Part shown: positions 1-64,000 of the stretch, one piece after another
How positions within the stretch are numbered: position 1 is the first letter of the stretch
How the letters are laid out: the number at the start of each line of letters is the position of its first letter
NCBI GenBank assembly: GCA_040755995.1
Contig: JBFMAF010000008.1
Location: 202,549 to 266,548, forward strand
Direction: 5' to 3'
Length of the DNA stretch: 64,000 nt
Origin: Acidobacteriota bacterium
GTDB taxonomy: Bacteria; Acidobacteriota; CAIWXX01
Notes under the pieces: model-generated
What the model was told of the DNA's origin: nothing
The model's database searches: none
Seen by the model: the letters and a program-made list of their open reading frames with translations, nothing else
Translations under genes and position numbers: made by a program

Positions 1-1400
1 GGCAGATTCAATAGCGCAGCGTCCAGATCCGAGCCTCCGTAGGTCGCCGCAAAACCACCCGGACTTTCGTTCCACGCGCCGGAGAGGATCTCACGACGGA
101 TGTTATCCGCGGCGTCGACATAGAACTGCCGCCGCTCCGGAAGGTGTCGCCCGGCCACCAGCGCCATGCGATCCGCGGCCGCCCAACACATCACGCTGGA
201 GAACGTCTGCGGCCTGGCTTCCCGGCGGTACTCCCATATCCCCGCATCCGGCGTGCCTGCCACGGATATGGCCTTCTGCGCAAGCCTGTCGATGAGCTCC
301 AACATGATCGACGTCTGTTCCGCCCGAAACCGATCGTCCAGAAACACGGGAGCAAGGGCCAGGACCAGCTCTCCGAATATGTCATTCTGCCGCTGCCGCG
401 CGGCAAGATTGCCTATGCGCACGGGCTTCTCGTCAGAATAGCCCGCCCAGCCTTCAAGGACCCTCTCGTCCAAGTCCCCTGTTCCGTCGATCCTGTAAAG
501 CGGGGCCAGATCCAGGTTCGAATTCCCGGCGACTACGTTGAACAGGTACTGTACAAAGCTCTCGCGCTCCTCAAACTGCCCCAGCAGGCGGAACGCACCG
601 AGCACGTGAAATGCATCCCTGAGCCAACAGTATCTGTAGTCCCACGTCCGGCCGCTTCCGGGCGACTCCGGGATCGAAGTGGTGGTGGCCGCGACAATCG
701 CCCCGGTGTCTTCGAAGCAGTGCAGCTTGAGGGCTAGCGCCGAACGGATCACTTCTTCCTGATACAGAGGTGGAACGTCGCAGTGCTTCACCCATCTCTG
801 CCAGTACCGCACGGTCTCGGTCAGAAAGCGATCACAGAGCGCAGGCAGCGATTCCTCGACACTTGCCCCCCACGAGAGCAGGAAATGACGCCGTTCAGTC
901 AGCGCGAACGGCTGGCCGCCCAGATACGAGAGCGGGACGTCGGTCCAAAGTCGAAGAGGATCGGCGAAGTTGTCGTATCGGACGTGGTTGGAGCCCAGCA
1001 CGGCAGAAGGAACGCCGCGGTCCCATCCGCGGCGCGGCTCGCAGTACGCACGTACGCGCGGCATTCCTCCCAACGGCTCCAATATTCGCACGATTTGGGT
1101 GGGGTGAAAGCGCCTTCCATATTGCCCGAAACGGGGCGCAAAATCGATCACGCGAAACGCTCCGTCGCTCGCCCGAAACTCCGTGACCAGAACATTCGTG
1201 TTAGGGAGATACCGTTGCTTCCCACTTTCACCGCCTGCCGGCGCCACGAGGAAACGCCCGCCGTGGCGGGCGTCGAGCAGGGTCGAAAACACCGGCTCGG
1301 AATCGAACCTCGGAAGGCAGCACCAGACTATCTCTCCCGATTGATGCACGAGGGCCGCGAATTGGCAGTTGCCAATGAGACCCAGTTCTTCGAGTCGCAT
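1..1400 (-). CDS. Glycoside hydrolase family 15 (glucoamylase/trehalase-like); runs off the left window edge
   Basis: Absent from the ORF track because it is open at the edge. Manual translation from ATG 1400 gives MRLEELGLIGNCQFAALV...WCCLPRFDS and RSALALKLHCFEDTGAIVAATTTSIPE...WDYRYCWLRDA, typical of GH15. Confidence 0.92.
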   Translation of the reverse strand, partial: MRLEELGLIGNCQFAALVHQSGEIVWCCLPRFDSEPVFSTLLDARHGGRFLVAPAGGESGKQRYLPNTNVLVTEFRASDGAFRVIDFAPRFGQYGRRFHPTQIVRILEPLGGMPRVRAYCEPRRGWDRGVPSAVLGSNHVRYDNFADPLRLWTDVPLSYLGGQPFALTERRHFLLSWGASVEESLPALCDRFLTETVRYWQRWVKHCDVPPLYQEEVIRSALALKLHCFEDTGAIVAATTTSIPESPGSGRTWDYRYCWLRDAFHVLGAFRLLGQFEERESFVQYLFNVVAGNSNLDLAPLYRIDGTGDLDERVLEGWAGYSDEKPVRIGNLAARQRQNDIFGELVLALAPVFLDDRFRAEQTSIMLELIDRLAQKAISVAGTPDAGIWEYRREARPQTFSSVMCWAAADRMALVAGRHLPERRQFYVDAADNIRREILSGAWNESPGGFAATYGGSDLDAALLNL

Positions 1401-1703
1401 CGCTTGAGCTATGTGTTCTTCTGACAAGAGCCGACTCCGGCAGAATGCAGTATGGGACGCGAGCGCGTATCCTGATGGCACTCTCTCTGCATCCGTGGAC
1501 GTGAGTGCATGATCGCCGGCTGCATCACCTCTGACCTCTCGTCCCACACCACCAACTCATTCTAGCCAGCCCAACGGCAAGTTGGAATGGCGATGCCACC
1601 GGACTACGGAACCCGCGGCCATTGACTCGGCGGAACCATCGTCTATCATCAGTACCTTGGGCATGCGGGCACCTGATCGAGGGCGGACTCTGGAGGACAG
1701 GCT

Positions 1704-3965
1704 GTGCGACTGATCTTGCGGTTCATCATGCCGCTGCTTTGCGTGCTCGGCCTTCTCGTCTGGATCGCCTCCGTCCTCGTGAGCGACACATTCCGGAGGT
1801 GGTCGGAGAGGGACATGCGCCTTCGCGCCGACCTGGCGGCGAACAGCGCTCGTGAGGAGTTGCTCCGTTGTTTGCACCAGAACGACTCCTCCGAGATGTC
1901 TCGCGTTCTGGAACAGCTTGTGCGAGACGAGCGGATCATGGGTGCTTCCCTTTGCGGGTGTGATGGACGATTGATTGCAGCCAGCCCGGAGTTTCCAGCT
2001 GGCTACGACTGCAAGTCGGTTGGCGGGCACGTGGTAGTCTCGGGAGGGGTGGCCGGAGATCCGCCGATGCTGGTTCGGTGGACCGAGGTCAAGGACGGCA
2101 GCATCGGCCGGGTGCACGTCAGCGCCATCCCCATCATGGAGAACGAACAGGCAGCGGGGTTCTTGACCATAGTGCAGGACTTGAGCTTTGTGGCGCGTCG
2201 CGAGTCGCAGGTGCGGTTCTTCACGGTGATCGCGTTCACAGTTCTGGCCGTCTCCGCCTCCGTTCTGACCGTGCTGGTCGCGCGGCTGTCACGACGCACC
2301 TGGACGGTGGAAATCAGGCAGATGCTACGCGGCAGGGCTGCTGCGCCTCCCGAGTTCCAGCCGATCATGCGGGACTTCCGCGAGCTCGTGGCGGAGATCT
2401 CGGCGGAAGTTCATGCAGGCGCCCAGGGACGGGTGTGGACGGCCGAGCGGCTGAGGCAGGTGCTCAGGCAGGAGCTTCACGGCGAACGCGTGATCATCCT
2501 CGCAAACCGCCAGCCGTACGTCCATAATCGGGCGAGCGATGGGAAGATCGAAGTGCAGCACCCTGCGAGCGGCCTTGTCACGGCGCTGGAGCCGATCATG
2601 CGAGCATGCTCCGGGGTATGGATCGCTCACGGGAGCGGCTCGGCCGACAGGGAGGTGACCGACAAGAAGGACTGCGTGCGGGTTCCGCCCGGCGAAGAAT
2701 CCTACACACTCCGTCGTGTGTGGCTTACGCCCGAGGAGGAGAAGGGGTACTACTTCGGATTCGCGAACGAGGGCCTTTGGCCCTTGTGCCATCTGGCCCA
2801 CGAGCGCCCTGTTTTCCGCAGGTCTGACTGGGCCTATTACCAGAGCGTGAACCAGAAGTTCGCTGATGCGCTGGCCGAGGAGATCGACAATGACGACTCG
2901 ATCATTCTGGTGCAGGACTATCATTACGCTCTGGCGCCATCCATGATTCGCAAACACGCATCCCGCGCCACCATCCTCACATTCTGGCACATACCCTGGC
3001 CCAACTCGGAGAGATTCGGAATCTGTCCGTGGCAGAGGGAACTGCTTCGCGGTCTCTTGGGGAGCAGCATCCTCGGCTTCCACACGCAGGCGCACTGCAA
3101 CAACTTCATCGATGCGATTGACAGATACCTGGAAGCAAGAATCGATCGCGATCAGCAGGCGGTGATACAGGGAGGGCACAGGACGTTGATCCGGCCGTAC
3201 CCGATATCGATCGAGTGCCCGAGCCGGTGGATTCGCCATGTGCCGCCCGTGGCCCAGTGCCGGGAGGAGGTGATCAGCGAATTCAACCTCCCCCGCAACG
3301 CCCTGATCGGTGTGGGCATCGACCGGCTCGACTACACGAAAGGCATAGAGGAGCGGCTGCTGTCGGTCGAAACCCTTCTCGAGAGATTCCCGCAATTTGC
3401 AGGCCGCTTCACTTTCATCCAAGTCGCAGCGCCCAGCCGCACGGCCATCGAACGATACAAGGCGTATGGGAAGACGATTGAGCAGATGACGGAGGCGATC
3501 AACGCGAAATTCCGGCGTGGCGAGTATCGTCCGGTCATCCTTCTGCGCAGACACCACGAGCCGCCCGATGTGATGCGTTTCTACCGGGCGGCCGACCTGT
3601 GCTACGTGAGCAGCCTGCATGACGGCATGAATCTTGTGGCCAAGGAGTTTGTCTCCGCGCGGGATGATGAGCGGGGGGTGCTGGTGTTGAGCCGGTTCAC
3701 GGGGGCTGCGCGCGAGTTGACCGAGGCTCTCATCGTGAATCCCTACGATATCGAAGAGGCCAGCTCGGGTCTCGCCGCCGCATTGAACATGAGCGAGGAG
3801 GAGCAGAGCGAGCGGATGAGGGCCATGCGGCTGTATCTCACCGAGTTCAATGTGTACAGATGGGCAGGCAGGATGCTGACCGACGCCGCGCGGCTGCGCC
3901 ACAGGCATCGCGTCTCGGATCGCCTCATCCCTCATCTCGGTCCAGGAGAGCTTCCGCTGATATGA
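1704..3965 (+). CDS. otsA: Trehalose-6-phosphate synthase (GT20) with an N-terminal TM-extracytoplasmic-TM extension
   Basis: GT20 motifs [42 protein letters not shown] and DGMNLVAKE. Two hydrophobic segments lie in the first ~200 aa. Confidence 0.93.
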
Positions 3966-4879
3966 TGAACGTTCTCAGCGCCCGCAACCGGCGGCTGATT
4001 GGCGAGTTCGCGAGGCTCAATTCGATGCTGGCGCTCGACTTCGACGGCACACTGGCTCCGATAATGCGGCGTCCCGAGTCCGCTCGAATGCGGCGCCAAA
4101 CCAGGGCACTGCTGCAGAAAGCGGCCGCCCTCTATCCGTGCGCTATCATCTCAGGTCGATCGATCCGAGATCTGAAAACGCGCATCGGCCTGAACGGGGT
4201 GACCTCGATGGTGGGAAACCACGGAGCCGAGTGGGAATGGTCACGCCCGGATTCCCGTGGGATTGCGCGCGCGAAACGGTGGGCGCAGACGCTCGCGCGC
4301 GAGCTGCGCGACTGGCCCGGCGTCGAGATTGAAAACAAGGGGCTCTCATTGGCAGTGCACTACCGCGGTGCCGCGGATCGCGCGCGGGCCGCGCGGGCAA
4401 TCAACAGAGCGGCATCCGGACTCGAGGGAACCCATGCGTTCGCCGGGAAATGCGTCGTGAACATCGTCCCGCGCAATGCGCCGGACAAAGGCACCGCACT
4501 CGAGTCAATGCGCCGAATGCTGAGGTGCGATGCGGCGATCTACATAGGCGACGATACCACCGATGAATCGGCGTTCCGGTGGAAGGAAAGAGGACGGCTA
4601 CTGACGGTCCGGATCGGCAAGAGCCGAAGATCATTCGCCGATTTCTATGTTCGGGACCAGAGGTCCATAGACGCACTGCTGCGGGCGTTGATAAGTGAAC
4701 GAGAGAAGGCGGCCCCGTGCCGGACCTGCGGATTGATCTACTGCTGCGCCAAGGCCAGGATAAAGCTCCGAACCGGCCCCCGGTTAGTAGCGACGAGAGG
4801 AGCGAAGATGCGGGCGAGAATGCCGCCGCGCCGGAGGACGCCGGCCCTCTGGAGCGCGATATCGTCATGCCGGTCCTGA
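3962..4879 (+). CDS. otsB: Trehalose-6-phosphate phosphatase (HAD superfamily)
   Basis: LDFDGTLAPI, ISGR, GNHGAE, ENKG..LAVHYR, DKG and IGDDTTDE. ATG at 3962 overlaps the otsA stop (ATGA). Confidence 0.92.
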   Translation: MMNVLSARNRRLIGEFARLNSMLALDFDGTLAPIMRRPESARMRRQTRALLQKAAALYPCAIISGRSIRDLKTRIGLNGVTSMVGNHGAEWEWSRPDSRGIARAKRWAQTLARELRDWPGVEIENKGLSLAVHYRGAADRARAARAINRAASGLEGTHAFAGKCVVNIVPRNAPDKGTALESMRRMLRCDAAIYIGDDTTDESAFRWKERGRLLTVRIGKSRRSFADFYVRDQRSIDALLRALISEREKAAPCRTCGLIYCCAKARIKLRTGPRLVATRGAKMRARMPPRRRTPALWSAISSCRS

Positions 4880-4949
4880 CCGAGGCCTCGCGCCGACGGA
4901 CCACACCCTGCTGGGCCGGCCCCGAGGGTTCGGAGTCAGGCGCCTCGCA

Positions 4950-6329
4950 TCACACTGCCAGCTCTGATCGAAACGGCTGTACCTTGCCGCTGGCCATGCG
5001 TTCGCCCAGGGCCGGGTCGAGACGTATATCGATCGGCGACATCACGCCGAACAGGGCTGCCAGCCGGCCCGCCAAGGTCTCCGTGTCGACGGAGCCACCC
5101 GGAACCGGGCGTAGCGCCAGGTCGCACGAGCCGTCTGCTCGCTGGACAAATTCGTGCTGGACGATGGGATATTCGCGGATGATTCGCCCGATATCTACGG
5201 GGCAGATCGGCGAGCCGTCGGTGGCTCGGAACATCACAGCCTCGCGCGCCTCCAGATCGAGCAGGCGCGCGGTCACGCGCCCCTCCGCATTTTCTTCGAA
5301 GGACATCCTGGCGAAGTCGCCCGTCCTGTAGCGCAGCAGCGGCAGGTACGGATTACGGCCTCCGGTCACGGTGATCTCGCCGCGCGCGGCCGGATAGCCG
5401 TCGGCGTCCACGACCTCCACGAACACATCGGGAGGAAACACGACCAGGCCGCGGCCCCCGGGATCCGAGCAGGCCACAGGCCCCGTCTCTGTCGTGGAGT
5501 AGTAGTCGATCACGGGGCAACGGAAGTGCGCCTCCAGTCGCGACTTGAGTGAGGAGCCCAGCGCCACAGCAGTCGAGACCATTGCCGCAGGCCGGATGGG
5601 GATCTTCCATCTCATCAGCTCTGCGAACCCCATGGGGTCGCCCGTGAGGAACTGCGGTGCCAGGATCGAGAAGAATCGCCGCGCGTTCTCGACGTCTCGC
5701 CATCCGCGCGGGTGCAAGTTGACCTTCGCAAACCCGGCCTGGTTCCAGACTGAGAACACGTTCGCAAACACCACGGTCGTCGCTTGCGCTCCGACATTGA
5801 AGCACGCCACGCCATCCGGTCCGAAATGAGGCCGTACACCGTGTTGTTCGAGCGCATACTCGATCAACGGATGGTTCTGCGCCATCGTGCGCGGGTGATA
5901 CGGAACGACGATGGCATGTCCCGTCGTGCCCGATGTGTCATATACGATCATTCGCGAGATGTCCTCGTCCCAGGGCACGATATCTTCGATGCGGGTCGCG
6001 ATGTCTTCGCGCGCCATCGTCGGGACGAAGGCCCAGTCCCGCTCGAGGTTCATCCCTTCTGGAATATGCCTGCGAAACATGCGTGCTCGTGAACGCATCG
6101 CGCGCACCCAGTCCAGTATCTGCGGCGACGGCGCGGGCGATCCGCCGGGACGCTGCTCGAAGAGCGCCCTTCGGTACGCTTCCACCAGCGGCAAATCCTC
6201 GACCCTCACCCGGTCGCCCACCACGTAGCTCCAATACGGCGCATCGGGATGCTGCTGGATCGACTTGAGCAGGCCGTAGCCGGCCTCGGTGATCAGCGGG
6301 TTGCGATCGAGCCTGTCCGCCGGAATCAT
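4950..6329 (-). CDS. Phenylacetate-CoA ligase/CapK-like adenylate-forming enzyme
   Basis: ANL-family motifs YDTSGTTG, YYSTTETG and LLRYRTGD, plus a C-terminal SGK. Substrate unknown. Confidence 0.82.
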   Translation of the reverse strand: MIPADRLDRNPLITEAGYGLLKSIQQHPDAPYWSYVVGDRVRVEDLPLVEAYRRALFEQRPGGSPAPSPQILDWVRAMRSRARMFRRHIPEGMNLERDWAFVPTMAREDIATRIEDIVPWDEDISRMIVYDTSGTTGHAIVVPYHPRTMAQNHPLIEYALEQHGVRPHFGPDGVACFNVGAQATTVVFANVFSVWNQAGFAKVNLHPRGWRDVENARRFFSILAPQFLTGDPMGFAELMRWKIPIRPAAMVSTAVALGSSLKSRLEAHFRCPVIDYYSTTETGPVACSDPGGRGLVVFPPDVFVEVVDADGYPAARGEITVTGGRNPYLPLLRYRTGDFARMSFEENAEGRVTARLLDLEAREAVMFRATDGSPICPVDIGRIIREYPIVQHEFVQRADGSCDLALRPVPGGSVDTETLAGRLAALFGVMSPIDIRLDPALGERMASGKVQPFRSELAV

Positions 6330-6424
6330 CCTACTCTCTCCGCGTCTCCGTGTCCCCGCGGCCCCGCGTCCATTTCCTCCATGCTCCTGCGCCGCATTTC
6401 ACGCACCCCTGGGCGTCTCATGCG

Positions 6425-7000
6425 TCATTCCCTGCTGGCTCGCGCGGCGGCCTCGCGTGCAGCCTCTTCCCGCATCTTCTCTCTGAGCTTCCGCGCGCGC
6501 TCGAGCTGGTCGCGCGTCTCGCGGATGACGGCCTCGCGCTCGACGCTGTTGAGCGTCTTCAGCCGGTCGTCCGCCTGTGACTGCGTCTCACCCGCGGGAC
6601 GCAAACCAAGAGCCGCGAGGCAGTGCCGCACAAGCTCCTCGCGTCTATCCGGGTCAGACACGAACTGGTCTGCCGACACGAGCTGTGAGAGCGGGCCGAG
6701 GCCGAGTCTCAGCCATCCGTAGGCATCGGCGGAGAGGGTCCGCGCCTGTTGAAACCACTCGTCATGCAGCAACCACGCACCGACCAATACCAGCCGTAGC
6801 CAGTTCCGCTCCTTGGGCGACCCCTGGAAATGGCGGGACTCGTCCGCGCTGACTGGAGCGCCGCCGAGATCCTGCATCAAGTCGGACACGACCGCATCCA
6901 CATGCACCCCCTCGCCTCCGGTGAGTCGCGGCTCCGACAGGAACTCTGCGGGGCAGATCGAGAGACGATGCGTCAGTTTGTCGAGTGCAGGGCCTTCCAT
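6425..7000 (-). CDS. Hypothetical protein with a C-terminal coiled coil (AAA/vWA operon member)
   Basis: 191-aa ORF co-oriented with its neighbours, with a charged helical C-terminus. Confidence 0.75.
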   Translation of the reverse strand: MEGPALDKLTHRLSICPAEFLSEPRLTGGEGVHVDAVVSDLMQDLGGAPVSADESRHFQGSPKERNWLRLVLVGAWLLHDEWFQQARTLSADAYGWLRLGLGPLSQLVSADQFVSDPDRREELVRHCLAALGLRPAGETQSQADDRLKTLNSVEREAVIRETRDQLERARKLREKMREEAAREAAARASRE

Positions 7001-7026
7001 GGACCTATGATGAGACAGAAGATCTC

Positions 7027-7443
7027 TTACCGGGGCTTCGGGCCAGGACGGGCAATGAAGCGATGCGTGAAGTCCCTGTCCACGGCCAGCGCTTCGCGAA
7101 TGCCCAGCCGCCCCATCACGACGAAGCTAAGGCAATCCACGAAACTGTGGACTTGATCCTTGTGGTGCCTGAAATACTCGAAGGCCATCTGCTCTTCGTC
7201 GGGCGTTGCCCAGTGAATACGTGCTAGCTTCCCGCCATAGATTCGCTCGCCCAGACGCGTAGCCTCTTCGTGCCCCAGCTTGCGCGTGAGTGTAATCGTC
7301 TAGGCAATAACGTGGTTCGTTGTCAGGAGCACATCCGAGAGCCGGGCACCCTTGAAGGCTTCGAACACCTCCAGCACCCGATCGTGGTGCTCATCCCTTT
7401 CCGAGACCAGGGCGAAGAGGAAACCGGTATCAAGGAAGATCAC
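7027..7443 (-). pseudogene. PIN/VapC toxin with an in-frame TAG at codon 48
   Basis: Manual translation from GTG 7443: IFLDTGFLFALV...LLTTNHVIA*TITL...HSFVDCLSFVVMGRLGIREALAVDRDF. TAG is at 7300-7302; the start overlaps the antitoxin stop. Confidence 0.88.
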
Positions 7444-7673
7444 TCGCGCGGTCGCCCGTAAAGGTAATGGTCGTGGTTTTCACTCATGTCGGGTGGAGCG
7501 TCCTTGATGAAGCCGATGAGCTCCTCGGCCGCCCTCCAGCCGGTGGGATCGCTATCGTCCTGCGGCGTAGCCGTGGGAATGAGCACCTCCACCTCGGCGT
7601 GCTCTTCGAGGTGCACAGGCTCCTTGGGCTTGAAGACCCCATGTTCGTGAATCGCCTTGATTGCCGTGGCCAT
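7440..7673 (-). CDS. DUF104/AF2212-like antitoxin
   Basis: MATAIKAIHEHGVFKPKEPVHLEEHAEVEVLI...DMSENHDHYLYG, directly upstream of the PIN gene; GAGGTG precedes the ATG. Confidence 0.8.
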   Translation of the reverse strand: MATAIKAIHEHGVFKPKEPVHLEEHAEVEVLIPTATPQDDSDPTGWRAAEELIGFIKDAPPDMSENHDHYLYGRPRE

Positions 7674-7795
7674 GCCTTCACCTCGTTCACATTCTAACAC
7701 AGGCGGTCTGTATGTTGTTCTCCTGAGCCGCCTCACCGAAATCCGGCGGCATCCTCTTTGCATTCGTGGCCACAGAGGCCGGCTGCTCTGGCGGC

Positions 7796-9562
7796 TCACT
7801 TCCGTGCCTCCGGCACGGATTCATACTTCGCTCGACTGAAGGCGCGGGCGAATGCTACGAGGTCTTCCTGTGTCGCAACCAGGTGGACGTTCCAGCCGAT
7901 CTGGCGCATCCGCGCAATGCCGTCGGCGTAGCAGGACTCCTGCGCCATATGCAGCACGAACGTGGCTCCTCCGCGCGCCGTCTTCGCAGCCTGCTCGGCG
8001 ATCTCCCATCCTGTGCGAACTTCGTCTAGCATGTGGAAGATGTCCGAGTCGGTCACGATCAGGATGTGGGCCGGCCTCGGCAGCTTCTCGCCATCGAGAA
8101 ACGTCTCCTTCAATCGTAGTATTCCGAACGAATAGCCCGTGCCGAGATAGCCGGTGAGCACCTTCATGATCTCGTGGTGGTTGCGCGTGAAGCCGTCGGT
8201 GCTGGAGTGTTCCCCGGGCTCGCCCGAAAGCGTCACCATGACTTTGGCGCCCACCCTGAGAGCCGACAGCGCGATGATCGCGCCTGCAAGCACCGGATAG
8301 GATAGATTGTGCTTGGGATTGAACATCGAGCCCGAGCAGTCGACGCCCAGGTAGAGATCCACCGGCAGGCGCTCGGGCGAGCTCCCCTCGCTGGTCCCAT
8401 AGACTCGCTCGACCGTGGTCACTCCCGGAATCACGTGGGGGCTTTTGGTCAGCGACTCCACCCAGTCAACGTTCTGCAGTGGCGAACCCGCGTCCCAGAC
8501 GTCGACCCCTTCCGGCAGCGGGTCCTGCGCTTCCTTCACCTCGCGCACCGGGAAGCGCACCAGGTGCGGGGTCGCCAGCTCGCGGTAGTACCGGATCACC
8601 ACTTCGTTCTCGCTGAGCTTGACGCCGAGGCTGTCCATGAGCTCCGTGTATTGCTTCGGCGAACGGTACTGGTTCTTCCTCCCGCCCTTCTCCGCCCTCC
8701 CTCCGGCCTGAGGGGAGCTCGAGTCGGATTCCGCTTCCAACCCGCTCAGCTCCGGGTCTTCCGCCGGATGAATCGCTCCATCGATCTCCGACTCGTCGAT
8801 TTCCGCCAACCCGTCCGGGATCGAACCACCCTCACCGGCGCGCTGGGTGTCCAGCCAGGGCGTAAGCACGCCGGCGATCTTCTCCGTCTTCAGCTCCAGC
8901 AAGTACGGCAGCAGCAGGCAGGCGAAGCGCCCGGCGCCGTCGAGCCAGTCCTTCGCATACGCTCGTACGACGCGCGCGCCGAGCTGCGCGTCGCACTGTA
9001 TCTGGCGATCCTCGATCGCATCCACGAGCTCGCCCGAAGGGAGGCTCCAGAGCACCTCGTACATCCGCATGTATAGCTTCCACAGGCGGTCTGCATCCGG
9101 CCGCTTCAGTTTCCTGTATACCTCCTTCATCTTCAGGCCTGCTGTTCGCTGCAGGCGATCGTTGATCAGCAGGTCCGTGTAGAGGTTCGACACGAGCGGC
9201 GCGAAGCTCTCTCGCGTCGGCAGCCCGGCCCGAATGTGTGCCAGCAGACGAGCGTTGTCGCGAAGGTCGGCCGGCGCGAGCACGTGATGGCCGACCTCAT
9301 GCGCCATGATCTCCACCGGGAACGTCTCCAGGCCCAGCTCGCGCACCTGCTTCAAGCTGATGACGATCGCATGATCATCGAGACGGATCATCGCGAACGA
9401 GTCAGTGAGGTGCTCGGCCTTGTCATCCTTCTCGTTCAGACACCAACGGGGCTCGGTCAGCTTGGTGAACGGACTCCACGCGGCGAGCGCCTCCGGCCAC
9501 CGCGCCTGCCAGTCGTCCAGCAGGCCCGCCAGGTCGCCTCCTCCGATCACCGGCCACTTCAC
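7796..9562 (-). CDS. HExxH zincin-like + von Willebrand factor A domain protein
   Basis: AHEVGHH near the N-terminus; MIDAS motif LGVDCSGS and ILIVTDSD in the C-terminal domain. Confidence 0.85.
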   Translation of the reverse strand: MKWPVIGGGDLAGLLDDWQARWPEALAAWSPFTKLTEPRWCLNEKDDKAEHLTDSFAMIRLDDHAIVISLKQVRELGLETFPVEIMAHEVGHHVLAPADLRDNARLLAHIRAGLPTRESFAPLVSNLYTDLLINDRLQRTAGLKMKEVYRKLKRPDADRLWKLYMRMYEVLWSLPSGELVDAIEDRQIQCDAQLGARVVRAYAKDWLDGAGRFACLLLPYLLELKTEKIAGVLTPWLDTQRAGEGGSIPDGLAEIDESEIDGAIHPAEDPELSGLEAESDSSSPQAGGRAEKGGRKNQYRSPKQYTELMDSLGVKLSENEVVIRYYRELATPHLVRFPVREVKEAQDPLPEGVDVWDAGSPLQNVDWVESLTKSPHVIPGVTTVERVYGTSEGSSPERLPVDLYLGVDCSGSMFNPKHNLSYPVLAGAIIALSALRVGAKVMVTLSGEPGEHSSTDGFTRNHHEIMKVLTGYLGTGYSFGILRLKETFLDGEKLPRPAHILIVTDSDIFHMLDEVRTGWEIAEQAAKTARGGATFVLHMAQESCYADGIARMRQIGWNVHLVATQEDLVAFARAFSRAKYESVPEARK

Positions 9563-10596
9563 TTGCCTTCAACCTCGGCAATCAGGAACAGGTGGTGGCT
9601 CCTGGGCAGCGTGACGGCAAGCGTCGCCGCCGTCGAGGCGCTGCTGCTGGATTCGCATAGCTGCTCGAAGCACGCCTTCAGACGCCCCTTGGCCACCGAT
9701 CCATCGGGGGCGATCCGAAGTGCAGGATGGGGATCGGGCCCGATGCCCTTCGGGAGGTCCCGGCCGAAGCGCTGGAACGTCGCCCCGAAGCAATCTGCGT
9801 GAAGCGTCCAGCAGCACTCGCTGTCGAACACGTAGAACTGACCGTCCACGGCGGTGACCTCGGGTGGAGCAATGAATGGTCCGCCGAACCCGCGGAATCC
9901 GCCCGGGCGGGCTACCAGTGCCAGCTTCCGTCCCGCGGGTTTCACAAGGTCTGGGCGGGGCGTCCACCAGGGATCCTGAAGCGCCCGGGCCAGCGATGCC
10001 GCCGGCGCGGATGCTTCGATACCCAGCGCAGCGGACTGGAGGTGCGCGGGCAACTCCTTCCATGTCCTCAGCGCGCTCGCCCGGTAGTGCGCCATCCCGC
10101 TGCACCAGGCCGCCACTTTGCCCGCATCGAGAAACTCCGACGTGCTGGTACACAATGGTGCGATCGCCGTCATCCGATCGATCCAGTCGCGCGGCCGCGC
10201 GCCCGGCTCGTTCGACAGGTTGTACACGGCGTTGGAGATGAGGGCGATCACGAGCCGCGGGTTGTCGGCCACAAACGGCGCTGCGACGGGAAGTAGCCGG
10301 GACCATGCGACGGTCATCATGGGATATCGCGAATTCGATCCGAGGCAGTCGTGACCGAGGAGCTCCAGCGAGCCGTCGTAGAGCGCCGCCGCCACCTCAT
10401 CGGCCTGATCTCCTCGCACACCGGCGCACGCACGCACGATCGGATCGACCAACGATCTCAAGAGCCCCAGGAACTCCTCCGGGTCGAGGCGGCGGTTCAG
10501 GTGTCTCGCCTGGGCGAAGCGCCGGTTGAATTCGGCCCGGTTGCGATCGAGGGCCTCAGCGAACGGGCCTTCGATCCGCTCGCCCTTGCCATCCAC
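9559..10596 (-). CDS. Hypothetical protein (AAA/vWA operon member)
   Basis: 345-aa ORF whose stop overlaps the vWA start by 4 bp; contains a GGFRGFGGPF motif. Confidence 0.78.
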   Translation of the reverse strand: MDGKGERIEGPFAEALDRNRAEFNRRFAQARHLNRRLDPEEFLGLLRSLVDPIVRACAGVRGDQADEVAAALYDGSLELLGHDCLGSNSRYPMMTVAWSRLLPVAAPFVADNPRLVIALISNAVYNLSNEPGARPRDWIDRMTAIAPLCTSTSEFLDAGKVAAWCSGMAHYRASALRTWKELPAHLQSAALGIEASAPAASLARALQDPWWTPRPDLVKPAGRKLALVARPGGFRGFGGPFIAPPEVTAVDGQFYVFDSECCWTLHADCFGATFQRFGRDLPKGIGPDPHPALRIAPDGSVAKGRLKACFEQLCESSSSASTAATLAVTLPRSHHLFLIAEVEGK

Positions 10597-10658
10597 AGCC
10601 CCGACTCCTCAAAGCGCACCAGTCAACTGACCACTGTCAACCGACAACTGACAACTGC

Positions 10659-12254
10659 TCACCCCTTCCACTCCAGCCATTTCAGGTAGTTCGTGTACCG
10701 TTGATGGAAGTACTTGAGCTTCAGAATGTCGTCGAACATGTGCCCGTAGAACTTCCGGCCCTTCGTCCATTCGCGCAGAGTCCGTTCGATCGAGACGAGC
10801 CGGTTCCGCACTTCCTTCTCCGAGAGTCCTTCGAGCCCTTGTTCGAACTGGGTCTCAAGGGTGGTGACCGGGTCGGTCTTGTCGAGGTTCAGCCGCTCGT
10901 ACTCGCGGCACGAGGCGTCGAAGAGGGCGCGAATCCACGTGATGCGATCGATGCGCAGGGCGCCGTTCTCCGGTTGTTCGAAGAACGGCGAGTCCGGGTT
11001 CTGTATGAGCTTGTCGTGGAGTACGAACGGCAGGATCTGCCGGATGTCTTCGAAGCAGACCTCGCGTGCGCCGCGCAGGTAGGCCATGGCTTTTACGAAG
11101 ACGAGGCTCGTCATCAACGCGCGCACGGAGAGCCCGTTCTTGGTCTGGCTGCCGAGATCCGCGACCTGGTCCTTGCCGGTCTCTTCGCCCGCGAGCGTCT
11201 GGAAGTCCACGGCTGCCAGCTTCACGGTGTCCTTGGTCATGTACTCGACCTGTTTCGCCGCCGGCTCGAAGAACTCGAACTGGCTCGCAAAGAACTCGAT
11301 GCGGCGCCGGAGCGGCGCCGGGAGCTGCACCTCCAGGACCTCCTTGTTCGCCCGATCCAGCTCCTGCTCTGTGAAGATGATCTGAGGCGGCACGACCTCC
11401 TCAGGGCGCACTCCCGCTTCGATTCTCAGGAGCAGCTCGTTGAGGAAGCGGGTGTTGAAGTGGAGCGCCTTGACGACCACGTCGATGCGGTCTCTGAGCG
11501 CCTCGATGACCTGGTAGGTGCCTCCGCCGACGTCATCGTTGGCGGTGAGGTACCAAGCGCTCTCCGGGCATTCGAATATCTGGTCATAGATCTCCGCGTA
11601 GTTGTCGGCCATGACGGTCAGTAGCGCCGATTGAGTGCGCGTCGGGATGCGATTGTACTCATCTATGATCTTGATCCGCATGCTCAGCCAGCGCCGCCAT
11701 GCGATCTTGACCGCGTCCATCGATTCGGCGGTGACCAGTGTCGACGGCAGCGGATTGCCGAGCAGATCGGCGATGGTCATCTGCGGCTGGCCGTGCTGGA
11801 TCGAACGCTTGATCTCGCGGAGCTTGTAGCCGGAGACGACACCCATGAGGATGGCGACAGCGGTCTTGCCGCGGCCCGGGCCGCCGACAAGCAGGCAGCG
11901 GCGCCGCGCCGCAAGGTTCAACAGCGGAAGCAGCACGTAGCTCGAGTAGCTCTGGTCCGAGGGCAGGTTGAGCGTGACCTTGCGATCGCCGAATTGGAAC
12001 TTCTGCGGCGGCGTGTCGTTGTACTCGATGTCGTAGAACGGACTGATGATGGCGTGGTTGGTGATCCAGAAGTAGGCCTGCCGGAGCTTCTCATCCAGAG
12101 GCTGACGGACCTCCTCTCGCGCACCGCCTGCGGCCAACGGGCCGGTGTAAAGCTCGGCCACGTCGAACTGCTTCGGGCCCGGAGCCGCCGCCGGCTTGGT
12201 CGGTGCCTCGGAGACCTGCTGGAAATGTTTGAGATCTTTCATGGGCTGCTCCAT
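10659..12254 (-). CDS. MoxR-like AAA+ ATPase
   Basis: Walker A GGPGRGKT, Walker B IIDEYNR, sensor I LTAN, ALRDRID, and sensor II SVRA. Confidence 0.88.
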   Translation of the reverse strand: MEQPMKDLKHFQQVSEAPTKPAAAPGPKQFDVAELYTGPLAAGGAREEVRQPLDEKLRQAYFWITNHAIISPFYDIEYNDTPPQKFQFGDRKVTLNLPSDQSYSSYVLLPLLNLAARRRCLLVGGPGRGKTAVAILMGVVSGYKLREIKRSIQHGQPQMTIADLLGNPLPSTLVTAESMDAVKIAWRRWLSMRIKIIDEYNRIPTRTQSALLTVMADNYAEIYDQIFECPESAWYLTANDDVGGGTYQVIEALRDRIDVVVKALHFNTRFLNELLLRIEAGVRPEEVVPPQIIFTEQELDRANKEVLEVQLPAPLRRRIEFFASQFEFFEPAAKQVEYMTKDTVKLAAVDFQTLAGEETGKDQVADLGSQTKNGLSVRALMTSLVFVKAMAYLRGAREVCFEDIRQILPFVLHDKLIQNPDSPFFEQPENGALRIDRITWIRALFDASCREYERLNLDKTDPVTTLETQFEQGLEGLSEKEVRNRLVSIERTLREWTKGRKFYGHMFDDILKLKYFHQRYTNYLKWLEWKG

Positions 12255-12505
12255 CTACGCCACCGCCCGCGTGTCTTCCGTTTGTCTGCACTCCCGCGGG
12301 CACCTCATCTCAGGATAACACACCGATCCGGCCAGCGCGAACCCCGGAACGCTGAATTCCTTCCTGGTGCACTGACTGGATCACTCGCCTCCGGGCCAGG
12401 GCCGGGCTTCGCCGTGGAGCACTCGAGCACTACCGGGTGTTCCCTCCCCGCCGTGACAGTGGAGCCCCACACACTCGGTGGATGCACCCCGCAACGACCC
12501 CTGGC

Positions 12506-12534
12506 TTGCGTAGCTACAAATCAATAGTTATAGT
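12506..12534 (+). promoter_or_regulatory. Sigma70-like promoter for brnTA
   Basis: TTGCGT-17 bp-TATAGT just upstream of the ATG at 12544. Confidence 0.5.
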
Positions 12535-12543
12535 ACTTGTGCG

Positions 12544-12849
12544 ATGGTCGTGTTTGAATGGGATCCGAGCAAGTCGCGCATCAACAGACGAAAACACGGC
12601 ATCAGCTTCGATATGTCACGGCGCGTGTTCGAGGATCCAGATGCGCTCAGCGTGCACGATCGAATCGAGGATGGCGAACGGCGATGGCGGACGTTGGGGA
12701 TGGTGGGAGGCGTCTTGCTCGTGTTGGTCGCGCATTCAGTGAGGCAGGAGGGCGACGATGAGGTCATTCGGGTCATCTCAGCGCGCCGCGCGGATCGCAA
12801 GGAGAGGAGACGGTATGAGGAAGCACGTCAAGTCCGTTGCACGCGTTAG
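12544..12849 (+). CDS. brnT: BrnT family toxin
   Basis: FEWDPSKSRINRRKHGISF...GERRWRTLG...IRVISARRA. Confidence 0.93.
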   Translation: MVVFEWDPSKSRINRRKHGISFDMSRRVFEDPDALSVHDRIEDGERRWRTLGMVGGVLLVLVAHSVRQEGDDEVIRVISARRADRKERRRYEEARQVRCTR

Positions 12850-13138
12850 ACCCTTGACGGCGAAGCAGTGCCGAGAGATAGCTGCCCTGGCCGCGCGGCC
12901 AGACAGTGAGATCGATTACACGGACATCCCGCGGCTCCCTGAGGCTGTGTGGAAGAACGCTGTCAAGAATCCCTGGTACCGGCCACTCAAGCAGCAGTTG
13001 ACCGTCAGACTGGATGCTGATGTCGTCGGCTGGCTGCGAGCCCGGGGCAGGGGATACCAGACCAGGATGAACGCGCTGCTCCGAGACGCGATGCTCAAAG
13101 AACTCGCCAAGCGCGGTACCTCCAACCGAAGATCGTGA
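12815..13138 (+). CDS. brnA: BrnA antitoxin
   Basis: IDYTDIP...KQQLTVRLDADVVGWLR..GRGYQTRMNALLR; ATG at 12815 overlaps brnT. Confidence 0.92.
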   Translation: MRKHVKSVARVRPLTAKQCREIAALAARPDSEIDYTDIPRLPEAVWKNAVKNPWYRPLKQQLTVRLDADVVGWLRARGRGYQTRMNALLRDAMLKELAKRGTSNRRS

Positions 13139-13252
13139 GCTCCTGGACGAGCTGAGCCGCGAAATCAGCCAGCAGCGACCACGGGCGATTGCCGCTAGCG
13201 GCCTCGTGAGTGATAGACTTCGGTTGATCGAGAGTGGAGGAGGCGAGGCGCG

Positions 13253-14122
13253 TTGGCGATTCGGGCGAACATCAACGGCAGGATGTGCACCGAGGCGGAG
13301 GCGGTCGTTTCCGTATTCGACCACGGGTTTCTGTACGGAGAGGGCGTGTACGAGACGCTGAGAACGTACCGCCGCAAGCCGTTCCTCTTCGACCGCCACC
13401 TTCGCCGCCTGCGGGCGTCGGCGTCGATGATCGATCTGGACGTGCCGCTCACGGGCGATTGCCTGTTGGCGCGCATGGAAGAAACGGCGGCGGACCTGAA
13501 CGCGGAGGGGGAGATCTACTTCAGGATCCTCTTGACGCGCGGGCCCGGCGATTTCTGTTACGACCTCAACGCCTGTCCCGAGCCGACGCTGGTCATCATA
13601 GCCAGGCCGTTCGCCCCGCCGCCCGAGGAGGTCTATGCGCGCGGGATCCGGGTGTCAGTGGTGTCGACCACGCGGAGCTATCCGAACTCGATCAATCCGC
13701 TGATCAAGTCGAACAACCTGCTCCCAAACGCGCTCGCCATGCGCGAGGCGCGCAAGCGAGGCGCCTATGAGGGGGTCATGGTCAACTTCCGCGGCGAGAT
13801 CACCGAGTGCTCCCAGTCGAACTTCTTCGTAGTGGAGCAGGGACAGGTGCTGACGCCGCCGCTTGAAAGCGGCCTGCTCGCCGGCATCACCCGCGAGCTC
13901 GTTCTCGAGATCAGCGCCGAAGCGCAGCTGTCGACTCGCGAGTGCGTGCTCCGGGTCCGCGATCTGCTCGACGCCGACGAGGCGTTTCTGACCAGCACGA
14001 CGCGAGAGGTCGTGCCAATCGTGCGCGTGGATGGACACGTGATCGGGTCGGGGCAGCCGGGTCCGATTACACGAATGTTGCTCGATCGTTTCCGAACGAA
14101 GGCGCTGGAGCTCAGCAGTTGA
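13253..14122 (+). CDS. Aminotransferase class IV (IlvE/D-amino acid aminotransferase-like)
   Basis: DHGFLYGEGVYETLR, PLP lysine in IKSNN, ITECSQSNFF, LLAGITR and EAFLTSTT. Confidence 0.9.
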   Translation: MAIRANINGRMCTEAEAVVSVFDHGFLYGEGVYETLRTYRRKPFLFDRHLRRLRASASMIDLDVPLTGDCLLARMEETAADLNAEGEIYFRILLTRGPGDFCYDLNACPEPTLVIIARPFAPPPEEVYARGIRVSVVSTTRSYPNSINPLIKSNNLLPNALAMREARKRGAYEGVMVNFRGEITECSQSNFFVVEQGQVLTPPLESGLLAGITRELVLEISAEAQLSTRECVLRVRDLLDADEAFLTSTTREVVPIVRVDGHVIGSGQPGPITRMLLDRFRTKALELSS

Positions 14123-14145
14123 CCTCGCTGTAGCGGAGATTGCAC

Positions 14146-15228
14146 ATGAAGTGGGTTGACATCCTATTCAACGGAAACCGCACCATCGATTGCGCCGTGG
14201 CCCTCGGCGTCGCCGTGGGTTTCATGTCGCTGCTGTTTCTTTTCAAGCGCCTCGTAGTCCATCAATTGGCGGCGCACGCCAGGAAGACGCAGACGCGGGT
14301 CGACGACATCCTGATGGACGTTCTCGGTCGCACCAGACCGTGGCTGCTCCTTCCGCTGGCGCTGCACATCGGGGCGCAGGCGCTGGCGCTGCCGCCGAAG
14401 GTCGAGTATCTTCTGGCCAAGCTCACCGTGATTGCGCTGTTGATCCAGGCAGCCATCTGGCTCAACCGGGCCGTGGTGAACTGGCTTACCCATGCCGTCA
14501 GCGCGACACGCGAGCAGGACGCGGCGGACAAGACGACTCTGGCGATTCTCGGCTTTGTGGCTCGCACGGCGCTGTGGAGCACAGCGTTGCTGCTGGCACT
14601 GGACAACCTCGGTTTCGATATAACGGCGCTGCTCACGGGCCTCGGTATCGGCGGGATTGCCGTGGCCCTGGCCGCACAGAACATACTCGGTGACCTCTTC
14701 GCATCCCTCTCGATCGCCCTGGACAAACCCTTCGTCATCGGTGATTTCATCATCGTCGACGATATCCAGGGGACGGTCGAGCACGTCGGCCTGAAGACGA
14801 CGCACATCCGGAGCCTCGGCGGCGAACGGATCGTTGTCAGCAACACGGACCTTCTCAAGAGCCGCATCCGAAACTACAAGGATATGAAGGAGAGGCGCGT
14901 GCTCTTCACCTTCGGCCTCACCTACCAGACACCGGCCGACAAAATCGACAGGATATCGGCATGGGTGCGAGAGATCATCGATGCTCAACCGAAGGCACGC
15001 TGCGATCGCGCACATTTCAAGGAATACGCGGATTCGGCGCTCAGCTTCGAGATCGTCTACTTCGTCCTCGATCCAGACTACACGGCGTACATGGATCTAC
15101 AGCAGAAGATCAACATCGCCCTGTTCCGGCGTTTTCAGGAAGAGGGCGTCGAGTTCGCGTACCCGACGCGCACCGTGTACGTGGCGCCAACGGGGCCGAC
15201 ATCGCCGCCGGAGGCGGGCAATCGATGA
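14146..15228 (+). CDS. Small-conductance mechanosensitive channel (MscS family)
   Basis: GLGIGGIAVALAAQNIL..DKPFVIGDFI..GTVEHVGLKTT and FAYPTRT; multiple TM segments. Confidence 0.93.
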   Translation: MKWVDILFNGNRTIDCAVALGVAVGFMSLLFLFKRLVVHQLAAHARKTQTRVDDILMDVLGRTRPWLLLPLALHIGAQALALPPKVEYLLAKLTVIALLIQAAIWLNRAVVNWLTHAVSATREQDAADKTTLAILGFVARTALWSTALLLALDNLGFDITALLTGLGIGGIAVALAAQNILGDLFASLSIALDKPFVIGDFIIVDDIQGTVEHVGLKTTHIRSLGGERIVVSNTDLLKSRIRNYKDMKERRVLFTFGLTYQTPADKIDRISAWVREIIDAQPKARCDRAHFKEYADSALSFEIVYFVLDPDYTAYMDLQQKINIALFRRFQEEGVEFAYPTRTVYVAPTGPTSPPEAGNR

Positions 15229-15238
15229 TCGAACCCTC

Positions 15239-15264
15239 GTAGGGGCACGGCGCGCCGTGCCCCT
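15239..15264 (+). repeat. GTAG-type REP-like palindrome
   Basis: GT followed by the perfect 24-bp palindrome AGGGGCACGGCG|CGCCGTGCCCCT, between convergent genes. Confidence 0.65.
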
Positions 15265-15294
15265 GCTACCGCGCGCACGCGCGTGGCAGACGCG

Positions 15295-16353
15295 TCACGA
15301 CGCGTATACGAGGCGGCCGGAAGAGGCGAGCTCGTGCCAGCAGCGGCGGTCGGGATCGAAGATCGCCCAGATGAAGCCCGCCCCCACAACTCCCAGCGAC
15401 AACAACGAGACGACGGAAAATAGGGCTGCTTTCAATGCGCCGTGATGCCCGTTGGTCGAGAAGCGCATGCCGAAGAGTGCCAAGCCCGGCGTTACGCCGA
15501 CTGAAGGGAGGAAGAAGAGGTCGTACATGGTGTGAAACACCACGAACAGAAGAGCGAACGCCAGCCAGTTTTCCGCAAGCATGCTCGAGAGCCGCTGATC
15601 GAGCACCTTCTGCGCGCTGAACACTGCGACGATCCACGGAATGGCGACCACCAGCGTATCGCAGAGAGCGGCCAGGGCCTTGATGCCGGTGGTAGGCTCG
15701 CCCGTCTCTTCTGCCCGCTCTTCAAGCAGCTCGGGCGTGAACAGCGGTTGCTGGTCGAGCTTCTTGACCCTCTCAGCCCCTGCTTTGCCCTTCTCGACCG
15801 GCGGTCTCTGAGCCAACGGCGGCGGAGGTCCCATCGACAGAGTAGGCTCACGCGGACCGGCTACCTCAGCGGCCACCGCCTGCTCATGGGGCTCCGCCGC
15901 GGGCGCGGCGCCCTTCGCCATCTGCGGCGTCTTCTCGACCTTCGGGTGGTGCCGTATGGCCGGCGGGGGGACGGCAGCCGCCTTTTCCCGGCGAGCCTGA
16001 ACCTTCTTCTTGATGTCGCTCTTCCACACCTCGGCAGGCACCGGCACTACCTCGGGCGGAGGCGCCTCTTCGATCTTCACCTCGGGCCCCGGGGGCGGGT
16101 GCACATCCACTGGCACCGGCTGCGCACCCGCAGGCTGCGGTTCTACACTCACCGGCGTCGGAATCGCATCCTCCCTGAGAGGCAACTCCTGCACAGCCGG
16201 CGCAGGTGGAACGGCTTTGCGAAGCGTAACCGATTCGGCACCCGCCGGCGCCGCCGCCGCCTCGGGGGGCGGCTCCTTGTGGAGCAGGCTACCGCACTTC
16301 TTGCACTTCTCGGTTTCGGTGAAGCTGACGTAGCCGCAATTAGGACACTTCAT
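15295..16353 (-). CDS. Zinc-ribbon + Pro-rich linker + RDD-family membrane protein
   Basis: N-terminal CPNC...CKKC; C-terminal TMs with TPG..LFG and DRRCWHELAS. Confidence 0.75.
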   Translation of the reverse strand: MKCPNCGYVSFTETEKCKKCGSLLHKEPPPEAAAAPAGAESVTLRKAVPPAPAVQELPLREDAIPTPVSVEPQPAGAQPVPVDVHPPPGPEVKIEEAPPPEVVPVPAEVWKSDIKKKVQARREKAAAVPPPAIRHHPKVEKTPQMAKGAAPAAEPHEQAVAAEVAGPREPTLSMGPPPPLAQRPPVEKGKAGAERVKKLDQQPLFTPELLEERAEETGEPTTGIKALAALCDTLVVAIPWIVAVFSAQKVLDQRLSSMLAENWLAFALLFVVFHTMYDLFFLPSVGVTPGLALFGMRFSTNGHHGALKAALFSVVSLLSLGVVGAGFIWAIFDPDRRCWHELASSGRLVYAS

Positions 16354-16361
16354 TTAGCCGC

Positions 16362-18425
16362 TTACTCTCTGAGTCGCTGGAACTTGATGTAGACCTGCAA
16401 GCTGCGATCGGCGGGCTGGTCCTTGTATCGCCTGATCACGGCCAGCTGGCGGAGGATCTCCTCGTCCTCCGGCCTTCCTTCCAGCGCCTTTCGGAAATTC
16501 AGGTCGGCTTGCGCAAGATTCAGCTCCCTCATCGCGATGATGCCGATGTTGTAGTAAGCCTTGGACAGCAGAGTGCGCGCATCCTGATTGCCCGGCTCGA
16601 TTTCGATCACACGCGAGAAGCTCTGTACGGCTCTCTCGAAATTCGCGGAGGAGAAACTGGTCCTGCCTTCGGCCATGTACTTGCGAGCTTCGGCCGAGGG
16701 CGCGGGAGCAGCCGGTTTCTGGGACGGTTCGGCGGCAGGCGTCTGCGCCGCTTGCGGAGCAGACGGCTCCTCAAGGAGCCTTCGCTGTGCCTCTGCGATC
16801 GCGGCCGCCGCCTTCGGATACAATGGCGAATCCGACGGAATCTTCTGCAGGTAGTAGATGCCATCCAGGTACTGGCTGTTGTCGAGGAGGCGCTGGCCCT
16901 GCAGCATGTATGCCTCATCACCCTTCGGCACAGGCAGCGCCTCGGAAGTCGATGTGTCCCCTTCTCCCGTCGAATCCAGGCCGGCGCTGAATGAGCTGAA
17001 GATACTGTCGCGGTAAAGGAAGAGGATCGCAGCCAGAGCGAGGCCGACGCCGAAAACGGCGGCGGACACGATTAGGAAATACCGCCTGCCAGCCTTGGCC
17101 GGAGGTCCGACTCTAGCCACCACCTCCTCGATCTTCTTCGGAGGCGGTGTGACGGGAGCCGAGGGCGCCGCGATCATTGCGGGCGCAGGCGCCGCAGCGG
17201 GCGCCGCCACCGGCGCGGGAACCTCTTCTACCGGTTCCAGCTCGAGTTCTTCGACAACAGGTTCCTCGGACGGCAGGCTGCTCTCGAGTTCCCTGACCAT
17301 CGCGATCGCCCCGGTATGCTCCGGGTCGACCTCTACAGCCTTCTTCGCCTCGTTGAACGCCAGGACGATATTGCCTCCGCGGCGATGCTCCTGCGCGTAC
17401 TCATAGTGTCGCTCGGCCTTCTCGCGGCGCTTCGCCGACTGCACTGCCCGCGAGAGGGAGACCGCCTGGCTATTACCCGGTTGCAGTGACAGAGCCTCTT
17501 GAACCTTCGCCGAAGCCCTGTCCCAATCCTGATCCTGCACCGCGAGGCGCGCCTCCGAAAGGATCCCATCGATTCGCGCCCGCATCTGCTCCTGCTCGAT
17601 CTCATACCTCAGCTGCTCGCTCATCGCGCGGGCTTCGGCGTGATCGGGGAGGCGCGCCAGGAGCCCAGCCAGGCATCCCATCGCTTCCTGTCTGAGTCCC
17701 TTCGACTGCAGGTCGCGCGCGCGGTGGAGCGTCTCGTTGAGCTCGCGTTGCTGCTCTTCCAGGGCCCTGCGCGCTCGAGCGATGGCCTCACGGCCGGCCT
17801 CGTGCGCATCATCCACCACCAGGATGCGACCCCAGACGTTGATGGCCTCCTGGTAGTTGCCCTCGTCGAAGTTCCTCTGCCCCTCGCTGATGAGGCGGCC
17901 GAGCATCTCCTGCTGCTCGGGTGTGTACCGCGGCGCGGGCCTGGCGGCGTCACAACGTGCCAGCAGAGCGTCGAGGTCCGGGTTGCCCGGATCGACCGAT
18001 TCAATCTTCATCCATTCGTCGCGCGCGGCGGCGATGTCGCCCTGCGCGAAATACTCCTCCCCCTTCTGCAACAGCTCTCTGACGAAGGGCTCGGAATCCA
18101 CTCTCTGTTGCGAGACGTGCAAAATCTCCGAGGCACGCGCGAAGTCGGGGTCGAGATCGAGAATCATCTTTGAGGCGGAGATGGCCTTCGCGTAGTCCCT
18201 GATTTCGAGGGCCAGTTCGGCCTCTTTCATGTGTTCCTGAATGAAGGGTTCGGCATCCAGCTTGTCGGCCGCGCGAGCACGTAGGGTCTCCGCCTCGGTG
18301 AGGAATGGGTTTTCCTTGAGAAGGGTCGTGGCCCTCTCGATGACCTCCGCGAATTCCCTTTCGTCGAAGAGCCGGCGCAGGTCCGCGATGCCATCCGGTG
18401 CGGCCAGAAAAGGATTCTCTTCCAT
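16362..18425 (-). CDS. Bitopic TPR-repeat protein
   Basis: Repeated helical TPR units ending LDP/VDP/LQP/IEP, with one TM segment near aa 450-470. Confidence 0.8.
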   Translation of the reverse strand: MEENPFLAAPDGIADLRRLFDEREFAEVIERATTLLKENPFLTEAETLRARAADKLDAEPFIQEHMKEAELALEIRDYAKAISASKMILDLDPDFARASEILHVSQQRVDSEPFVRELLQKGEEYFAQGDIAAARDEWMKIESVDPGNPDLDALLARCDAARPAPRYTPEQQEMLGRLISEGQRNFDEGNYQEAINVWGRILVVDDAHEAGREAIARARRALEEQQRELNETLHRARDLQSKGLRQEAMGCLAGLLARLPDHAEARAMSEQLRYEIEQEQMRARIDGILSEARLAVQDQDWDRASAKVQEALSLQPGNSQAVSLSRAVQSAKRREKAERHYEYAQEHRRGGNIVLAFNEAKKAVEVDPEHTGAIAMVRELESSLPSEEPVVEELELEPVEEVPAPVAAPAAAPAPAMIAAPSAPVTPPPKKIEEVVARVGPPAKAGRRYFLIVSAAVFGVGLALAAILFLYRDSIFSSFSAGLDSTGEGDTSTSEALPVPKGDEAYMLQGQRLLDNSQYLDGIYYLQKIPSDSPLYPKAAAAIAEAQRRLLEEPSAPQAAQTPAAEPSQKPAAPAPSAEARKYMAEGRTSFSSANFERAVQSFSRVIEIEPGNQDARTLLSKAYYNIGIIAMRELNLAQADLNFRKALEGRPEDEEILRQLAVIRRYKDQPADRSLQVYIKFQRLRE

Positions 18426-18449
18426 AGATTCTCAGAAAAGTATCAGTTG

Positions 18450-18479
18450 ACTTTAGCAAAAAGCGGCGGCTTTGGTCAA
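18450..18479 (-). promoter_or_regulatory. Sigma70-like promoter for the TPR-RDD genes
   Basis: Minus strand TTGACC-18 bp-TAAAGT with an extended TG. Confidence 0.45.
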
Positions 18480-18526
18480 ATCGCCGACTCGCCTCGGTGC
18501 GGGGGACACAGAGCGTGGCTCCATGT

Positions 18527-18556
18527 TTGACCCTGGTGTGACCGAGGCGCTAGAAT
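18527..18556 (+). promoter_or_regulatory. Sigma70-like promoter for the Uma2 gene
   Basis: TTGACC-18 bp-TAGAAT, which supports the 18601 start over 18472. Confidence 0.5.
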
Positions 18557-18600
18557 ATGGGCGTTGCAGGCAAGACTGGCGCAGAGAAGGGGTTCTTTCC

Positions 18601-19314
18601 ATGGCCACGCAGAGAGCAGCGATCTTGCACCGAGTCGACTACCCGGATTCTGACGGGAAGCCGATGGGGGAGTCAGACGTTCATCGCGATGAGATGATCG
18701 GTGCCATCGAGGCTCTGAAGGATCACTTTCGCGACCATGCTGAGGTATATGTTGCCGGAGACCTGCTGCTCTATTACGAGGAAGGGGACCCGGCGGCGGT
18801 CGTGGTCCCGGACGTGATGGTCGTCAGAGGCGTAGCGAAACGGTTGAGGAGGAGCTACAAGCTCTGGGAAGAGCAGCACGGGCCAGAGCTGGTGATTGAG
18901 ATATCGTCACGCTCGACGCGACTGGAGGATCTCGGAACGAAACGGGCGTTGTACGAGATGCTCGGAGTGCAGGAGTACTTACTGTTCGACCCGCTGGAGG
19001 AGTATCTGAAGCCATCTTTCCAGGGTTTCATCCTGGCCGGAGGGCGGTATGTGCCGTTAGCGCCCGAGGCGGATGGAAGCTTCCTCAGCGGTGCGCTCGG
19101 GCTGCGATTCCGCCGGGAGGGCTCCCATCTTCGAATCATCGACGCTGCCACCGGCGAACCTCTTTCGACACCGTCTGAGGCCATGAAGAGGGCGCGGGCT
19201 GAGGCGGAGGCTCGTGCACACGCAGACGAGCGGGCGGCGCGGGCCGAGGCGGAGCTGGAGCGGTTGCGGGCGTTGCTCGGCGGCTCCGCCGCGAAAGACG
19301 AGCAGAAGAGATAG
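18601..19314 (+). CDS. Uma2 family (DUF820) PD-(D/E)XK endonuclease-like protein
   Basis: YPDSDGKPMGES, VVPDVMVV, PELVIEISS, K..LY..LGVQEYLLFDP, and a coiled-coil tail. Confidence 0.92.
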   Translation: MATQRAAILHRVDYPDSDGKPMGESDVHRDEMIGAIEALKDHFRDHAEVYVAGDLLLYYEEGDPAAVVVPDVMVVRGVAKRLRRSYKLWEEQHGPELVIEISSRSTRLEDLGTKRALYEMLGVQEYLLFDPLEEYLKPSFQGFILAGGRYVPLAPEADGSFLSGALGLRFRREGSHLRIIDAATGEPLSTPSEAMKRARAEAEARAHADERAARAEAELERLRALLGGSAAKDEQKR

Positions 19315-19463
19315 TCGCGTCGATCACGCCCAGCGGCGACAAGCCGGTGTCGGCGTGCAGAAATGTGCATTTTGTCACACATCCAGGCCGCTTCGGCCCA
19401 CGCACGCGATACGCCACTTGCAGGCTGAGGCGGTATGGGATATTTAAGGAGAATGAGCGGGGG

Positions 19464-19844
19464 GTGAGTGTGGACATAGTTCTGAAGAATGCAGGCAGAT
19501 GGACGAGGTTGGTGATTTGCCTGGTCGGGTTTTCCGCCTCGTCGGCGTTCGCGAAGGTTGACGTCAAGGAGCAGCTGGCGTTCGGAAACAAGGCGGCGCT
19601 GCAGGATCTTTGGAACGAGGCGAAGTTCCGGTGGCTGAAGGTTCTGCAGGTCGATCCCGGCAACGGCGCCGCTCACAACAACCTCGGGGTGGCGTTCGAG
19701 AAGGAAGGCAAGATGGAGGCGGCGGTGGAGGAATACCGGAAGGCGGTGAAGGCTCTGCCGGGCAACTCGTACGCGCAGAAGAACTTGCAACGCTGCCAGG
19801 AACTGCTGAAGACCGCCCAAGGAGCGAAGGAGGAGAAGAAATGA
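19464..19844 (+). CDS. Exported TPR protein
   Basis: Signal-like segment ending ASSAFA; TPR motif AAHNNLGVAFEKEG. Start uncertain (GTG 19464 or 19470). Confidence 0.8.
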   Translation: MSVDIVLKNAGRWTRLVICLVGFSASSAFAKVDVKEQLAFGNKAALQDLWNEAKFRWLKVLQVDPGNGAAHNNLGVAFEKEGKMEAAVEEYRKAVKALPGNSYAQKNLQRCQELLKTAQGAKEEKK

Positions 19845-20497
19845 GGTCGCTGGCATTGCTTCTTTTTGCCGCGGCGGCGGCCTTTGCCGGTGAGACAGAA
19901 GTGATGATACACGTGCCGGTGAATCCTCGCATCGACATGTCGAAATACGATTCCATACTGGTGATGAACTTTGTCACTTCCGGATCGAGTTATGAGAAGT
20001 TCGACGTGAACCAGGAGACCGTCAAGTTCCTGCGGAACGAGTTGAAGGCGCGGTCGACTGTGAAGGTCTTGGACCCGATGGAGGCGCCCATCGTCGAAGG
20101 CGCTGCCGACACGGTGTTCCAGGACGCGAGCTACTGGCAGCACGTCGGTGCGCTCTACCCGGGCGCGCTGATCGTTTCGGGGCGCTTGGGGCTGAAGGTG
20201 GAACAGCGGTCGGGGTTCACGACCGAGGAGGTTATCTCACCGACGACCGGCCTGCCCGTCCGCGTGCAGCGTTTCAAGGAGGGCAGGTATTTCGTACTCG
20301 AGATGGATGCGTACTTCATCGAGGGCTCGACGGGGACGCCGGTGTTGCAGGAGACCTTTCGCGAGGAGCTCCTGCACGACAATCCCGACCAGCCCGCGCT
20401 GTACGGCTACTACGACCTGATGGATCGAATCCTCCCGCGTTTTCTGAGCGCCGTGATTTCACAGAAATACGTTGAAACGAGGTATCTTCTAGACTGA
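19841..20497 (+). CDS. Exported hypothetical protein (possibly CsgG/TolB-N-like fold)
   Basis: Signal peptide MRSLALLLFAAAAAFA; ATG overlaps the TPR stop. The fold guess is inference. Confidence 0.7.
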   Translation: MRSLALLLFAAAAAFAGETEVMIHVPVNPRIDMSKYDSILVMNFVTSGSSYEKFDVNQETVKFLRNELKARSTVKVLDPMEAPIVEGAADTVFQDASYWQHVGALYPGALIVSGRLGLKVEQRSGFTTEEVISPTTGLPVRVQRFKEGRYFVLEMDAYFIEGSTGTPVLQETFREELLHDNPDQPALYGYYDLMDRILPRFLSAVISQKYVETRYLLD

Positions 20498-20647
20498 GCC
20501 CGGCGCACCGATAGCGAGGACTGTTCAGTATCGTGACATGCGAGAAAAGGAGAAGACGGCGGTTCTCGGGGCCTGCCGCGGCCGGCCGTTGGACGCCGGC
20601 CGCGCGGCTCCCGTGATTTCCGAGGATCGCCTGCTGATGCCAGGGAG

Positions 20648-23536
20648 ATGGAGGACATGATGAAGAAGCGCGTTGTTTTGGTGTTGTTGGCAGCGCTGGT
20701 GGCCTCACCTGCCGCCGCGCAGTATTACGGGAAGAACAAAGTTCAATATGATGTATTCCACTGGGACGTGTATCACTCGCCGCATTTCGACATCTACTTC
20801 TACCCCGAGGAGCGGATGCACCTGGAGCGCATGGCGAGCTTCGCAGAGTCGGGCTATCTCAAGGTAAGCAGCGATCTCAAGCACCAGATCCCCTTCGCGA
20901 TCCCGCTGATCTTCTACAAGACGCATTCGGAGTTCGAGCAGACTCACCTGTTTCCGGACTTCGTGCCGGAAGGGGTTCTGGCGTTTGCAGAATCGGTTCA
21001 GAACCGGATGGTGATGCCCATCGACCTCCCTGCCGACGAGCTGCAGAATCTCATCACCCATGAGCTCACGCACATTTTCGAGTATTCGATTCTCTACGGA
21101 GGGTTGAGCTCGCCGCTCGTCCAGCTGCGCTCGCCGCCCGACTGGGTGATGGAGGGGTTCGCCGATTTCGAGGTTGGCGAATGGGACCTCTCGTCCGAGA
21201 TGACCATCCGGGATATGACAATCACCGACAGACTCCCGACCATCGGCAAGGACGGGCAGTTCAAGGAAGAACAGTCCTCGGTGCGCGCGCCGTACGACAT
21301 TGGCCACGCGATCTTCGATTTCATGGAGAGTCGCTGGGGAATGGACGGGATACGCCAGTTCTGGTGGTCCCTGAAGAAGGGGTCGGTGATCGGCAAGAGC
21401 ACTTTGTTCGAAGATGCGCTGAAGACCAAGGCCAGCGATTTCGATCAGGATTTCAAGAAGTACATGCGGGATCGATTCAAGGACTACCGCGAGAAGGAGA
21501 TACCGGTTGACTACGGCAGGGACATCTCGCCGCAGGGGAAGCTCTTCTCGGTGTTCGCGATGGAGCTCTCGCCATCCGGCGATCTCATCGCCGCTCTGAC
21601 CGGCAACCGCGCCGACGCCGAGCTGGACCTGGTGTTGATCTCCGCGCGCGACGGCAGAATCATCAAGAACCTGACCAAGGGGTACACGACCCGCTACCAG
21701 GCGATTCACTACCAGTACGACCCCGCGAAGGGCGACGCCATCGCCTGGTCGCGAGACGGCGACAACATCGCCTTCCTTGCCCGCACCGGCAAACGGAGGT
21801 CGATATTCCTGATCAAGGTGACCACGGGCAAGATCGAGAGGAAGCTCCCATTGACCATCGACGAGGCCACTTCTCCCGTGTTCTACCCTGACGGCAGCGC
21901 CCTCCTCGTGTCAGGGCTGCAGGACGGGGTCGCGGATCTTTTCAAGATCTCTCTTGCCGACGGGTCCGTCACGAAGGTGACGGACAATCGGCTGGTGGAT
22001 CGAAATCCCACCATCTCGCCTGACGGTCGCTGGCTGGCGTTCACCGTGCGCGTCGGCAAGTATGACAAGCTCTTTGTTGCCCCTCTTGATTCACCGCACG
22101 CCGCCGAGCAGAAGACATGGGGCGACGGAAACGACGTCAACCCGACGTTTTCGCGGGATTCGACTCGCATCTACTACTCGTCCTCTGCGCCCGACGGGAT
22201 CTACAACATCTACACCCTCGACCTCGCCTCGGGCGTCCGGGAGCAGTGGACCGACGTCCTCGGAGGCAACTTCTTCCCGACACCGGTGCCCGGCGAAAAG
22301 GAGCGTGTTCTCTTCACTTCGTACTACCGCGGGGAGTTCGGCCTCTACTCGGTTGAATTGAAGAAGCCGATCTCCACGCTCGAACCGGAGGCCCCGCAGC
22401 AGCCGACGATTCCTGAGGAATTCAAACCGGCCGTGGCACATACTCTGCAGCCGGCGAGCCTCCACGAGCGAGACAAGTTCAAGCTGCTGGTGGCCGGACA
22501 GCTGCCTCTCAACATCGGCGTGGCCACCGACGGGACCTTCTTCGGCGGGACCGCCGTCTCCTTCACCGACATGCTCGGGGACCACAACTTCAGCCTCATC
22601 GCATACTACCTGCGCGAGTTCCGTTCGACCATCTTCACGTACACGAACCTGCGCCGGCGTCTGCAGTACCAGCTCCGAGGATTCGACTTGACCAATTTCT
22701 TCTACGCCAGCTCTCAGTATCTCGACCCCCGCAGTGCGGGCGCATACGAGAGTACCATCTCCGAGACCTATCGCGGCGGGAGAGCCGACCTGTACTACCC
22801 CCTGGATCTGTACCGCCGGCTGGAGGCCGGTGCGGGTTTCATGCGCTACAGCCGCGACCTGGTCAGCGGCTACATCTCCCCCAGCGGCGGTCTCTTCGAC
22901 ACCGATAGTGTGCAGCTGTTCGCGACTTTTTATGCACCCATCTACGCCGGATTCACGCAGGAGACAACCCGGTACAAGCAATACGGCCCGATCGATGGCA
23001 ACACGCTCCATGTGGAGTACGAGTACGCGCCGGGCAACGGCGACTCATTCACCGATCGGAGGACCGTCTACGTGGACGCCAGGAAGTACCTGCGGATCTC
23101 CACCGACACGCTCCTTGCCACGCGCTTCTTCGGCTTCCAGAGCGGCGGCAAGAACCCAGCCGTGTTCTACATGGGAGGCAACAACACGCTGCGCGGAGTC
23201 GAGTACGACAGGCTCATCGGCGACCGCGGCTTCTTCCTGAACGCCGAGCTCCGCTTCCCGTTCATCAACCTGCTCTCCTCTCCCATCGGCGTCATCGGGC
23301 CGCTCCGCGGCCTGCTGTTCTGGGACCTGGGCTACGCCCGGTTCAAGGGAGACAAGAAGAAGTTCTCGAGCTCGGACGGCGGATTCCACCTGGTGGACGG
23401 CGAGAGCTCCTTCGGCGGCGGCCTGCAGATCTTCCTGTTCGCCTACCCGTTCCACCTCGACTTCGTGAGGCGAACCGACTACCAGCAGGTCTTCTCCGGC
23501 ACGGATGTGCGCTTCTGGATCGGGTACGATTTTTAG
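20648..23536 (+). CDS. Omp85/BamA-TamA family protein with N-terminal zincin (peptidase MA-like) and PD40 beta-propeller domains
   Basis: Signal peptide, ITHELTH..WVMEG, PD40 repeats (SPSGD, WSRDG, SPDGR), barrel motif LRG.., and C-terminal FWIGYDF. Confidence 0.88.
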   Translation: MEDMMKKRVVLVLLAALVASPAAAQYYGKNKVQYDVFHWDVYHSPHFDIYFYPEERMHLERMASFAESGYLKVSSDLKHQIPFAIPLIFYKTHSEFEQTHLFPDFVPEGVLAFAESVQNRMVMPIDLPADELQNLITHELTHIFEYSILYGGLSSPLVQLRSPPDWVMEGFADFEVGEWDLSSEMTIRDMTITDRLPTIGKDGQFKEEQSSVRAPYDIGHAIFDFMESRWGMDGIRQFWWSLKKGSVIGKSTLFEDALKTKASDFDQDFKKYMRDRFKDYREKEIPVDYGRDISPQGKLFSVFAMELSPSGDLIAALTGNRADAELDLVLISARDGRIIKNLTKGYTTRYQAIHYQYDPAKGDAIAWSRDGDNIAFLARTGKRRSIFLIKVTTGKIERKLPLTIDEATSPVFYPDGSALLVSGLQDGVADLFKISLADGSVTKVTDNRLVDRNPTISPDGRWLAFTVRVGKYDKLFVAPLDSPHAAEQKTWGDGNDVNPTFSRDSTRIYYSSSAPDGIYNIYTLDLASGVREQWTDVLGGNFFPTPVPGEKERVLFTSYYRGEFGLYSVELKKPISTLEPEAPQQPTIPEEFKPAVAHTLQPASLHERDKFKLLVAGQLPLNIGVATDGTFFGGTAVSFTDMLGDHNFSLIAYYLREFRSTIFTYTNLRRRLQYQLRGFDLTNFFYASSQYLDPRSAGAYESTISETYRGGRADLYYPLDLYRRLEAGAGFMRYSRDLVSGYISPSGGLFDTDSVQLFATFYAPIYAGFTQETTRYKQYGPIDGNTLHVEYEYAPGNGDSFTDRRTVYVDARKYLRISTDTLLATRFFGFQSGGKNPAVFYMGGNNTLRGVEYDRLIGDRGFFLNAELRFPFINLLSSPIGVIGPLRGLLFWDLGYARFKGDKKKFSSSDGGFHLVDGESSFGGGLQIFLFAYPFHLDFVRRTDYQQVFSGTDVRFWIGYDF

Positions 23537-23715
23537 CGAGGCGCGGCCTCGGACCGAAATGCATTTCTCGCCGTGCCCGGGCCGTAGGCCGGTTCCCGTA
23601 CGCGTACCCGATCGGGAACGGGTACGGGAAGGGGTACGGGCACGGACCCAGGTTCGTACCGACGGCGCGTGGCTTCCGAAGGGCACGAATCGCACCGGCC
23701 CTCACGCGTAGCGTG

Positions 23716-25050
23716 ATGGAACGCTTCACCTGCGACTGGGCATTCAAGACGCTGGTCGTCCTCTGCGACGGGAAGGTGGTCTGCGGCTGCGCGGATCCCC
23801 GCGGAGAGCGCCCTGTCGGAGATCTCACGACCGACAGCGTGGCCGATGTCTGGAACGGGCCGGTTCTCTCCGAGGTCCGCGATGGTTTGCGGCGCGGGCA
23901 CGCGCCGTTCTGTCTCAACTGCGGCATTCGGCGGCCGCTGCTTCCCGATGAGCCCGTTCCCCAGATGGAGGCCCCTCCGATGCCGCAACGCGCCTTCATC
24001 GAACCCGCCGTGACCTGCAACATCTCCTGCTACCGGGCTCACTGCAGCCGCGAGGCGAAGCTGGCGCTCACGCGCCGCCAGTCCACGATGGACATGGCGA
24101 CCTTCACGGGAATCATGCAGCAGATGGGCGAGAGCCTGCACAGGCTGGAGCTGTTCAACTACGGCGAGACTTTCGTCAACGCCGGCGCTATCGACATGAT
24201 CCGGATGGTCAAGCAACGCTGGCCGCACGTGTACTTGTTCGTATCCACCAACGGGCTGCTCCTCGACGCCCCGGACAAGATAGCGGGGCTGGTGGAGTCC
24301 GGAGCGGACGAGATCACATTCTCGATCGACGGCTCCAGCCCCGCGGTCTACGAGAGGTACAGACGTGGTGGCGATTTCAACAGGGCCATCAAGAATATGG
24401 GAGCGCTCGTGGCAGCTCGGAACGCGGCCGGGCGCGAGTCGCCGATCGTGAACTGGCGATACATACTGTTCAACTGGAACGACAGCGACGAAGAGATGAA
24501 CGGGGCGCGGCGAATGGCAATGTGCCTCGGAGTAGATCGACTGTGCTGGGAGATCACGGACCACCCGCCGGGATGCGCAAGCACACGTTACGCGCCCGGC
24601 ACCTCGGACTACGATCGGATTCGCCATGAGATCTGGGGGGAGAGCGGCCTTGCGAACGCGCTGCCTGACCGCCGCATGATGGCCTATATCAGGCCGCCCT
24701 GGCGGCCTCTCCGCCTCGAAGCGGGCAGGCCCGTGACGCTCTGGATCAAGGTACGGAATGTCGGAACGCGCCCATGGCCGAATGTTACGCCGACCGGATC
24801 CCGGTTCGTGCGCCTCGGCGCACAGCTGCTGGATCATCAGCGAAGCCTTCTGGATCGTGACTTCGCACGGGCGTTCCTGCCGTCGGTTGTCAAGCCGGCG
24901 GAGACGGTGCCGATTCCTCTCACACTCACCCCGCCGCCCGCGCCAGGCCAGTATGTCCTCAAGTTCGACATGGTTTGCGAAGGAGTCGGTTGGTTTGAAG
25001 ATGGCGGCTCCGGGGTTCGCTTCAAGAACATGCGTGTGAAGTCACCTTGA
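23716..25050 (+). CDS. Radical SAM protein with N-terminal SPASM-like and C-terminal Ig-like domains
   Basis: CDW..LVVLCDGKVVCGC..VWNG..CLNC, then CNISCYRAHC, NYGE, STNG, SIDG; C-terminal VRNVG..PW...PGQYVLKFDMV.EG. Confidence 0.82.
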   Translation: MERFTCDWAFKTLVVLCDGKVVCGCADPRGERPVGDLTTDSVADVWNGPVLSEVRDGLRRGHAPFCLNCGIRRPLLPDEPVPQMEAPPMPQRAFIEPAVTCNISCYRAHCSREAKLALTRRQSTMDMATFTGIMQQMGESLHRLELFNYGETFVNAGAIDMIRMVKQRWPHVYLFVSTNGLLLDAPDKIAGLVESGADEITFSIDGSSPAVYERYRRGGDFNRAIKNMGALVAARNAAGRESPIVNWRYILFNWNDSDEEMNGARRMAMCLGVDRLCWEITDHPPGCASTRYAPGTSDYDRIRHEIWGESGLANALPDRRMMAYIRPPWRPLRLEAGRPVTLWIKVRNVGTRPWPNVTPTGSRFVRLGAQLLDHQRSLLDRDFARAFLPSVVKPAETVPIPLTLTPPPAPGQYVLKFDMVCEGVGWFEDGGSGVRFKNMRVKSP

Positions 25051-25117
25051 CCTTTGATATGATAGGCGGGTTGGTTCGAATGACCGGTGCCATAGAGAAA
25101 TAAGCAGGAGGAAGATC

Positions 25118-26575
25118 ATGCAGTCAGCCATCGAAGGGTTGAAACCGGAGCCCGTGTGGAGGTATTTTGCCGAAATATCGCGCATTCCCAGGGGGTCGAA
25201 GAACGAAGCGGCTGTCGCCCAGTACGTGATGGACACTGCCAAGCGCCTCGGCCTTGAAGCGAAGCAGGACGCTTCCGGAAACGTCCTGGTGAAGAAGCCC
25301 GCATCGCCGGGCCGCGAGAGCGTTCCATCGGTGGCGCTGCAGGGACACCTCGACATGGTCTGCGAGAAGAATGCAGACAAGGACCACGATTTCATGAAAG
25401 ATCCCATCGAGCTGGTCCGGAAGGACAGAGTGCTGATGGCCAACGGGACTACCCTCGGTGCCGACAACGGCACAGGCGTGGCCACCGCTCTCGCCATCAT
25501 GGAAGATCGGTCGCTGGTGCACGGGCCGTTGGAGTTCTTGTTTACCGTGGACGAAGAGACGGGTCTCACGGGCGCGGCGAACCTCGAGCCCGGTTTCCTG
25601 GACAGCCGCATACTCCTCAATCTCGACACCGAGGAAGAAGGCGCCCTCTACATCGGATGTTCGGGCGGTGTCGATACCCTGGGTACCTGGAAGGCCGACT
25701 ACAAGGACGCTCCCTCCGGCCATGTGACCGCGCAACTCAAGGTTGCGGGCCTGCGCGGCGGGCACTCCGGCCTCGACATCGACAAGGGGCGCGGGAACGC
25801 GATAAAGATCCTCACACGGGTTCTGCTGGCGCTCGATGCTCTCGGCGCCCGGATCGCCTCCGTCTCGGCCGGCAGCAAGCACAATGCCATCCCGCGCGAA
25901 GCCGACGCGGTCGTCCTCATTCCGAAGAAGATGATCGACGAGGCCACGAACACAGTGCAGCAGCTTGCCACGACACTCCGCGCTGAAGTGGCGACCGTCG
26001 ATCCCGACCTTGTCGTAAGCCTGGAGAAAGTGAAGGGCAAGCGCAAGGCGGCGGTGCTCAAGAAAGGCCTCCAGAGGAAGCTCCTGCAGACGCTTTCCGC
26101 GATGCCTCACGGTGTAGTGAAGATGAGCGCCGAGATCTCGGGGCTGGTCGAGACATCGACCAACCTGGCTGTCATCAACACGACGAAGAAATCGATATCG
26201 ATGGTGACGAGCCAGCGCAGCTCGGCAGCCTCGGAGATCCAGGAGATCGCGCAGACAGTGGCATCGGTGCTCGAGCTTGGCGGGGCCGAAATCGGCAGTA
26301 CGCACAGCTATCCAGGATGGAAGCCGAATCCCGATTCGGCTATTGTAAAGCTGTCGAGATCCACCTACGCGTCGATGTACGGAAGAGAGCCACTGGTCAA
26401 GGCCGTGCACGCGGGGCTGGAGTGCGGGCTCCTCGGCGAGAAGTATCCCGCGATGGACATGGTCTCGATCGGACCGACTCTGGAAGCCGTTCACTCGCCG
26501 GACGAGAAGATCTACATCGACACGGTCGAGAAGTTCTGGAACTTCCTCCTCGCGGTCCTGAGGAACGTCGGCTAG
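25118..26575 (+). CDS. pepD: Aminoacyl-histidine dipeptidase (M20)
   Basis: LQGHLDMVCEK, TLGADNG, TVDEETG, NLDTEE, GGHSG, HAGLECG and HSPDE. Confidence 0.95.
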   Translation: MQSAIEGLKPEPVWRYFAEISRIPRGSKNEAAVAQYVMDTAKRLGLEAKQDASGNVLVKKPASPGRESVPSVALQGHLDMVCEKNADKDHDFMKDPIELVRKDRVLMANGTTLGADNGTGVATALAIMEDRSLVHGPLEFLFTVDEETGLTGAANLEPGFLDSRILLNLDTEEEGALYIGCSGGVDTLGTWKADYKDAPSGHVTAQLKVAGLRGGHSGLDIDKGRGNAIKILTRVLLALDALGARIASVSAGSKHNAIPREADAVVLIPKKMIDEATNTVQQLATTLRAEVATVDPDLVVSLEKVKGKRKAAVLKKGLQRKLLQTLSAMPHGVVKMSAEISGLVETSTNLAVINTTKKSISMVTSQRSSAASEIQEIAQTVASVLELGGAEIGSTHSYPGWKPNPDSAIVKLSRSTYASMYGREPLVKAVHAGLECGLLGEKYPAMDMVSIGPTLEAVHSPDEKIYIDTVEKFWNFLLAVLRNVG

Positions 26576-26626
26576 GGAGGCCGGGCCTCGGACCGCCAGA
26601 GAAGGGGGATCGACCGAGGTGCCTGT

Positions 26627-26712
26627 GCCGCCCCTACGGGGCTCGCATCCGTCCGTCATCGTTCCAGGGGCTTGCGCCCCTGGCTACCTTCCGCCGCCCC
26701 TACGGGGCTCGC
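26627..26712. repeat. Composite REP-like element: two identical 20-bp hairpin repeats flanking a central hairpin
   Basis: GCCGCCCCTACGGGGCTCGC at 26627-26646 and 26693-26712; CCAGGGGC-TTGC-GCCCCTGG at 26664-26683. Confidence 0.75.
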
Positions 26713-26883
26713 GCGGAATGCGCGTACTCCGACTCCCCGCATGCGTGTGCGCACGCACGCGTCCACGCACGCGTCCGGTTTCTTGACAGCGCACAGACGC
26801 TATGCGAGTATTCAGTCTTTGTTTGAGGAGCGGTGACGGATCGTCACGCTCGGCATAGGAACCCATCGCAGGAGGGAATCGGA

Positions 26884-27930
26884 ATGGTCGGAATCGTAGG
26901 ATACGGCGCCTACATCCCGCGTAACAGGATCAAGGTGGAGGAAATCGCCAAGATCTGGGGGGCTGATGCCCCAAGCTACAAGCGCGGGCTGGGGCTCGAA
27001 GAGAAATCTGTGCCATCACCGGATCAGGACACCATCACGATGTCGGTGGAGGCTTCCAAGTACGCGCTCAAGAGGGCAAGGATCAATCCCCTTGACATCG
27101 GTGCTGTGTATGTCGGATCGGAGTCGCACCCATATGCGGTGAAGCCGTCGGGCACCGTGCTGGCCGAGGCCATCGGTGCGACCCCCGAGGTGCACACGGC
27201 GAGCTTCGAGTTCGCGTGCAAGGCCGGCACGGAGGCCATGTTTGTGTGCATCGGCCTGGTCGAGTCGGGGCGGATCAAGTACGGCCTGGCGGTCGGCGCG
27301 GACACCTCCCAGGGCGCTCCGGGCGACGCCCTCGAATACTCGACGGCGGCCGGCGCGGCTGCGTTCATCTTCGGCAGAGACAACGTGCTGGCCGAGATCA
27401 ACGAGACATACGCGTTCATGACCGACACGCCCGACTTCTGGCGCAGAGAATACGAGCACTACCCGCGCCACGCGGGGCGTTTCACGGGCGAGCCGGCCTA
27501 CTTCAAGCACGTCCTCGGTGCGGCCACCGGGATCATGAAGAAGAGCGGCATGACGCCCAAGGACTTCGACTACGTGATCTTCCACCAGCCGAACGGCAAG
27601 TTCCCGCTGAACGCAGCCAAGCAGCTGGGATTCCAGAAGGAGCAGGTCGAGACCGGGCGCCTGGTGCCCAAACTGGGCAACACCTACTCCGGGTCCTCCC
27701 CCATCGGACTGACCGCGGTTCTGGACGTCGCCAGGCCCGGGAACAAGATCCTGCTGGTTTCGTACGGATCGGGAGCCGGCAGCGACGGGTTCATCTTCAC
27801 AGTGACGGACAGGATTCTCGGTGTGCAGAACCTGGCTGTGAAAACCCGCGAGATGCTCGACAACAACAAGGTGTACATCGACTACGGTACGTACGCCAAG
27901 TACCGCGGGAAGATCCGCAAGGCGGAGTGA
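26884..27930 (+). CDS. Hydroxymethylglutaryl-CoA synthase, archaeal type
   Basis: [26 protein letters not shown], catalytic Cys in [24 protein letters not shown] and YAKYRGKI; ~348 aa as in archaeal enzymes. Confidence 0.93.
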
Positions 27931-27947
27931 AGGACGGAGGAACAGGA

Positions 27948-29108
27948 ATGAGAGACGTAGCGGTAATCGGTGTAGGCCTTAACAAGAAATGGGGCGAGCT
28001 CTGGGAGATGCCCCTGCGGGATATCCTAGCCGAGGCGGCTCTGGCTGCAATCGACGATGCAGGCGTAGATCACATCGACTCGATGTACGTCGGCTGCATG
28101 TCCGGCGGGCTGTTCGTCGGGCAGGAGCACCTTGGCGCGATGATGGCCGACTACATCGGCATGACTCCCGTTCCGGCCACGCGCGTCGAATCGGCGTGCT
28201 GTTCGGGCGGCACGGCAGTGCGGCAGGGCTACCTGGATGTGGCATCGGGTGCGAGCGACATAGTGCTGGCGGCCGGTGTCGAGAAAATGACCGACGTGAG
28301 CGGCGACGAAGCCACATACGCGCTCTCGACAGCCTCCGACATGGAGTACGAGGCATACCAGGGCATAACGTTCCCCGGGCTGTACGCGCTGATCGCGCGC
28401 GCGCACATGCATCAGTTCGGGACTACGCGCGAGCAGCTCGCGCACGTAGCGGTGAAGAATCACAGGCACGCCGCGAAGAATCCAGTGGCGCAGTATCCAT
28501 TCGAGATCACAGTCCAGGGAGTCCTCGAGTCGACGCTCGTTGCCGACCCTTTGCACATCCTGGACTGCTCGCCCATAACTGACGGGGCCGCGGCCATCGT
28601 GCTGTGTTCGCTCGACATGGCCCGCAAGATCTGCAAGAAACCGCTGGTCAAGATCATCGGGTCAGGGCAGGCCACGAGCACCATCGCGCTGCACTCGCGC
28701 TCCGACATGACCTGGTTCGAGTCCACAGCGAAGGCGGCGGAGAAGGCGTTCAAGATGGCAGGCAAGGGGCCTCGAGACATCCATGTCGCGGAGGTCCACG
28801 ACTGCTTCACAATCGCCGAGATAGTCATCCTTGAGGCTCTGGGCTTCACCGAACGCGGCAAGGGTGGGACGGCGGCCGAAAGCGGCATGACCGCACTCGG
28901 CGGCAGGATCCCGGTGAACACGAGCGGCGGCTTGAAGGGCAAGGGCCACCCGGTCGGAGCCACCGGCGTAGCGCAGGTCGTCGAAATCACCCGGCAGCTC
29001 CGCGGCGAGTCCGGCGAGCGTCAGGTGAAGGGGGCGCGGGTCGGCCTGACCCAGAACATGGGCGGGACCGGCGCCAGCACGGTGGTCCACATTTTGGAAG
29101 CTCAGTGA
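27948..29108 (+). CDS. Acetyl-CoA acetyltransferase (archaeal/SCP2-type thiolase)
   Basis: [38 protein letters not shown] and QNMGG; GGAGG RBS before ATG 27948. Confidence 0.92.
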
Positions 29109-29141
29109 ACTCCGGATACCTGGCCCAGAGGAGGATATAGC

Positions 29142-29534
29142 ATGGCAAATCCGGCAAAATACTGGAGAGAAATACCACAGCGATTTCGTCTGGAAGCGGC
29201 GAAGTGTGCCTCGTGCGGCAAGATCTTCTTCCCCCCGAGACTCATATGCGACAAGTGCAAGTCGCGCCAGTTCGAGAAGGTCACGCTCAAAGACGAGGGC
29301 AAGGTCCTGACCTACACGATCATCCGAGTCGGGTCGAGCCAGTTCGCTGACCAGACCCCGTATGCCGTCGGGGTCATCGAGCTCGACGACGGCGTGAGGA
29401 TCACGAGCCAGATCGTAGACTGCGATTTCGAGAAACTGACAATCGGGCAGCGCGTGAGAATAGAGTTCCGCAAGATCCAGAAGGTGGGAGCCGCCGGCAT
29501 ACTCTGCTACGGCTACAAGTGCGTGCCCGCCTGA
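29142..29534 (+). CDS. DUF35 Zn-ribbon/OB-fold protein (thiolase-HMGCS scaffold family)
   Basis: CASCG..FFPPR..CDKC, GKVLTYTII and YGYK. Confidence 0.92.
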   Translation: MANPAKYWREIPQRFRLEAAKCASCGKIFFPPRLICDKCKSRQFEKVTLKDEGKVLTYTIIRVGSSQFADQTPYAVGVIELDDGVRITSQIVDCDFEKLTIGQRVRIEFRKIQKVGAAGILCYGYKCVPA

Positions 29535-29618
29535 TCGGGGAGCGCGCGCCAGAACACAGCTAATCGACATAGTCGGCTCCGACGGAGCCGGCACAATCCC
29601 GGCGAGACGCAGCTACTC

Positions 29619-31226
29619 ATGTATCGAATTGAATCGAAGATCGACACGAAGTCGCTCGAGTATCAGCAGAATTCGGAAGCGCTGAAGAATCAGGTCGCCG
29701 ACCTGAGGCAGAGGCTCGAGCAGGTACGCAAGGGAGGATCACGCAGCGCCGTCGAGAAGCACAAGGCGAGGGGTAAGCTGACGGCGCGCGAGCGCATCGA
29801 GCTGCTCTTCGACAAGGCGACGCCTTTTCTGGAGTTCAGCCCCCTGGCCGCCTACGGGCTTCACAAGAATGAAGTCCCGTCGGCCGGTGTCGTCACCGGA
29901 GTGGGTGTGGTCTGCGGAAAGGAAGTGCTGGTCGTCGCCAACGACGCAACGGTCAAGGGCGGGACCTACCTCCCCGAGACGATCAAGAAACACGTCCGCG
30001 CGCAGGAGATCGCTCTCGAGAACAGGCTGACTTGCGTCTACCTCGTGGATTCCGGCGGGATCTTCCTCCCCCTGCAGGTGGGCACCTTCCCGGACAAGGA
30101 ACACTTCGGACGCATCTTCTACAATCAGGCGCGGATGTCCGCATTGGGCATTCCGCAGATCTCGGTCGTGCTTGGCTCATGCACGGCGGGCGGCGCGTAC
30201 GTCCCTGCGATGAGCGACGAGACGATCATCGTCAGGCAGCAGGGCACGATCTTCATCGGCGGGCCGCCGCTCGTGAAGGCTGCCACCGGTGTGGATGTGT
30301 CGCCGGAGGAGCTCGGCGGCGCCGATGTCCATTGCCGCATCTCGGGAGTCTCCGATCATTACGCCCTCAACGACCGGCACGCAATCGAGATCACGCGGAA
30401 CATCGTTGAGAACCTGCCGGCACCCGCCAAGCATCCGCTCGATATCACCGAGCCCGAAGAGCCGTACTACGACCCGCAGGAGCTGTACGGGATCATCCCC
30501 CGCGACCTGCGCAGGCCGTTCGACATGCGCGAGGTCATCGCTCGAATCGTCGACGGCAGCAGATTCCATGAGTTCAAGGAGCTCTACGGACTGACGTTGG
30601 TGACCGGATTCGCGCGAATAATGGGACACCCGGTCGGCATCGTGGCCAACAACGGCGTGCTCTTCTCCGAAAGCTCGCTCAAGGGGGCTCATTTCGTCTC
30701 GATGTGCGCCGTTCGCAAGATCCCGCTCGTCTTCTTGCAGAACATCACCGGCTTCATCGTTGGAAAGCAATACGAGCACGGCGGCATCGCTCGCGACGGC
30801 GCCAAGATGGTTCACGCCGTCGCAAACGCCCAGGTTCCGCGATTCACGCTTATCATCGGCGGCTCCTATGGCGCGGGCAACTACGCCATGTGCGGCCGCG
30901 GCTACCTGCCGCGACTCCTCTGGATGTGGCCCAACGCCAAGATCTGCGTGATGGGCGGCGAACAGGCGGCCAGCGTCCTGTTGCAGGTGAAATTGGAAAA
31001 CCTCAAAGCAAAGGGCGAGACGATGAGCGAGGAGGACCAGGAGGCGTTCAAGGCTCCGACTCTGGCCAAGTACGAGGAGGAGGCCAGCGCCTACTTCAGC
31101 ACCGCACGACTCTGGGACGACGGCATCCTCGACCCGGTCGAGACGCGCAACGCGCTCGCACTCGGCATCTCCATGTCGCTCAACGCCCCGATCCCTAACC
31201 ACAACTTCGGCGTCTTCAGGATGTAG
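29619..31226 (+). CDS. liuB: 3-methylcrotonyl-CoA carboxylase beta (carboxyltransferase) subunit
   Basis: [48 protein letters not shown] and C-terminal FGVFRM. Confidence 0.9.
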
Positions 31227-31438
31227 ATGCTGCCGTGCAGCGCAACCTCAGCGTGCGTGACAATCCGGACTGCCGTTCGACCGGCCTCCGACGCGAGGAC
31301 ACGGAGACGCTGTGACGCGCAGACGCGGTGACCGGCCCGGTGAGCTCTTCGCGTCCCCACGCCTTCGCGCCCCGGCCTCATCGAGAAGCGCGTTGCAGGC
31401 GGGCCCGGGGCTAGACGCCGACCTGTCACCATGAGAAC

Positions 31439-32287
31439 ATGAATCACTACGAGACCATAGCCATTCACGTCGAGGGGGCGGTTGCGCGTGTGACGCTCAA
31501 CAGGCCCGATGTCCGCAATGCGTTCAACGACCGGATGCTGGAGGAGCTTCTTGAGGCATTCCAGCGCATTCACATGGCCGAGACCGTGAGGGTGGTCGTG
31601 CTCACCGGGGCCGGGAGCTGCTTCTGCGCCGGGGCTGACCTCAACTGGCTGCGCCGCGTCAAGGAATTCACCTACGGGCAGAACCTCAGGGAATCTCGAG
31701 TACTGGCGGATTGCCTGTACGCCATGTACTCGTGCCCGAAGCCGACAGTGGCGCGCGTGAACGGCCCGGCAATCGGCGGCGGCACCGGACTCGTCGCCGT
31801 GTGCGATATCGCCATCGCATCCAGCGACGCGCAGTTCAGTTTCAGCGAGGTCAAGATCGGAGTCGTGCCGGCGTGCATCTCGCCGTACGTCGTGCGGAAA
31901 ATGGGCGAGGGCAAGTGCCGCGAGCTCTTCCTCACCGGCGAGCGGATCGGCGCCGAACGCGCGCTGCAGGCGGGCCTGCTCAACCAGGTGACGCCGCCCG
32001 AATCGCTTGACCAGGCGGTAACGAGCAGGGTCGACCAGCTCCTCTCGAGCGGACCGCATGCGCTGAAAATGTGCAAAGAGCTCCTCGAGAAGGTCCCTTC
32101 GATGGATCTGCACACGGCAGGCCCGTACACGGCAGAGATGGTCGCAAGGCTGAGAATGAGCGCCGAGGGCCAGGAGGGCATGGATGCGTTTCTGCAGAAG
32201 CGCAAGCCCTCGTGGATCGTGGACGCGGAGACAGGGAGACAAGCAGAAACGGGGAAACGAGGAAACGGTGACACGGAGACGCGGTGA
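31439..32287 (+). CDS. liuC: Methylglutaconyl-CoA hydratase-like crotonase
   Basis: LNRPDVRNAF, FCAGADL, GGGTGL, FSEVKIGVVPACISPYV and EGMDAFLQKR; sits between MCC subunit genes. Confidence 0.85.
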   Translation: MNHYETIAIHVEGAVARVTLNRPDVRNAFNDRMLEELLEAFQRIHMAETVRVVVLTGAGSCFCAGADLNWLRRVKEFTYGQNLRESRVLADCLYAMYSCPKPTVARVNGPAIGGGTGLVAVCDIAIASSDAQFSFSEVKIGVVPACISPYVVRKMGEGKCRELFLTGERIGAERALQAGLLNQVTPPESLDQAVTSRVDQLLSSGPHALKMCKELLEKVPSMDLHTAGPYTAEMVARLRMSAEGQEGMDAFLQKRKPSWIVDAETGRQAETGKRGNGDTETR

Positions 32288-32341
32288 CGCGGTGACACGG
32301 AGAAACGGCCACACGAAGAAACTCGGACACGGAGACACGGG
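32222..32341 (+). repeat. Degenerate 8-bp tandem array (GACACGGA/GACGCGGT), ~15 units, spanning the liuC stop
   Basis: Read directly. The same octamer family occurs at 6339-6370 (reverse) and 31290-31332. Confidence 0.85.
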
Positions 32342-32382
32342 GTCCAGAGGTCGAATGGTCGCCCCCTAGCGACTGCCCCACC

Positions 32383-33885
32383 ATGTTGAAGAAGATCCTC
32401 GTAGCGAACCGCGGCGAGATCGCGTTGCGCGTTATCCGTGCGTGCCGCGAGATGGGAATTCCAACCGTGGCGGTCTACTCATCGGTCGATCGCGCTGCGA
32501 GGCACGTGCAGGCGGCGGACGAGGCTGTCTTCATCGGCCCGCCGGCGCCGCTGGAAAGCTACCTGAACATCGAGCGGATCGTTCAGGCGGCGCTCCAGAT
32601 GCGTGCGGATGCGATCCACCCCGGCTACGGCTTCCTCGCCGAGAATCCGCGCTTCGCACTCAGGTGCGAGGAGGCTGGGCTGGTGTTCGTCGGTCCGAGC
32701 TCGAAGGCGCTGGCGCTGGTCGGCGACAAGGTCGAATCGCGCAAGACCGCCTCTACCATCCGGGTTCCGCTCATTCCCGGGATGATGGCACCGGGCAAGT
32801 CGCTGGAGGAGTTCCAGGCGGCCGCGGCGGAGATCGGATACCCGGTCCTGGTGAAGGCCTCCGGCGGCGGCGGCGGCAAGGGGATGCACGTAGTAAGGTC
32901 GTCTGCGGAGCTGAAGTCGTCGATCGAGATGAGCCGCCGCGAAGCGAAGTCGGCCTTCGGTGACGACGCCGTATACATCGAGAAGTACCTGGAGAGGCCG
33001 CGGCATGTGGAGTTCCAGGTGCTGGCGGACCGTCACGGCCACACCATACATCTGTGCGAGCGCGAGTGCTCGATTCAGCGCCGCCATCAAAAGATAGTCG
33101 AGGAAACGCCCTCTGTCGCGCTTGATCCGGGTCTCCGGCGCCGCATGGGTGAAACGGCCGTCGCTATCATCCGCGCCACGGGGTACACGAACGCCGGCAC
33201 CGTCGAGTTTCTCCTCGACCGTGAGCGACGATTCTACTTCCTCGAAGTGAACGCGCGCATCCAGGTGGAGCACCCGATCACGGAGATGGTGGTCGGCGTG
33301 GACCTCGTGAAGCAGCAGATTCGGATCGCCGCCGGCGAGCCGCTGACCATTCACCAGGAGGACATCCAGCAGCGCGGCCACGCCATCGAGTGCCGCATCT
33401 ACGCCGAAGACCCTGAGAGAGGCTTTCTTCCAAGCCCCGGCAGAATCCTCCTGGCGCGCGAGCCGGAAGGACCGGGAATACGCTGCGACTCGGGGATCTA
33501 CTCCGGCATCGAGGTGACTCCTCACTACGACCCGATCCTGTCGAAGCTCATAACGTGGGGTGAGGACCGGGATTCCGCGCGCCAGCGCATGATATCCGCG
33601 CTCGATCGCTACGTCATTCTGGGCATTCCGACTGGTATCGAGTTCCTCAAGGACGTTATCAGGCATCCTGCCTACGCATCGGGCGATACGCACACGCACT
33701 TCGTGGACGAACACTTTGGCGACTGGAGGCCTGTGGCGCCGGAGGAGGAAGCGATGAAGGCGGCGCTGGTGGCGGCGGCGTTGACCGAGCTCGGCCCTGC
33801 CAGAGCATCAGGACCCGCTCAGCAATTGCGCCGCCCCACTCCCTGGCAGACCATCGGCAAGTGGGCGATCGGCGGAACGAGATGA
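32383..33885 (+). CDS. Biotin carboxylase subunit (MCC alpha-like, lacking the biotinyl domain)
   Basis: ANRGEIA, IHPGYGFLAEN, GGGGKGM, ERECSIQRRHQK, EVNARIQVEH and RIYAEDP. Confidence 0.93.
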   Translation: MLKKILVANRGEIALRVIRACREMGIPTVAVYSSVDRAARHVQAADEAVFIGPPAPLESYLNIERIVQAALQMRADAIHPGYGFLAENPRFALRCEEAGLVFVGPSSKALALVGDKVESRKTASTIRVPLIPGMMAPGKSLEEFQAAAAEIGYPVLVKASGGGGGKGMHVVRSSAELKSSIEMSRREAKSAFGDDAVYIEKYLERPRHVEFQVLADRHGHTIHLCERECSIQRRHQKIVEETPSVALDPGLRRRMGETAVAIIRATGYTNAGTVEFLLDRERRFYFLEVNARIQVEHPITEMVVGVDLVKQQIRIAAGEPLTIHQEDIQQRGHAIECRIYAEDPERGFLPSPGRILLAREPEGPGIRCDSGIYSGIEVTPHYDPILSKLITWGEDRDSARQRMISALDRYVILGIPTGIEFLKDVIRHPAYASGDTHTHFVDEHFGDWRPVAPEEEAMKAALVAAALTELGPARASGPAQQLRRPTPWQTIGKWAIGGTR

Positions 33886-33992
33886 GGAGCAGGCTGTGCG
33901 TGCGACGGGCAGAGATGCGTTCACGCTCACGTCGAAGTCTACGTTCACGAATGACCGTGCCGCCGCATCATGGCGGCACCCCGTGAGGCGAG

Positions 33993-34496
33993 ATGGAACA
34001 TGAGTTTGTAGTGGGCGGGCAGAGCCATCGGGTCTCGGTGGAACACCGGGATGGGAAGGATCACATAGCGGTCGACGGCGAGCCGTTCGATGTGGATCTG
34101 CGGCAGGTCGATTCACACACCGTCTCACTTCTTCTGGGGAGCCGCTCTTTCGTCGTCCACATTTCGAGGGATGCTAGCCGGACACTGGCGGTTGTGGGGG
34201 GGCACCGGTTCTGCCTGGAGGAGCCCGCCGCTGAGAGTGCGCGCGCCGCCGCGGGCGCGGGAAGCGCCGACGGGGAGATAAAGGCGCCGATGCCGGGGCT
34301 AGTGACGAAGGTACACGTGGCGCAGGGGGCCGTAGTGAAAGCCGGGGAGAGCCTTGTGGTCGTCGAAGCCATGAAGATGGAAAACGAGATGCGGGCGCCG
34401 TTCAGGGGCGTGGTCGCGAAGGTACACGTGCAGGCCGGCCAACAGGTCGACGCGTTCCAGGCGCTGGTCGAGGTGGAGCCCGCCGAAGGCGACTGA
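33993..34496 (+). CDS. Biotin carboxyl carrier protein
   Basis: APMPG and the biotinylation motif VEAMKMENE. Confidence 0.93.
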   Translation: MEHEFVVGGQSHRVSVEHRDGKDHIAVDGEPFDVDLRQVDSHTVSLLLGSRSFVVHISRDASRTLAVVGGHRFCLEEPAAESARAAAGAGSADGEIKAPMPGLVTKVHVAQGAVVKAGESLVVVEAMKMENEMRAPFRGVVAKVHVQAGQQVDAFQALVEVEPAEGD

Positions 34497-34581
34497 GCAG
34501 GGCCGGCCGAATCCCGCAGCCGCCGGGGGAGTGGCACGGGTCTTCAGCGATCTTCGCTGCTATGCCAGCGACATCGCGGGC

Positions 34582-34611
34582 TTGACGCCCCACTGCGGGT
34601 TCCGCTATAGT
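34582..34611 (+). promoter_or_regulatory. Sigma70-like promoter for the DUF62-PBP genes
   Basis: TTGACG-18 bp-TATAGT, ending 12 nt before ATG 34623. Confidence 0.55.
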
Positions 34612-34622
34612 CCATCTTCGAC

Positions 34623-35438
34623 ATGGCAGCTCAAGCACGGCCCTTCATTGTCGCGCTACTCAGCGACTTCGGCACAGACGATCCCTACGTCGGCTGCATG
34701 AAGGCTGCGATCCTGGGCGTGAACCCGTCGGTTCCGATCATCGACATCACGCACAGCGTGCAGGCGCACAGCATCGTCGCAGCCGCCTACACGCTCGCCG
34801 CCACGTATCGCAGCTTTCCCGAGAAGACGGTATTCGTGTGCGTCGTGGACCCCGGGGTGGGATCGGAGTGCCCGGTTCTGATTGCCTCGGCTGGGCGCCG
34901 CTATTTCGTTGCACCCGACAACGGGCTGCTTTCACCTGTCTTTGAGGACCCGGATCTCGGCCGCGTGTTCCGGGCCACGGCATCGCATTTCTTCTCCGCA
35001 TCCGTCGCACAGACGTTCCACGGCAGGGACATGATGGCGCCGCTCGCGGGGTGGATTTCGAAGGGTGTGGACATCGAGAACATGGGCGAGCCGTACGCGC
35101 TCTACAAGCGCGTCGAGCTGCCCATGCCCAAACTGGTGGCGGGGGGCATTCTCGAGGGGCAGATCTGGCACATCGATCGCTTCGGTAATTGCATCACCAA
35201 CATTACGCGTGAGGCTTTCGATCAAGCCGCTGGGACGGACAAGAAGTTCGTCAAGGCAGTCGCGGGCAAGCACGAGATCAAGACTCTCTGCAACTATTAC
35301 GCGCAGGCCCCGGTCCGCGGCGGACCCGTTTGCCTCTTCGGCAGCCTGGGTTACGTGGAGCTAGCCTGCAACCGGGCCTCCGCCAGTGAATTCCTCACCG
35401 CCAACGTCGGCTCGATTGTCGGGATCGTCTTCGATTGA
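34623..35438 (+). CDS. SAM hydroxide adenosyltransferase/chlorinase family (DUF62)
   Basis: SDFG..DPYVG, VVDPGVG, APDNG, TFHGRD and HIDRFGN. Confidence 0.92.
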   Translation: MAAQARPFIVALLSDFGTDDPYVGCMKAAILGVNPSVPIIDITHSVQAHSIVAAAYTLAATYRSFPEKTVFVCVVDPGVGSECPVLIASAGRRYFVAPDNGLLSPVFEDPDLGRVFRATASHFFSASVAQTFHGRDMMAPLAGWISKGVDIENMGEPYALYKRVELPMPKLVAGGILEGQIWHIDRFGNCITNITREAFDQAAGTDKKFVKAVAGKHEIKTLCNYYAQAPVRGGPVCLFGSLGYVELACNRASASEFLTANVGSIVGIVFD

Positions 35439-35460
35439 TTCTCCCGCCTGAACCCGCCTG

Positions 35461-37137
35461 ATGGTCGTCGACTACAAAGACTACTCCAAGGGGTTCAGGA
35501 TCGCCCACAGAGAGCGGCGGTGGGGGCGATATCTCCTGATCCCGCTCGCGCTGGCCGTTCTTTGCGCTGCAGTTTACATTTGGGTTGGGCACCGGCTCTC
35601 GACCGGAAGGAAGCAGGCCGAGCAGGGCCAGTTGGGAGACGCTGAGGAATCGTTCCAGTTCGTCAAGAAGCTGCACATTCGAGGACGAGAGGCCGAAGAT
35701 GGCCTGGGCGTTCTGGACCTCATGCGAGACGACATCACCGCCGCTCAGGGGCACCTGCTCGGCGGCGGCCGTTCCGTGTTCGACACGCCCCAGCTGATGG
35801 CCTCGTTCACGTCGCGTGGGCTCTACGCGTATGCGGCACTGTATGGCGAGTATGCGCGCGAGTGGAACAGGAAACCGGCCGTGGCTGTCGAATATGCGGC
35901 GGCGCTCGCCGGTCTGCAGAAATACGGAGAAGCTGCGCAGGCGCTGGCAGATGCAGGTTCCGCCGGCGATCCGGCGCTCGCATCGCGGCGAGAGGCTGTG
36001 CGGAAGGCGCTGGATGCGAGCAAGAAGTCGGGGCTGTTCTGCTACGTCGCGGACCGCGCCAACACGCCACTCGCCTCCTACGCGCGCGGAAGCGCGGGGC
36101 CTGGAGGCGACGTGGTGCTGTCAGGGGGATTGCGCGTGGGAGAGGCGCTGTCGTCGAGCGATTTCCATAATCACACGCTGCTCAATATCGACAAGGAGAT
36201 CCAGGACGCGGCGTCCTCCTCGCTCGGATACGCCGGAGCCCTCGTGGCGATTGCACCGTCGACCGGCGAGATACTGGCGGCCGTGTCAAATCCTCCCCCT
36301 GGAGATCACTCGCTGAACTTCGCATTCGAAGGGCGCTTCGAACCGGGATCGATCATCAAGCTTCTGACCCTCTCTGCCGCGCTCAGGGCCGACATGGACA
36401 TGGGACAGATCTTGCCGTTCAAGTGCACGGGCATGCTGGATTGCGACGGCGTCTGGTTCTACGACTGGGCGATTCACCGAGAGGTGCGCGACATCGAGCA
36501 GGCAACGGCCGAGTCATGCAACGTCGCGTTCGCGCGGATGGGCATCGCGGTGGGGCGGGAGGCGCTGAAGCACGAGTTCGAGCTCTACGGCTTCGGGCGT
36601 GCGCTCAGCGACCACACACCGCCGATGGCGCTGGGGCAGGTCGAGGAAAAGGGGGCCGAGAAGCTGCACACGGCACACCTCTCCGTGGGGCTTGATGATC
36701 TCACGCTCACGACGCTCCATGGGGCTCTGATCGCGGCCGCGCTCGCGGGCGACGGGGTCGTCATGATGCCGCAGTTGGTGCGCGAGAAGCGCAACATTCT
36801 GCAGGAGCCCTATTTCCGCTCTCAAGCGGCACCCCTATTCTCGACGGGGCTCTCATCCGAGGATCGGCGGGTGATTGCCGGGGCATTGAACCGGGTGGTG
36901 GGAAGCGAGAAGGGGACCGGCCGACGTGCGGCTATAGAGGGATTCCAATTCGCGATGAAGACCGGGACATCGGGCAATCGCGAGTTCGGGCTGGATTCGG
37001 TCATCATCGGCTTTGCGCCGCTGCAGTCTCCCAAGATTGCGTTCTGCCTGTATGCACACGGGGCGGGCAAGGCGGAGCTCGAAGGCGCGAGAATTGTGCG
37101 CGAGTTCCTGCTGCGATGTAAGGGGAGACTTCAGTAG
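35461..37137 (+). CDS. Penicillin-binding transpeptidase-domain protein with an N-terminal TM and helical/TPR-like region
   Basis: SxxK (EPGSIIK), SxN (SCN) and KTG (KTGT) motifs. Confidence 0.85.
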   Translation: MVVDYKDYSKGFRIAHRERRWGRYLLIPLALAVLCAAVYIWVGHRLSTGRKQAEQGQLGDAEESFQFVKKLHIRGREAEDGLGVLDLMRDDITAAQGHLLGGGRSVFDTPQLMASFTSRGLYAYAALYGEYAREWNRKPAVAVEYAAALAGLQKYGEAAQALADAGSAGDPALASRREAVRKALDASKKSGLFCYVADRANTPLASYARGSAGPGGDVVLSGGLRVGEALSSSDFHNHTLLNIDKEIQDAASSSLGYAGALVAIAPSTGEILAAVSNPPPGDHSLNFAFEGRFEPGSIIKLLTLSAALRADMDMGQILPFKCTGMLDCDGVWFYDWAIHREVRDIEQATAESCNVAFARMGIAVGREALKHEFELYGFGRALSDHTPPMALGQVEEKGAEKLHTAHLSVGLDDLTLTTLHGALIAAALAGDGVVMMPQLVREKRNILQEPYFRSQAAPLFSTGLSSEDRRVIAGALNRVVGSEKGTGRRAAIEGFQFAMKTGTSGNREFGLDSVIIGFAPLQSPKIAFCLYAHGAGKAELEGARIVREFLLRCKGRLQ

Positions 37138-37251
37138 CCCAGTCCGGTCGCAGTACGCGCGGGCCGGGCCTCGACGCCGTGGATACAAGAGACGATACCC
37201 GCACGCGGCGAACACAACCCACGATGGTCGGCCGCGGGATGCCGGCCGCGC

Positions 37252-38736
37252 CTACTTCTTGTAGATCAGTCGAATGGTGAACCTGATCTCGATGCCCTCG
37301 GGTGTCGCCTCGGGCTGAATCGAGCTCAGATCGATCGGCACGACGATCTCGGGAGCCTCCGCGGGTGGGCGTGGAGGTTGTGGGGGCTCTGCGGCCTCGA
37401 GGTCGAGCGGGCCAACCAGTTCTTCGAACGGCTCTGTCGGCAGCGGCGGTGTCGGTGTCTCGGCTGGGGCCTCGGGAACCAGCGTCGGCTCGGTTCTGGG
37501 AGGGGCCGGTTCCGGCTCAGCGACCAGCACAGCTTCGGGAATCGGCTCGGGCGCCGCCACTGGCATCGGCTCCGGCGCCGCCGCCGGGATGAGCTCCGGT
37601 TCGCCAATCACCTCGGGTGCCTCGAGCAGCTCCCGTTCCGCGGCAGGTTCGGGTGAGGTCATCGGAATCTCCGGCTCCTGGATCGCCTCCGGCATCGGGG
37701 CGGGCTCGAGCAGCGTGACCGCGCCAAGATCAGCCGGAGTCTCCTCCGCTGGGACCTGCTGGGGTTCCTCTTCGATCTCCTCCAGGTCCGAGAGTGAGAG
37801 GAATTCCTCCTCCGGCAGAGATCGTCGCAACGGCGCGGGATGCGAGGGAGGCACCGGTTCCATAGGGAAGGACTCGTCCTCGATCGGCAACGTCTCGGCC
37901 AGGGCCTGTTCGGTCAACTGCCGCGCCGATTCCGGCTCGAGATCCTCCTCCATGGGTGAGCTCACGCTGATCGTGGGCGGCGAAAGATCCTGTGGCTCCT
38001 CTTCCAACGGTGCTTCGCTTTGCAGCTCGGCTTCGTTTTCGTAATGGACTTCACTTTCCGTCGGCTCGAACTCCTTGAACTCCACCTGCTCCTCCAGCGG
38101 CGGCTCGTATTTTCGGACTCGAGGTCCCGCCTCCTCACGCTCGAGTTGCACGAACCTCCCCGTAAGACCTTCGAGCACCTTCTTGCAGATCTCTCGGAAT
38201 GTATCATGGACTCCCTCTCCGCGAAGCGCGGAGGCTTCGAAGCTCGGCCGGTTCAGCGTATTGAGCTGTGCTTCCAAGATCTCCACGGGGAGCAGATTCG
38301 GGAGGTCGCGCTTGTTGTACTGGATGACGAGCGGTATTTCGTCCAGATTGATCTTCTTCTCGGCGAGGTTGGTGCGGAGATTCTCCATGCTCTCGATATT
38401 CGACTGGGCCATCTCGGCCTGAGAATCTGCCACGAAGACGACCCCATCAACGCCTTGGAGTACGAGTTTTCGGGTCGAGTCGTAGAAGACCTGTCCTGGC
38501 ACCGTGTAAAGCTGCACGCGCGTCTTGAAGTCTTTGATCCGGCCGAGCTCGATCGGAAGGAAGTCGAAGAACAGGGTCCTGTCGGTCTCCGTTTGGAGGG
38601 AGATCATCTTGCCTTTGCCCTCTGCCGGGAGCGTCTCGTAGATGTACCGCAGGTTGGTGGTTTTGCCCCCCAGGCCTGGGCCATAGTAGACGACCTTCGC
38701 CGTGATCTCTCGAGTCGCGTTGTTGATCAGTGCCAT
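37252..38736 (-). CDS. MglA-family small GTPase with a ~290-aa acidic/Pro-rich C-terminal extension
   Basis: YYGPGLGGKTTN, DRTLFFDF, TVPGQ, FVADSQ and NKRDL. Confidence 0.9.
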   Translation of the reverse strand: MALINNATREITAKVVYYGPGLGGKTTNLRYIYETLPAEGKGKMISLQTETDRTLFFDFLPIELGRIKDFKTRVQLYTVPGQVFYDSTRKLVLQGVDGVVFVADSQAEMAQSNIESMENLRTNLAEKKINLDEIPLVIQYNKRDLPNLLPVEILEAQLNTLNRPSFEASALRGEGVHDTFREICKKVLEGLTGRFVQLEREEAGPRVRKYEPPLEEQVEFKEFEPTESEVHYENEAELQSEAPLEEEPQDLSPPTISVSSPMEEDLEPESARQLTEQALAETLPIEDESFPMEPVPPSHPAPLRRSLPEEEFLSLSDLEEIEEEPQQVPAEETPADLGAVTLLEPAPMPEAIQEPEIPMTSPEPAAERELLEAPEVIGEPELIPAAAPEPMPVAAPEPIPEAVLVAEPEPAPPRTEPTLVPEAPAETPTPPLPTEPFEELVGPLDLEAAEPPQPPRPPAEAPEIVVPIDLSSIQPEATPEGIEIRFTIRLIYKK

Positions 38737-39022
38737 CGGATCCCTCGTTGGTCGGTCAAAGTTACTCCAAGAGTTTCAACCGTGTCAAGGAATGCCGATC
38801 TCTCGAGATCTCGAGCTGGAGTACACCGGCCTCCTCGCTGCGATCATGGACGTACAGCTCGACGGAGCGTACCCGTACACGTTCGCTTACCAGAGGGGGG
38901 TCGGGAACGTGTACGACTCGAGCTCCATCACTATACAGCGCGACATAAGTCGCGCTGTATAGACCCACCGACAGATCCGCTCGGCGCCTGAACCTCATGA
39001 ACCCCTGAACCCCAACCCATCC

Positions 39023-39051
39023 TGGACAAGGGCGCAAGGAACCTTTATAAT
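39023..39051 (+). promoter_or_regulatory. Near-consensus sigma70 promoter
   Basis: TGGACA-17 bp-TATAAT. Confidence 0.6.
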
Positions 39052-39086
39052 CGCGCTGTCATTCTACCGACACAGGAGGGACGCCG

Positions 39087-39320
39087 GTGGCGGAATTCAA
39101 CACAATTGAGGAAATGCTTGTACATCATGCGAAGAAGCACTTCAACGACGCTCATGTGACCACGCAGAGTTATGGGTTTCAGGTCACTGTCGTCACCGAT
39201 CCTAAGGAGGCGCTGGATGTGACCAGGCTGAAGAGCAAGGCGCTGGCCTACGACATCATCGAGCGGGGCATGACGGCGCGGGTCGACAAGCCTGGTGAGA
39301 TCCACGTGTTCGTGCCCTAG
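39087..39320 (+). CDS. Small hypothetical protein (77 aa)
   Basis: AGGAGG RBS, upstream promoter and protein-like composition. Confidence 0.7.
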   Translation: MAEFNTIEEMLVHHAKKHFNDAHVTTQSYGFQVTVVTDPKEALDVTRLKSKALAYDIIERGMTARVDKPGEIHVFVP

Positions 39321-39422
39321 TGACCAGGGGGCAGTCGATGCCGAGCGGGTGTTTGTGCGGCGGTTTTGCATGGGGGGCTGAATTGAGCACATCCGGAAGG
39401 ACCATCTAGAGGGGATCCCGTC

Positions 39423-40955
39423 GTGCAAGGCCATTTGAAGGAGACGATGCTGCCGGAGGTCTACCGGAAGATCCTTGGCGCGAAGCTCTCGGGCAAGCTG
39501 CGGGTGACATCGGGTCCGATCGAGAAGTGTGTGTTCTTCAAGCACGGCGGCATCGTTTACGCGACGAGCAACCAGCCTGGGGACCGGCTCGGGGAGATAC
39601 TGGTCGAGCGCGGCAAGATCACGCCGCACGAGAAGGAGACCGCGGTCAACCTTCCCATGCCTGGAAAGAGGATCGGTGAGACGCTAGTTGACATGGGGAA
39701 GCTGCAGCCCTCGGACGTAACGGATGGTCTTTCCAGGCAGGTCGTGAGGATAGTGAAGTCCACGTTTCTGCTGCAGGAAGGCAACTTCTACTTCAGCGAA
39801 GATGCGCGTCCTCAGCAGGAGGTGCGTGTCAACGAGCTCTCGACCAGCGACGTCATCATGGATGGTATCCGGACAATGGTGTACAAGGAGGAGATGCGGG
39901 CCAGCCTGGGAAACCCGATGCGCCCGCTCAAGCTGACCGCGGACGCCTACCGCATCGCCGAACAGGTCACGCTCAAACCCACCGAGGGGTTCGTACTCTC
40001 GCGCATTGATGGCATCGCGGCCCTTTCCGAAATCTCGTCGCTGGTCCCGGCTGAAGAGATCGATACATACAAGATGCTGTACGGATTGCGCGTCCTCGGC
40101 TTCCTGGTTGAAAACCCCCAGCGCGACAAGGCCGCCGATGCGTTGAAGGAAACTGAGGGACAGCCGGCCGCGAAATCGAGACCGTCATCCTCCGGTGATC
40201 CGGACCTCGACGTGGCGGTTGCGGACCTCGAGGGGATATATTCGAAACTGAGCATCATCAATCACCACCAGCTGCTCGGTGTTCCGAGCAATGCGCCGAC
40301 CAACGAGGTGAAGAAGGCATATTATCGCCTCGCGAAGACCTATCACCCAGATCGCTATCAGGCAGCGGAAGACAAGGAGATACAGCGAAAGGCGGCCGCC
40401 GTATTCGCGAAGATGACGGAAGCATATGAGGCGCTGCTGGACGCAAGGACTCGAACGGCCCATGACGTTCGAGCGAAGGCGGCGGAGGCCGGGTCGAAGG
40501 AGTCCACCATGGCAGAAAGGAGAGACGAGAAAGTGGCTGAAACTGAGAGCACCGACAAATCAGCGGCGGAGAGCTATAAGAAGGGGATCGACTTGTACAA
40601 CGCGCGGAAGTACGCGGAAGCCATCGAACCCCTCTCCCAGGCTGTCAAGCAAGCCCCGAAGAATCTCGAGTACGTCCTCGCTCTCGGGAGGGCACAGGCC
40701 AAGAACCCGACGACCAAGAAGGATGCCGAGAAGACCTTCCTTCGGGCTGTGAACATCGACAAACTAAACCCATTGCCCTATGTCGAGATGGGCAAGTACT
40801 ACAAAGAGATAAAGATGTTCGAGAAGGCCGAGGCACTGCTCCAGCGTGCTCTGGCCATGGACGACGAGCATGAGGAGGCGCAGAAGGAGCTTGCGTCTCT
40901 ACCCGGCCACGGAGCCGAGAAGAAGAGCCTCTGGAGCCGCCTCACTGGGAGATAG
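39423..40955 (+). CDS. DUF4388 + DnaJ domain + TPR protein
   Basis: DUF4388-like N-terminus (SGKL.V..G.IVYA.SN..DRLGEIL), J-domain YHPD and C-terminal TPRs. Confidence 0.88.
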   Translation: MQGHLKETMLPEVYRKILGAKLSGKLRVTSGPIEKCVFFKHGGIVYATSNQPGDRLGEILVERGKITPHEKETAVNLPMPGKRIGETLVDMGKLQPSDVTDGLSRQVVRIVKSTFLLQEGNFYFSEDARPQQEVRVNELSTSDVIMDGIRTMVYKEEMRASLGNPMRPLKLTADAYRIAEQVTLKPTEGFVLSRIDGIAALSEISSLVPAEEIDTYKMLYGLRVLGFLVENPQRDKAADALKETEGQPAAKSRPSSSGDPDLDVAVADLEGIYSKLSIINHHQLLGVPSNAPTNEVKKAYYRLAKTYHPDRYQAAEDKEIQRKAAAVFAKMTEAYEALLDARTRTAHDVRAKAAEAGSKESTMAERRDEKVAETESTDKSAAESYKKGIDLYNARKYAEAIEPLSQAVKQAPKNLEYVLALGRAQAKNPTTKKDAEKTFLRAVNIDKLNPLPYVEMGKYYKEIKMFEKAEALLQRALAMDDEHEEAQKELASLPGHGAEKKSLWSRLTGR

Positions 40956-41127
40956 CAGGGAACCCGACTGTCGATGGGACTGGGAGCAGATCCCGGCGCC
41001 CGTTCACTCAATCCGGCACTGCGTGAGTCGCGGAGAACGAACAACAGGCGGATGACTCCCATGCCGCGGGCGGACCAGCTTCACGCGTGCAGGCCGCAGG
41101 AAGACTGTGCTGGCTGAGCGGCAGGCC

Positions 41128-41631
41128 ATGCGATCCCAGCCCAGCACAACCGGAGGAGACGCTGCAACGCATCGGCGACGGTTGGGCCTCGCATCCGCCG
41201 TGTTCGCGGCGCTCCTGGCGGTCCATGCCATCTTCTCGGCATGGGCCGTCGGCGGACTCTGCTACCGGCGGCTTCGCTTCATCAACTGGTGGTTGCACGC
41301 TGATCTAGAGACGCACGAGCAGTATCTCTACAAGCCCGAGTACGCAGACCTGACCCGTCGCTGTCTATCAGTGATCCCGAGCGGCGACCGAGTGTTGGTG
41401 CGCACGGACGGGTTCCCCTGGCTCCTGAACTACTACCTCTATCCCATCGCGCTGTACCAGGAAACAACAACCCCTCCCGCCAACCAACGCGTCTTCCTTC
41501 CGTCGCCCCGGCAGGCCGCGTATCCCGCGCGCACTGATATCGGCGCAGAATGGATCATCGAAGATCATTCTGAAGGAGCGGGACGAAGCCAACGGCTGAT
41601 TCGAGTCAGCCCGGAGAGTCCGCCTCGCTGA
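41128..41631 (+). CDS. Hypothetical membrane-anchored protein
   Basis: One TM segment and a YYLYP motif; adjacent to the GT-C-like gene. Start uncertain. Confidence 0.55.
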   Translation: MRSQPSTTGGDAATHRRRLGLASAVFAALLAVHAIFSAWAVGGLCYRRLRFINWWLHADLETHEQYLYKPEYADLTRRCLSVIPSGDRVLVRTDGFPWLLNYYLYPIALYQETTTPPANQRVFLPSPRQAAYPARTDIGAEWIIEDHSEGAGRSQRLIRVSPESPPR

Positions 41632-41642
41632 TCACACTGTTC

Positions 41643-42977
41643 GTGCCGGCGCTTCTGCTGCTATGGGGCGGCACAGGATTGCTATGCGCCGGCGGTCTGG
41701 CGCGCAGGCTCAACCTCGCCGAGCTCCTCTCCCTGTCACTCATGGCAGGGATGGGAACAGTGGGAGTGTGGGGCCTGCTCATCATGGGAGCCGGCCTGCG
41801 ATTCGGCATCCTGACCGCGAGCGCGATCCTGCTGGCAGTCGGCTGCTTCGGCATCCCGCAGTGGCGGAGGCGCTGGCGAACCCGGCAGCGGCCCCACCGC
41901 CTCGGTCCCGTGGCGGCCGTCTTCGCAGTGCTGTTCACTGCTGCCGCGGTGAAGCCTCTTCTGGAGGTGCATTGGCTGCCCCTCTTGGGATGGGACAGCC
42001 GGATCACCTGGGGCTACAAGGCGAAGGTGATTCTGGAGGAGGGGACGGTGCGTGTTCCGGCATTCGAGGATCCGTACCGCGTACACCTGCAGCCCGCGTA
42101 TCCTGTGCTGGTTCCGATCGTGCAGGCCTACTGCGCCGGGTTCGACGTGACTCGCAATGATGGGGACTTCAAGATCCCGATCGCATTGGCCAACCTGGCC
42201 GCTATCATGCTGCTCGCAGGAACGTTGCGCCGGCGCACCGATTCGACGGCCGCGTGTTTCGGTGGAGCCTGCCTGCTGGGCTACCTGCCCGCGTGGGCAT
42301 CGGCGATCGAGGTCTCGCTGCCCGAGGTCGTGTCCGGCGCCTGCAACCTAGCGGCGGCAGTCCTCCTCGCCCGCTGGTTCAGCGAGCGCGACTCCCTTGT
42401 CGCTTCGTGGGCCGTCCTGTTCGCCGCGATGTCCGGCTTGAGCAAAGGCGAAGGGATGATCTTCCTGTTTGCATGCGTGGGGCTGCTCCTGATCAGCGCT
42501 ATCCGGATGGGCCGTGTCAGACCCGCACTGTCCACGGGGAGTCTGCCGATAGCGCTTGCTCTGATCGGCCTCGCCGGCTGGAAGTCCCTCGAGCTTCACC
42601 TGCCCGTCGTGTGTACGATGGATTACTGGGGTCTCTTCGTGTCCGGGCAATGGAGTGTTTCCTGGGCGAAGCTCTGTCTCATTGCGAGAGAGTATGCCAG
42701 CGCAGCAGTATCCCCCTATTCTTGGGGATTGCTCTTCCCACTCTATGCCCTTGCGCTCGTCAGATCGACACGGGAGCAACGGCTTCTAGGTCTGGTAGTC
42801 CTGACCTACGTGGCAGCGTTGGTGCCCGCCTTCGTCCTCTCCTCGTGGAATCCTCTCGATGCTCACATCCGCATAGCGTTCCCGCGCATCCTTCTTCAAG
42901 TCGCCCCGATCGCCGCTCTGAACGTCGCCGAAGTGTGTGCGGCGTGGTTCGGTCCGCCGCAACAGCCGGCAGGCTGA
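41643..42977 (+). CDS. Polytopic membrane protein, GT-C (GT39/ArnT-like) glycosyltransferase candidate
   Basis: Many TM segments; WD..TW..KAK, H..YP.LVP and K.EG motifs. Confidence 0.62.
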   Translation: MPALLLLWGGTGLLCAGGLARRLNLAELLSLSLMAGMGTVGVWGLLIMGAGLRFGILTASAILLAVGCFGIPQWRRRWRTRQRPHRLGPVAAVFAVLFTAAAVKPLLEVHWLPLLGWDSRITWGYKAKVILEEGTVRVPAFEDPYRVHLQPAYPVLVPIVQAYCAGFDVTRNDGDFKIPIALANLAAIMLLAGTLRRRTDSTAACFGGACLLGYLPAWASAIEVSLPEVVSGACNLAAAVLLARWFSERDSLVASWAVLFAAMSGLSKGEGMIFLFACVGLLLISAIRMGRVRPALSTGSLPIALALIGLAGWKSLELHLPVVCTMDYWGLFVSGQWSVSWAKLCLIAREYASAAVSPYSWGLLFPLYALALVRSTREQRLLGLVVLTYVAALVPAFVLSSWNPLDAHIRIAFPRILLQVAPIAALNVAEVCAAWFGPPQQPAG

Positions 42978-43054
42978 TCACGGTCGCGCCGGCCCCGGCT
43001 TCGTCGCCGGACGCTCCGGCGGTGTTATTGGCCGACCGCTCGACCCCCGGCACG

Positions 43055-44827
43055 CTATTCCAACGTACACTTCCTCCCGGCGTTGGCTTTCTTCAAGTAC
43101 GCCATCAGGGGCTCGTAGTAGTCGAGCATCGCCTGAGCGCTGAGATCGGCGCCGGTGCGCTCGCGCAGGAGGGATCTCCAGTCGGCTGTGGCGCCTGGCT
43201 TCATGATCTCTCTTAGGAAGCGCCCGGTTTCCTTGCTGCCGAAGTAGTCGGCCGAATGCGGGTCCTGCTTGAGGATCTGCTTCGAGATATAGTCGTGCAG
43301 GTGGAACTTCAGGACTGTTCCGAGCGCATAGTCGTAGTACTGAGCAGGGTCGTCGTTGATGTGGGTTTTGCTGGCGGCGTCACAGTACTCCTCGCCACGC
43401 GGCGAAGGCGGAACGATGCCCTGGTACTTCCTGACGTACTCCCACCAACGCGCGTTGTACTGGGCCGGCGGCAGGTTCTTCTCGTAGAGGTCGTGTTCGA
43501 AGTGACTCATGGTGCCCGCGGCAAACGGGAGATAGACCACGGAAGACCCGGCGAGCGCGTCGTCGAGGAGCCACTGTATCTCGTCGATAGGCCTGTCCGC
43601 CGGCAGCAGGCCGATCTCGCGGAGGTACGGCCGCTGGCACGACGCGATCCCGATCAGGTCGCCGATCCCCTCATGGAACGCGCGATTGGCCCCCTCGCGG
43701 AGGAGAATCGGGACGCCGGGGTTCGAGTAGCTCATGTAGTAGTAGATGTGCCCGAGCTCGTGATGCGCGGTCTTGAACCAAGTAGCGTTGGGCTTGACGC
43801 TCATCAGCGACCGGACGTCGTCGTCGAGGTTGATGTGCCAGGCTGACGCGTGGGTGTTCTTCTTGCGAGCGCCCTCGGGCGGATAGAGGTCCGAGCGTTT
43901 CCAGAAGCCCGCATTCAGCGGATCGAATCCCATGGACACATAGAACGCCTCCGCCTGCCGGACAACCCATTCTTTCGTTCTGTCCTGGAACAGCGAGTCC
44001 ATGTCGATCGCATCGACGACACCCGGCCAGTTCTGTCCCCAGCGATTGGCGAGCCAGTGGGCGGGGAGCATGTCCGGGACCGGCTGGTTGTAGCGTTTGG
44101 CCAGTTCGTAGCGGCAGTATGTGTGGATCTCCCTGTAGAGCGGCCGCAGCTGATCGAGGAATCCATCGAGCAGGGCCATCATTGCCGGCGTGGTCATCCC
44201 GTATGCCGCAACCTCCAGGTCGAAATACGACGAGAACCCCATCTCGCGAGCCACGCGGTTTCGCAGCTCTTGCAAGTCGACAAGGCCGGCTCGAAGGCTC
44301 TTGCCGACTTCCTTCGACGCTTCCCATGCAGCAAGCCGCTGCTCGAGGTCGCGCGAGTCGACCAGGATGTCATCGATGTCGTTCGGAGTCACCGGCTTCC
44401 CATCGATCTTGAAGTCGAAGCCGTACAGCGCGGCGCTCTGATCGGACTCGGCCTTGACCAGCCTCGAGACGACCTCGGGAATGGTGCCTGGCCGATGGGC
44501 CGCGGCCAGCCGCATCATCTCGATCTGCCTGGCCTGGAGCGGCGTGAGCGCCCCTTTCTGCATCAAGAGGGTTTTCAACTTCTCGATCGTTTCCTTCCTG
44601 CCGATGAAAACCGAGAAAGCTTCGTTCGCCTTGACCTCCGCCGCACTGTGCTCGTCGGTTATGTCGGTATTGGCGAGCCACGACGCCTCTGATGCGGCCG
44701 TGTACAGCTTCTGGTACTCCGCCGTGTAGGCCCCGATGAAATCGTCGACATCCGATCCCGGTTCCGCACCGAGTGCGACGCACGGTAGTCTCAGCATGAC
44801 AATCGCAAACGCCACTAACATCCTCAT
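43055..44827 (-). CDS. M2 family metallopeptidase (peptidyl-dipeptidase A, ACE-like), exported
   Basis: Signal peptide; LPAHWL.N.WGQ.W, HASAW, HHELGH, REGAN.AFHEGIG and KTHI. Confidence 0.93.
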   Translation of the reverse strand: MRMLVAFAIVMLRLPCVALGAEPGSDVDDFIGAYTAEYQKLYTAASEASWLANTDITDEHSAAEVKANEAFSVFIGRKETIEKLKTLLMQKGALTPLQARQIEMMRLAAAHRPGTIPEVVSRLVKAESDQSAALYGFDFKIDGKPVTPNDIDDILVDSRDLEQRLAAWEASKEVGKSLRAGLVDLQELRNRVAREMGFSSYFDLEVAAYGMTTPAMMALLDGFLDQLRPLYREIHTYCRYELAKRYNQPVPDMLPAHWLANRWGQNWPGVVDAIDMDSLFQDRTKEWVVRQAEAFYVSMGFDPLNAGFWKRSDLYPPEGARKKNTHASAWHINLDDDVRSLMSVKPNATWFKTAHHELGHIYYYMSYSNPGVPILLREGANRAFHEGIGDLIGIASCQRPYLREIGLLPADRPIDEIQWLLDDALAGSSVVYLPFAAGTMSHFEHDLYEKNLPPAQYNARWWEYVRKYQGIVPPSPRGEEYCDAASKTHINDDPAQYYDYALGTVLKFHLHDYISKQILKQDPHSADYFGSKETGRFLREIMKPGATADWRSLLRERTGADLSAQAMLDYYEPLMAYLKKANAGRKCTLE

Positions 44828-45109
44828 CAGCCTCTCCTCGTGAATCCGGGAGCCCTTCCTGCGGGCCCCGGAGAACCTCGCCGCTTGTAGCACACGGGTC
44901 CGAGTATGGTCAAGGTTGAGTGGCGGCAAGGCGGCAGATTCGTTGCTCGAAGGAGTCGGTTGAACCGCTCATATGCGGCTCCGCCTGCGGATTTGGCAGA
45001 CGCCTGATGCACGACCCACTCCTGCAAACGAGGGGGCTGGGCAACGGCAATGAGGAACCGCTTCTCCCGACAGCCCATCGAGAAGGCCTACTTGCCCCTC
45101 GCACCAAGC

Positions 45110-45400
45110 TCAAGGGGCGAAGGGCGTCCCACCCAGAAGCCATCGCCAGGCCGGAACAGCGTGTACAACGACGCCGTCGCTTTCGATTCGTTGCTCCTGG
45201 TTCATCGTAATCACCAGGTTGTCGCGAGTGCCGAAGTAGCTGGCCGTGGTCACCAGCGGTTCTATCTCGCGGCGCAGCGTGTCTGGCAGGCTGATGTCCA
45301 TGCTGACCTGGACCGCCTGAATAGGTCTTCCATGCTGATCGGACACCAGGAAGTCCACCTCCTGGCGCTTGCTCCGCGTCAGGTAGTGGCGGACTCGGGC
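45110..45400 (-). pseudogene. C-terminal remnant of an AAA/DUF4143-type ATP-binding protein
   Basis: HYLTRSKRQEVDFLV...AVQVS..REI.PL...VPAWRWLL; no Walker A region upstream. Confidence 0.62.
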
Positions 45401-45509
45401 GTGGTTCCGGTGCACACGAACGTGCTCGCCATGGGCAACGCGCTCGGCGACTTCTGAAAGCTTCTCTGTGACTGCCTCATCAAGGCGAATCACGAATCCT
45501 CCCCACCTT

Positions 45510-45704
45510 CTATAAGTATACCACGCCGGAGACGGCAGCACGGCTCAGCGAGTACTTCTGCTCTCTGGAATAGCAGAACTCGCATCCATGCTGGCAGCCT
45601 GTGCACGGATACGCGCTGTACCTCGTCCAGAACCAGTGATCGGCCCGCTTGTGCTTGTTGAGGATGGTCCCGGGCTGATACGGGATAAAGACTGCCCTGC
45701 GCAC
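45510..45704 (-). pseudogene. N-terminal remnant of an SPL/Rv2578c-like radical SAM gene
   Basis: TILNKH...YSAYPCTGCQHGCEFCY (CxxxCxxC), followed by a stop ~20 aa later. Confidence 0.68.
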
Positions 45705-45837
45705 GACGCGGCGACGTGTTCAAGTAGCGCTTGCGTCCAGGATGGCGCAATGCCGCCGTTTCGGCCCGCAGACTTCACGCCAGAGCCCGTGAGCATTATT
45801 GCGAGCACTGTCACATAATAAATGCTTGCTGGGGATC

Positions 45838-47127
45838 TCATCTCTCGCCTCCCTCTTCAAGATGTGCACAGATGTCGTATGCCCCGACCGACGCAGGAAG
45901 GACCCTGGAAACTGGGCTGGACATGACCACCTCAGGCTCAGATGCGGTCGATGAAAGGACCTTGATCTTCACATCGAGCGGTTCAACGGTCGGGTCCAGA
46001 GGCTTCACGAGACCTTCGCATGCATCGATGGTCCCATCCCACGATGTTCGGAAGGCGAAGCCTTTCGAATAGAGCAGAAGGTGGAAGTCGTAGGCGCTCC
46101 TGGATGCGGCGAGGATGATTGAGCCGTCGGCTGAGGGGCTCACTGTGAGGTTCCCCTTCTCCCCGCTGACCCGGTACCTCTTCGCCCACAGGACCTGCCC
46201 CGAGGAATCCAAACGGGCCAGCGCCGCTCCTTGTCCAGCCGTGGCGATGACTATCGTGCCGTCTCGGTCCTCATAGCCCGATACGAGGTAGTAGGATTCG
46301 AGGTCGATCCTCTCGGACCAGGCTGGATCGCCGTTCGAATCGAGCTTCAGAACCGCACATCCTCCCTCGCTGTAGCCCCCCACGACGAGATAGCCTCCGT
46401 CGTTCATCACAGTGACGCTCCCGAGTCCTCCGTAGCGCATCGCGGGGAGGGTATACGTCTTCAGCCATTGTGGATCGCCCGAACGGTCAAGTTTCAAGAT
46501 CGCATTGTAGCTTGCCTGGATGACCGCGCCCCCATCCGGCGTGATCCCGAGCGTATTAACGTCGATCAGCAAACGGGGACTATACGTTCTGTTCAGAGAG
46601 ATACCGCCCACGCTGTCGAGCTTCAGGAGTTTGCAGCCCTCATTGTCCCAGTCGGGGCCGGCGAGAAGAAATCCGCCGTCCTCGGATTCCTGAACTCGTT
46701 CCAGATCTACCTTGGCAAACGTTCTCTCCCAGAGCTTGCGCCCGTCCGAATCCATCCTCACGCACCAGCTTTCCCCTCCGTAGTAGGACTCCCAGCTCCG
46801 GTACCCCACGAGCAAGTAGCCGCCGTCTCGCGTCTGGATGACCTCCGTGAATCCATCGCGCCCCAGGCCACCCAGAGTCTTCTGCCACTGCCACTTCCCC
46901 TCCGCGTCGAGCTTCCCCACCCAGCCGTCATAGTAATAGCCGCCGAACGCCGCCGTGTAACCGACGACCACGCAGCCCCCATCGGCTGTGGCAGTTGCGC
47001 GCCCGAACCTGGCGGTGTAGCCCCAATGGGAGAAGATCCGCGCCCAGGTCGATTCGGCGACTGCTGCACCGGGGGCGACGGCGGCGAGGATCACCGCCAT
47101 CCCTGCCGCGAGAACTCTCTTCGGCAT
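45838..47127 (-). CDS. Secreted beta-propeller-like repeat protein
   Basis: Signal peptide; repeated T.DGGY.VVG...KLD..G...W units. Confidence 0.78.
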   Translation of the reverse strand: MPKRVLAAGMAVILAAVAPGAAVAESTWARIFSHWGYTARFGRATATADGGCVVVGYTAAFGGYYYDGWVGKLDAEGKWQWQKTLGGLGRDGFTEVIQTRDGGYLLVGYRSWESYYGGESWCVRMDSDGRKLWERTFAKVDLERVQESEDGGFLLAGPDWDNEGCKLLKLDSVGGISLNRTYSPRLLIDVNTLGITPDGGAVIQASYNAILKLDRSGDPQWLKTYTLPAMRYGGLGSVTVMNDGGYLVVGGYSEGGCAVLKLDSNGDPAWSERIDLESYYLVSGYEDRDGTIVIATAGQGAALARLDSSGQVLWAKRYRVSGEKGNLTVSPSADGSIILAASRSAYDFHLLLYSKGFAFRTSWDGTIDACEGLVKPLDPTVEPLDVKIKVLSSTASEPEVVMSSPVSRVLPASVGAYDICAHLEEGGER

Positions 47128-47425
47128 TCCTCACCTCCTACTCAAGCATCTATCCCGCGCGCTCGGTTTCCTTTTGTACCCTTCTAGCGGCATAGCAGAC
47201 AACGCATCCTCTTGTACATGCCAGGAAATCGCGCGGCGCAGGACCCACCATTGCGCGATGCTAGCATCTCATGCAGAAATGAGGCAATGCCGGCCCGGCG
47301 TCTCGGCCCACGCTGTCCGGTCGCGACGCTGCGATTGAACTCGCGCGCGTGAATCACGTATAACTCCTCCTTATGGTTAGTCTTGTCTCTGTTCGAAGTC
47401 GGAACTACAAGGAGGTTTCTACCTG

Positions 47426-48751
<1,326 letters not shown>

Positions 48752-48753
48752 TC

Positions 48754-50253
48754 ATGCGAAATCGATGGATGACGGCCATGGCAATAGCGCTTATCTCATC
48801 CGCGGTCTGGGCCGCGGAGTCTCCTCAGTTCGTCCTCATGCAGAATCCGGACTCCCCGTTCGTGACCTTCCGCTTCTGGATAAAAGCCGGGTCCGCGTGC
48901 GACCCGCTTGGAAAAGAAGGCGTAGCCTGCCTCACCGGCGCCATGATCGGCCAGGGGAGCACACGCAACAACCCGTACGAGGCCATCCTGCGCAAGATGT
49001 TCCCGCTTGCGGCGTCCTACGAGGTCCAGGTGGACCGGGAAATGACCGTTCTGCTGGGAACCGTCCACAAGGACAATCTCGCCCCCTTCTACGCGCTCCT
49101 CAAGGACGCGCTCCTCGCGCCCGCTTTCTCGGCCGACGACTTCAATCGCTTGAAGACCGACCAGGCCAACTACATCGAGACATCGCTCCGGTACAGCTCC
49201 GACGAGGAGCTCGGCAAGGCCGTGCTGCATTCCGTGGCCTTCGAAGGTACGTCCTATGCTCACCCCGAAGAGGGCCTGGTCCAGCCGGTTAAGGCGCTCA
49301 CGATCGACGATGTCAAGGCCTTCTACTCGAAGTACTACACACGTAGTAATATCACGGTGGGCATCGCCGGCGGATTCACCGACGAGCTGGTGGCCCAGAT
49401 TCGCAAAGACATCGACGCGCTGCCTGCGGGAGTCCCGGCCCAGCGGGTCGTGCCGGCCCCGCCGAAGGGGCCGCGGGGATTGCGTGTTGTACTGGTCGAG
49501 AAGGACACGCGCAGCACCGCCATCTCCTTCGGCCACCGCTTCGATCTCACGCGCGCCAGCGACGACTTCTACCCGCTCATGATCGCCAATTCCTGGCTGG
49601 GCGAGCACCGGAATTCGTTCTCGCACCTCTACCAGGTGATGCGCGAGGCGCGCGGGCTGAACTACGGCGACTACAGCTACCTGGAGTGGTTCCCTATGGG
49701 AGGCCGCTACGAGGTGCCGCGTCCCAACTATGCGCGGCACGCGCAGATGTTCGAGGTCTGGATCCGGCCGGTCACCAACGAGGCGCGCCATTTCGCACTG
49801 AGGCAGGCCGTCCGCGAGGTGGGGATGCTGGTGGAGAATGGAATGACGCCGGAGACGTTCGGACTGACTCAGAATTACCTCCTGAACTACTGCCTGAACT
49901 ACGCGCCGACCGAGTCATACCGGCTGGGCTACGGGCTGGACGACATGTTCTACGGATTGCCGGAGAGCCACCTGGACCGCATTCAGAAGCGCGTCAAGGC
50001 GGCCGCACTCGACCAGGTCAACGCGGCGCTCAAGAAGCACATCGACCCGGGCAACTTCACGATCGTCATCGTGACGAAGGATGCGGAGGCGCTGAGGAAG
50101 GCGCTCATCGAGAACGCGACGAGTCCCATGAAGTACGACTCGCCGACACCGGAGTCCATCCTCGCCGAGGACAAGGTGATCCAGGACTACAAGCTCCAGA
50201 TCGCCCCTGAAAACATCCGCATCATTCCGATTTCGGAGGTTTTCGAGAAGTAG
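48754..50253 (+). CDS. M16 peptidase, non-catalytic partner subunit
   Basis: GSACDPLGKEG without HxxEH; R/Y motif MREARGLNY; starts 2 bp after the first subunit. Confidence 0.9.
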   Translation: MRNRWMTAMAIALISSAVWAAESPQFVLMQNPDSPFVTFRFWIKAGSACDPLGKEGVACLTGAMIGQGSTRNNPYEAILRKMFPLAASYEVQVDREMTVLLGTVHKDNLAPFYALLKDALLAPAFSADDFNRLKTDQANYIETSLRYSSDEELGKAVLHSVAFEGTSYAHPEEGLVQPVKALTIDDVKAFYSKYYTRSNITVGIAGGFTDELVAQIRKDIDALPAGVPAQRVVPAPPKGPRGLRVVLVEKDTRSTAISFGHRFDLTRASDDFYPLMIANSWLGEHRNSFSHLYQVMREARGLNYGDYSYLEWFPMGGRYEVPRPNYARHAQMFEVWIRPVTNEARHFALRQAVREVGMLVENGMTPETFGLTQNYLLNYCLNYAPTESYRLGYGLDDMFYGLPESHLDRIQKRVKAAALDQVNAALKKHIDPGNFTIVIVTKDAEALRKALIENATSPMKYDSPTPESILAEDKVIQDYKLQIAPENIRIIPISEVFEK

Positions 50254-50272
50254 CTCGGAGGACTGGCATCAC

Positions 50273-50316
50273 AGGGCCCTGGTACCCCTGCTCACGGCAC
50301 GAGGTACCGGGGCCCT
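50273..50316. terminator. GC-rich hairpin between convergent genes
   Basis: AGGGCCCTGGTACC...GGTACCGGGGCCCT; no U-tract. Confidence 0.4.
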
Positions 50317-50417
50317 CCACTCTCTACTCTCCACTCTCTACGCGGGGCGCGGCCAAGACGGCCTCGCATGCGTCATCGATCGGAGGCCGTGCCTCGCCAG
50401 TCCGGGCCCGCGCCTCG

Positions 50418-51347
50418 CTACCCTTTGGCGTCCGTGAGCTCGAACATCCGTTCGAGCGGCTTCAGCGCCCTCAGTCGCAGAGACTCCTCCATCTCGATCT
50501 GCGGGCGCAGGTCTCGGAGGCAGAGGTAGAGCTTCTCGAGCGTGTTCTTTTTCATGTGAGGGCAGACGTTGCAGGCGCAGGTGTTGTCCGGCGGAGCCGA
50601 TATGAAAGTCTTGTCGGGGCAGGACCGCTTCATCTGGTGGATGATGCCCGGCTCGGTGACGACGATGAACTCGGTCGCGGGGCTGCTGACGGTGTACTTG
50701 AGGATGCCCGTAGTCGAGCCGACGTAGTCGGCGTGGCGCAGAACCGGCTCCTCGCACTCCGGGTGCGCCAGCACCTTGGCGCTCGGGTGTTGCTCCTTGA
50801 GCTGGACCAGCTTCTTTTCGCTAAAAATCTCGTGGACGATGCAGGAGCCCTGCCAGAGAAGCATGTCGCGGCCGGTCTGCTTGGCGACGTAGGCGCCAAG
50901 GTTGCGATCGGGCGCAAAGATGATCGACTGGTCTTTCGGCAGCCGCTCCACGATCGTCTTGGCGTTGCTGGATGTGCAGATGACGTCGCTCATGGCCTTG
51001 ATGGCGGCGCTGGTGTTGATGTACGAGACGACAATGTGGTCCGGGTGCAGCCGCTTGTACTCGGCGAAGGCGTCCGGGGGGCAGCTGTCGGAGAGCGAGC
51101 AGCCCGCATCCAGGTCCGGGACGACGACCGTCTTGGACGGGTTCAGAATCTTGGCGGTTTCCGCCATGAAGTGGACGCCGCAGAAGGCGATCACGTCGGC
51201 CTCCGTGCCGCGGGCCGCGCGGGCCAGCTGCAAGCTGTCTCCTACGAAGTCGCCCAGGTCCTGGAGCTCCGATTCCTGGTAGTAGTGGGCGAGGATGATC
51301 GCGTTGCGTTCCTGCTTCAGCTTCCGTATTTCAGTCGCGTAGTCCAT
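50418..51347 (-). CDS. nadA: Quinolinate synthase
   Basis: [43 protein letters not shown] and CPHM. Confidence 0.96.
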
Positions 51348-51355
51348 AAGTCCTG

Positions 51356-51384
51356 AATATGATGGTTGAGCGATGTGGTGTCAA
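51356..51384 (-). promoter_or_regulatory. Sigma70-like promoter for nadA
   Basis: Minus strand TTGACA-17 bp-CATATT, with 8 nt between the -10 box and the ATG. Confidence 0.55.
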
Positions 51385-51412
51385 GTGCGACGAGGAAACG
51401 GGCGCGCCCGTC

Positions 51413-52459
51413 TCACCACCGGCCGGGAATGGCCGCCGAGCATCTGGGGCAGTTGCCGTTCTTCAGGTTGTTCTGGAGCACGCTGAAGCCGACGCGCTCG
51501 ATGAGGAGAGCGTGGCAGGCGGGACAGTAGGTGTTCTCGAGGTTCTCGGTGAAGCCCGGCCGGTTGCCGGCGTAGACGAATCGCAACCCTTCTTCTTTGC
51601 CGATGCTCGCCGCGCGCGTCAACGCCGCGGCGCTGGTGCTCCTCCGGTCCGTCATCTTGTAGTCGGGGTGGAACGCTGTGACGTGCCACGGGATGTCGCG
51701 CGAGACGGAGGCGACGAAGCGCGCGATATCGCGGAGCTCCCGGTCCGAGTCGTTGAAGCCCGTCACCACGAGCGTCACGATCTCGACCCAGAACCCCTTC
51801 TCGTGAAGCAGCCGGATCGTGTCGAGCGTGTTCTGGAGCACTCCTCCGAGCTGGCGGTATCCTTTCTCGGAGAATCCCTTCAGGTCTACCTTGAACAGAT
51901 CGAGCCACCGCCGCAGGAACTCGACCACCTCCGGCGTTCCGTTCCCGTTGGAGACGTAGGATGTAGCGAGGCCTCTGGCCTTTGCCTCCTTGAACACCTC
52001 CACAGCCCATTCGCTGGTTATCAGCGGCTCGTTGTACGTGCTGGTGATGACTCGCGCACCGGCCCGCACGGCCGCGCGCACGATGTCCGCGGGGGCGATT
52101 TCGCGGATGGATCCGTAGCCGTCCGGATCGCGCGGTGCCTGCGAAGAGATCCAGTTCTGGCAGAACGGGCAGTGGAAGTTGCAGCCGAGCATTCCGAAGC
52201 TCATGGCGATGGCGCCGGGATAGGCGTGGAAGAACGGCTTCTTTTCGATTGGATCCGCCTGCAAGCCGGCCACGTAACCGGTGGGAGCATAGAGCACGCC
52301 GTCGCGGTTGAAACGTATCTTGCAGATCCCGTCGCGGCCCGGCATGACAACGCAGCGATGACCGCACGCGGTGCACCGCACCTTACCCTTCTCCTGCTCC
52401 TGGAAGAGCAGAGCCCTCTTGGTGTGCGGAGCCAGGGCCTCGGCCAGCGTCGCTGCCAT
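51413..52459 (-). CDS. amrS: AmmeMemoRadiSam system radical SAM enzyme
   Basis: CTACGHRC...G.C..R, DPIEKKP.FH, GCNFHCPFCQNW.ISQ, TYNEP and WHVTAFHPDY. Confidence 0.93.
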   Translation of the reverse strand: MAATLAEALAPHTKRALLFQEQEKGKVRCTACGHRCVVMPGRDGICKIRFNRDGVLYAPTGYVAGLQADPIEKKPFFHAYPGAIAMSFGMLGCNFHCPFCQNWISSQAPRDPDGYGSIREIAPADIVRAAVRAGARVITSTYNEPLITSEWAVEVFKEAKARGLATSYVSNGNGTPEVVEFLRRWLDLFKVDLKGFSEKGYRQLGGVLQNTLDTIRLLHEKGFWVEIVTLVVTGFNDSDRELRDIARFVASVSRDIPWHVTAFHPDYKMTDRRSTSAAALTRAASIGKEEGLRFVYAGNRPGFTENLENTYCPACHALLIERVGFSVLQNNLKNGNCPRCSAAIPGRW

Positions 52460-52548
52460 CCTCTCACCTCATTTCAATTCTAGAGACGCAATGCCGAATC
52501 TTCAAGCCGGGGAGCCGGATAACGCCGAGAAGTCCGATATTGGAATCG

Positions 52549-53190
52549 TCATACACCTCTTGCGCCGGCGCCCCAGATCACCTTGTGTAGCTGCACCTGC
52601 ATGCGCGCCTCGATGCCGGACTGCAAGACCCACGACGCGAGCTGGTCCAGCGGCGTCCGGCCCCATACGGGCGAGAAGATTATGCCGCACCGGCCGGCCA
52701 GCGCGCGCCCGCCAATCACAGAGAGCGCGAAGTCGAAATCGGCGCGATCCCTCACGACGAACTTCACATCGTCCTCCGCGGTGAGCAGGTCGAAGTTCTC
52801 GGCCAGCGTCTTCATCTGTTCTCCACTGCTCGGGCATTTCACGTCCATGATCCTGACGACACCGCCGGGCACGGTACGAAGGGACATCGTGCCGTTTGTC
52901 TCCAGCAGCACGCGATAACCGAGCTCCAGCAACGCCCTTAACAGATCCGCGGAATGCGCCTGCATGAGCGGCTCTCCCCCGGTCAACTCGACCATACACC
53001 CCTGATACGCGCGAACCCTGTCCACGATTTCGCGGACGGTCATATCGACCCCGCTGTCGTACGCATAGGTGGTGTCGCACCACGCGCAGCGCAGGTTGCA
53101 CCCGGCGAGTCTCACGAAGACACACGGGTACCCGATCCAGCGGCTCTCCCCCTGGATGCTGTAGAATATCTCGTTGACCTTCAGGATCAC
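52549..53190 (-). CDS. queE: 7-carboxy-7-deazaguanine synthase
   Basis: EIFYSIQGE, FVRLAGCNLRCAWCDT, TGGEP, ETNG and QLHK. Confidence 0.93.
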   Translation of the reverse strand: MILKVNEIFYSIQGESRWIGYPCVFVRLAGCNLRCAWCDTTYAYDSGVDMTVREIVDRVRAYQGCMVELTGGEPLMQAHSADLLRALLELGYRVLLETNGTMSLRTVPGGVVRIMDVKCPSSGEQMKTLAENFDLLTAEDDVKFVVRDRADFDFALSVIGGRALAGRCGIIFSPVWGRTPLDQLASWVLQSGIEARMQVQLHKVIWGAGARGV

Positions 53191-53249
53191 TCCTGAATGA
53201 TACCTGATATGAGAGGGAAATCGGAGATGCCAGTGGAGCGAGGCCGGCG

Positions 53250-54056
53250 GTGAGTGTCGTCCAGCGTTTCGAGCACGACGGCGTCGAAGGGCTGCGCGTG
53301 GGCCGGTTCAAGTCGCGGATCAATACCACGTGCGTGCTATACCGGATCGGCGACACGATCATCGACACAGGCCCGCCTAACCAGTGGCCGTTCACACGGA
53401 GCTACCTGCGGGAACGTGAAATCCGCCGCGTCCTGCTCACGCATCACCACGAAGACCACAGCGGGAACGGCAGCGCGATCCAGGGCGAGCTCGGGATCGA
53501 CGTGTTCGCGCCGGCTGAGGGCCTGGACCACCTGTCCAAGGGCTACACTGTACATCTATACCGGCGCATAGTCTGGGGGAAACCGCGCCTCTTCGAGGCG
53601 GCCGCCGTGCCGGATCAGCTCGCCAACGGCGACGGGCTGCGCATCGTGACGATCCGCGCCCACGGCCACAGCGACGACCTCGTCTGCTACCTCGTACCCG
53701 AGAAGGGGGCACTTTTCACGGGAGACCTCTTCGTGGCGAGCAAGCCGCAGTACCTCCGGGTCGACGAGAACCCGCTCCTCGAAATGGAGAGCCTCAGGCT
53801 GATCCTTCGGCAGGACTTCCGGGTTATCTTCTGCGCCCACCGCGGCATCGTCCCGGATGGACGCAAGGCCCTCCAGGAGAAGCTCGACTACCTCGAGGCA
53901 CTCCGGGAACGAGTGCGGGATCTCCTGCGACACGGCCAGTCGGTGCCGGAGATCGCCCGGCGAGTCCTCGGCAAGGACGGCTTCCTGTGCTGGCTCAGCG
54001 GCGGCCACTTCTCGAAGGCGAACATGATCGCTGCGTTGGCCCGCGGGGGTAGTTGA
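53250..54056 (+). CDS. MBL-fold metallo-hydrolase
   Basis: IDTG, THHHEDH, GHS, TGD and CAH. Confidence 0.9.
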   Translation: MSVVQRFEHDGVEGLRVGRFKSRINTTCVLYRIGDTIIDTGPPNQWPFTRSYLREREIRRVLLTHHHEDHSGNGSAIQGELGIDVFAPAEGLDHLSKGYTVHLYRRIVWGKPRLFEAAAVPDQLANGDGLRIVTIRAHGHSDDLVCYLVPEKGALFTGDLFVASKPQYLRVDENPLLEMESLRLILRQDFRVIFCAHRGIVPDGRKALQEKLDYLEALRERVRDLLRHGQSVPEIARRVLGKDGFLCWLSGGHFSKANMIAALARGGS

Positions 54057-54116
54057 CGTTGCCACTGAAGTTGACGTCTCGCCCCCTCGGAGGTCAGATC
54101 CGTGGGCTGGCTGAAG

Positions 54117-54140
54117 AGGGTGCGCGCCGCGCGCCCCTAC
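54117..54140 (-). repeat. GTAG-type REP-like palindrome
   Basis: Minus strand GTAGGGGCGCGCGGCGCGCACCCT, between convergent genes; similar to 15239-15264. Confidence 0.5.
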
Positions 54141-54212
54141 GTGTACGGTCTCTCCGCGGGTTCGCCTTGTTGACGCGCACGCTGGTGGCAACAGGGCGGC
54201 TGCGCCGTTGAT

Positions 54213-55772
54213 TCAACGCTTGGACCGGGCGCGGATCGAATCTGCCGCCTTCTTTGCCGCGGCGCGCACTGTTGAGGAGGCGTCGCGTCGTGCCATCGTG
54301 TCGAGGGTCTTGAGGGCATCCGACTCTCCGGCTCGCGCCAGTACCAGACACGCCGCGCGTCTCATCTCTGAAGTCTTGCTGCCGAGCGCCTCCAGCACGG
54401 AAGCCTTCGCCTCCGGCGTCTGGGACTCGCCGAGCCGGCTCAGGGCCTCCACCGAGAAAGGATCCGCTTCAAGCTGCACAACGCGCACCAACGCCTCGAC
54501 CGCAGCCGGCGTGGCCAGCTTCCCGGCGGCATCGATGCAGGCCATCGCCGTGTCTGGGTCAGTGCTCAGTCCGGCTTGCATCAAGGCCTTTAGCTTACCC
54601 AGCACGACCGGCTCGGTCTGGCCTGGATCAGCCGCCGCCAGGAACACAAGGGCCCCGGTGTCTCCCTTTTCGAACGCTTGCTTGAAGTCGCTCGAACTGG
54701 ACGGATCATGAAGCGCGGCCAGAGCGGCCTCTGCGGCCCGGCGCCGCCGGATATCGCTCTCGTTGGCAAGCGCCTCCTTGAGCGCCGGCGCGAAACGCGC
54801 GTCCGGGTGCTGCTCGATCCACTCGAGCAGGAACACACGGCTATCGACGGCGTACTCGCCATCTTCGACAAGAAATGCCGCGTTGGGCCGGAGAAGAGAT
54901 GCGATCTGTCCTTCGATCTTGTCTGCCGGGTAGCGCAGCAGAGCTCGCATCGCGAAACTCCGCAACCGGTCGCGCTGCGGCACGGCGGGCGGATCGGTCT
55001 CGCGAGGCGTGAGAGCCGCAATCGCATCACGAAGCGCTTCGTCGCGCTTCATCAGCGACAGGGCCTCCAGCGCAATCGATCGGCTCTCGGCCACCGTCGA
55101 CTTGAGCATCGCGAGCAGCGCAGGCACGCACGACGAGTCTCCGGACCGTCCTATGACCCCTGCCACCGCCAGCCGGTCCTCGAAGGCCGGGATGAGGTCG
55201 AGGTTGCTCAGGAGCGCCGATGCGATCTTGGTCTTGCGCATGAGCAAGCCTGCCGATTCAACAGCCTGCTCGAACGCCTCCCGGTTTCGCTCCTGGGCCA
55301 GGGCTTTGACTAAGATGTCCTTGCGGTCGCTCAGGCCGAGCTTCCCGACAAGGTAGAAACCGAGCTCGCGATCGGCGGCACGGAAATTCGTGAGCATTCC
55401 GGGGATGAGCGCGCTGATGCGGGAGGTGTCGTTGCAGGCCCCAAGCGCCTCCTTCACGACCCAGCGGGCCGAGGCGGTGTCCTCTTTCTGCTTCCTCAGT
55501 ATCAGCTCGATCGCCGGGTCACTTCCCCGTCTGGCAAGGATCACGCAGAGTCCTCTCTGTAGCTCCTCGTTGTAGCCAGCGGCGGGGGCCTTCAGGATTC
55601 TTGCGAATTCGGAAAGCGCCTCGTCAGGATAGCCGTCCATCATCCTGCTCGCGGCCGACAGCCGCCGGCTCGTCTCTGTGGAGTACAGGTCGGCCCGGAT
55701 CTGTGCGAGAGGCTCAGAGTTCGCCAACGCAGCGATGCCAAGGAGGCTCGCTACTCGCAAGAGTCTCTTCAT
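54213..55772 (-). CDS. Exported HEAT-repeat protein
   Basis: Signal-like N-terminus; repeated VPALL..L...R..A..AL helices. Confidence 0.75.
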   Translation of the reverse strand: MKRLLRVASLLGIAALANSEPLAQIRADLYSTETSRRLSAASRMMDGYPDEALSEFARILKAPAAGYNEELQRGLCVILARRGSDPAIELILRKQKEDTASARWVVKEALGACNDTSRISALIPGMLTNFRAADRELGFYLVGKLGLSDRKDILVKALAQERNREAFEQAVESAGLLMRKTKIASALLSNLDLIPAFEDRLAVAGVIGRSGDSSCVPALLAMLKSTVAESRSIALEALSLMKRDEALRDAIAALTPRETDPPAVPQRDRLRSFAMRALLRYPADKIEGQIASLLRPNAAFLVEDGEYAVDSRVFLLEWIEQHPDARFAPALKEALANESDIRRRRAAEAALAALHDPSSSSDFKQAFEKGDTGALVFLAAADPGQTEPVVLGKLKALMQAGLSTDPDTAMACIDAAGKLATPAAVEALVRVVQLEADPFSVEALSRLGESQTPEAKASVLEALGSKTSEMRRAACLVLARAGESDALKTLDTMARRDASSTVRAAAKKAADSIRARSKR

Positions 55773-55932
55773 TCGCCGTCCTCCCGATGCCAGGGGTCAT
55801 CATAGGACAGTGACCCGATCCTTTCAAATCCCCTGCGCCGACTGGCCTCGCCAAGGGCCGGCCCTGAGGGCGCGACCGACATGGTAGAATCTGCTCTGAT
55901 TGGCACCGAGAACCAGGAACCGAGAACCAAGA

Positions 55933-56964
55933 ATGGCTGAAACCGCACGCGTGAACGCGGGGCCCGACTACGCGGACCTGCACCGGCACCTGGGAGGTGC
56001 CGTGCATCCGAAGGTTCTGTTCGGCTACCTTGCGCAGGGAGGGATCGCGGGTTCTTCGGCGACTTCAGCCGAGCGCGAGATGATCGCGGGAGTGCTCGGA
56101 CGCTTCCCGACCTATCCCGACTTGAAGCGCCACTTCTCGACGCGCCGGCACACGCTCTCCGATTACCTGGAGCTCCACGGGCTGGTGGAACCTCTCCAGA
56201 CGCTCGGGACAATTCGCTACTTCCTGTACCGAATCATCCGTGGCGCGCGCGTCTTCGAACAGACCTCGCTTCTCGAGCTGCGGTTCGCGCCGTTCCTCAG
56301 GACCGATCCCGGCGCTGCAACGCCCGAGCGGTTGAGAGCGATGGAGGCCGTCGTCGAGACGATTGCCGCTGGGGCGCGCGTGCCCGAGTACGCCGTGGAT
56401 GTGCGCCTGGTCCTGTGCCTCCACACGGCGCTGCCGGACGAGGTCAATCGATCGACACTCGACCTGGCTCTGCGGCGCCGCGACCTGGTGCGCGGCATCG
56501 ATATCGCCGGGCAGGAGGCGCCGCTTCGCTCGAGGCTCGACCACTTCCTGGAGCTCTACAGGCGGGCTGCGGACGCGTACCTTCCGGCTACAGCCCATCT
56601 CGGAGAGACCTCGCCCGGGTTTATCCACCCCGAGCTGTTTCCATATCTGCGGCGGATCGGGCACGGTGTTCAGATCCCTCTGCATCGCCCGGAGCTTCTG
56701 CCCGAGCTGCGACGGCGCCAGATCTGTTTCGAGCTCTGTCCGGGCACGTACATCCAGACGGGCACCTTCCCCGACTATGCGCCCATTCGCGAAGTCACGC
56801 GCCGCCTCGACGATGCCGGAGTGGACTACTGCTTCTGCACGGACAACCCCGCATTCAACGGGCGATACCTGCAAGCCGAGCACGAGGTGGCGCTGGAAAA
56901 CGACCTCATCGATTTCCACGGGTTGGTGCGCTGCCAGCGCAACGCATTCGCCCACGCATTCTGA
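55933..56964 (+). CDS. Adenosine/adenine deaminase family protein
   Basis: DLHRHLGG, ELRFAP, GIDIAG, HLGE, RIGHG and TDNP. Confidence 0.88.
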   Translation: MAETARVNAGPDYADLHRHLGGAVHPKVLFGYLAQGGIAGSSATSAEREMIAGVLGRFPTYPDLKRHFSTRRHTLSDYLELHGLVEPLQTLGTIRYFLYRIIRGARVFEQTSLLELRFAPFLRTDPGAATPERLRAMEAVVETIAAGARVPEYAVDVRLVLCLHTALPDEVNRSTLDLALRRRDLVRGIDIAGQEAPLRSRLDHFLELYRRAADAYLPATAHLGETSPGFIHPELFPYLRRIGHGVQIPLHRPELLPELRRRQICFELCPGTYIQTGTFPDYAPIREVTRRLDDAGVDYCFCTDNPAFNGRYLQAEHEVALENDLIDFHGLVRCQRNAFAHAF

Positions 56965-57113
56965 GGCGCTGCGCGCCGGCGACAGGGTGCCGGTCGCACT
57001 GACGACCGGGCGAGTCTGCTGCCCTCCGGTGATGCGCAGGGCACATTGGGGGCCGACCGGCGTGGCAGATCACAGGAGTGTGCCGAGGCACGCAGGTCAC
57101 CCGAAGGGCGGCG

Positions 57114-59123
57114 CTACGCCGGCTGAGGCGATTCCACCAGGCTCTCGACGGTCTCGACCAGGTCCTCCGAGCGGAACGGCTTCGAGATGTACGCGGTGAT
57201 CTCCTCTTCGCCGAGCTGGCTCGCCAGCTCGTACGGAGCGAAGCCGGATATGATGACAAACTGCGCCGCGGGATTGATGCCCCTGACAGACTTGATTAGG
57301 TCGATGCCGTTCATGCCCGGGATCGCGATGTCGATGATATAGAGCGAGCACGCGTCGCTCTTGACCTTCTCGAGCGCTTCCTTTCCGCCAGCCGACGTTT
57401 CCACCTGCCAGCCCTTCATGACCAGGAGGTCGCGGACGGCTGACAGGATATCGGGCTCGTCCTCGACGACCATGACGCGTCGCGTCTTGAGCGGCACGGG
57501 GCGCCGGTGCGGCGGTCGTATGCCCTTGCCGGGCCATGGCCGCACGGGCAGCTGGATCCTGAAGGTGGCTCCACCGTCCTCGTTGTTTTCAGCGACTATC
57601 TCGCCTTCGTGATTCTTCACGATACCCTGAGCCACGGCGAGCCCGAGTCCCACGCCGGGGGTGGACTCGGGTCCAAGCGGAGCCTTGGTTGTGCAGAATG
57701 GATCGAAGAGGCGCCCCATCATCTCTGCAGGGATCCCGGGTCCGGTGTCGCGGAAGGTGACCTCGATATTCTGGTCGACGGGGCGGACGAGGACGGTCAG
57801 CCGGCCTCCATGCTGTGTCATGGCGTCCCGCGCGTTGGCGATCACGTTGGCGAATGCCTGCATCAGGCGGTCCGGCTCGGCGCCGATCGTATCCACATCG
57901 GAGAATTTCCGGACGACGGTGATGTTCAGTGTGCTGAAGTCGCGCTTGAAGAGCTCGAGGGCGGTTTCGATCACCTGCCGCACGTCGGTGGGGCGGACGC
58001 GCAGCGGGCTGCGGCTGGCAAAGGTCAGCAGGGCGTCGGTGATCCTCCGCGCCCGGTCGGCGCAGGCGCCGACCGTTTCCGCCGCGTGCCGGATGCGCTC
58101 GCGAGTGGGCGACAACGCGGCGAGCTCCACCTGTCCGCGGACGGCGCAGAGCAGGTTGTTGAACTCGTGGGCGATACCGCCGGCGAGCGTCCCGATGGCT
58201 GTCATCTTCTCGGCCTCGATCGCCGCCTCGCGGGCCCTCTGCAGCTCCGCGGTCCTCTCGGCCACCTTTTGTTCCAGGCTATGGTTGTACTCGGCCACTT
58301 CGGCGCGTGCCTTCGCCAGCTTCGCCGCCATCTCGTTGTATACCTCGCCCAGCCGGCCGATCTCGTCCGAGCGGTTCAGGTCTAGCTTCCGGTCAAGGTT
58401 TCCCGCGGCGACGTCGGCAAGGGCCTCGCTGAGCTTCTGGATAGGCCTGGTGAAATGCCTGGCCAGAAGCACGCTCGCCATTACCGAGAGAGCGGTGGCG
58501 ACCGCGAAGGTCAGCAGCGCGATCAGCTCCATGGTCCGCTCTTCCTGCTTCACGCGCTCGGCGCTCATATCGATTCCCAGAATCCCGACCACTTTCTTCT
58601 GAGCGTCGTAGATGGGGGCGTAGCCTGACAGCCAGGTGCCCCACTTGTCGGTCGTCAGCTCGCGGTCGGCGATCGGGCCGTCGAAGGCGCGCTGCATCTC
58701 GGGAAGATCTTCGATCTCGTACGGTTCGCCCACACGGGCATGGCGTTCCTGTGGCTCAAGCACACCGTTTCCGTCGAGATCGACGTCGTCCTGTTCATCG
58801 ACGACGAATTCGTAGACGTCGGGCGAAGCTGAGCGCCTCATCGTGTATATGTATCGGACGTCCGGATTGCTGAGCCGGATGCTGCGCAGAGTGGACTTGA
58901 TATCGGCGTACTCGGGTTTCTGCTCATCCGCCGCGGTGCGGATCCTGCTCAACTTCTCGCCGTCCACCATCAGAGCTCCCGTTGCTGCGATGCCCACGAG
59001 CCGGCTCCGCAGATTGTCCCGTTGGACGTAGTGCGCCCTGGTAAAGAACAGGTTGATTGTGACGAATGAGAGCAGAACGAGCACGCCGCTCATTCCCACA
59101 AACAGTTTTGTACTAAATTTCAC
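57114..59123 (-). CDS. Hybrid sensor histidine kinase (Cache-like, HAMP, HisKA, HATPase, REC)
   Basis: Two TMs, DEIGRL, AHEFNN, NARDA, DTGPGI, GLGL and a REC domain (VEDE..IDIAIPGMNG..KPF). Start uncertain (59123 or 59171). Confidence 0.92.
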   Translation of the reverse strand: MKFSTKLFVGMSGVLVLLSFVTINLFFTRAHYVQRDNLRSRLVGIAATGALMVDGEKLSRIRTAADEQKPEYADIKSTLRSIRLSNPDVRYIYTMRRSASPDVYEFVVDEQDDVDLDGNGVLEPQERHARVGEPYEIEDLPEMQRAFDGPIADRELTTDKWGTWLSGYAPIYDAQKKVVGILGIDMSAERVKQEERTMELIALLTFAVATALSVMASVLLARHFTRPIQKLSEALADVAAGNLDRKLDLNRSDEIGRLGEVYNEMAAKLAKARAEVAEYNHSLEQKVAERTAELQRAREAAIEAEKMTAIGTLAGGIAHEFNNLLCAVRGQVELAALSPTRERIRHAAETVGACADRARRITDALLTFASRSPLRVRPTDVRQVIETALELFKRDFSTLNITVVRKFSDVDTIGAEPDRLMQAFANVIANARDAMTQHGGRLTVLVRPVDQNIEVTFRDTGPGIPAEMMGRLFDPFCTTKAPLGPESTPGVGLGLAVAQGIVKNHEGEIVAENNEDGGATFRIQLPVRPWPGKGIRPPHRRPVPLKTRRVMVVEDEPDILSAVRDLLVMKGWQVETSAGGKEALEKVKSDACSLYIIDIAIPGMNGIDLIKSVRGINPAAQFVIISGFAPYELASQLGEEEITAYISKPFRSEDLVETVESLVESPQPA

Positions 59124-59309
59124 CTGTCCCCCTCCGCCCATCGCCCGTGCGGGGGTATGGATGCCATACATAGTCTAGCAGAATGTAGCCGCGAGGTAAA
59201 AGAACTTTCCTGGCCCACTGGCCCACTCGCCGAACGCGAGCGGAAAACGCTCTGGGGGCGTGCACGACCGAAGCGGGGCCGGTTCGGACCGGACTGGCGT
59301 ACTCTGGCC

Positions 59310-60233
59310 TCACCTTCTCCTGTACACGTCGGTGCTCAGGTACTTGAGGCCGGAGTCGGCCATCAGTGTTACAACCTTGGCTCCCGGCTCCAGCCGTTCG
59401 GCGACTCGAATCGCTGCGACCACGTTCGCTCCGGATGAGGTCCCTGCGAACAGGGCCTCCTCCCGCGCCAGGCGTCTCGTCATCTCCTTCGCGTCGCCTG
59501 TGCTGACCGCCAGAATCTCGTCTACGAGAGCCGGCTCCCAGAGTGGAGGTGTGTAGCCGATCCCAACTCCCTCGATCTTGTGAGGGCCAGGCTGACCGCC
59601 AAGCAACACCGAGGATTCCGCGGGTTCGACGACGGCTATCTTGATGCTCGGTTTGTATCGCTTCAGCACAGTGGCTACGCCACGCGAAGAAGCCGCCGTA
59701 CCTACGCAATGAACGAAGGCGTCGATCTCCCCCTTCGTTTGGCTCCAGATCTCCTCGCCGAGCGCGTAGTAGCCGGCGATGCTGTCATGGTTGTTGAGCT
59801 GGTCGGTCCAGTAGGTGTGAGGCTCCTGGCTCAACCTGCGGGCGGCCTCGATCATGTCCAGGATCAGCTTCTTGGTGGTGAGGCCTCCTTCGCTGGGGAC
59901 GAGCGTCAGCTCGGCGCCGAGCGCCGCCATGTGATCTCGCTTTTCCTGGCTGAACGCTTCGGAGGTGACGATCTTGAGCCGGTAGCCTCTGGCGGCGCAA
60001 ACCATTGCAAGCGAAGTCCCCGTGCTGCCGCCCGTGTACTCGACGACTGTCCCTCCGGGCTCCAGTCTCCCGTCCGCTTCTGCCCGTGAAATCACGGCCT
60101 GCGCCATGCGGTCCTTCATGCTGCCGGTTGGATTCTCCCACTCGAGCTTCACGAGGATGTCCGCACAACCCGGTGGAACGACCTTGCGAAGTCGAACGAG
60201 CGATGTGTTTCCAATGGCGTGGAGAATGTCCAT
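59310..60233 (-). CDS. cysK: PLP-dependent cysteine synthase family protein
   Basis: IGNT.LVRL, KLE..NPTGSMKDR, VGT, HKIEGVG and GTSSGAN; divergent TGGSTG loop. Confidence 0.85.
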   Translation of the reverse strand: MDILHAIGNTSLVRLRKVVPPGCADILVKLEWENPTGSMKDRMAQAVISRAEADGRLEPGGTVVEYTGGSTGTSLAMVCAARGYRLKIVTSEAFSQEKRDHMAALGAELTLVPSEGGLTTKKLILDMIEAARRLSQEPHTYWTDQLNNHDSIAGYYALGEEIWSQTKGEIDAFVHCVGTAASSRGVATVLKRYKPSIKIAVVEPAESSVLLGGQPGPHKIEGVGIGYTPPLWEPALVDEILAVSTGDAKEMTRRLAREEALFAGTSSGANVVAAIRVAERLEPGAKVVTLMADSGLKYLSTDVYRRR

Positions 60234-60898
60234 GTTGTGAGCCCTCCCTCCGCTGGCTGGTTTCGTCGACCTGCCCAGTCTACTATGCGCGCATCTCGGT
60301 GTCATCAAAGCTGCTGCCTCGACGCCGGGAACAGTTGGCAGCCGGCCGATTCGAGTCGCGGCCGCAGAGAATTGGCGCGGTTAGGAAGGGTCGGGGGCGA
60401 CGAGACTGGTGTTTTCGTAGCAGGGCCGCCGCAGATTTTCAGATTTCCGGCGCGAGGGCGCAGGTGGTTGGCTCTGGACGGTCTGGGGGTTGCGGCCTTG
60501 CATCCGTGGCAAGAAGCGCGGACCCGAGCGCGAGCTGGGATGTCGGCCACAGTCGGGACGTTCACGTACCAACAGCCGCTGAAAAGCAGATGCGGTGTCC
60601 GTGCTGCGGTCCTCGGCGGCGCAGCCCTGGATCGCTCTGCAAGTCGGCGGGCAGAGCTCCGCCCTGCTGCTCCCGCAAACGACGCATGGCCTGACTCCCT
60701 GCCCGTCGATCGATTCTGACGGTCAGGATCGCGCCTGATTTGGTGGTTGATCCAGATGCGAGTGGCTGGTATGGTGCTTGCCAGCATCGCAGAATACGCC
60801 ATTCCCGTTTCTGGTTGGCCACGACAACAAGGGTGGGCTTGCTTTGGTCATCATGAATCACTATGATGAATGGCGATTAGGAGCCAATGAGGTGTTCA

Positions 60899-61147
60899 AT
60901 GAGTACTAAGGTGCTGACCGCGCACGTACCGATGCCGCTTGCAAAGAAGGTCGATCAGATGGCCGCGCGCCTGGAGCGTTCGCGGGGATGGATCGTGAAG
61001 CAGGCCCTATCGGCGTGGATCGATCAGGAAGAGGAACGCCGGAAGCTTACCCTGGAAGCCCTGGCTGATGTCGATGCCGGCAACGTTATCGACCACCAGG
61101 CAGTGCAGGCGTGGGCCGATAGTCTCGATAGCGGCAAAGACCGATGA
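60899..61147 (+). CDS. CopG/RHH antitoxin
   Basis: VLTAHVP..LA.KVD.MA.RLERSRGWIVKQAL...LEALADVDAG.VIDH. Confidence 0.88.
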   Translation: MSTKVLTAHVPMPLAKKVDQMAARLERSRGWIVKQALSAWIDQEEERRKLTLEALADVDAGNVIDHQAVQAWADSLDSGKDR

Positions 61148-61422
61148 TGGAGCTGAAGTGGACCAGCAAGGCGGAGTCGGATCTGGAGCGGCTGTTCGAG
61201 TTCCTGGCACCGGTCAACAGGCGAGCTGCCGCGCGCGCCGTGCAGGTGCTGGCCGCCGCGCCGAAACGCCTCCTGGAACACCCACGCATGGGTGAGCGAC
61301 TGGAAGAGTTCGAACCGCGCGAGGTGCGCCGCATCCTCGTCGGTCACTACGAAATGCGCTACGAGATTCAGGAATCCACGATCTACATCCTGCGAATCTG
61401 GCATACTCGCGAGAACCGTTGA
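61144..61422 (+). CDS. RelE/ParE family toxin
   Basis: LKWTSKA.SDL.RL..FL...HPR.G...YEMRY...ILRIWH.RE; overlaps the antitoxin. Confidence 0.9.
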   Translation: MMELKWTSKAESDLERLFEFLAPVNRRAAARAVQVLAAAPKRLLEHPRMGERLEEFEPREVRRILVGHYEMRYEIQESTIYILRIWHTRENR

Positions 61423-61483
61423 AGCCCCACATTAGCGGAGTCTGAGGGCATAGCCCCCGGGCAAGGCGGCAGGAAGCCGCCGG

Positions 61484-62335
61484 GTGGTCCTCGTGCGCGC
61501 TACGATGCACGCATGGGATAGGCAATACGTCCCCTCCCCCTCATGCATAGCGCGCCAGAATGCATCGTGGGGACGCCTGAGGATACCCCAACAGGTCGCC
61601 CTCCTCAGGGTCTTCGTTTCCGCTTCTACGGTCCGCAACATCCTCAACAGGCCGATGCCCGCAGACACCGACACCAGACCTCGGACGCCGGAGACACACC
61701 CCAAGCCGGAGCCGCCGAAACACATCCGCGCCGACCATCCCAATCACGTCTGGAGCGCGGACCTCACAACGGTTCGCACATGGATCTTCTTCCGCACCGA
61801 AGTCTTCGCGGTCATCGATCACTTCTCGCGCAAACTCGTCACACTGGTTCCCCTGAGCCGCCCCAACGCAACCTCTATCATGGAAGCTCTGGACGGCGCT
61901 TTCCAGCGCTACGGTTGCCCCAAACACTTCGTGACCGACAAAGCCCCGGTCTTCACTGGCCCGGCTTTCGCGGGATTCCTCGGCAAGCATGGCGTCAAGC
62001 ACCGAACTGGCGCAGTTGGCCAGCATGGGTCCATCTCGATCACGGAGCGGCTATTCGAGAGCTTCAAGTACGAGTGGCTCCGTCGTGTGCCCTTCATTCG
62101 CGGGTTTGCTCATCTCCTCGAGCTATGCAATTCGTTTGCGACCTGGTACGGCCAGTGGCGCCCTCACCAGGGAATCGCCGGCGGGCTGCCTGATGACGCG
62201 CACATGAGTGGCACACTCTCTCCGCCCTTGGCGGGTGTGGATCGATCTCGGGCGAAGACAGTGCCATCGAAGATCGAGACGATCCACTTCGCCGACACCG
62301 GCACGACCGCCTGGCGCATCCCTCGCGCCGCGTAG
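61484..62335 (+). mobile_element. rve (DDE) integrase-core transposase, probably 5'-truncated IS remnant
   Basis: VWSADLT, IDHFSR, VTDK and ERLFESFKYE. Similarity seems to start mid-HTH (IARQNASWGRLRI); no terminal IRs recognised. Confidence 0.8.
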
Positions 62336-62600
62336 CCCACTCGACACGTCCAAGCTTGGCCGCACGGCGGCATGCGGAGGCCTGCTCAAGTCCGCTTCCG
62401 TGCGCCGATTCGCCCGACCTCGCGCCCTCGGAGTCGGGCGGACCGAGCCAGCTGCGCGGCCATCGCGTCTCATTTCGGACTTGATCTCGGTGCGAAGGCC
62501 GGGTATGGTGTTGCACAACATCGTATGCTACCCTGCTCCCATTTCGGGTTGACTACGACACCAGTTCCGATCCGGTGCCGTCGGACGTGGAGCGCTTCGG

Positions 62601-62927
62601 CTAATACTCGAAGGCAACGGTGTACTTCCAGCTACCGTCGTCCTGGAGCCGTATCTCGTACCTGACTCGTTTCCAGTGCTTGCCGTCACGGCGAAACAGC
62701 GAGCCAAGGTCGTGCGTTGCAGCGTAGAGCTTGTCCGATGGAACCACCGGCTCCTTGTGGCCATCGAGGCTGGAGATCACGTGCGCGTATTTTTCGATCC
62801 CGTCTTCGCTTGAGTACGTTACCTCTAGAGCAGCCGACCGCCACCATTCGGGCGTGAGCTCGACCACCTCGTTGACGATCGCTTCGTCGATCGGTGCTTC
62901 CTCTTCCTGAAGCCTGCCCACCATCAC
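62601..62927 (-). CDS. Putative immunity protein for the adjacent Rhs toxin
   Basis: Small acidic ORF 13 bp downstream of the toxin stop, on the same strand. Confidence 0.7.
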   Translation of the reverse strand: MMVGRLQEEEAPIDEAIVNEVVELTPEWWRSAALEVTYSSEDGIEKYAHVISSLDGHKEPVVPSDKLYAATHDLGSLFRRDGKHWKRVRYEIRLQDDGSWKYTVAFEY

Positions 62928-62940
62928 ATGCCCCTTTGGC

Positions 62941-63993
62941 CTACTTGTTCAGAATCGTCTGGCCTGTGACCCGGACGCCGTCTTTCTCGATCCAGTAGGT
63001 GACCGCGAAAGGCCGTGTCTCGCCAACTCTTCGAAGAGGCTCAGCGATGACTCGGACGACGGAGTTCGGATTCTCGGCAGCGATCCGCGACACGAGGTTG
63101 TCGAGCACCTTCTTAGGACCCAGGTTGGACGCCGCGGTCTCGGAGATGATGTTCTCGCAGACGTTCACGAGGCCTGGCTGGTCGACTCCACCTTCCGGAA
63201 TCAGGTGGCCGCGATGTTCTCCAGGCACTCTCTCGCCGACGGGCTCAGGGCGGTATCCCTTGCCTCGGCCGCGGTGAGGTCCAGTAATCCGGCCTTCTGC
63301 GCGAACCGTCAGGCCAGCGTCGTCCACCACATACGAGACATCTAGGGCTGCTGCACTGCTTGGGACGTCGATTAGGTCATCAGCTTTCTTGAACACCTCC
63401 CGAAGGGTCTTCCCACCAACAAAGGGAAGAACAGCAGCAGCAGCCGTAACAGCTCGTTCGAACTTGCTCAGCTTCTCATTCGTGACAAGGTCTCGTCCGG
63501 CGATCGCGGAAGCAGCATCGGTGGCATCCCCGGCAGGTGAAACAGCAATAGCCCATGGTGTGGCTTTTTCCGCGAGTCTGGATGGTGGACCAGTTATCAT
63601 GAACCACTTGATCCACCCCTCGTTGTCTGCCCGATTCTTGTCCGTGTAACCGTACAGTTCGAGCCCCTCCATGGCGATGGCGTGACTGAACCCTCCTCGA
63701 GTCAGCCGGAGGTACTCGCCGATCACCTCTTCAGGCGGTCTGAGGAACTTCAGTCCCAGCGGATCGGTCATGTTCCCCGGGTTGTTGCCGAATCCCTGGT
63801 ACAGGCTCATGGAATCGGCGTAGCCCAAGGGGTCAGGCTGGAGGAATCTGCCGAGCTCGGGGCTGAGGTATCTATGCCTGATTAGATGCCCTACGCGGCT
63901 TTCCCGCCATCCCGGCACCCCGGAATCAACTACTTCCGCGGCGCTTGCAGCGAAAGGAGAATCGGTTCTGCGAGCCGATCTTGCTGATTCCAC
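62941..63993 (-). CDS. Rhs-associated core end + pre-toxin TG-like region + HNH-type (Endonuclease_NS_2-like) toxin; 5' end uncertain, frame open to the window edge
   Basis: RY..PELGRFLQPDP.G...LY....NNP....DPLGL; GD..DA..AI.GRDLVT.EKLS..ER; EHRGHLI...N..N. Confidence 0.85.
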   Translation of the reverse strand: MESARSARRTDSPFAASAAEVVDSGVPGWRESRVGHLIRHRYLSPELGRFLQPDPLGYADSMSLYQGFGNNPGNMTDPLGLKFLRPPEEVIGEYLRLTRGGFSHAIAMEGLELYGYTDKNRADNEGWIKWFMITGPPSRLAEKATPWAIAVSPAGDATDAASAIAGRDLVTNEKLSKFERAVTAAAAVLPFVGGKTLREVFKKADDLIDVPSSAAALDVSYVVDDAGLTVRAEGRITGPHRGRGKGYRPEPVGERVPGEHRGHLIPEGGVDQPGLVNVCENIISETAASNLGPKKVLDNLVSRIAAENPNSVVRVIAEPLRRVGETRPFAVTYWIEKDGVRVTGQTILNK

Positions 63994-64000
63994 TGAGAGA

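Follow-up and report, generated by a model that had tools for sequence, protein, structure and literature searches.

An archaeal-type HMG-CoA synthase/thiolase/DUF35 triad and HMG-CoA lyase showed a mutually exclusive distribution beside the same methylcrotonyl-CoA carboxylase (MCC) core. In the 64,000-nt stretch of Acidobacteriota DNA analyzed here (the window), the triad lies directly upstream of the carboxylase genes in a predicted operon, for which no description was found in the literature searched. Judging from gene content, we suggest, at a probability of about one half, that the triad stands in for the lyase by cleaving HMG-CoA into three acetyl-CoA, which would constitute a lyase-free breakdown of leucine/isovalerate. 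The comparative data favour this lyase replacement, a third possibility beyond the two considered in a previous sequence-only reading, namely HMG-CoA supply to a mevalonate pathway encoded elsewhere and an AIB-like synthesis of iso-branched lipid primers.

Components of the seven-gene operon

Seven co-oriented genes in the order HMG-CoA synthase-thiolase-DUF35-liuB-liuC-biotin carboxylase-BCCP occupy positions 26884–34496 of the + strand (Table 1), and the run described in the sequence-only reading was recovered in full, gene by gene and in place.

Table 1. Genes of the triad-carboxylase operon in the window.
Product	Length (aa)	Position	Strand	Family match
Archaeal-type HMG-CoA synthase	348	26884..27930	+	TIGR00748 equivalog
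Archaeal-type acetoacetyl-CoA thiolase	386	27948..29108	+	NF004720
DUF35 protein, zinc ribbon + OB fold	130	29142..29534	+	PF12172 + PF01796
Methylcrotonyl-CoA carboxylase beta (carboxyltransferase)	535	29619..31226	+	PF01039
LiuC-like enoyl-CoA hydratase (crotonase), predicted 3-methylglutaconyl-CoA hydratase	282	31439..32287	+	PF00378
Biotin carboxylase subunit (MCC alpha minus carrier domain)	500	32383..33885	+	PF00289, PF02786, PF02785
Biotin carboxyl carrier protein (BCCP)	167	33993..34496	+	PF00364

The HMG-CoA synthase, present as one copy in the genome, scored 559.6 bits against the archaeal-type equivalog TIGR00748 (cut-off 353) and 483 bits against PDB 6esq_I across residues 2–345, with FHQPNGKF and one further 15-residue segment identical in both proteins. 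The thiolase scored 544.9 bits against NF004720 (cut-off 420), 541 bits against NF053570, which is under the cut-off of 600, and 377 bits against 6esq_A in an alignment beginning at query residue 8; its start is likely the ATG at 27948, which has GGAGG upstream, the alternative being an in-frame GTG at 27927. Matches to PF12172 (43.5 bits) and PF01796 (75.1 bits) and a CASC...CDKC (CxxC...CxxC) pattern were found in the DUF35 protein. Since the active-site segments of the triad are those of the Methanothermococcus enzymes, we regarded it as intact. The archaeal thiolase/synthase/DUF35 complex is built from the same three proteins, whose genes are likewise adjacent; however, it supplies HMG-CoA reductase and the mevalonate pathway, whereas the window genome lacks the reductase, carries the triad inside a leucine-type operon and is proposed here to use it in the reverse direction, the complex itself being a prediction. 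The bacterial HMGS/ACAT/DUF35-like acylases PhlABC/MucABC share the three-protein architecture (PhlA, 234 bits, and PhlC, 134–137 bits, against the window proteins), but the window triad is much closer to the archaeal enzymes and its active-site segments are kept, not rewired. Passages of PMC12960953 describe the loss of HMG-CoA-forming residues in PhlABC/MucABC, which carry out Friedel-Crafts acetylation instead.

The carboxyltransferase (513.7 bits against PF01039) scored 743, 727 and 720 bits against the solved MCC beta subunits of Legionella, human (MCCB) and P. aeruginosa, respectively, compared to 461 bits against geranyl-CoA carboxylase beta and about 285 against PCC beta. The genome has no other gene of the MCC-beta type, its second-best match reaching 34% identity. 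The hydratase scored 205 bits against PF00378, and 262 and 260 bits against NF005675 and NF004227, both under cut-off. The best solved match of the biotin carboxylase was P. aeruginosa MCC alpha (3u9s_A, 522 bits, residues 2–489), its identity among related loci being 51–72%; the BCCP matched PF00364 at 65.8 bits and contains the EAMKME motif.

Conservation of the triad-carboxylase linkage

Intergenic gaps of 84 nt (DUF35-liuB) and 212 nt (liuB-liuC) separate parts of the operon and its co-transcription is a prediction, both of which would suit two unrelated sets of genes having come together by chance. Against this, the DUF35-liuB interval contained no terminator-like site, and synteny counts contradicted chance. 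Among the 53 loci assessable for synteny, out of 80 related loci collected, an MCC-beta-type gene was located within 3.5 kb downstream of the triad on the same strand in 31, MCC beta elsewhere in the locus in 3, and a variant carboxylase with liuC in 5; the triad was linked to liu-type genes in 39/53 loci, which represent at least eight phylum-level groups with different labels. In the phylum sample described below, MCC beta lay within 12 kb of the HMG-CoA synthase in 22 of the 24 genomes carrying both. The sequence-only reading had named a terminator or promoter before liuB, a linkage not kept in relatives, and complete liuA/liuE and mevalonate genes elsewhere as signs of chance; no terminator-like site was found, the linkage is conserved and no mevalonate genes were detected elsewhere, leaving a fortuitous arrangement with hardly any probability.

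No eighth gene was conserved among the loci examined, and no enoyl-CoA reductase or etf gene recurred in their flanks. An acyl-CoA dehydrogenase was found in or beside the operon in 9 of the 80 loci, within the gene run itself in one (L086); these operon-linked enzymes were of the Bcd/SCAD type and not of the IVD type, with 5ol2_C and 4l1f_A as the nearest structures. Methylmalonyl-CoA mutase was present in 5 loci (adjoining B12 subunit in 2, MeaB in 1), and thiolase II and 3-hydroxyacyl-CoA dehydrogenase each in 3–4 loci, as a pair in 3. These neighbours are of the breakdown type and were counted for catabolism. A tblastn search of the whole window (E ≤ 1e-5) gave no match to acyl-CoA dehydrogenase, HMGL-like lyase, thiolase II, 3-hydroxyacyl-CoA dehydrogenase, methylmalonyl-CoA mutase or AtuA, bearing out the earlier statement that the window contains neither a lyase nor an isovaleryl-CoA dehydrogenase. 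A match was present in 64/301 genomes of the phylum and in 0/2 other genomes of the window genome's own family, and phyla were interleaved in the tree; this patchy spread fits lateral transfer among bacteria.

Exchange of triad and lyase across the phylum

In L106 and L108, two lyase-type clusters from within the phylum, the gene order is liuB-liuC-biotin carboxylase (500 aa)-BCCP (157–163 aa)-HMG-CoA lyase, and tblastn revealed liuB-liuC-biotin carboxylase-lyase in L107. Four core genes are common to these clusters and the window, with the hydratase gene between liuB and the biotin carboxylase gene and the separate BCCP ORF in the same position, but in the window the 3′ lyase is absent and the triad stands at the 5′ end. 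Identity of L106/L108-type proteins to those of the window is 61–64% for MCC beta, 43–47% for the hydratase and 51–54% for the biotin carboxylase. The MCC beta-hydratase-biotin carboxylase-BCCP order is also that of the Liu cluster type represented by Pseudomonas LiuABCDE, from which the window differs by having no terminal lyase and no liuA and by the triad in front. Triad-linked MCC beta proteins were 70–84% identical to that of the window, and other MCC-beta-type genes 54–68%, with one exception, a genome (G084) with no triad yet an MCC beta 72% identical to the window's.

The phylum was sampled with 301 genomes of at least 90% completeness. Of these, 100 carried MCC beta at ≥54% identity, 24 with the triad and 76 without it. 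A lyase scoring at least 300 bits was present in 0/24 of the former vs 50/76 of the latter, counts that come from related genomes and do not represent independent events. MCC beta and lyase were within 12 kb in 39 of these 50 genomes. The CoA-transferase family PF01144, which we take to be that of the acetoacetate-activating ScoAB/AtoDA enzymes, was found in 43/50 genomes with carboxylase and lyase vs 2/24 with carboxylase and triad. Another 26 carboxylase genomes had neither triad nor high-scoring lyase; 7 of them contained only a lower-scoring HMGL class, which may serve as lyase in some lineages.

HMG-CoA reductase occurred in 3/24 carboxylase-triad genomes and in 6 of all 54 triad genomes of the phylum, 47 of which had neither the reductase nor a ≥300-bit lyase. 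MCC beta at ≥54% identity was missing from 30 of the 54, 15 of these having a carboxyltransferase of 46–50% identity. Triad-only genomes with the reductase had no MCC beta orthologue, and 6 triad-only genomes without it had MCC beta elsewhere, which we read as a division of labour. Among 50 triad genomes chosen across phyla from the 80 loci, 11 gave a strong reductase match (the full operon being present in 5 of the 11), and 4 had an HMGL match above cut-off (E ≤ 1e-40), which exceeded 300 bits in only 1.

These counts bear on a convergent supply, in which the triad and the carboxylase/hydratase would each operate in the forward direction and deliver HMG-CoA or 3-methylglutaconyl-CoA to a consuming pathway encoded elsewhere. 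The consumer could be a mevalonate pathway whose reductase escaped recognition, or a route to a specialised product, as for caprazamycin. Both halves would work in their textbook direction, and the 11/50 reductase-bearing genomes, including the 5 with full operons, are in its favor. According to PMC9636800, the supply of 3-methylglutaryl for caprazamycin sets a precedent, as an HMG-CoA synthase (Cpz5) and the host Liu pathway meet there in one 3-methylglutaconyl-CoA/HMG-CoA pool. In that case, the synthase is of the bacterial type, belongs to a specialised antibiotic cluster that also carries additional tailoring genes, and is not in one operon with the carboxylase. The absence of the reductase from 48/54 triad genomes, of MCC beta from the reductase-bearing triad-only genomes and of a conserved eighth gene argues against a convergent supply. 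In the window genome (99.84% complete), no PF00368 match to HMG-CoA reductase was found, extending genome-wide its reported absence from the window; the best genome-wide match to mevalonate kinase reached 48.9 bits vs the cut-off of 163, and Dxr and IspH are present. The mevalonate pathway postulated by the sequence-only reading was therefore not borne out for this genome, and we regard a convergent supply as quite improbable.

Direction of the pathway

In the proposed catabolic direction, isovaleryl-CoA would be converted to 3-methylcrotonyl-CoA by an acyl-CoA dehydrogenase encoded elsewhere, carboxylated at the expense of ATP to 3-methylglutaconyl-CoA and hydrated by LiuC to HMG-CoA. The synthase would then split HMG-CoA into acetoacetyl-CoA and an acetyl-enzyme, passing the acetyl group to CoA, and the thiolase, held adjacent by DUF35, would thiolyse the acetoacetyl-CoA. 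Since no free acetoacetate would form, the CoA-transferase or ligase step would be unneeded. The synthase/thiolase complex as a whole is taken to be near equilibrium. HMG-CoA synthase itself, however, counts as irreversible under physiological conditions, and its reversal would require formation of the Cys-thioester from a free carboxylate, which weighs against the catabolic direction. MCC is irreversible according to passages of PMC9146172, and we counted the retention of a complete ATP-dependent carboxylase for the catabolic direction.

The main rival, which we consider unlikely, is an AIB-like synthesis: the triad would make HMG-CoA from acetyl-CoA, LiuC would dehydrate it, the carboxylase would run in reverse, decarboxylating 3-methylglutaconyl-CoA with formation of ATP, and reduction of the 3-methylcrotonyl-CoA so formed would yield isovaleryl-CoA as a precursor of iso-branched lipids. 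The triad would then work in its known direction. The lack of lyase, HMG-CoA reductase and CoA-transferase suits this synthesis as well as catabolism, and the exchange of lyase for triad would be equally expected if the operon had flipped its direction to synthesis. Bcd-type enzymes, nearest to the operon-linked dehydrogenases of other loci, act reductively with Etf in clostridia, so these dehydrogenases can be accommodated too. Iso-C15 lipids, moreover, abound in many of the groups to which the host genomes belong (Acidobacteriota, Ignavibacteria, Bacteroidota, myxobacteria). Reversal of LiuC is documented for myxobacteria and human mitochondria (PMC5389471, PMC9146172). The AIB pathway of Myxococcus xanthus (MvaS, LiuC, AibA/AibB, AibC), as outlined in PMC5389471, likewise couples an HMG-CoA synthase to LiuC for an end other than mevalonate, but it relies on an MvaS of the bacterial type, a decarboxylase resembling CoA-transferases, and a reductase in place of the archaeal-type triad and ATP-dependent carboxylase of the window. 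No AibAB/AibC-like genes, reductase or TetR adjoin the sole PF01144 pair of the window genome, which scores as ScoA/ScoB, and the family is absent from 22/24 carboxylase-triad genomes. The breakdown-type neighbours and the lack of a recurring enoyl-CoA reductase or etf gene also speak against synthesis. Above all, the biotin carboxylase would have to form ATP against the cellular phosphorylation potential, which to our knowledge is unprecedented in vivo; the statement on MCC irreversibility cited above points the same way. The AIB-like option of the sequence-only reading agrees with the missing lyase, reductase and CoA-transferase, but it requires carboxylase reversal and finds no Aib-like genes beside the PF01144 pair.

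For this particular organism, the case for lyase replacement is weakened by an HMGL-family gene on contig C21 (268.5 bits vs the NF004283 (NCBIfam) cut-off of 246) and by ScoA and ScoB of a 3-oxoacid CoA-transferase, both above cut-offs. A conventional lyase route may operate here, with the C21 protein ending leucine breakdown, ScoAB activating acetoacetate and the triad doing another job, e.g., making HMG-CoA in the forward direction in a ketogenesis-like cycle; a family relative (G060) with MCC beta and no triad has only the lower-scoring HMGL class. However, the C21 gene adjoins a CaiB-type CoA-transferase and LeuCD-like dehydratase subunits, not liu genes, and its product is 34–35% identical to cluster-linked lyases. 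Of the 47 genomes with only this HMGL class, 34 have no MCC beta, and 18/24 carboxylase-triad genomes gave no HMGL match at all (E ≤ 1e-60). A conventional ending, which would leave the conserved triad-carboxylase linkage unexplained, seems improbable. If the triad does replace the lyase, each leucine would cost about one ATP equivalent less, giving these bacteria an energy-saving end to leucine breakdown.

Genes and signals of the operon

All seven ORFs of the operon lie on one strand, as the sequence-only reading had it, and their Pfam and NCBIfam names match a triad of archaeal-type HMG-CoA synthase, thiolase and DUF35 protein together with a carboxyltransferase, a crotonase, a biotin carboxylase (BC) and a biotin carrier protein (BCCP). 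The synthase, encoded by the first gene, scored 559.6 bits against the archaeal equivalog TIGR00748 (cut-off 353.35), 553.4 bits against NF003274 (cut-off 244) and 483 bits against the solved Methanothermococcus complex 6ESQ. The thiolase, encoded by the second gene, scored 544.9 bits against the subfamily model NF004720 (cut-off 420), 541.1 bits against the equivalog NF053570, under its cut-off of 600, and 377 bits against chain 6esq_A of the same complex. The active-site segments of both enzymes in 6ESQ, which we take to bear the catalytic Glu, Cys and His, were unchanged in the window proteins. The third gene adjoins these two and encodes a DUF35 protein with a zinc ribbon (PF12172), an OB fold (PF01796) and four cysteines. 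Judged from their sequences, the triad proteins are predicted to assemble physically, to share one CoA site and to channel acetoacetyl-CoA.

The carboxyltransferase is the beta subunit of methylcrotonyl-CoA carboxylase (MCC beta, liuB), as it scored 743, 727 and 720 bits against the solved Legionella, human and P. aeruginosa chains, 461 bits against geranyl-CoA carboxylase and ~285 bits against propionyl-CoA carboxylases (the identity of entry 9TPS in this comparison follows the literature). The crotonase has the PF00378 fold and is predicted to be LiuC, a 3-methylglutaconyl-CoA hydratase; its nearest NCBIfam models fell below cut-off, and its slot between liuB and BC was kept across loci. The best solved match of the 500-aa BC was P. 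aeruginosa MCC alpha (3u9s_A), and the 167-aa BCCP carries an EAMKME biotin motif (AMKM core). MCC alpha function is thus encoded by two genes, split identically in L106 and L108, two lyase-type liu clusters from the same phylum.

The intergenic gaps, in operon order, were 17, 33, 84, 212, 95 and 107 nt. A consensus scan detected a terminator-like hairpin 5′ of the first gene; it detected no such site in the DUF35–liuB gap, where a terminator would have split the single operon proposed from the sequence alone. Among promoter-like sites of the region, the best preceded the SAM hydrolase gene, and a single transcript of all seven genes is a plausible prediction. The operon showed no compositional anomaly (62–64% GC, same as its surroundings). 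An Acido-Lenti-1 RNA motif lies in the 308-nt spacer between a dipeptidase gene and the operon, with a near-repeat of its CCGCCCCTACGGGGCTCGC core ~65 nt further upstream. An operon-specific leader was rejected: at least eight other copies above the gathering score occur in the genome, and a search upstream of the operon in six related loci gave no copy, so that the motif looks like a dispersed element.

Coordinates of the operon, its signals and related features (G000, the window's own genome)
Feature	Coordinates	Remarks
Seven-gene operon	window 26884-34496 (+)	HMGCS, thiolase, DUF35, liuB, liuC-like crotonase, BC, BCCP
Thiolase start, most likely	window 27948	ATG, GGAGG just 5′
Acido-Lenti-1 RNA motif (RF01687)	window 26664-26709 (+)	46.6 bits, gathering score 37
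Terminator-like hairpin	window 26757-26774	
Promoter-like site	window 34582-34611	
Next gene 3′ of operon	window 34623-35438 (+)	SAM hydrolase / SAM hydroxide adenosyltransferase family
Second thiolase + DUF35 pair	G000:C35:284367-285905	41% and 35% identity to the window pair; no adjoining synthase
HMGL-family lyase, CaiB-type family III CoA-transferase, LeuC/LeuD-like dehydratase subunits in a row	L012 9195-13374 (G000:C21:62194-66373)	
Variant operon	L100 4043-10561	also in L069, L086 and L092
Distant triad class	L111 7939-10583; L112 8147-10722; L113 9541-12150	no liu genes near
Weak reductase family match	G004:C126:1848-2720	54.6 bits, 463-aa ORF
Weak reductase family match	G013:C411:392-1273	48.8 bits, 425-aa ORF

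Conservation and spread of the operon

A scan taking one genome per species found at least 586 synthase relatives among at least 600 matched stretches. The best 80 of these relatives were 66–86% identical, and their record labels included Acidobacteriota, Aminicenantes, Zixibacteria, Eisenbacteria, Ignavibacteria, Glassbacteria, Coatesbacteria, Elusimicrobiota, Planctomycetota, Calditrichota and others. Fifty-three of the 80 loci were assessable, having the DUF35 gene plus at least 2 kb beyond it. An MCC-beta-type gene (≥55% identity) lay within 3.5 kb downstream on the same strand in 31 of the 53, in 29 cases with liuC and BC, and at another position in three loci; five loci paired liuC with a differing carboxylase, and 14 had neither an MCC-beta-type gene nor liuC with another carboxylase. 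A variant operon, exemplified by L100, joins the triad and liuC to a BC and a carboxyltransferase 31–35% identical to MCC beta, and in the L075 variant liuC is adjacent to the triad while the BC and carboxyltransferase genes lie ~4.5 kb off on the opposite strand.

Several genes recurred in the flanks: acyl-CoA dehydrogenase (nine loci, within the gene run in L086), methylmalonyl-CoA mutase (five loci, adjoining the B12 subunit in two and MeaB in one), thiolase II (three loci) and 3-hydroxyacyl-CoA dehydrogenase (four loci), both together in three, and the biotin/lipoate ligase family (six loci plus one further in L049). Assignment of the operon-linked acyl-CoA dehydrogenases as isovaleryl-CoA dehydrogenase (IVD) was dropped, since NCBIfam has no discriminating model and solved Bcd/SCAD-type chains outranked IVD chains.

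Of three lyase-type clusters of the phylum used for comparison, L106 and L108 run liuB, liuC, a 500-aa BC, a separate 157–163-aa carrier and HMG-CoA lyase, and L107 runs liuB, liuC, BC and lyase by a tblastn reading. The window shares this core of four genes but lacks the lyase, and its core is preceded by the triad. A BCCP-lyase fusion hinted at by tblastn in these clusters, a possible source of the window's BCCP, was rejected because HMGL was the sole Pfam domain of the long ORFs, while the matches to BCCP were separate 157–163-aa ORFs in another frame.

A quick unrooted tree of 83 of the 84 gathered synthase sequences (the window, 80 loci and three of a class 51–54% identical) clustered the window's synthase with Acidobacteriota-labelled rows at a support of 98; phyla were intermixed, and no deep clade set the reductase-linked rows apart. 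The 51–54% class was discarded as a root, its rows being long-branched and placed inside the tree. In a search for archaeal homologues with which to build a two-domain tree, all 120 matches listed were at least 77% identical and every source-named one was bacterial. The window's family is represented by two further genomes, and the synthase was found in neither. Lateral spread among bacteria is likely.

Fates of HMG-CoA in the carrier genomes

A mevalonate pathway elsewhere in the genome, one of the outcomes proposed from the sequence alone, was not borne out in this 7.7-Mb genome, rated 99.84% complete: PF00368 of HMG-CoA reductase was without a match, and the best mevalonate kinase score was 48.9 bits (cut-off 163). 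The archaeal complex, in contrast, serves the mevalonate pathway. The MEP markers Dxr (472 bits) and IspH (264 bits) were present. No full-length DXS was found in the genome, where the best TIGR00204 match reached 163 bits (cut-off 466); the DXS-type matches resemble split transketolase or E1-beta-type genes, and an assembly gap may conceal DXS, or DXP may arise by another route.

Across the window we found neither a lyase nor an acyl-CoA dehydrogenase, in agreement with the sequence-only reading; the best acyl-CoA dehydrogenase matches in the genome, candidates for LiuA, lie on C49, C32 and C20, away from the operon. Synthase and MCC beta are each single-copy. Leucine breakdown might, in this genome only, end conventionally, given that a single HMGL-family gene (contig C21, 268.5 bits, cut-off 246) and a ScoA/ScoB 3-oxoacid CoA-transferase, the only PF01144 pair, scoring above cut-off, are both encoded. 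Liu clusters, however, have LiuE in or near the cluster, whereas the C21 gene is on another contig, with a phosphopantetheinyl transferase on one side and, on the other, a CaiB-type CoA-transferase and then LeuCD-like dehydratase subunits. Its product is only 34–35% identical to lyases in the liu clusters of the phylum. We take this gene row to resemble a citramalyl-CoA-type or related C5-dicarboxylate route, not leucine breakdown, and we consider a conventional ending improbable.

Across phyla, we searched the genomes of 50 of the 80 loci, picked for longer flanks. HMG-CoA reductase gave strong matches in 11 and weak ones in four more, and HMGL (E ≤ 1e-40) matched in four, all above cut-off, with only one above 300 bits. 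Triad-only genomes bearing a reductase were without an MCC beta orthologue, and six triad-only genomes without reductase had MCC beta (60–75% identity) elsewhere. Based on this distribution, a minority of bacteria seem to use the triad for mevalonate synthesis, and most for some other function linked to the carboxylase. The weak matches in two full-operon genomes, G004 and G013, could be divergent reductase-like proteins.

Five markers were then cross-tabulated over 301 genomes from the phylum, all with a completeness of 90% or more. The synthase class (≥64% identity) comprised 54 genomes, the window's own included, leaving out nine at 51–54% and one partial match (G336); the MCC beta class (≥54%) comprised 100, leaving out 19 at 46–50%; and the lyase class (≥300 bits) comprised 66, leaving out a lower class of 205–290 bits, the sole class in 47 genomes and decoupled from the carboxylase, as 34 of these 47 were without MCC beta. 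Among the 24 genomes with both MCC beta and triad, the high-scoring lyase occurred in none, reductase in three and a PF01144 CoA-transferase in two, one being the window's genome. Among the 76 with MCC beta and no triad, 50 had the high-scoring lyase and 20 reductase, and 43 of the 50 defined by MCC beta plus lyase had the CoA-transferase; these figures count G073, a genome flagged as unpublished that has MCC beta, lyase and CoA-transferase, and become 49 of 75 and 42 of 49 without it. No more than 12 kb separated MCC beta from the synthase in 22 of 24 genomes and from the lyase in 39 of 50. Of all 54 triad carriers, two had the high-scoring lyase, six reductase and four the CoA-transferase, and 47 had neither reductase nor lyase; of the 54 reductase carriers in the sample, 48 were without this synthase. 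The sampled genomes are related, and the counts therefore describe a pattern, not independent trials. A second, more distant triad class, with synthase 51–54% identical and thiolase 47–48% identical over its main part, occurred in nine of the 301 genomes, with reductase in none and lyase in one.

Direction of the pathway and its implications

Most carriers have no known producer or consumer of HMG-CoA besides LiuC and the triad, so the seven genes must form a single line between acetyl-CoA and 3-methylcrotonyl-CoA, with only its direction undecided. We favour breakdown, at a probability of about 0.5, because the four core genes are those of breakdown, the triad shows mutual exclusion with the lyase and with the acetoacetate-activating transferase, the neighbouring genes are of breakdown type, and a full ATP-dependent carboxylase is retained while MCC is held to be irreversible. 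The synthase complex would then run in reverse, converting HMG-CoA and 2 CoA to 3 acetyl-CoA. The thiolase and synthase steps summed are estimated to lie near equilibrium, which would make reversal of a channelled pair thermodynamically possible. Individually, the thiolase reaction is unfavourable and that of the synthase favourable, according to a 2026 paper on MucABC, which also describes bacterial triads as acylases that lost HMG-CoA synthesis (PMC12960953).

The main rival is synthesis resembling the alternative isovaleryl-CoA biosynthesis (AIB) of Myxococcus, with the carboxylase, not the synthase, in reverse. Both readings need one 'irreversible' enzyme reversed, and MCC is described as such (PMC9146172). 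AIB employs AibA/AibB and the reductase AibC, whereas the only PF01144 pair of the window's genome is ScoA/ScoB, with no reductase or TetR gene adjoining, and we regard this rival as unlikely. Still less probable, in our judgement, is that the seven proteins form a freely reversible, ATP-coupled shunt between 3 acetyl-CoA and 3-methylcrotonyl-CoA plus CO2, which would degrade leucine, with the synthase backwards, when amino acids are at hand and, when leucine is scarce, let the carboxylase make ATP by decarboxylation and provide the isovaleryl-CoA with which Acidobacteriota and their neighbours prime iso-branched membrane lipids.

Our search of a paper library found no description of the operon. 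For annotation, an archaeal-type HMG-CoA synthase match in one of these bacteria does not imply a mevalonate pathway, as just 6 of the 54 phylum-sample carriers have the reductase. The completeness of the window's genome (99.84%) makes it much better material than a fragmentary assembly for a clean test by genetics or biochemistry. Should the AIB-like rival be true instead, the operon would be a new source of iso-branched lipid primers. If the triad does cleave HMG-CoA, it would be the first natural HMG-CoA synthase operating in reverse, overturning a textbook assumption, and would add a third disposal route for HMG-CoA beyond lyase and reductase. The carbon skeleton of leucine would then keep all three thioesters, altering the energy yield of amino-acid breakdown, a saving that would count most among sediment and soil phyla that are widespread and largely uncultured, namely Aminicenantes, Zixibacteria, Ignavibacteria, Eisenbacteria and Acidobacteriota.
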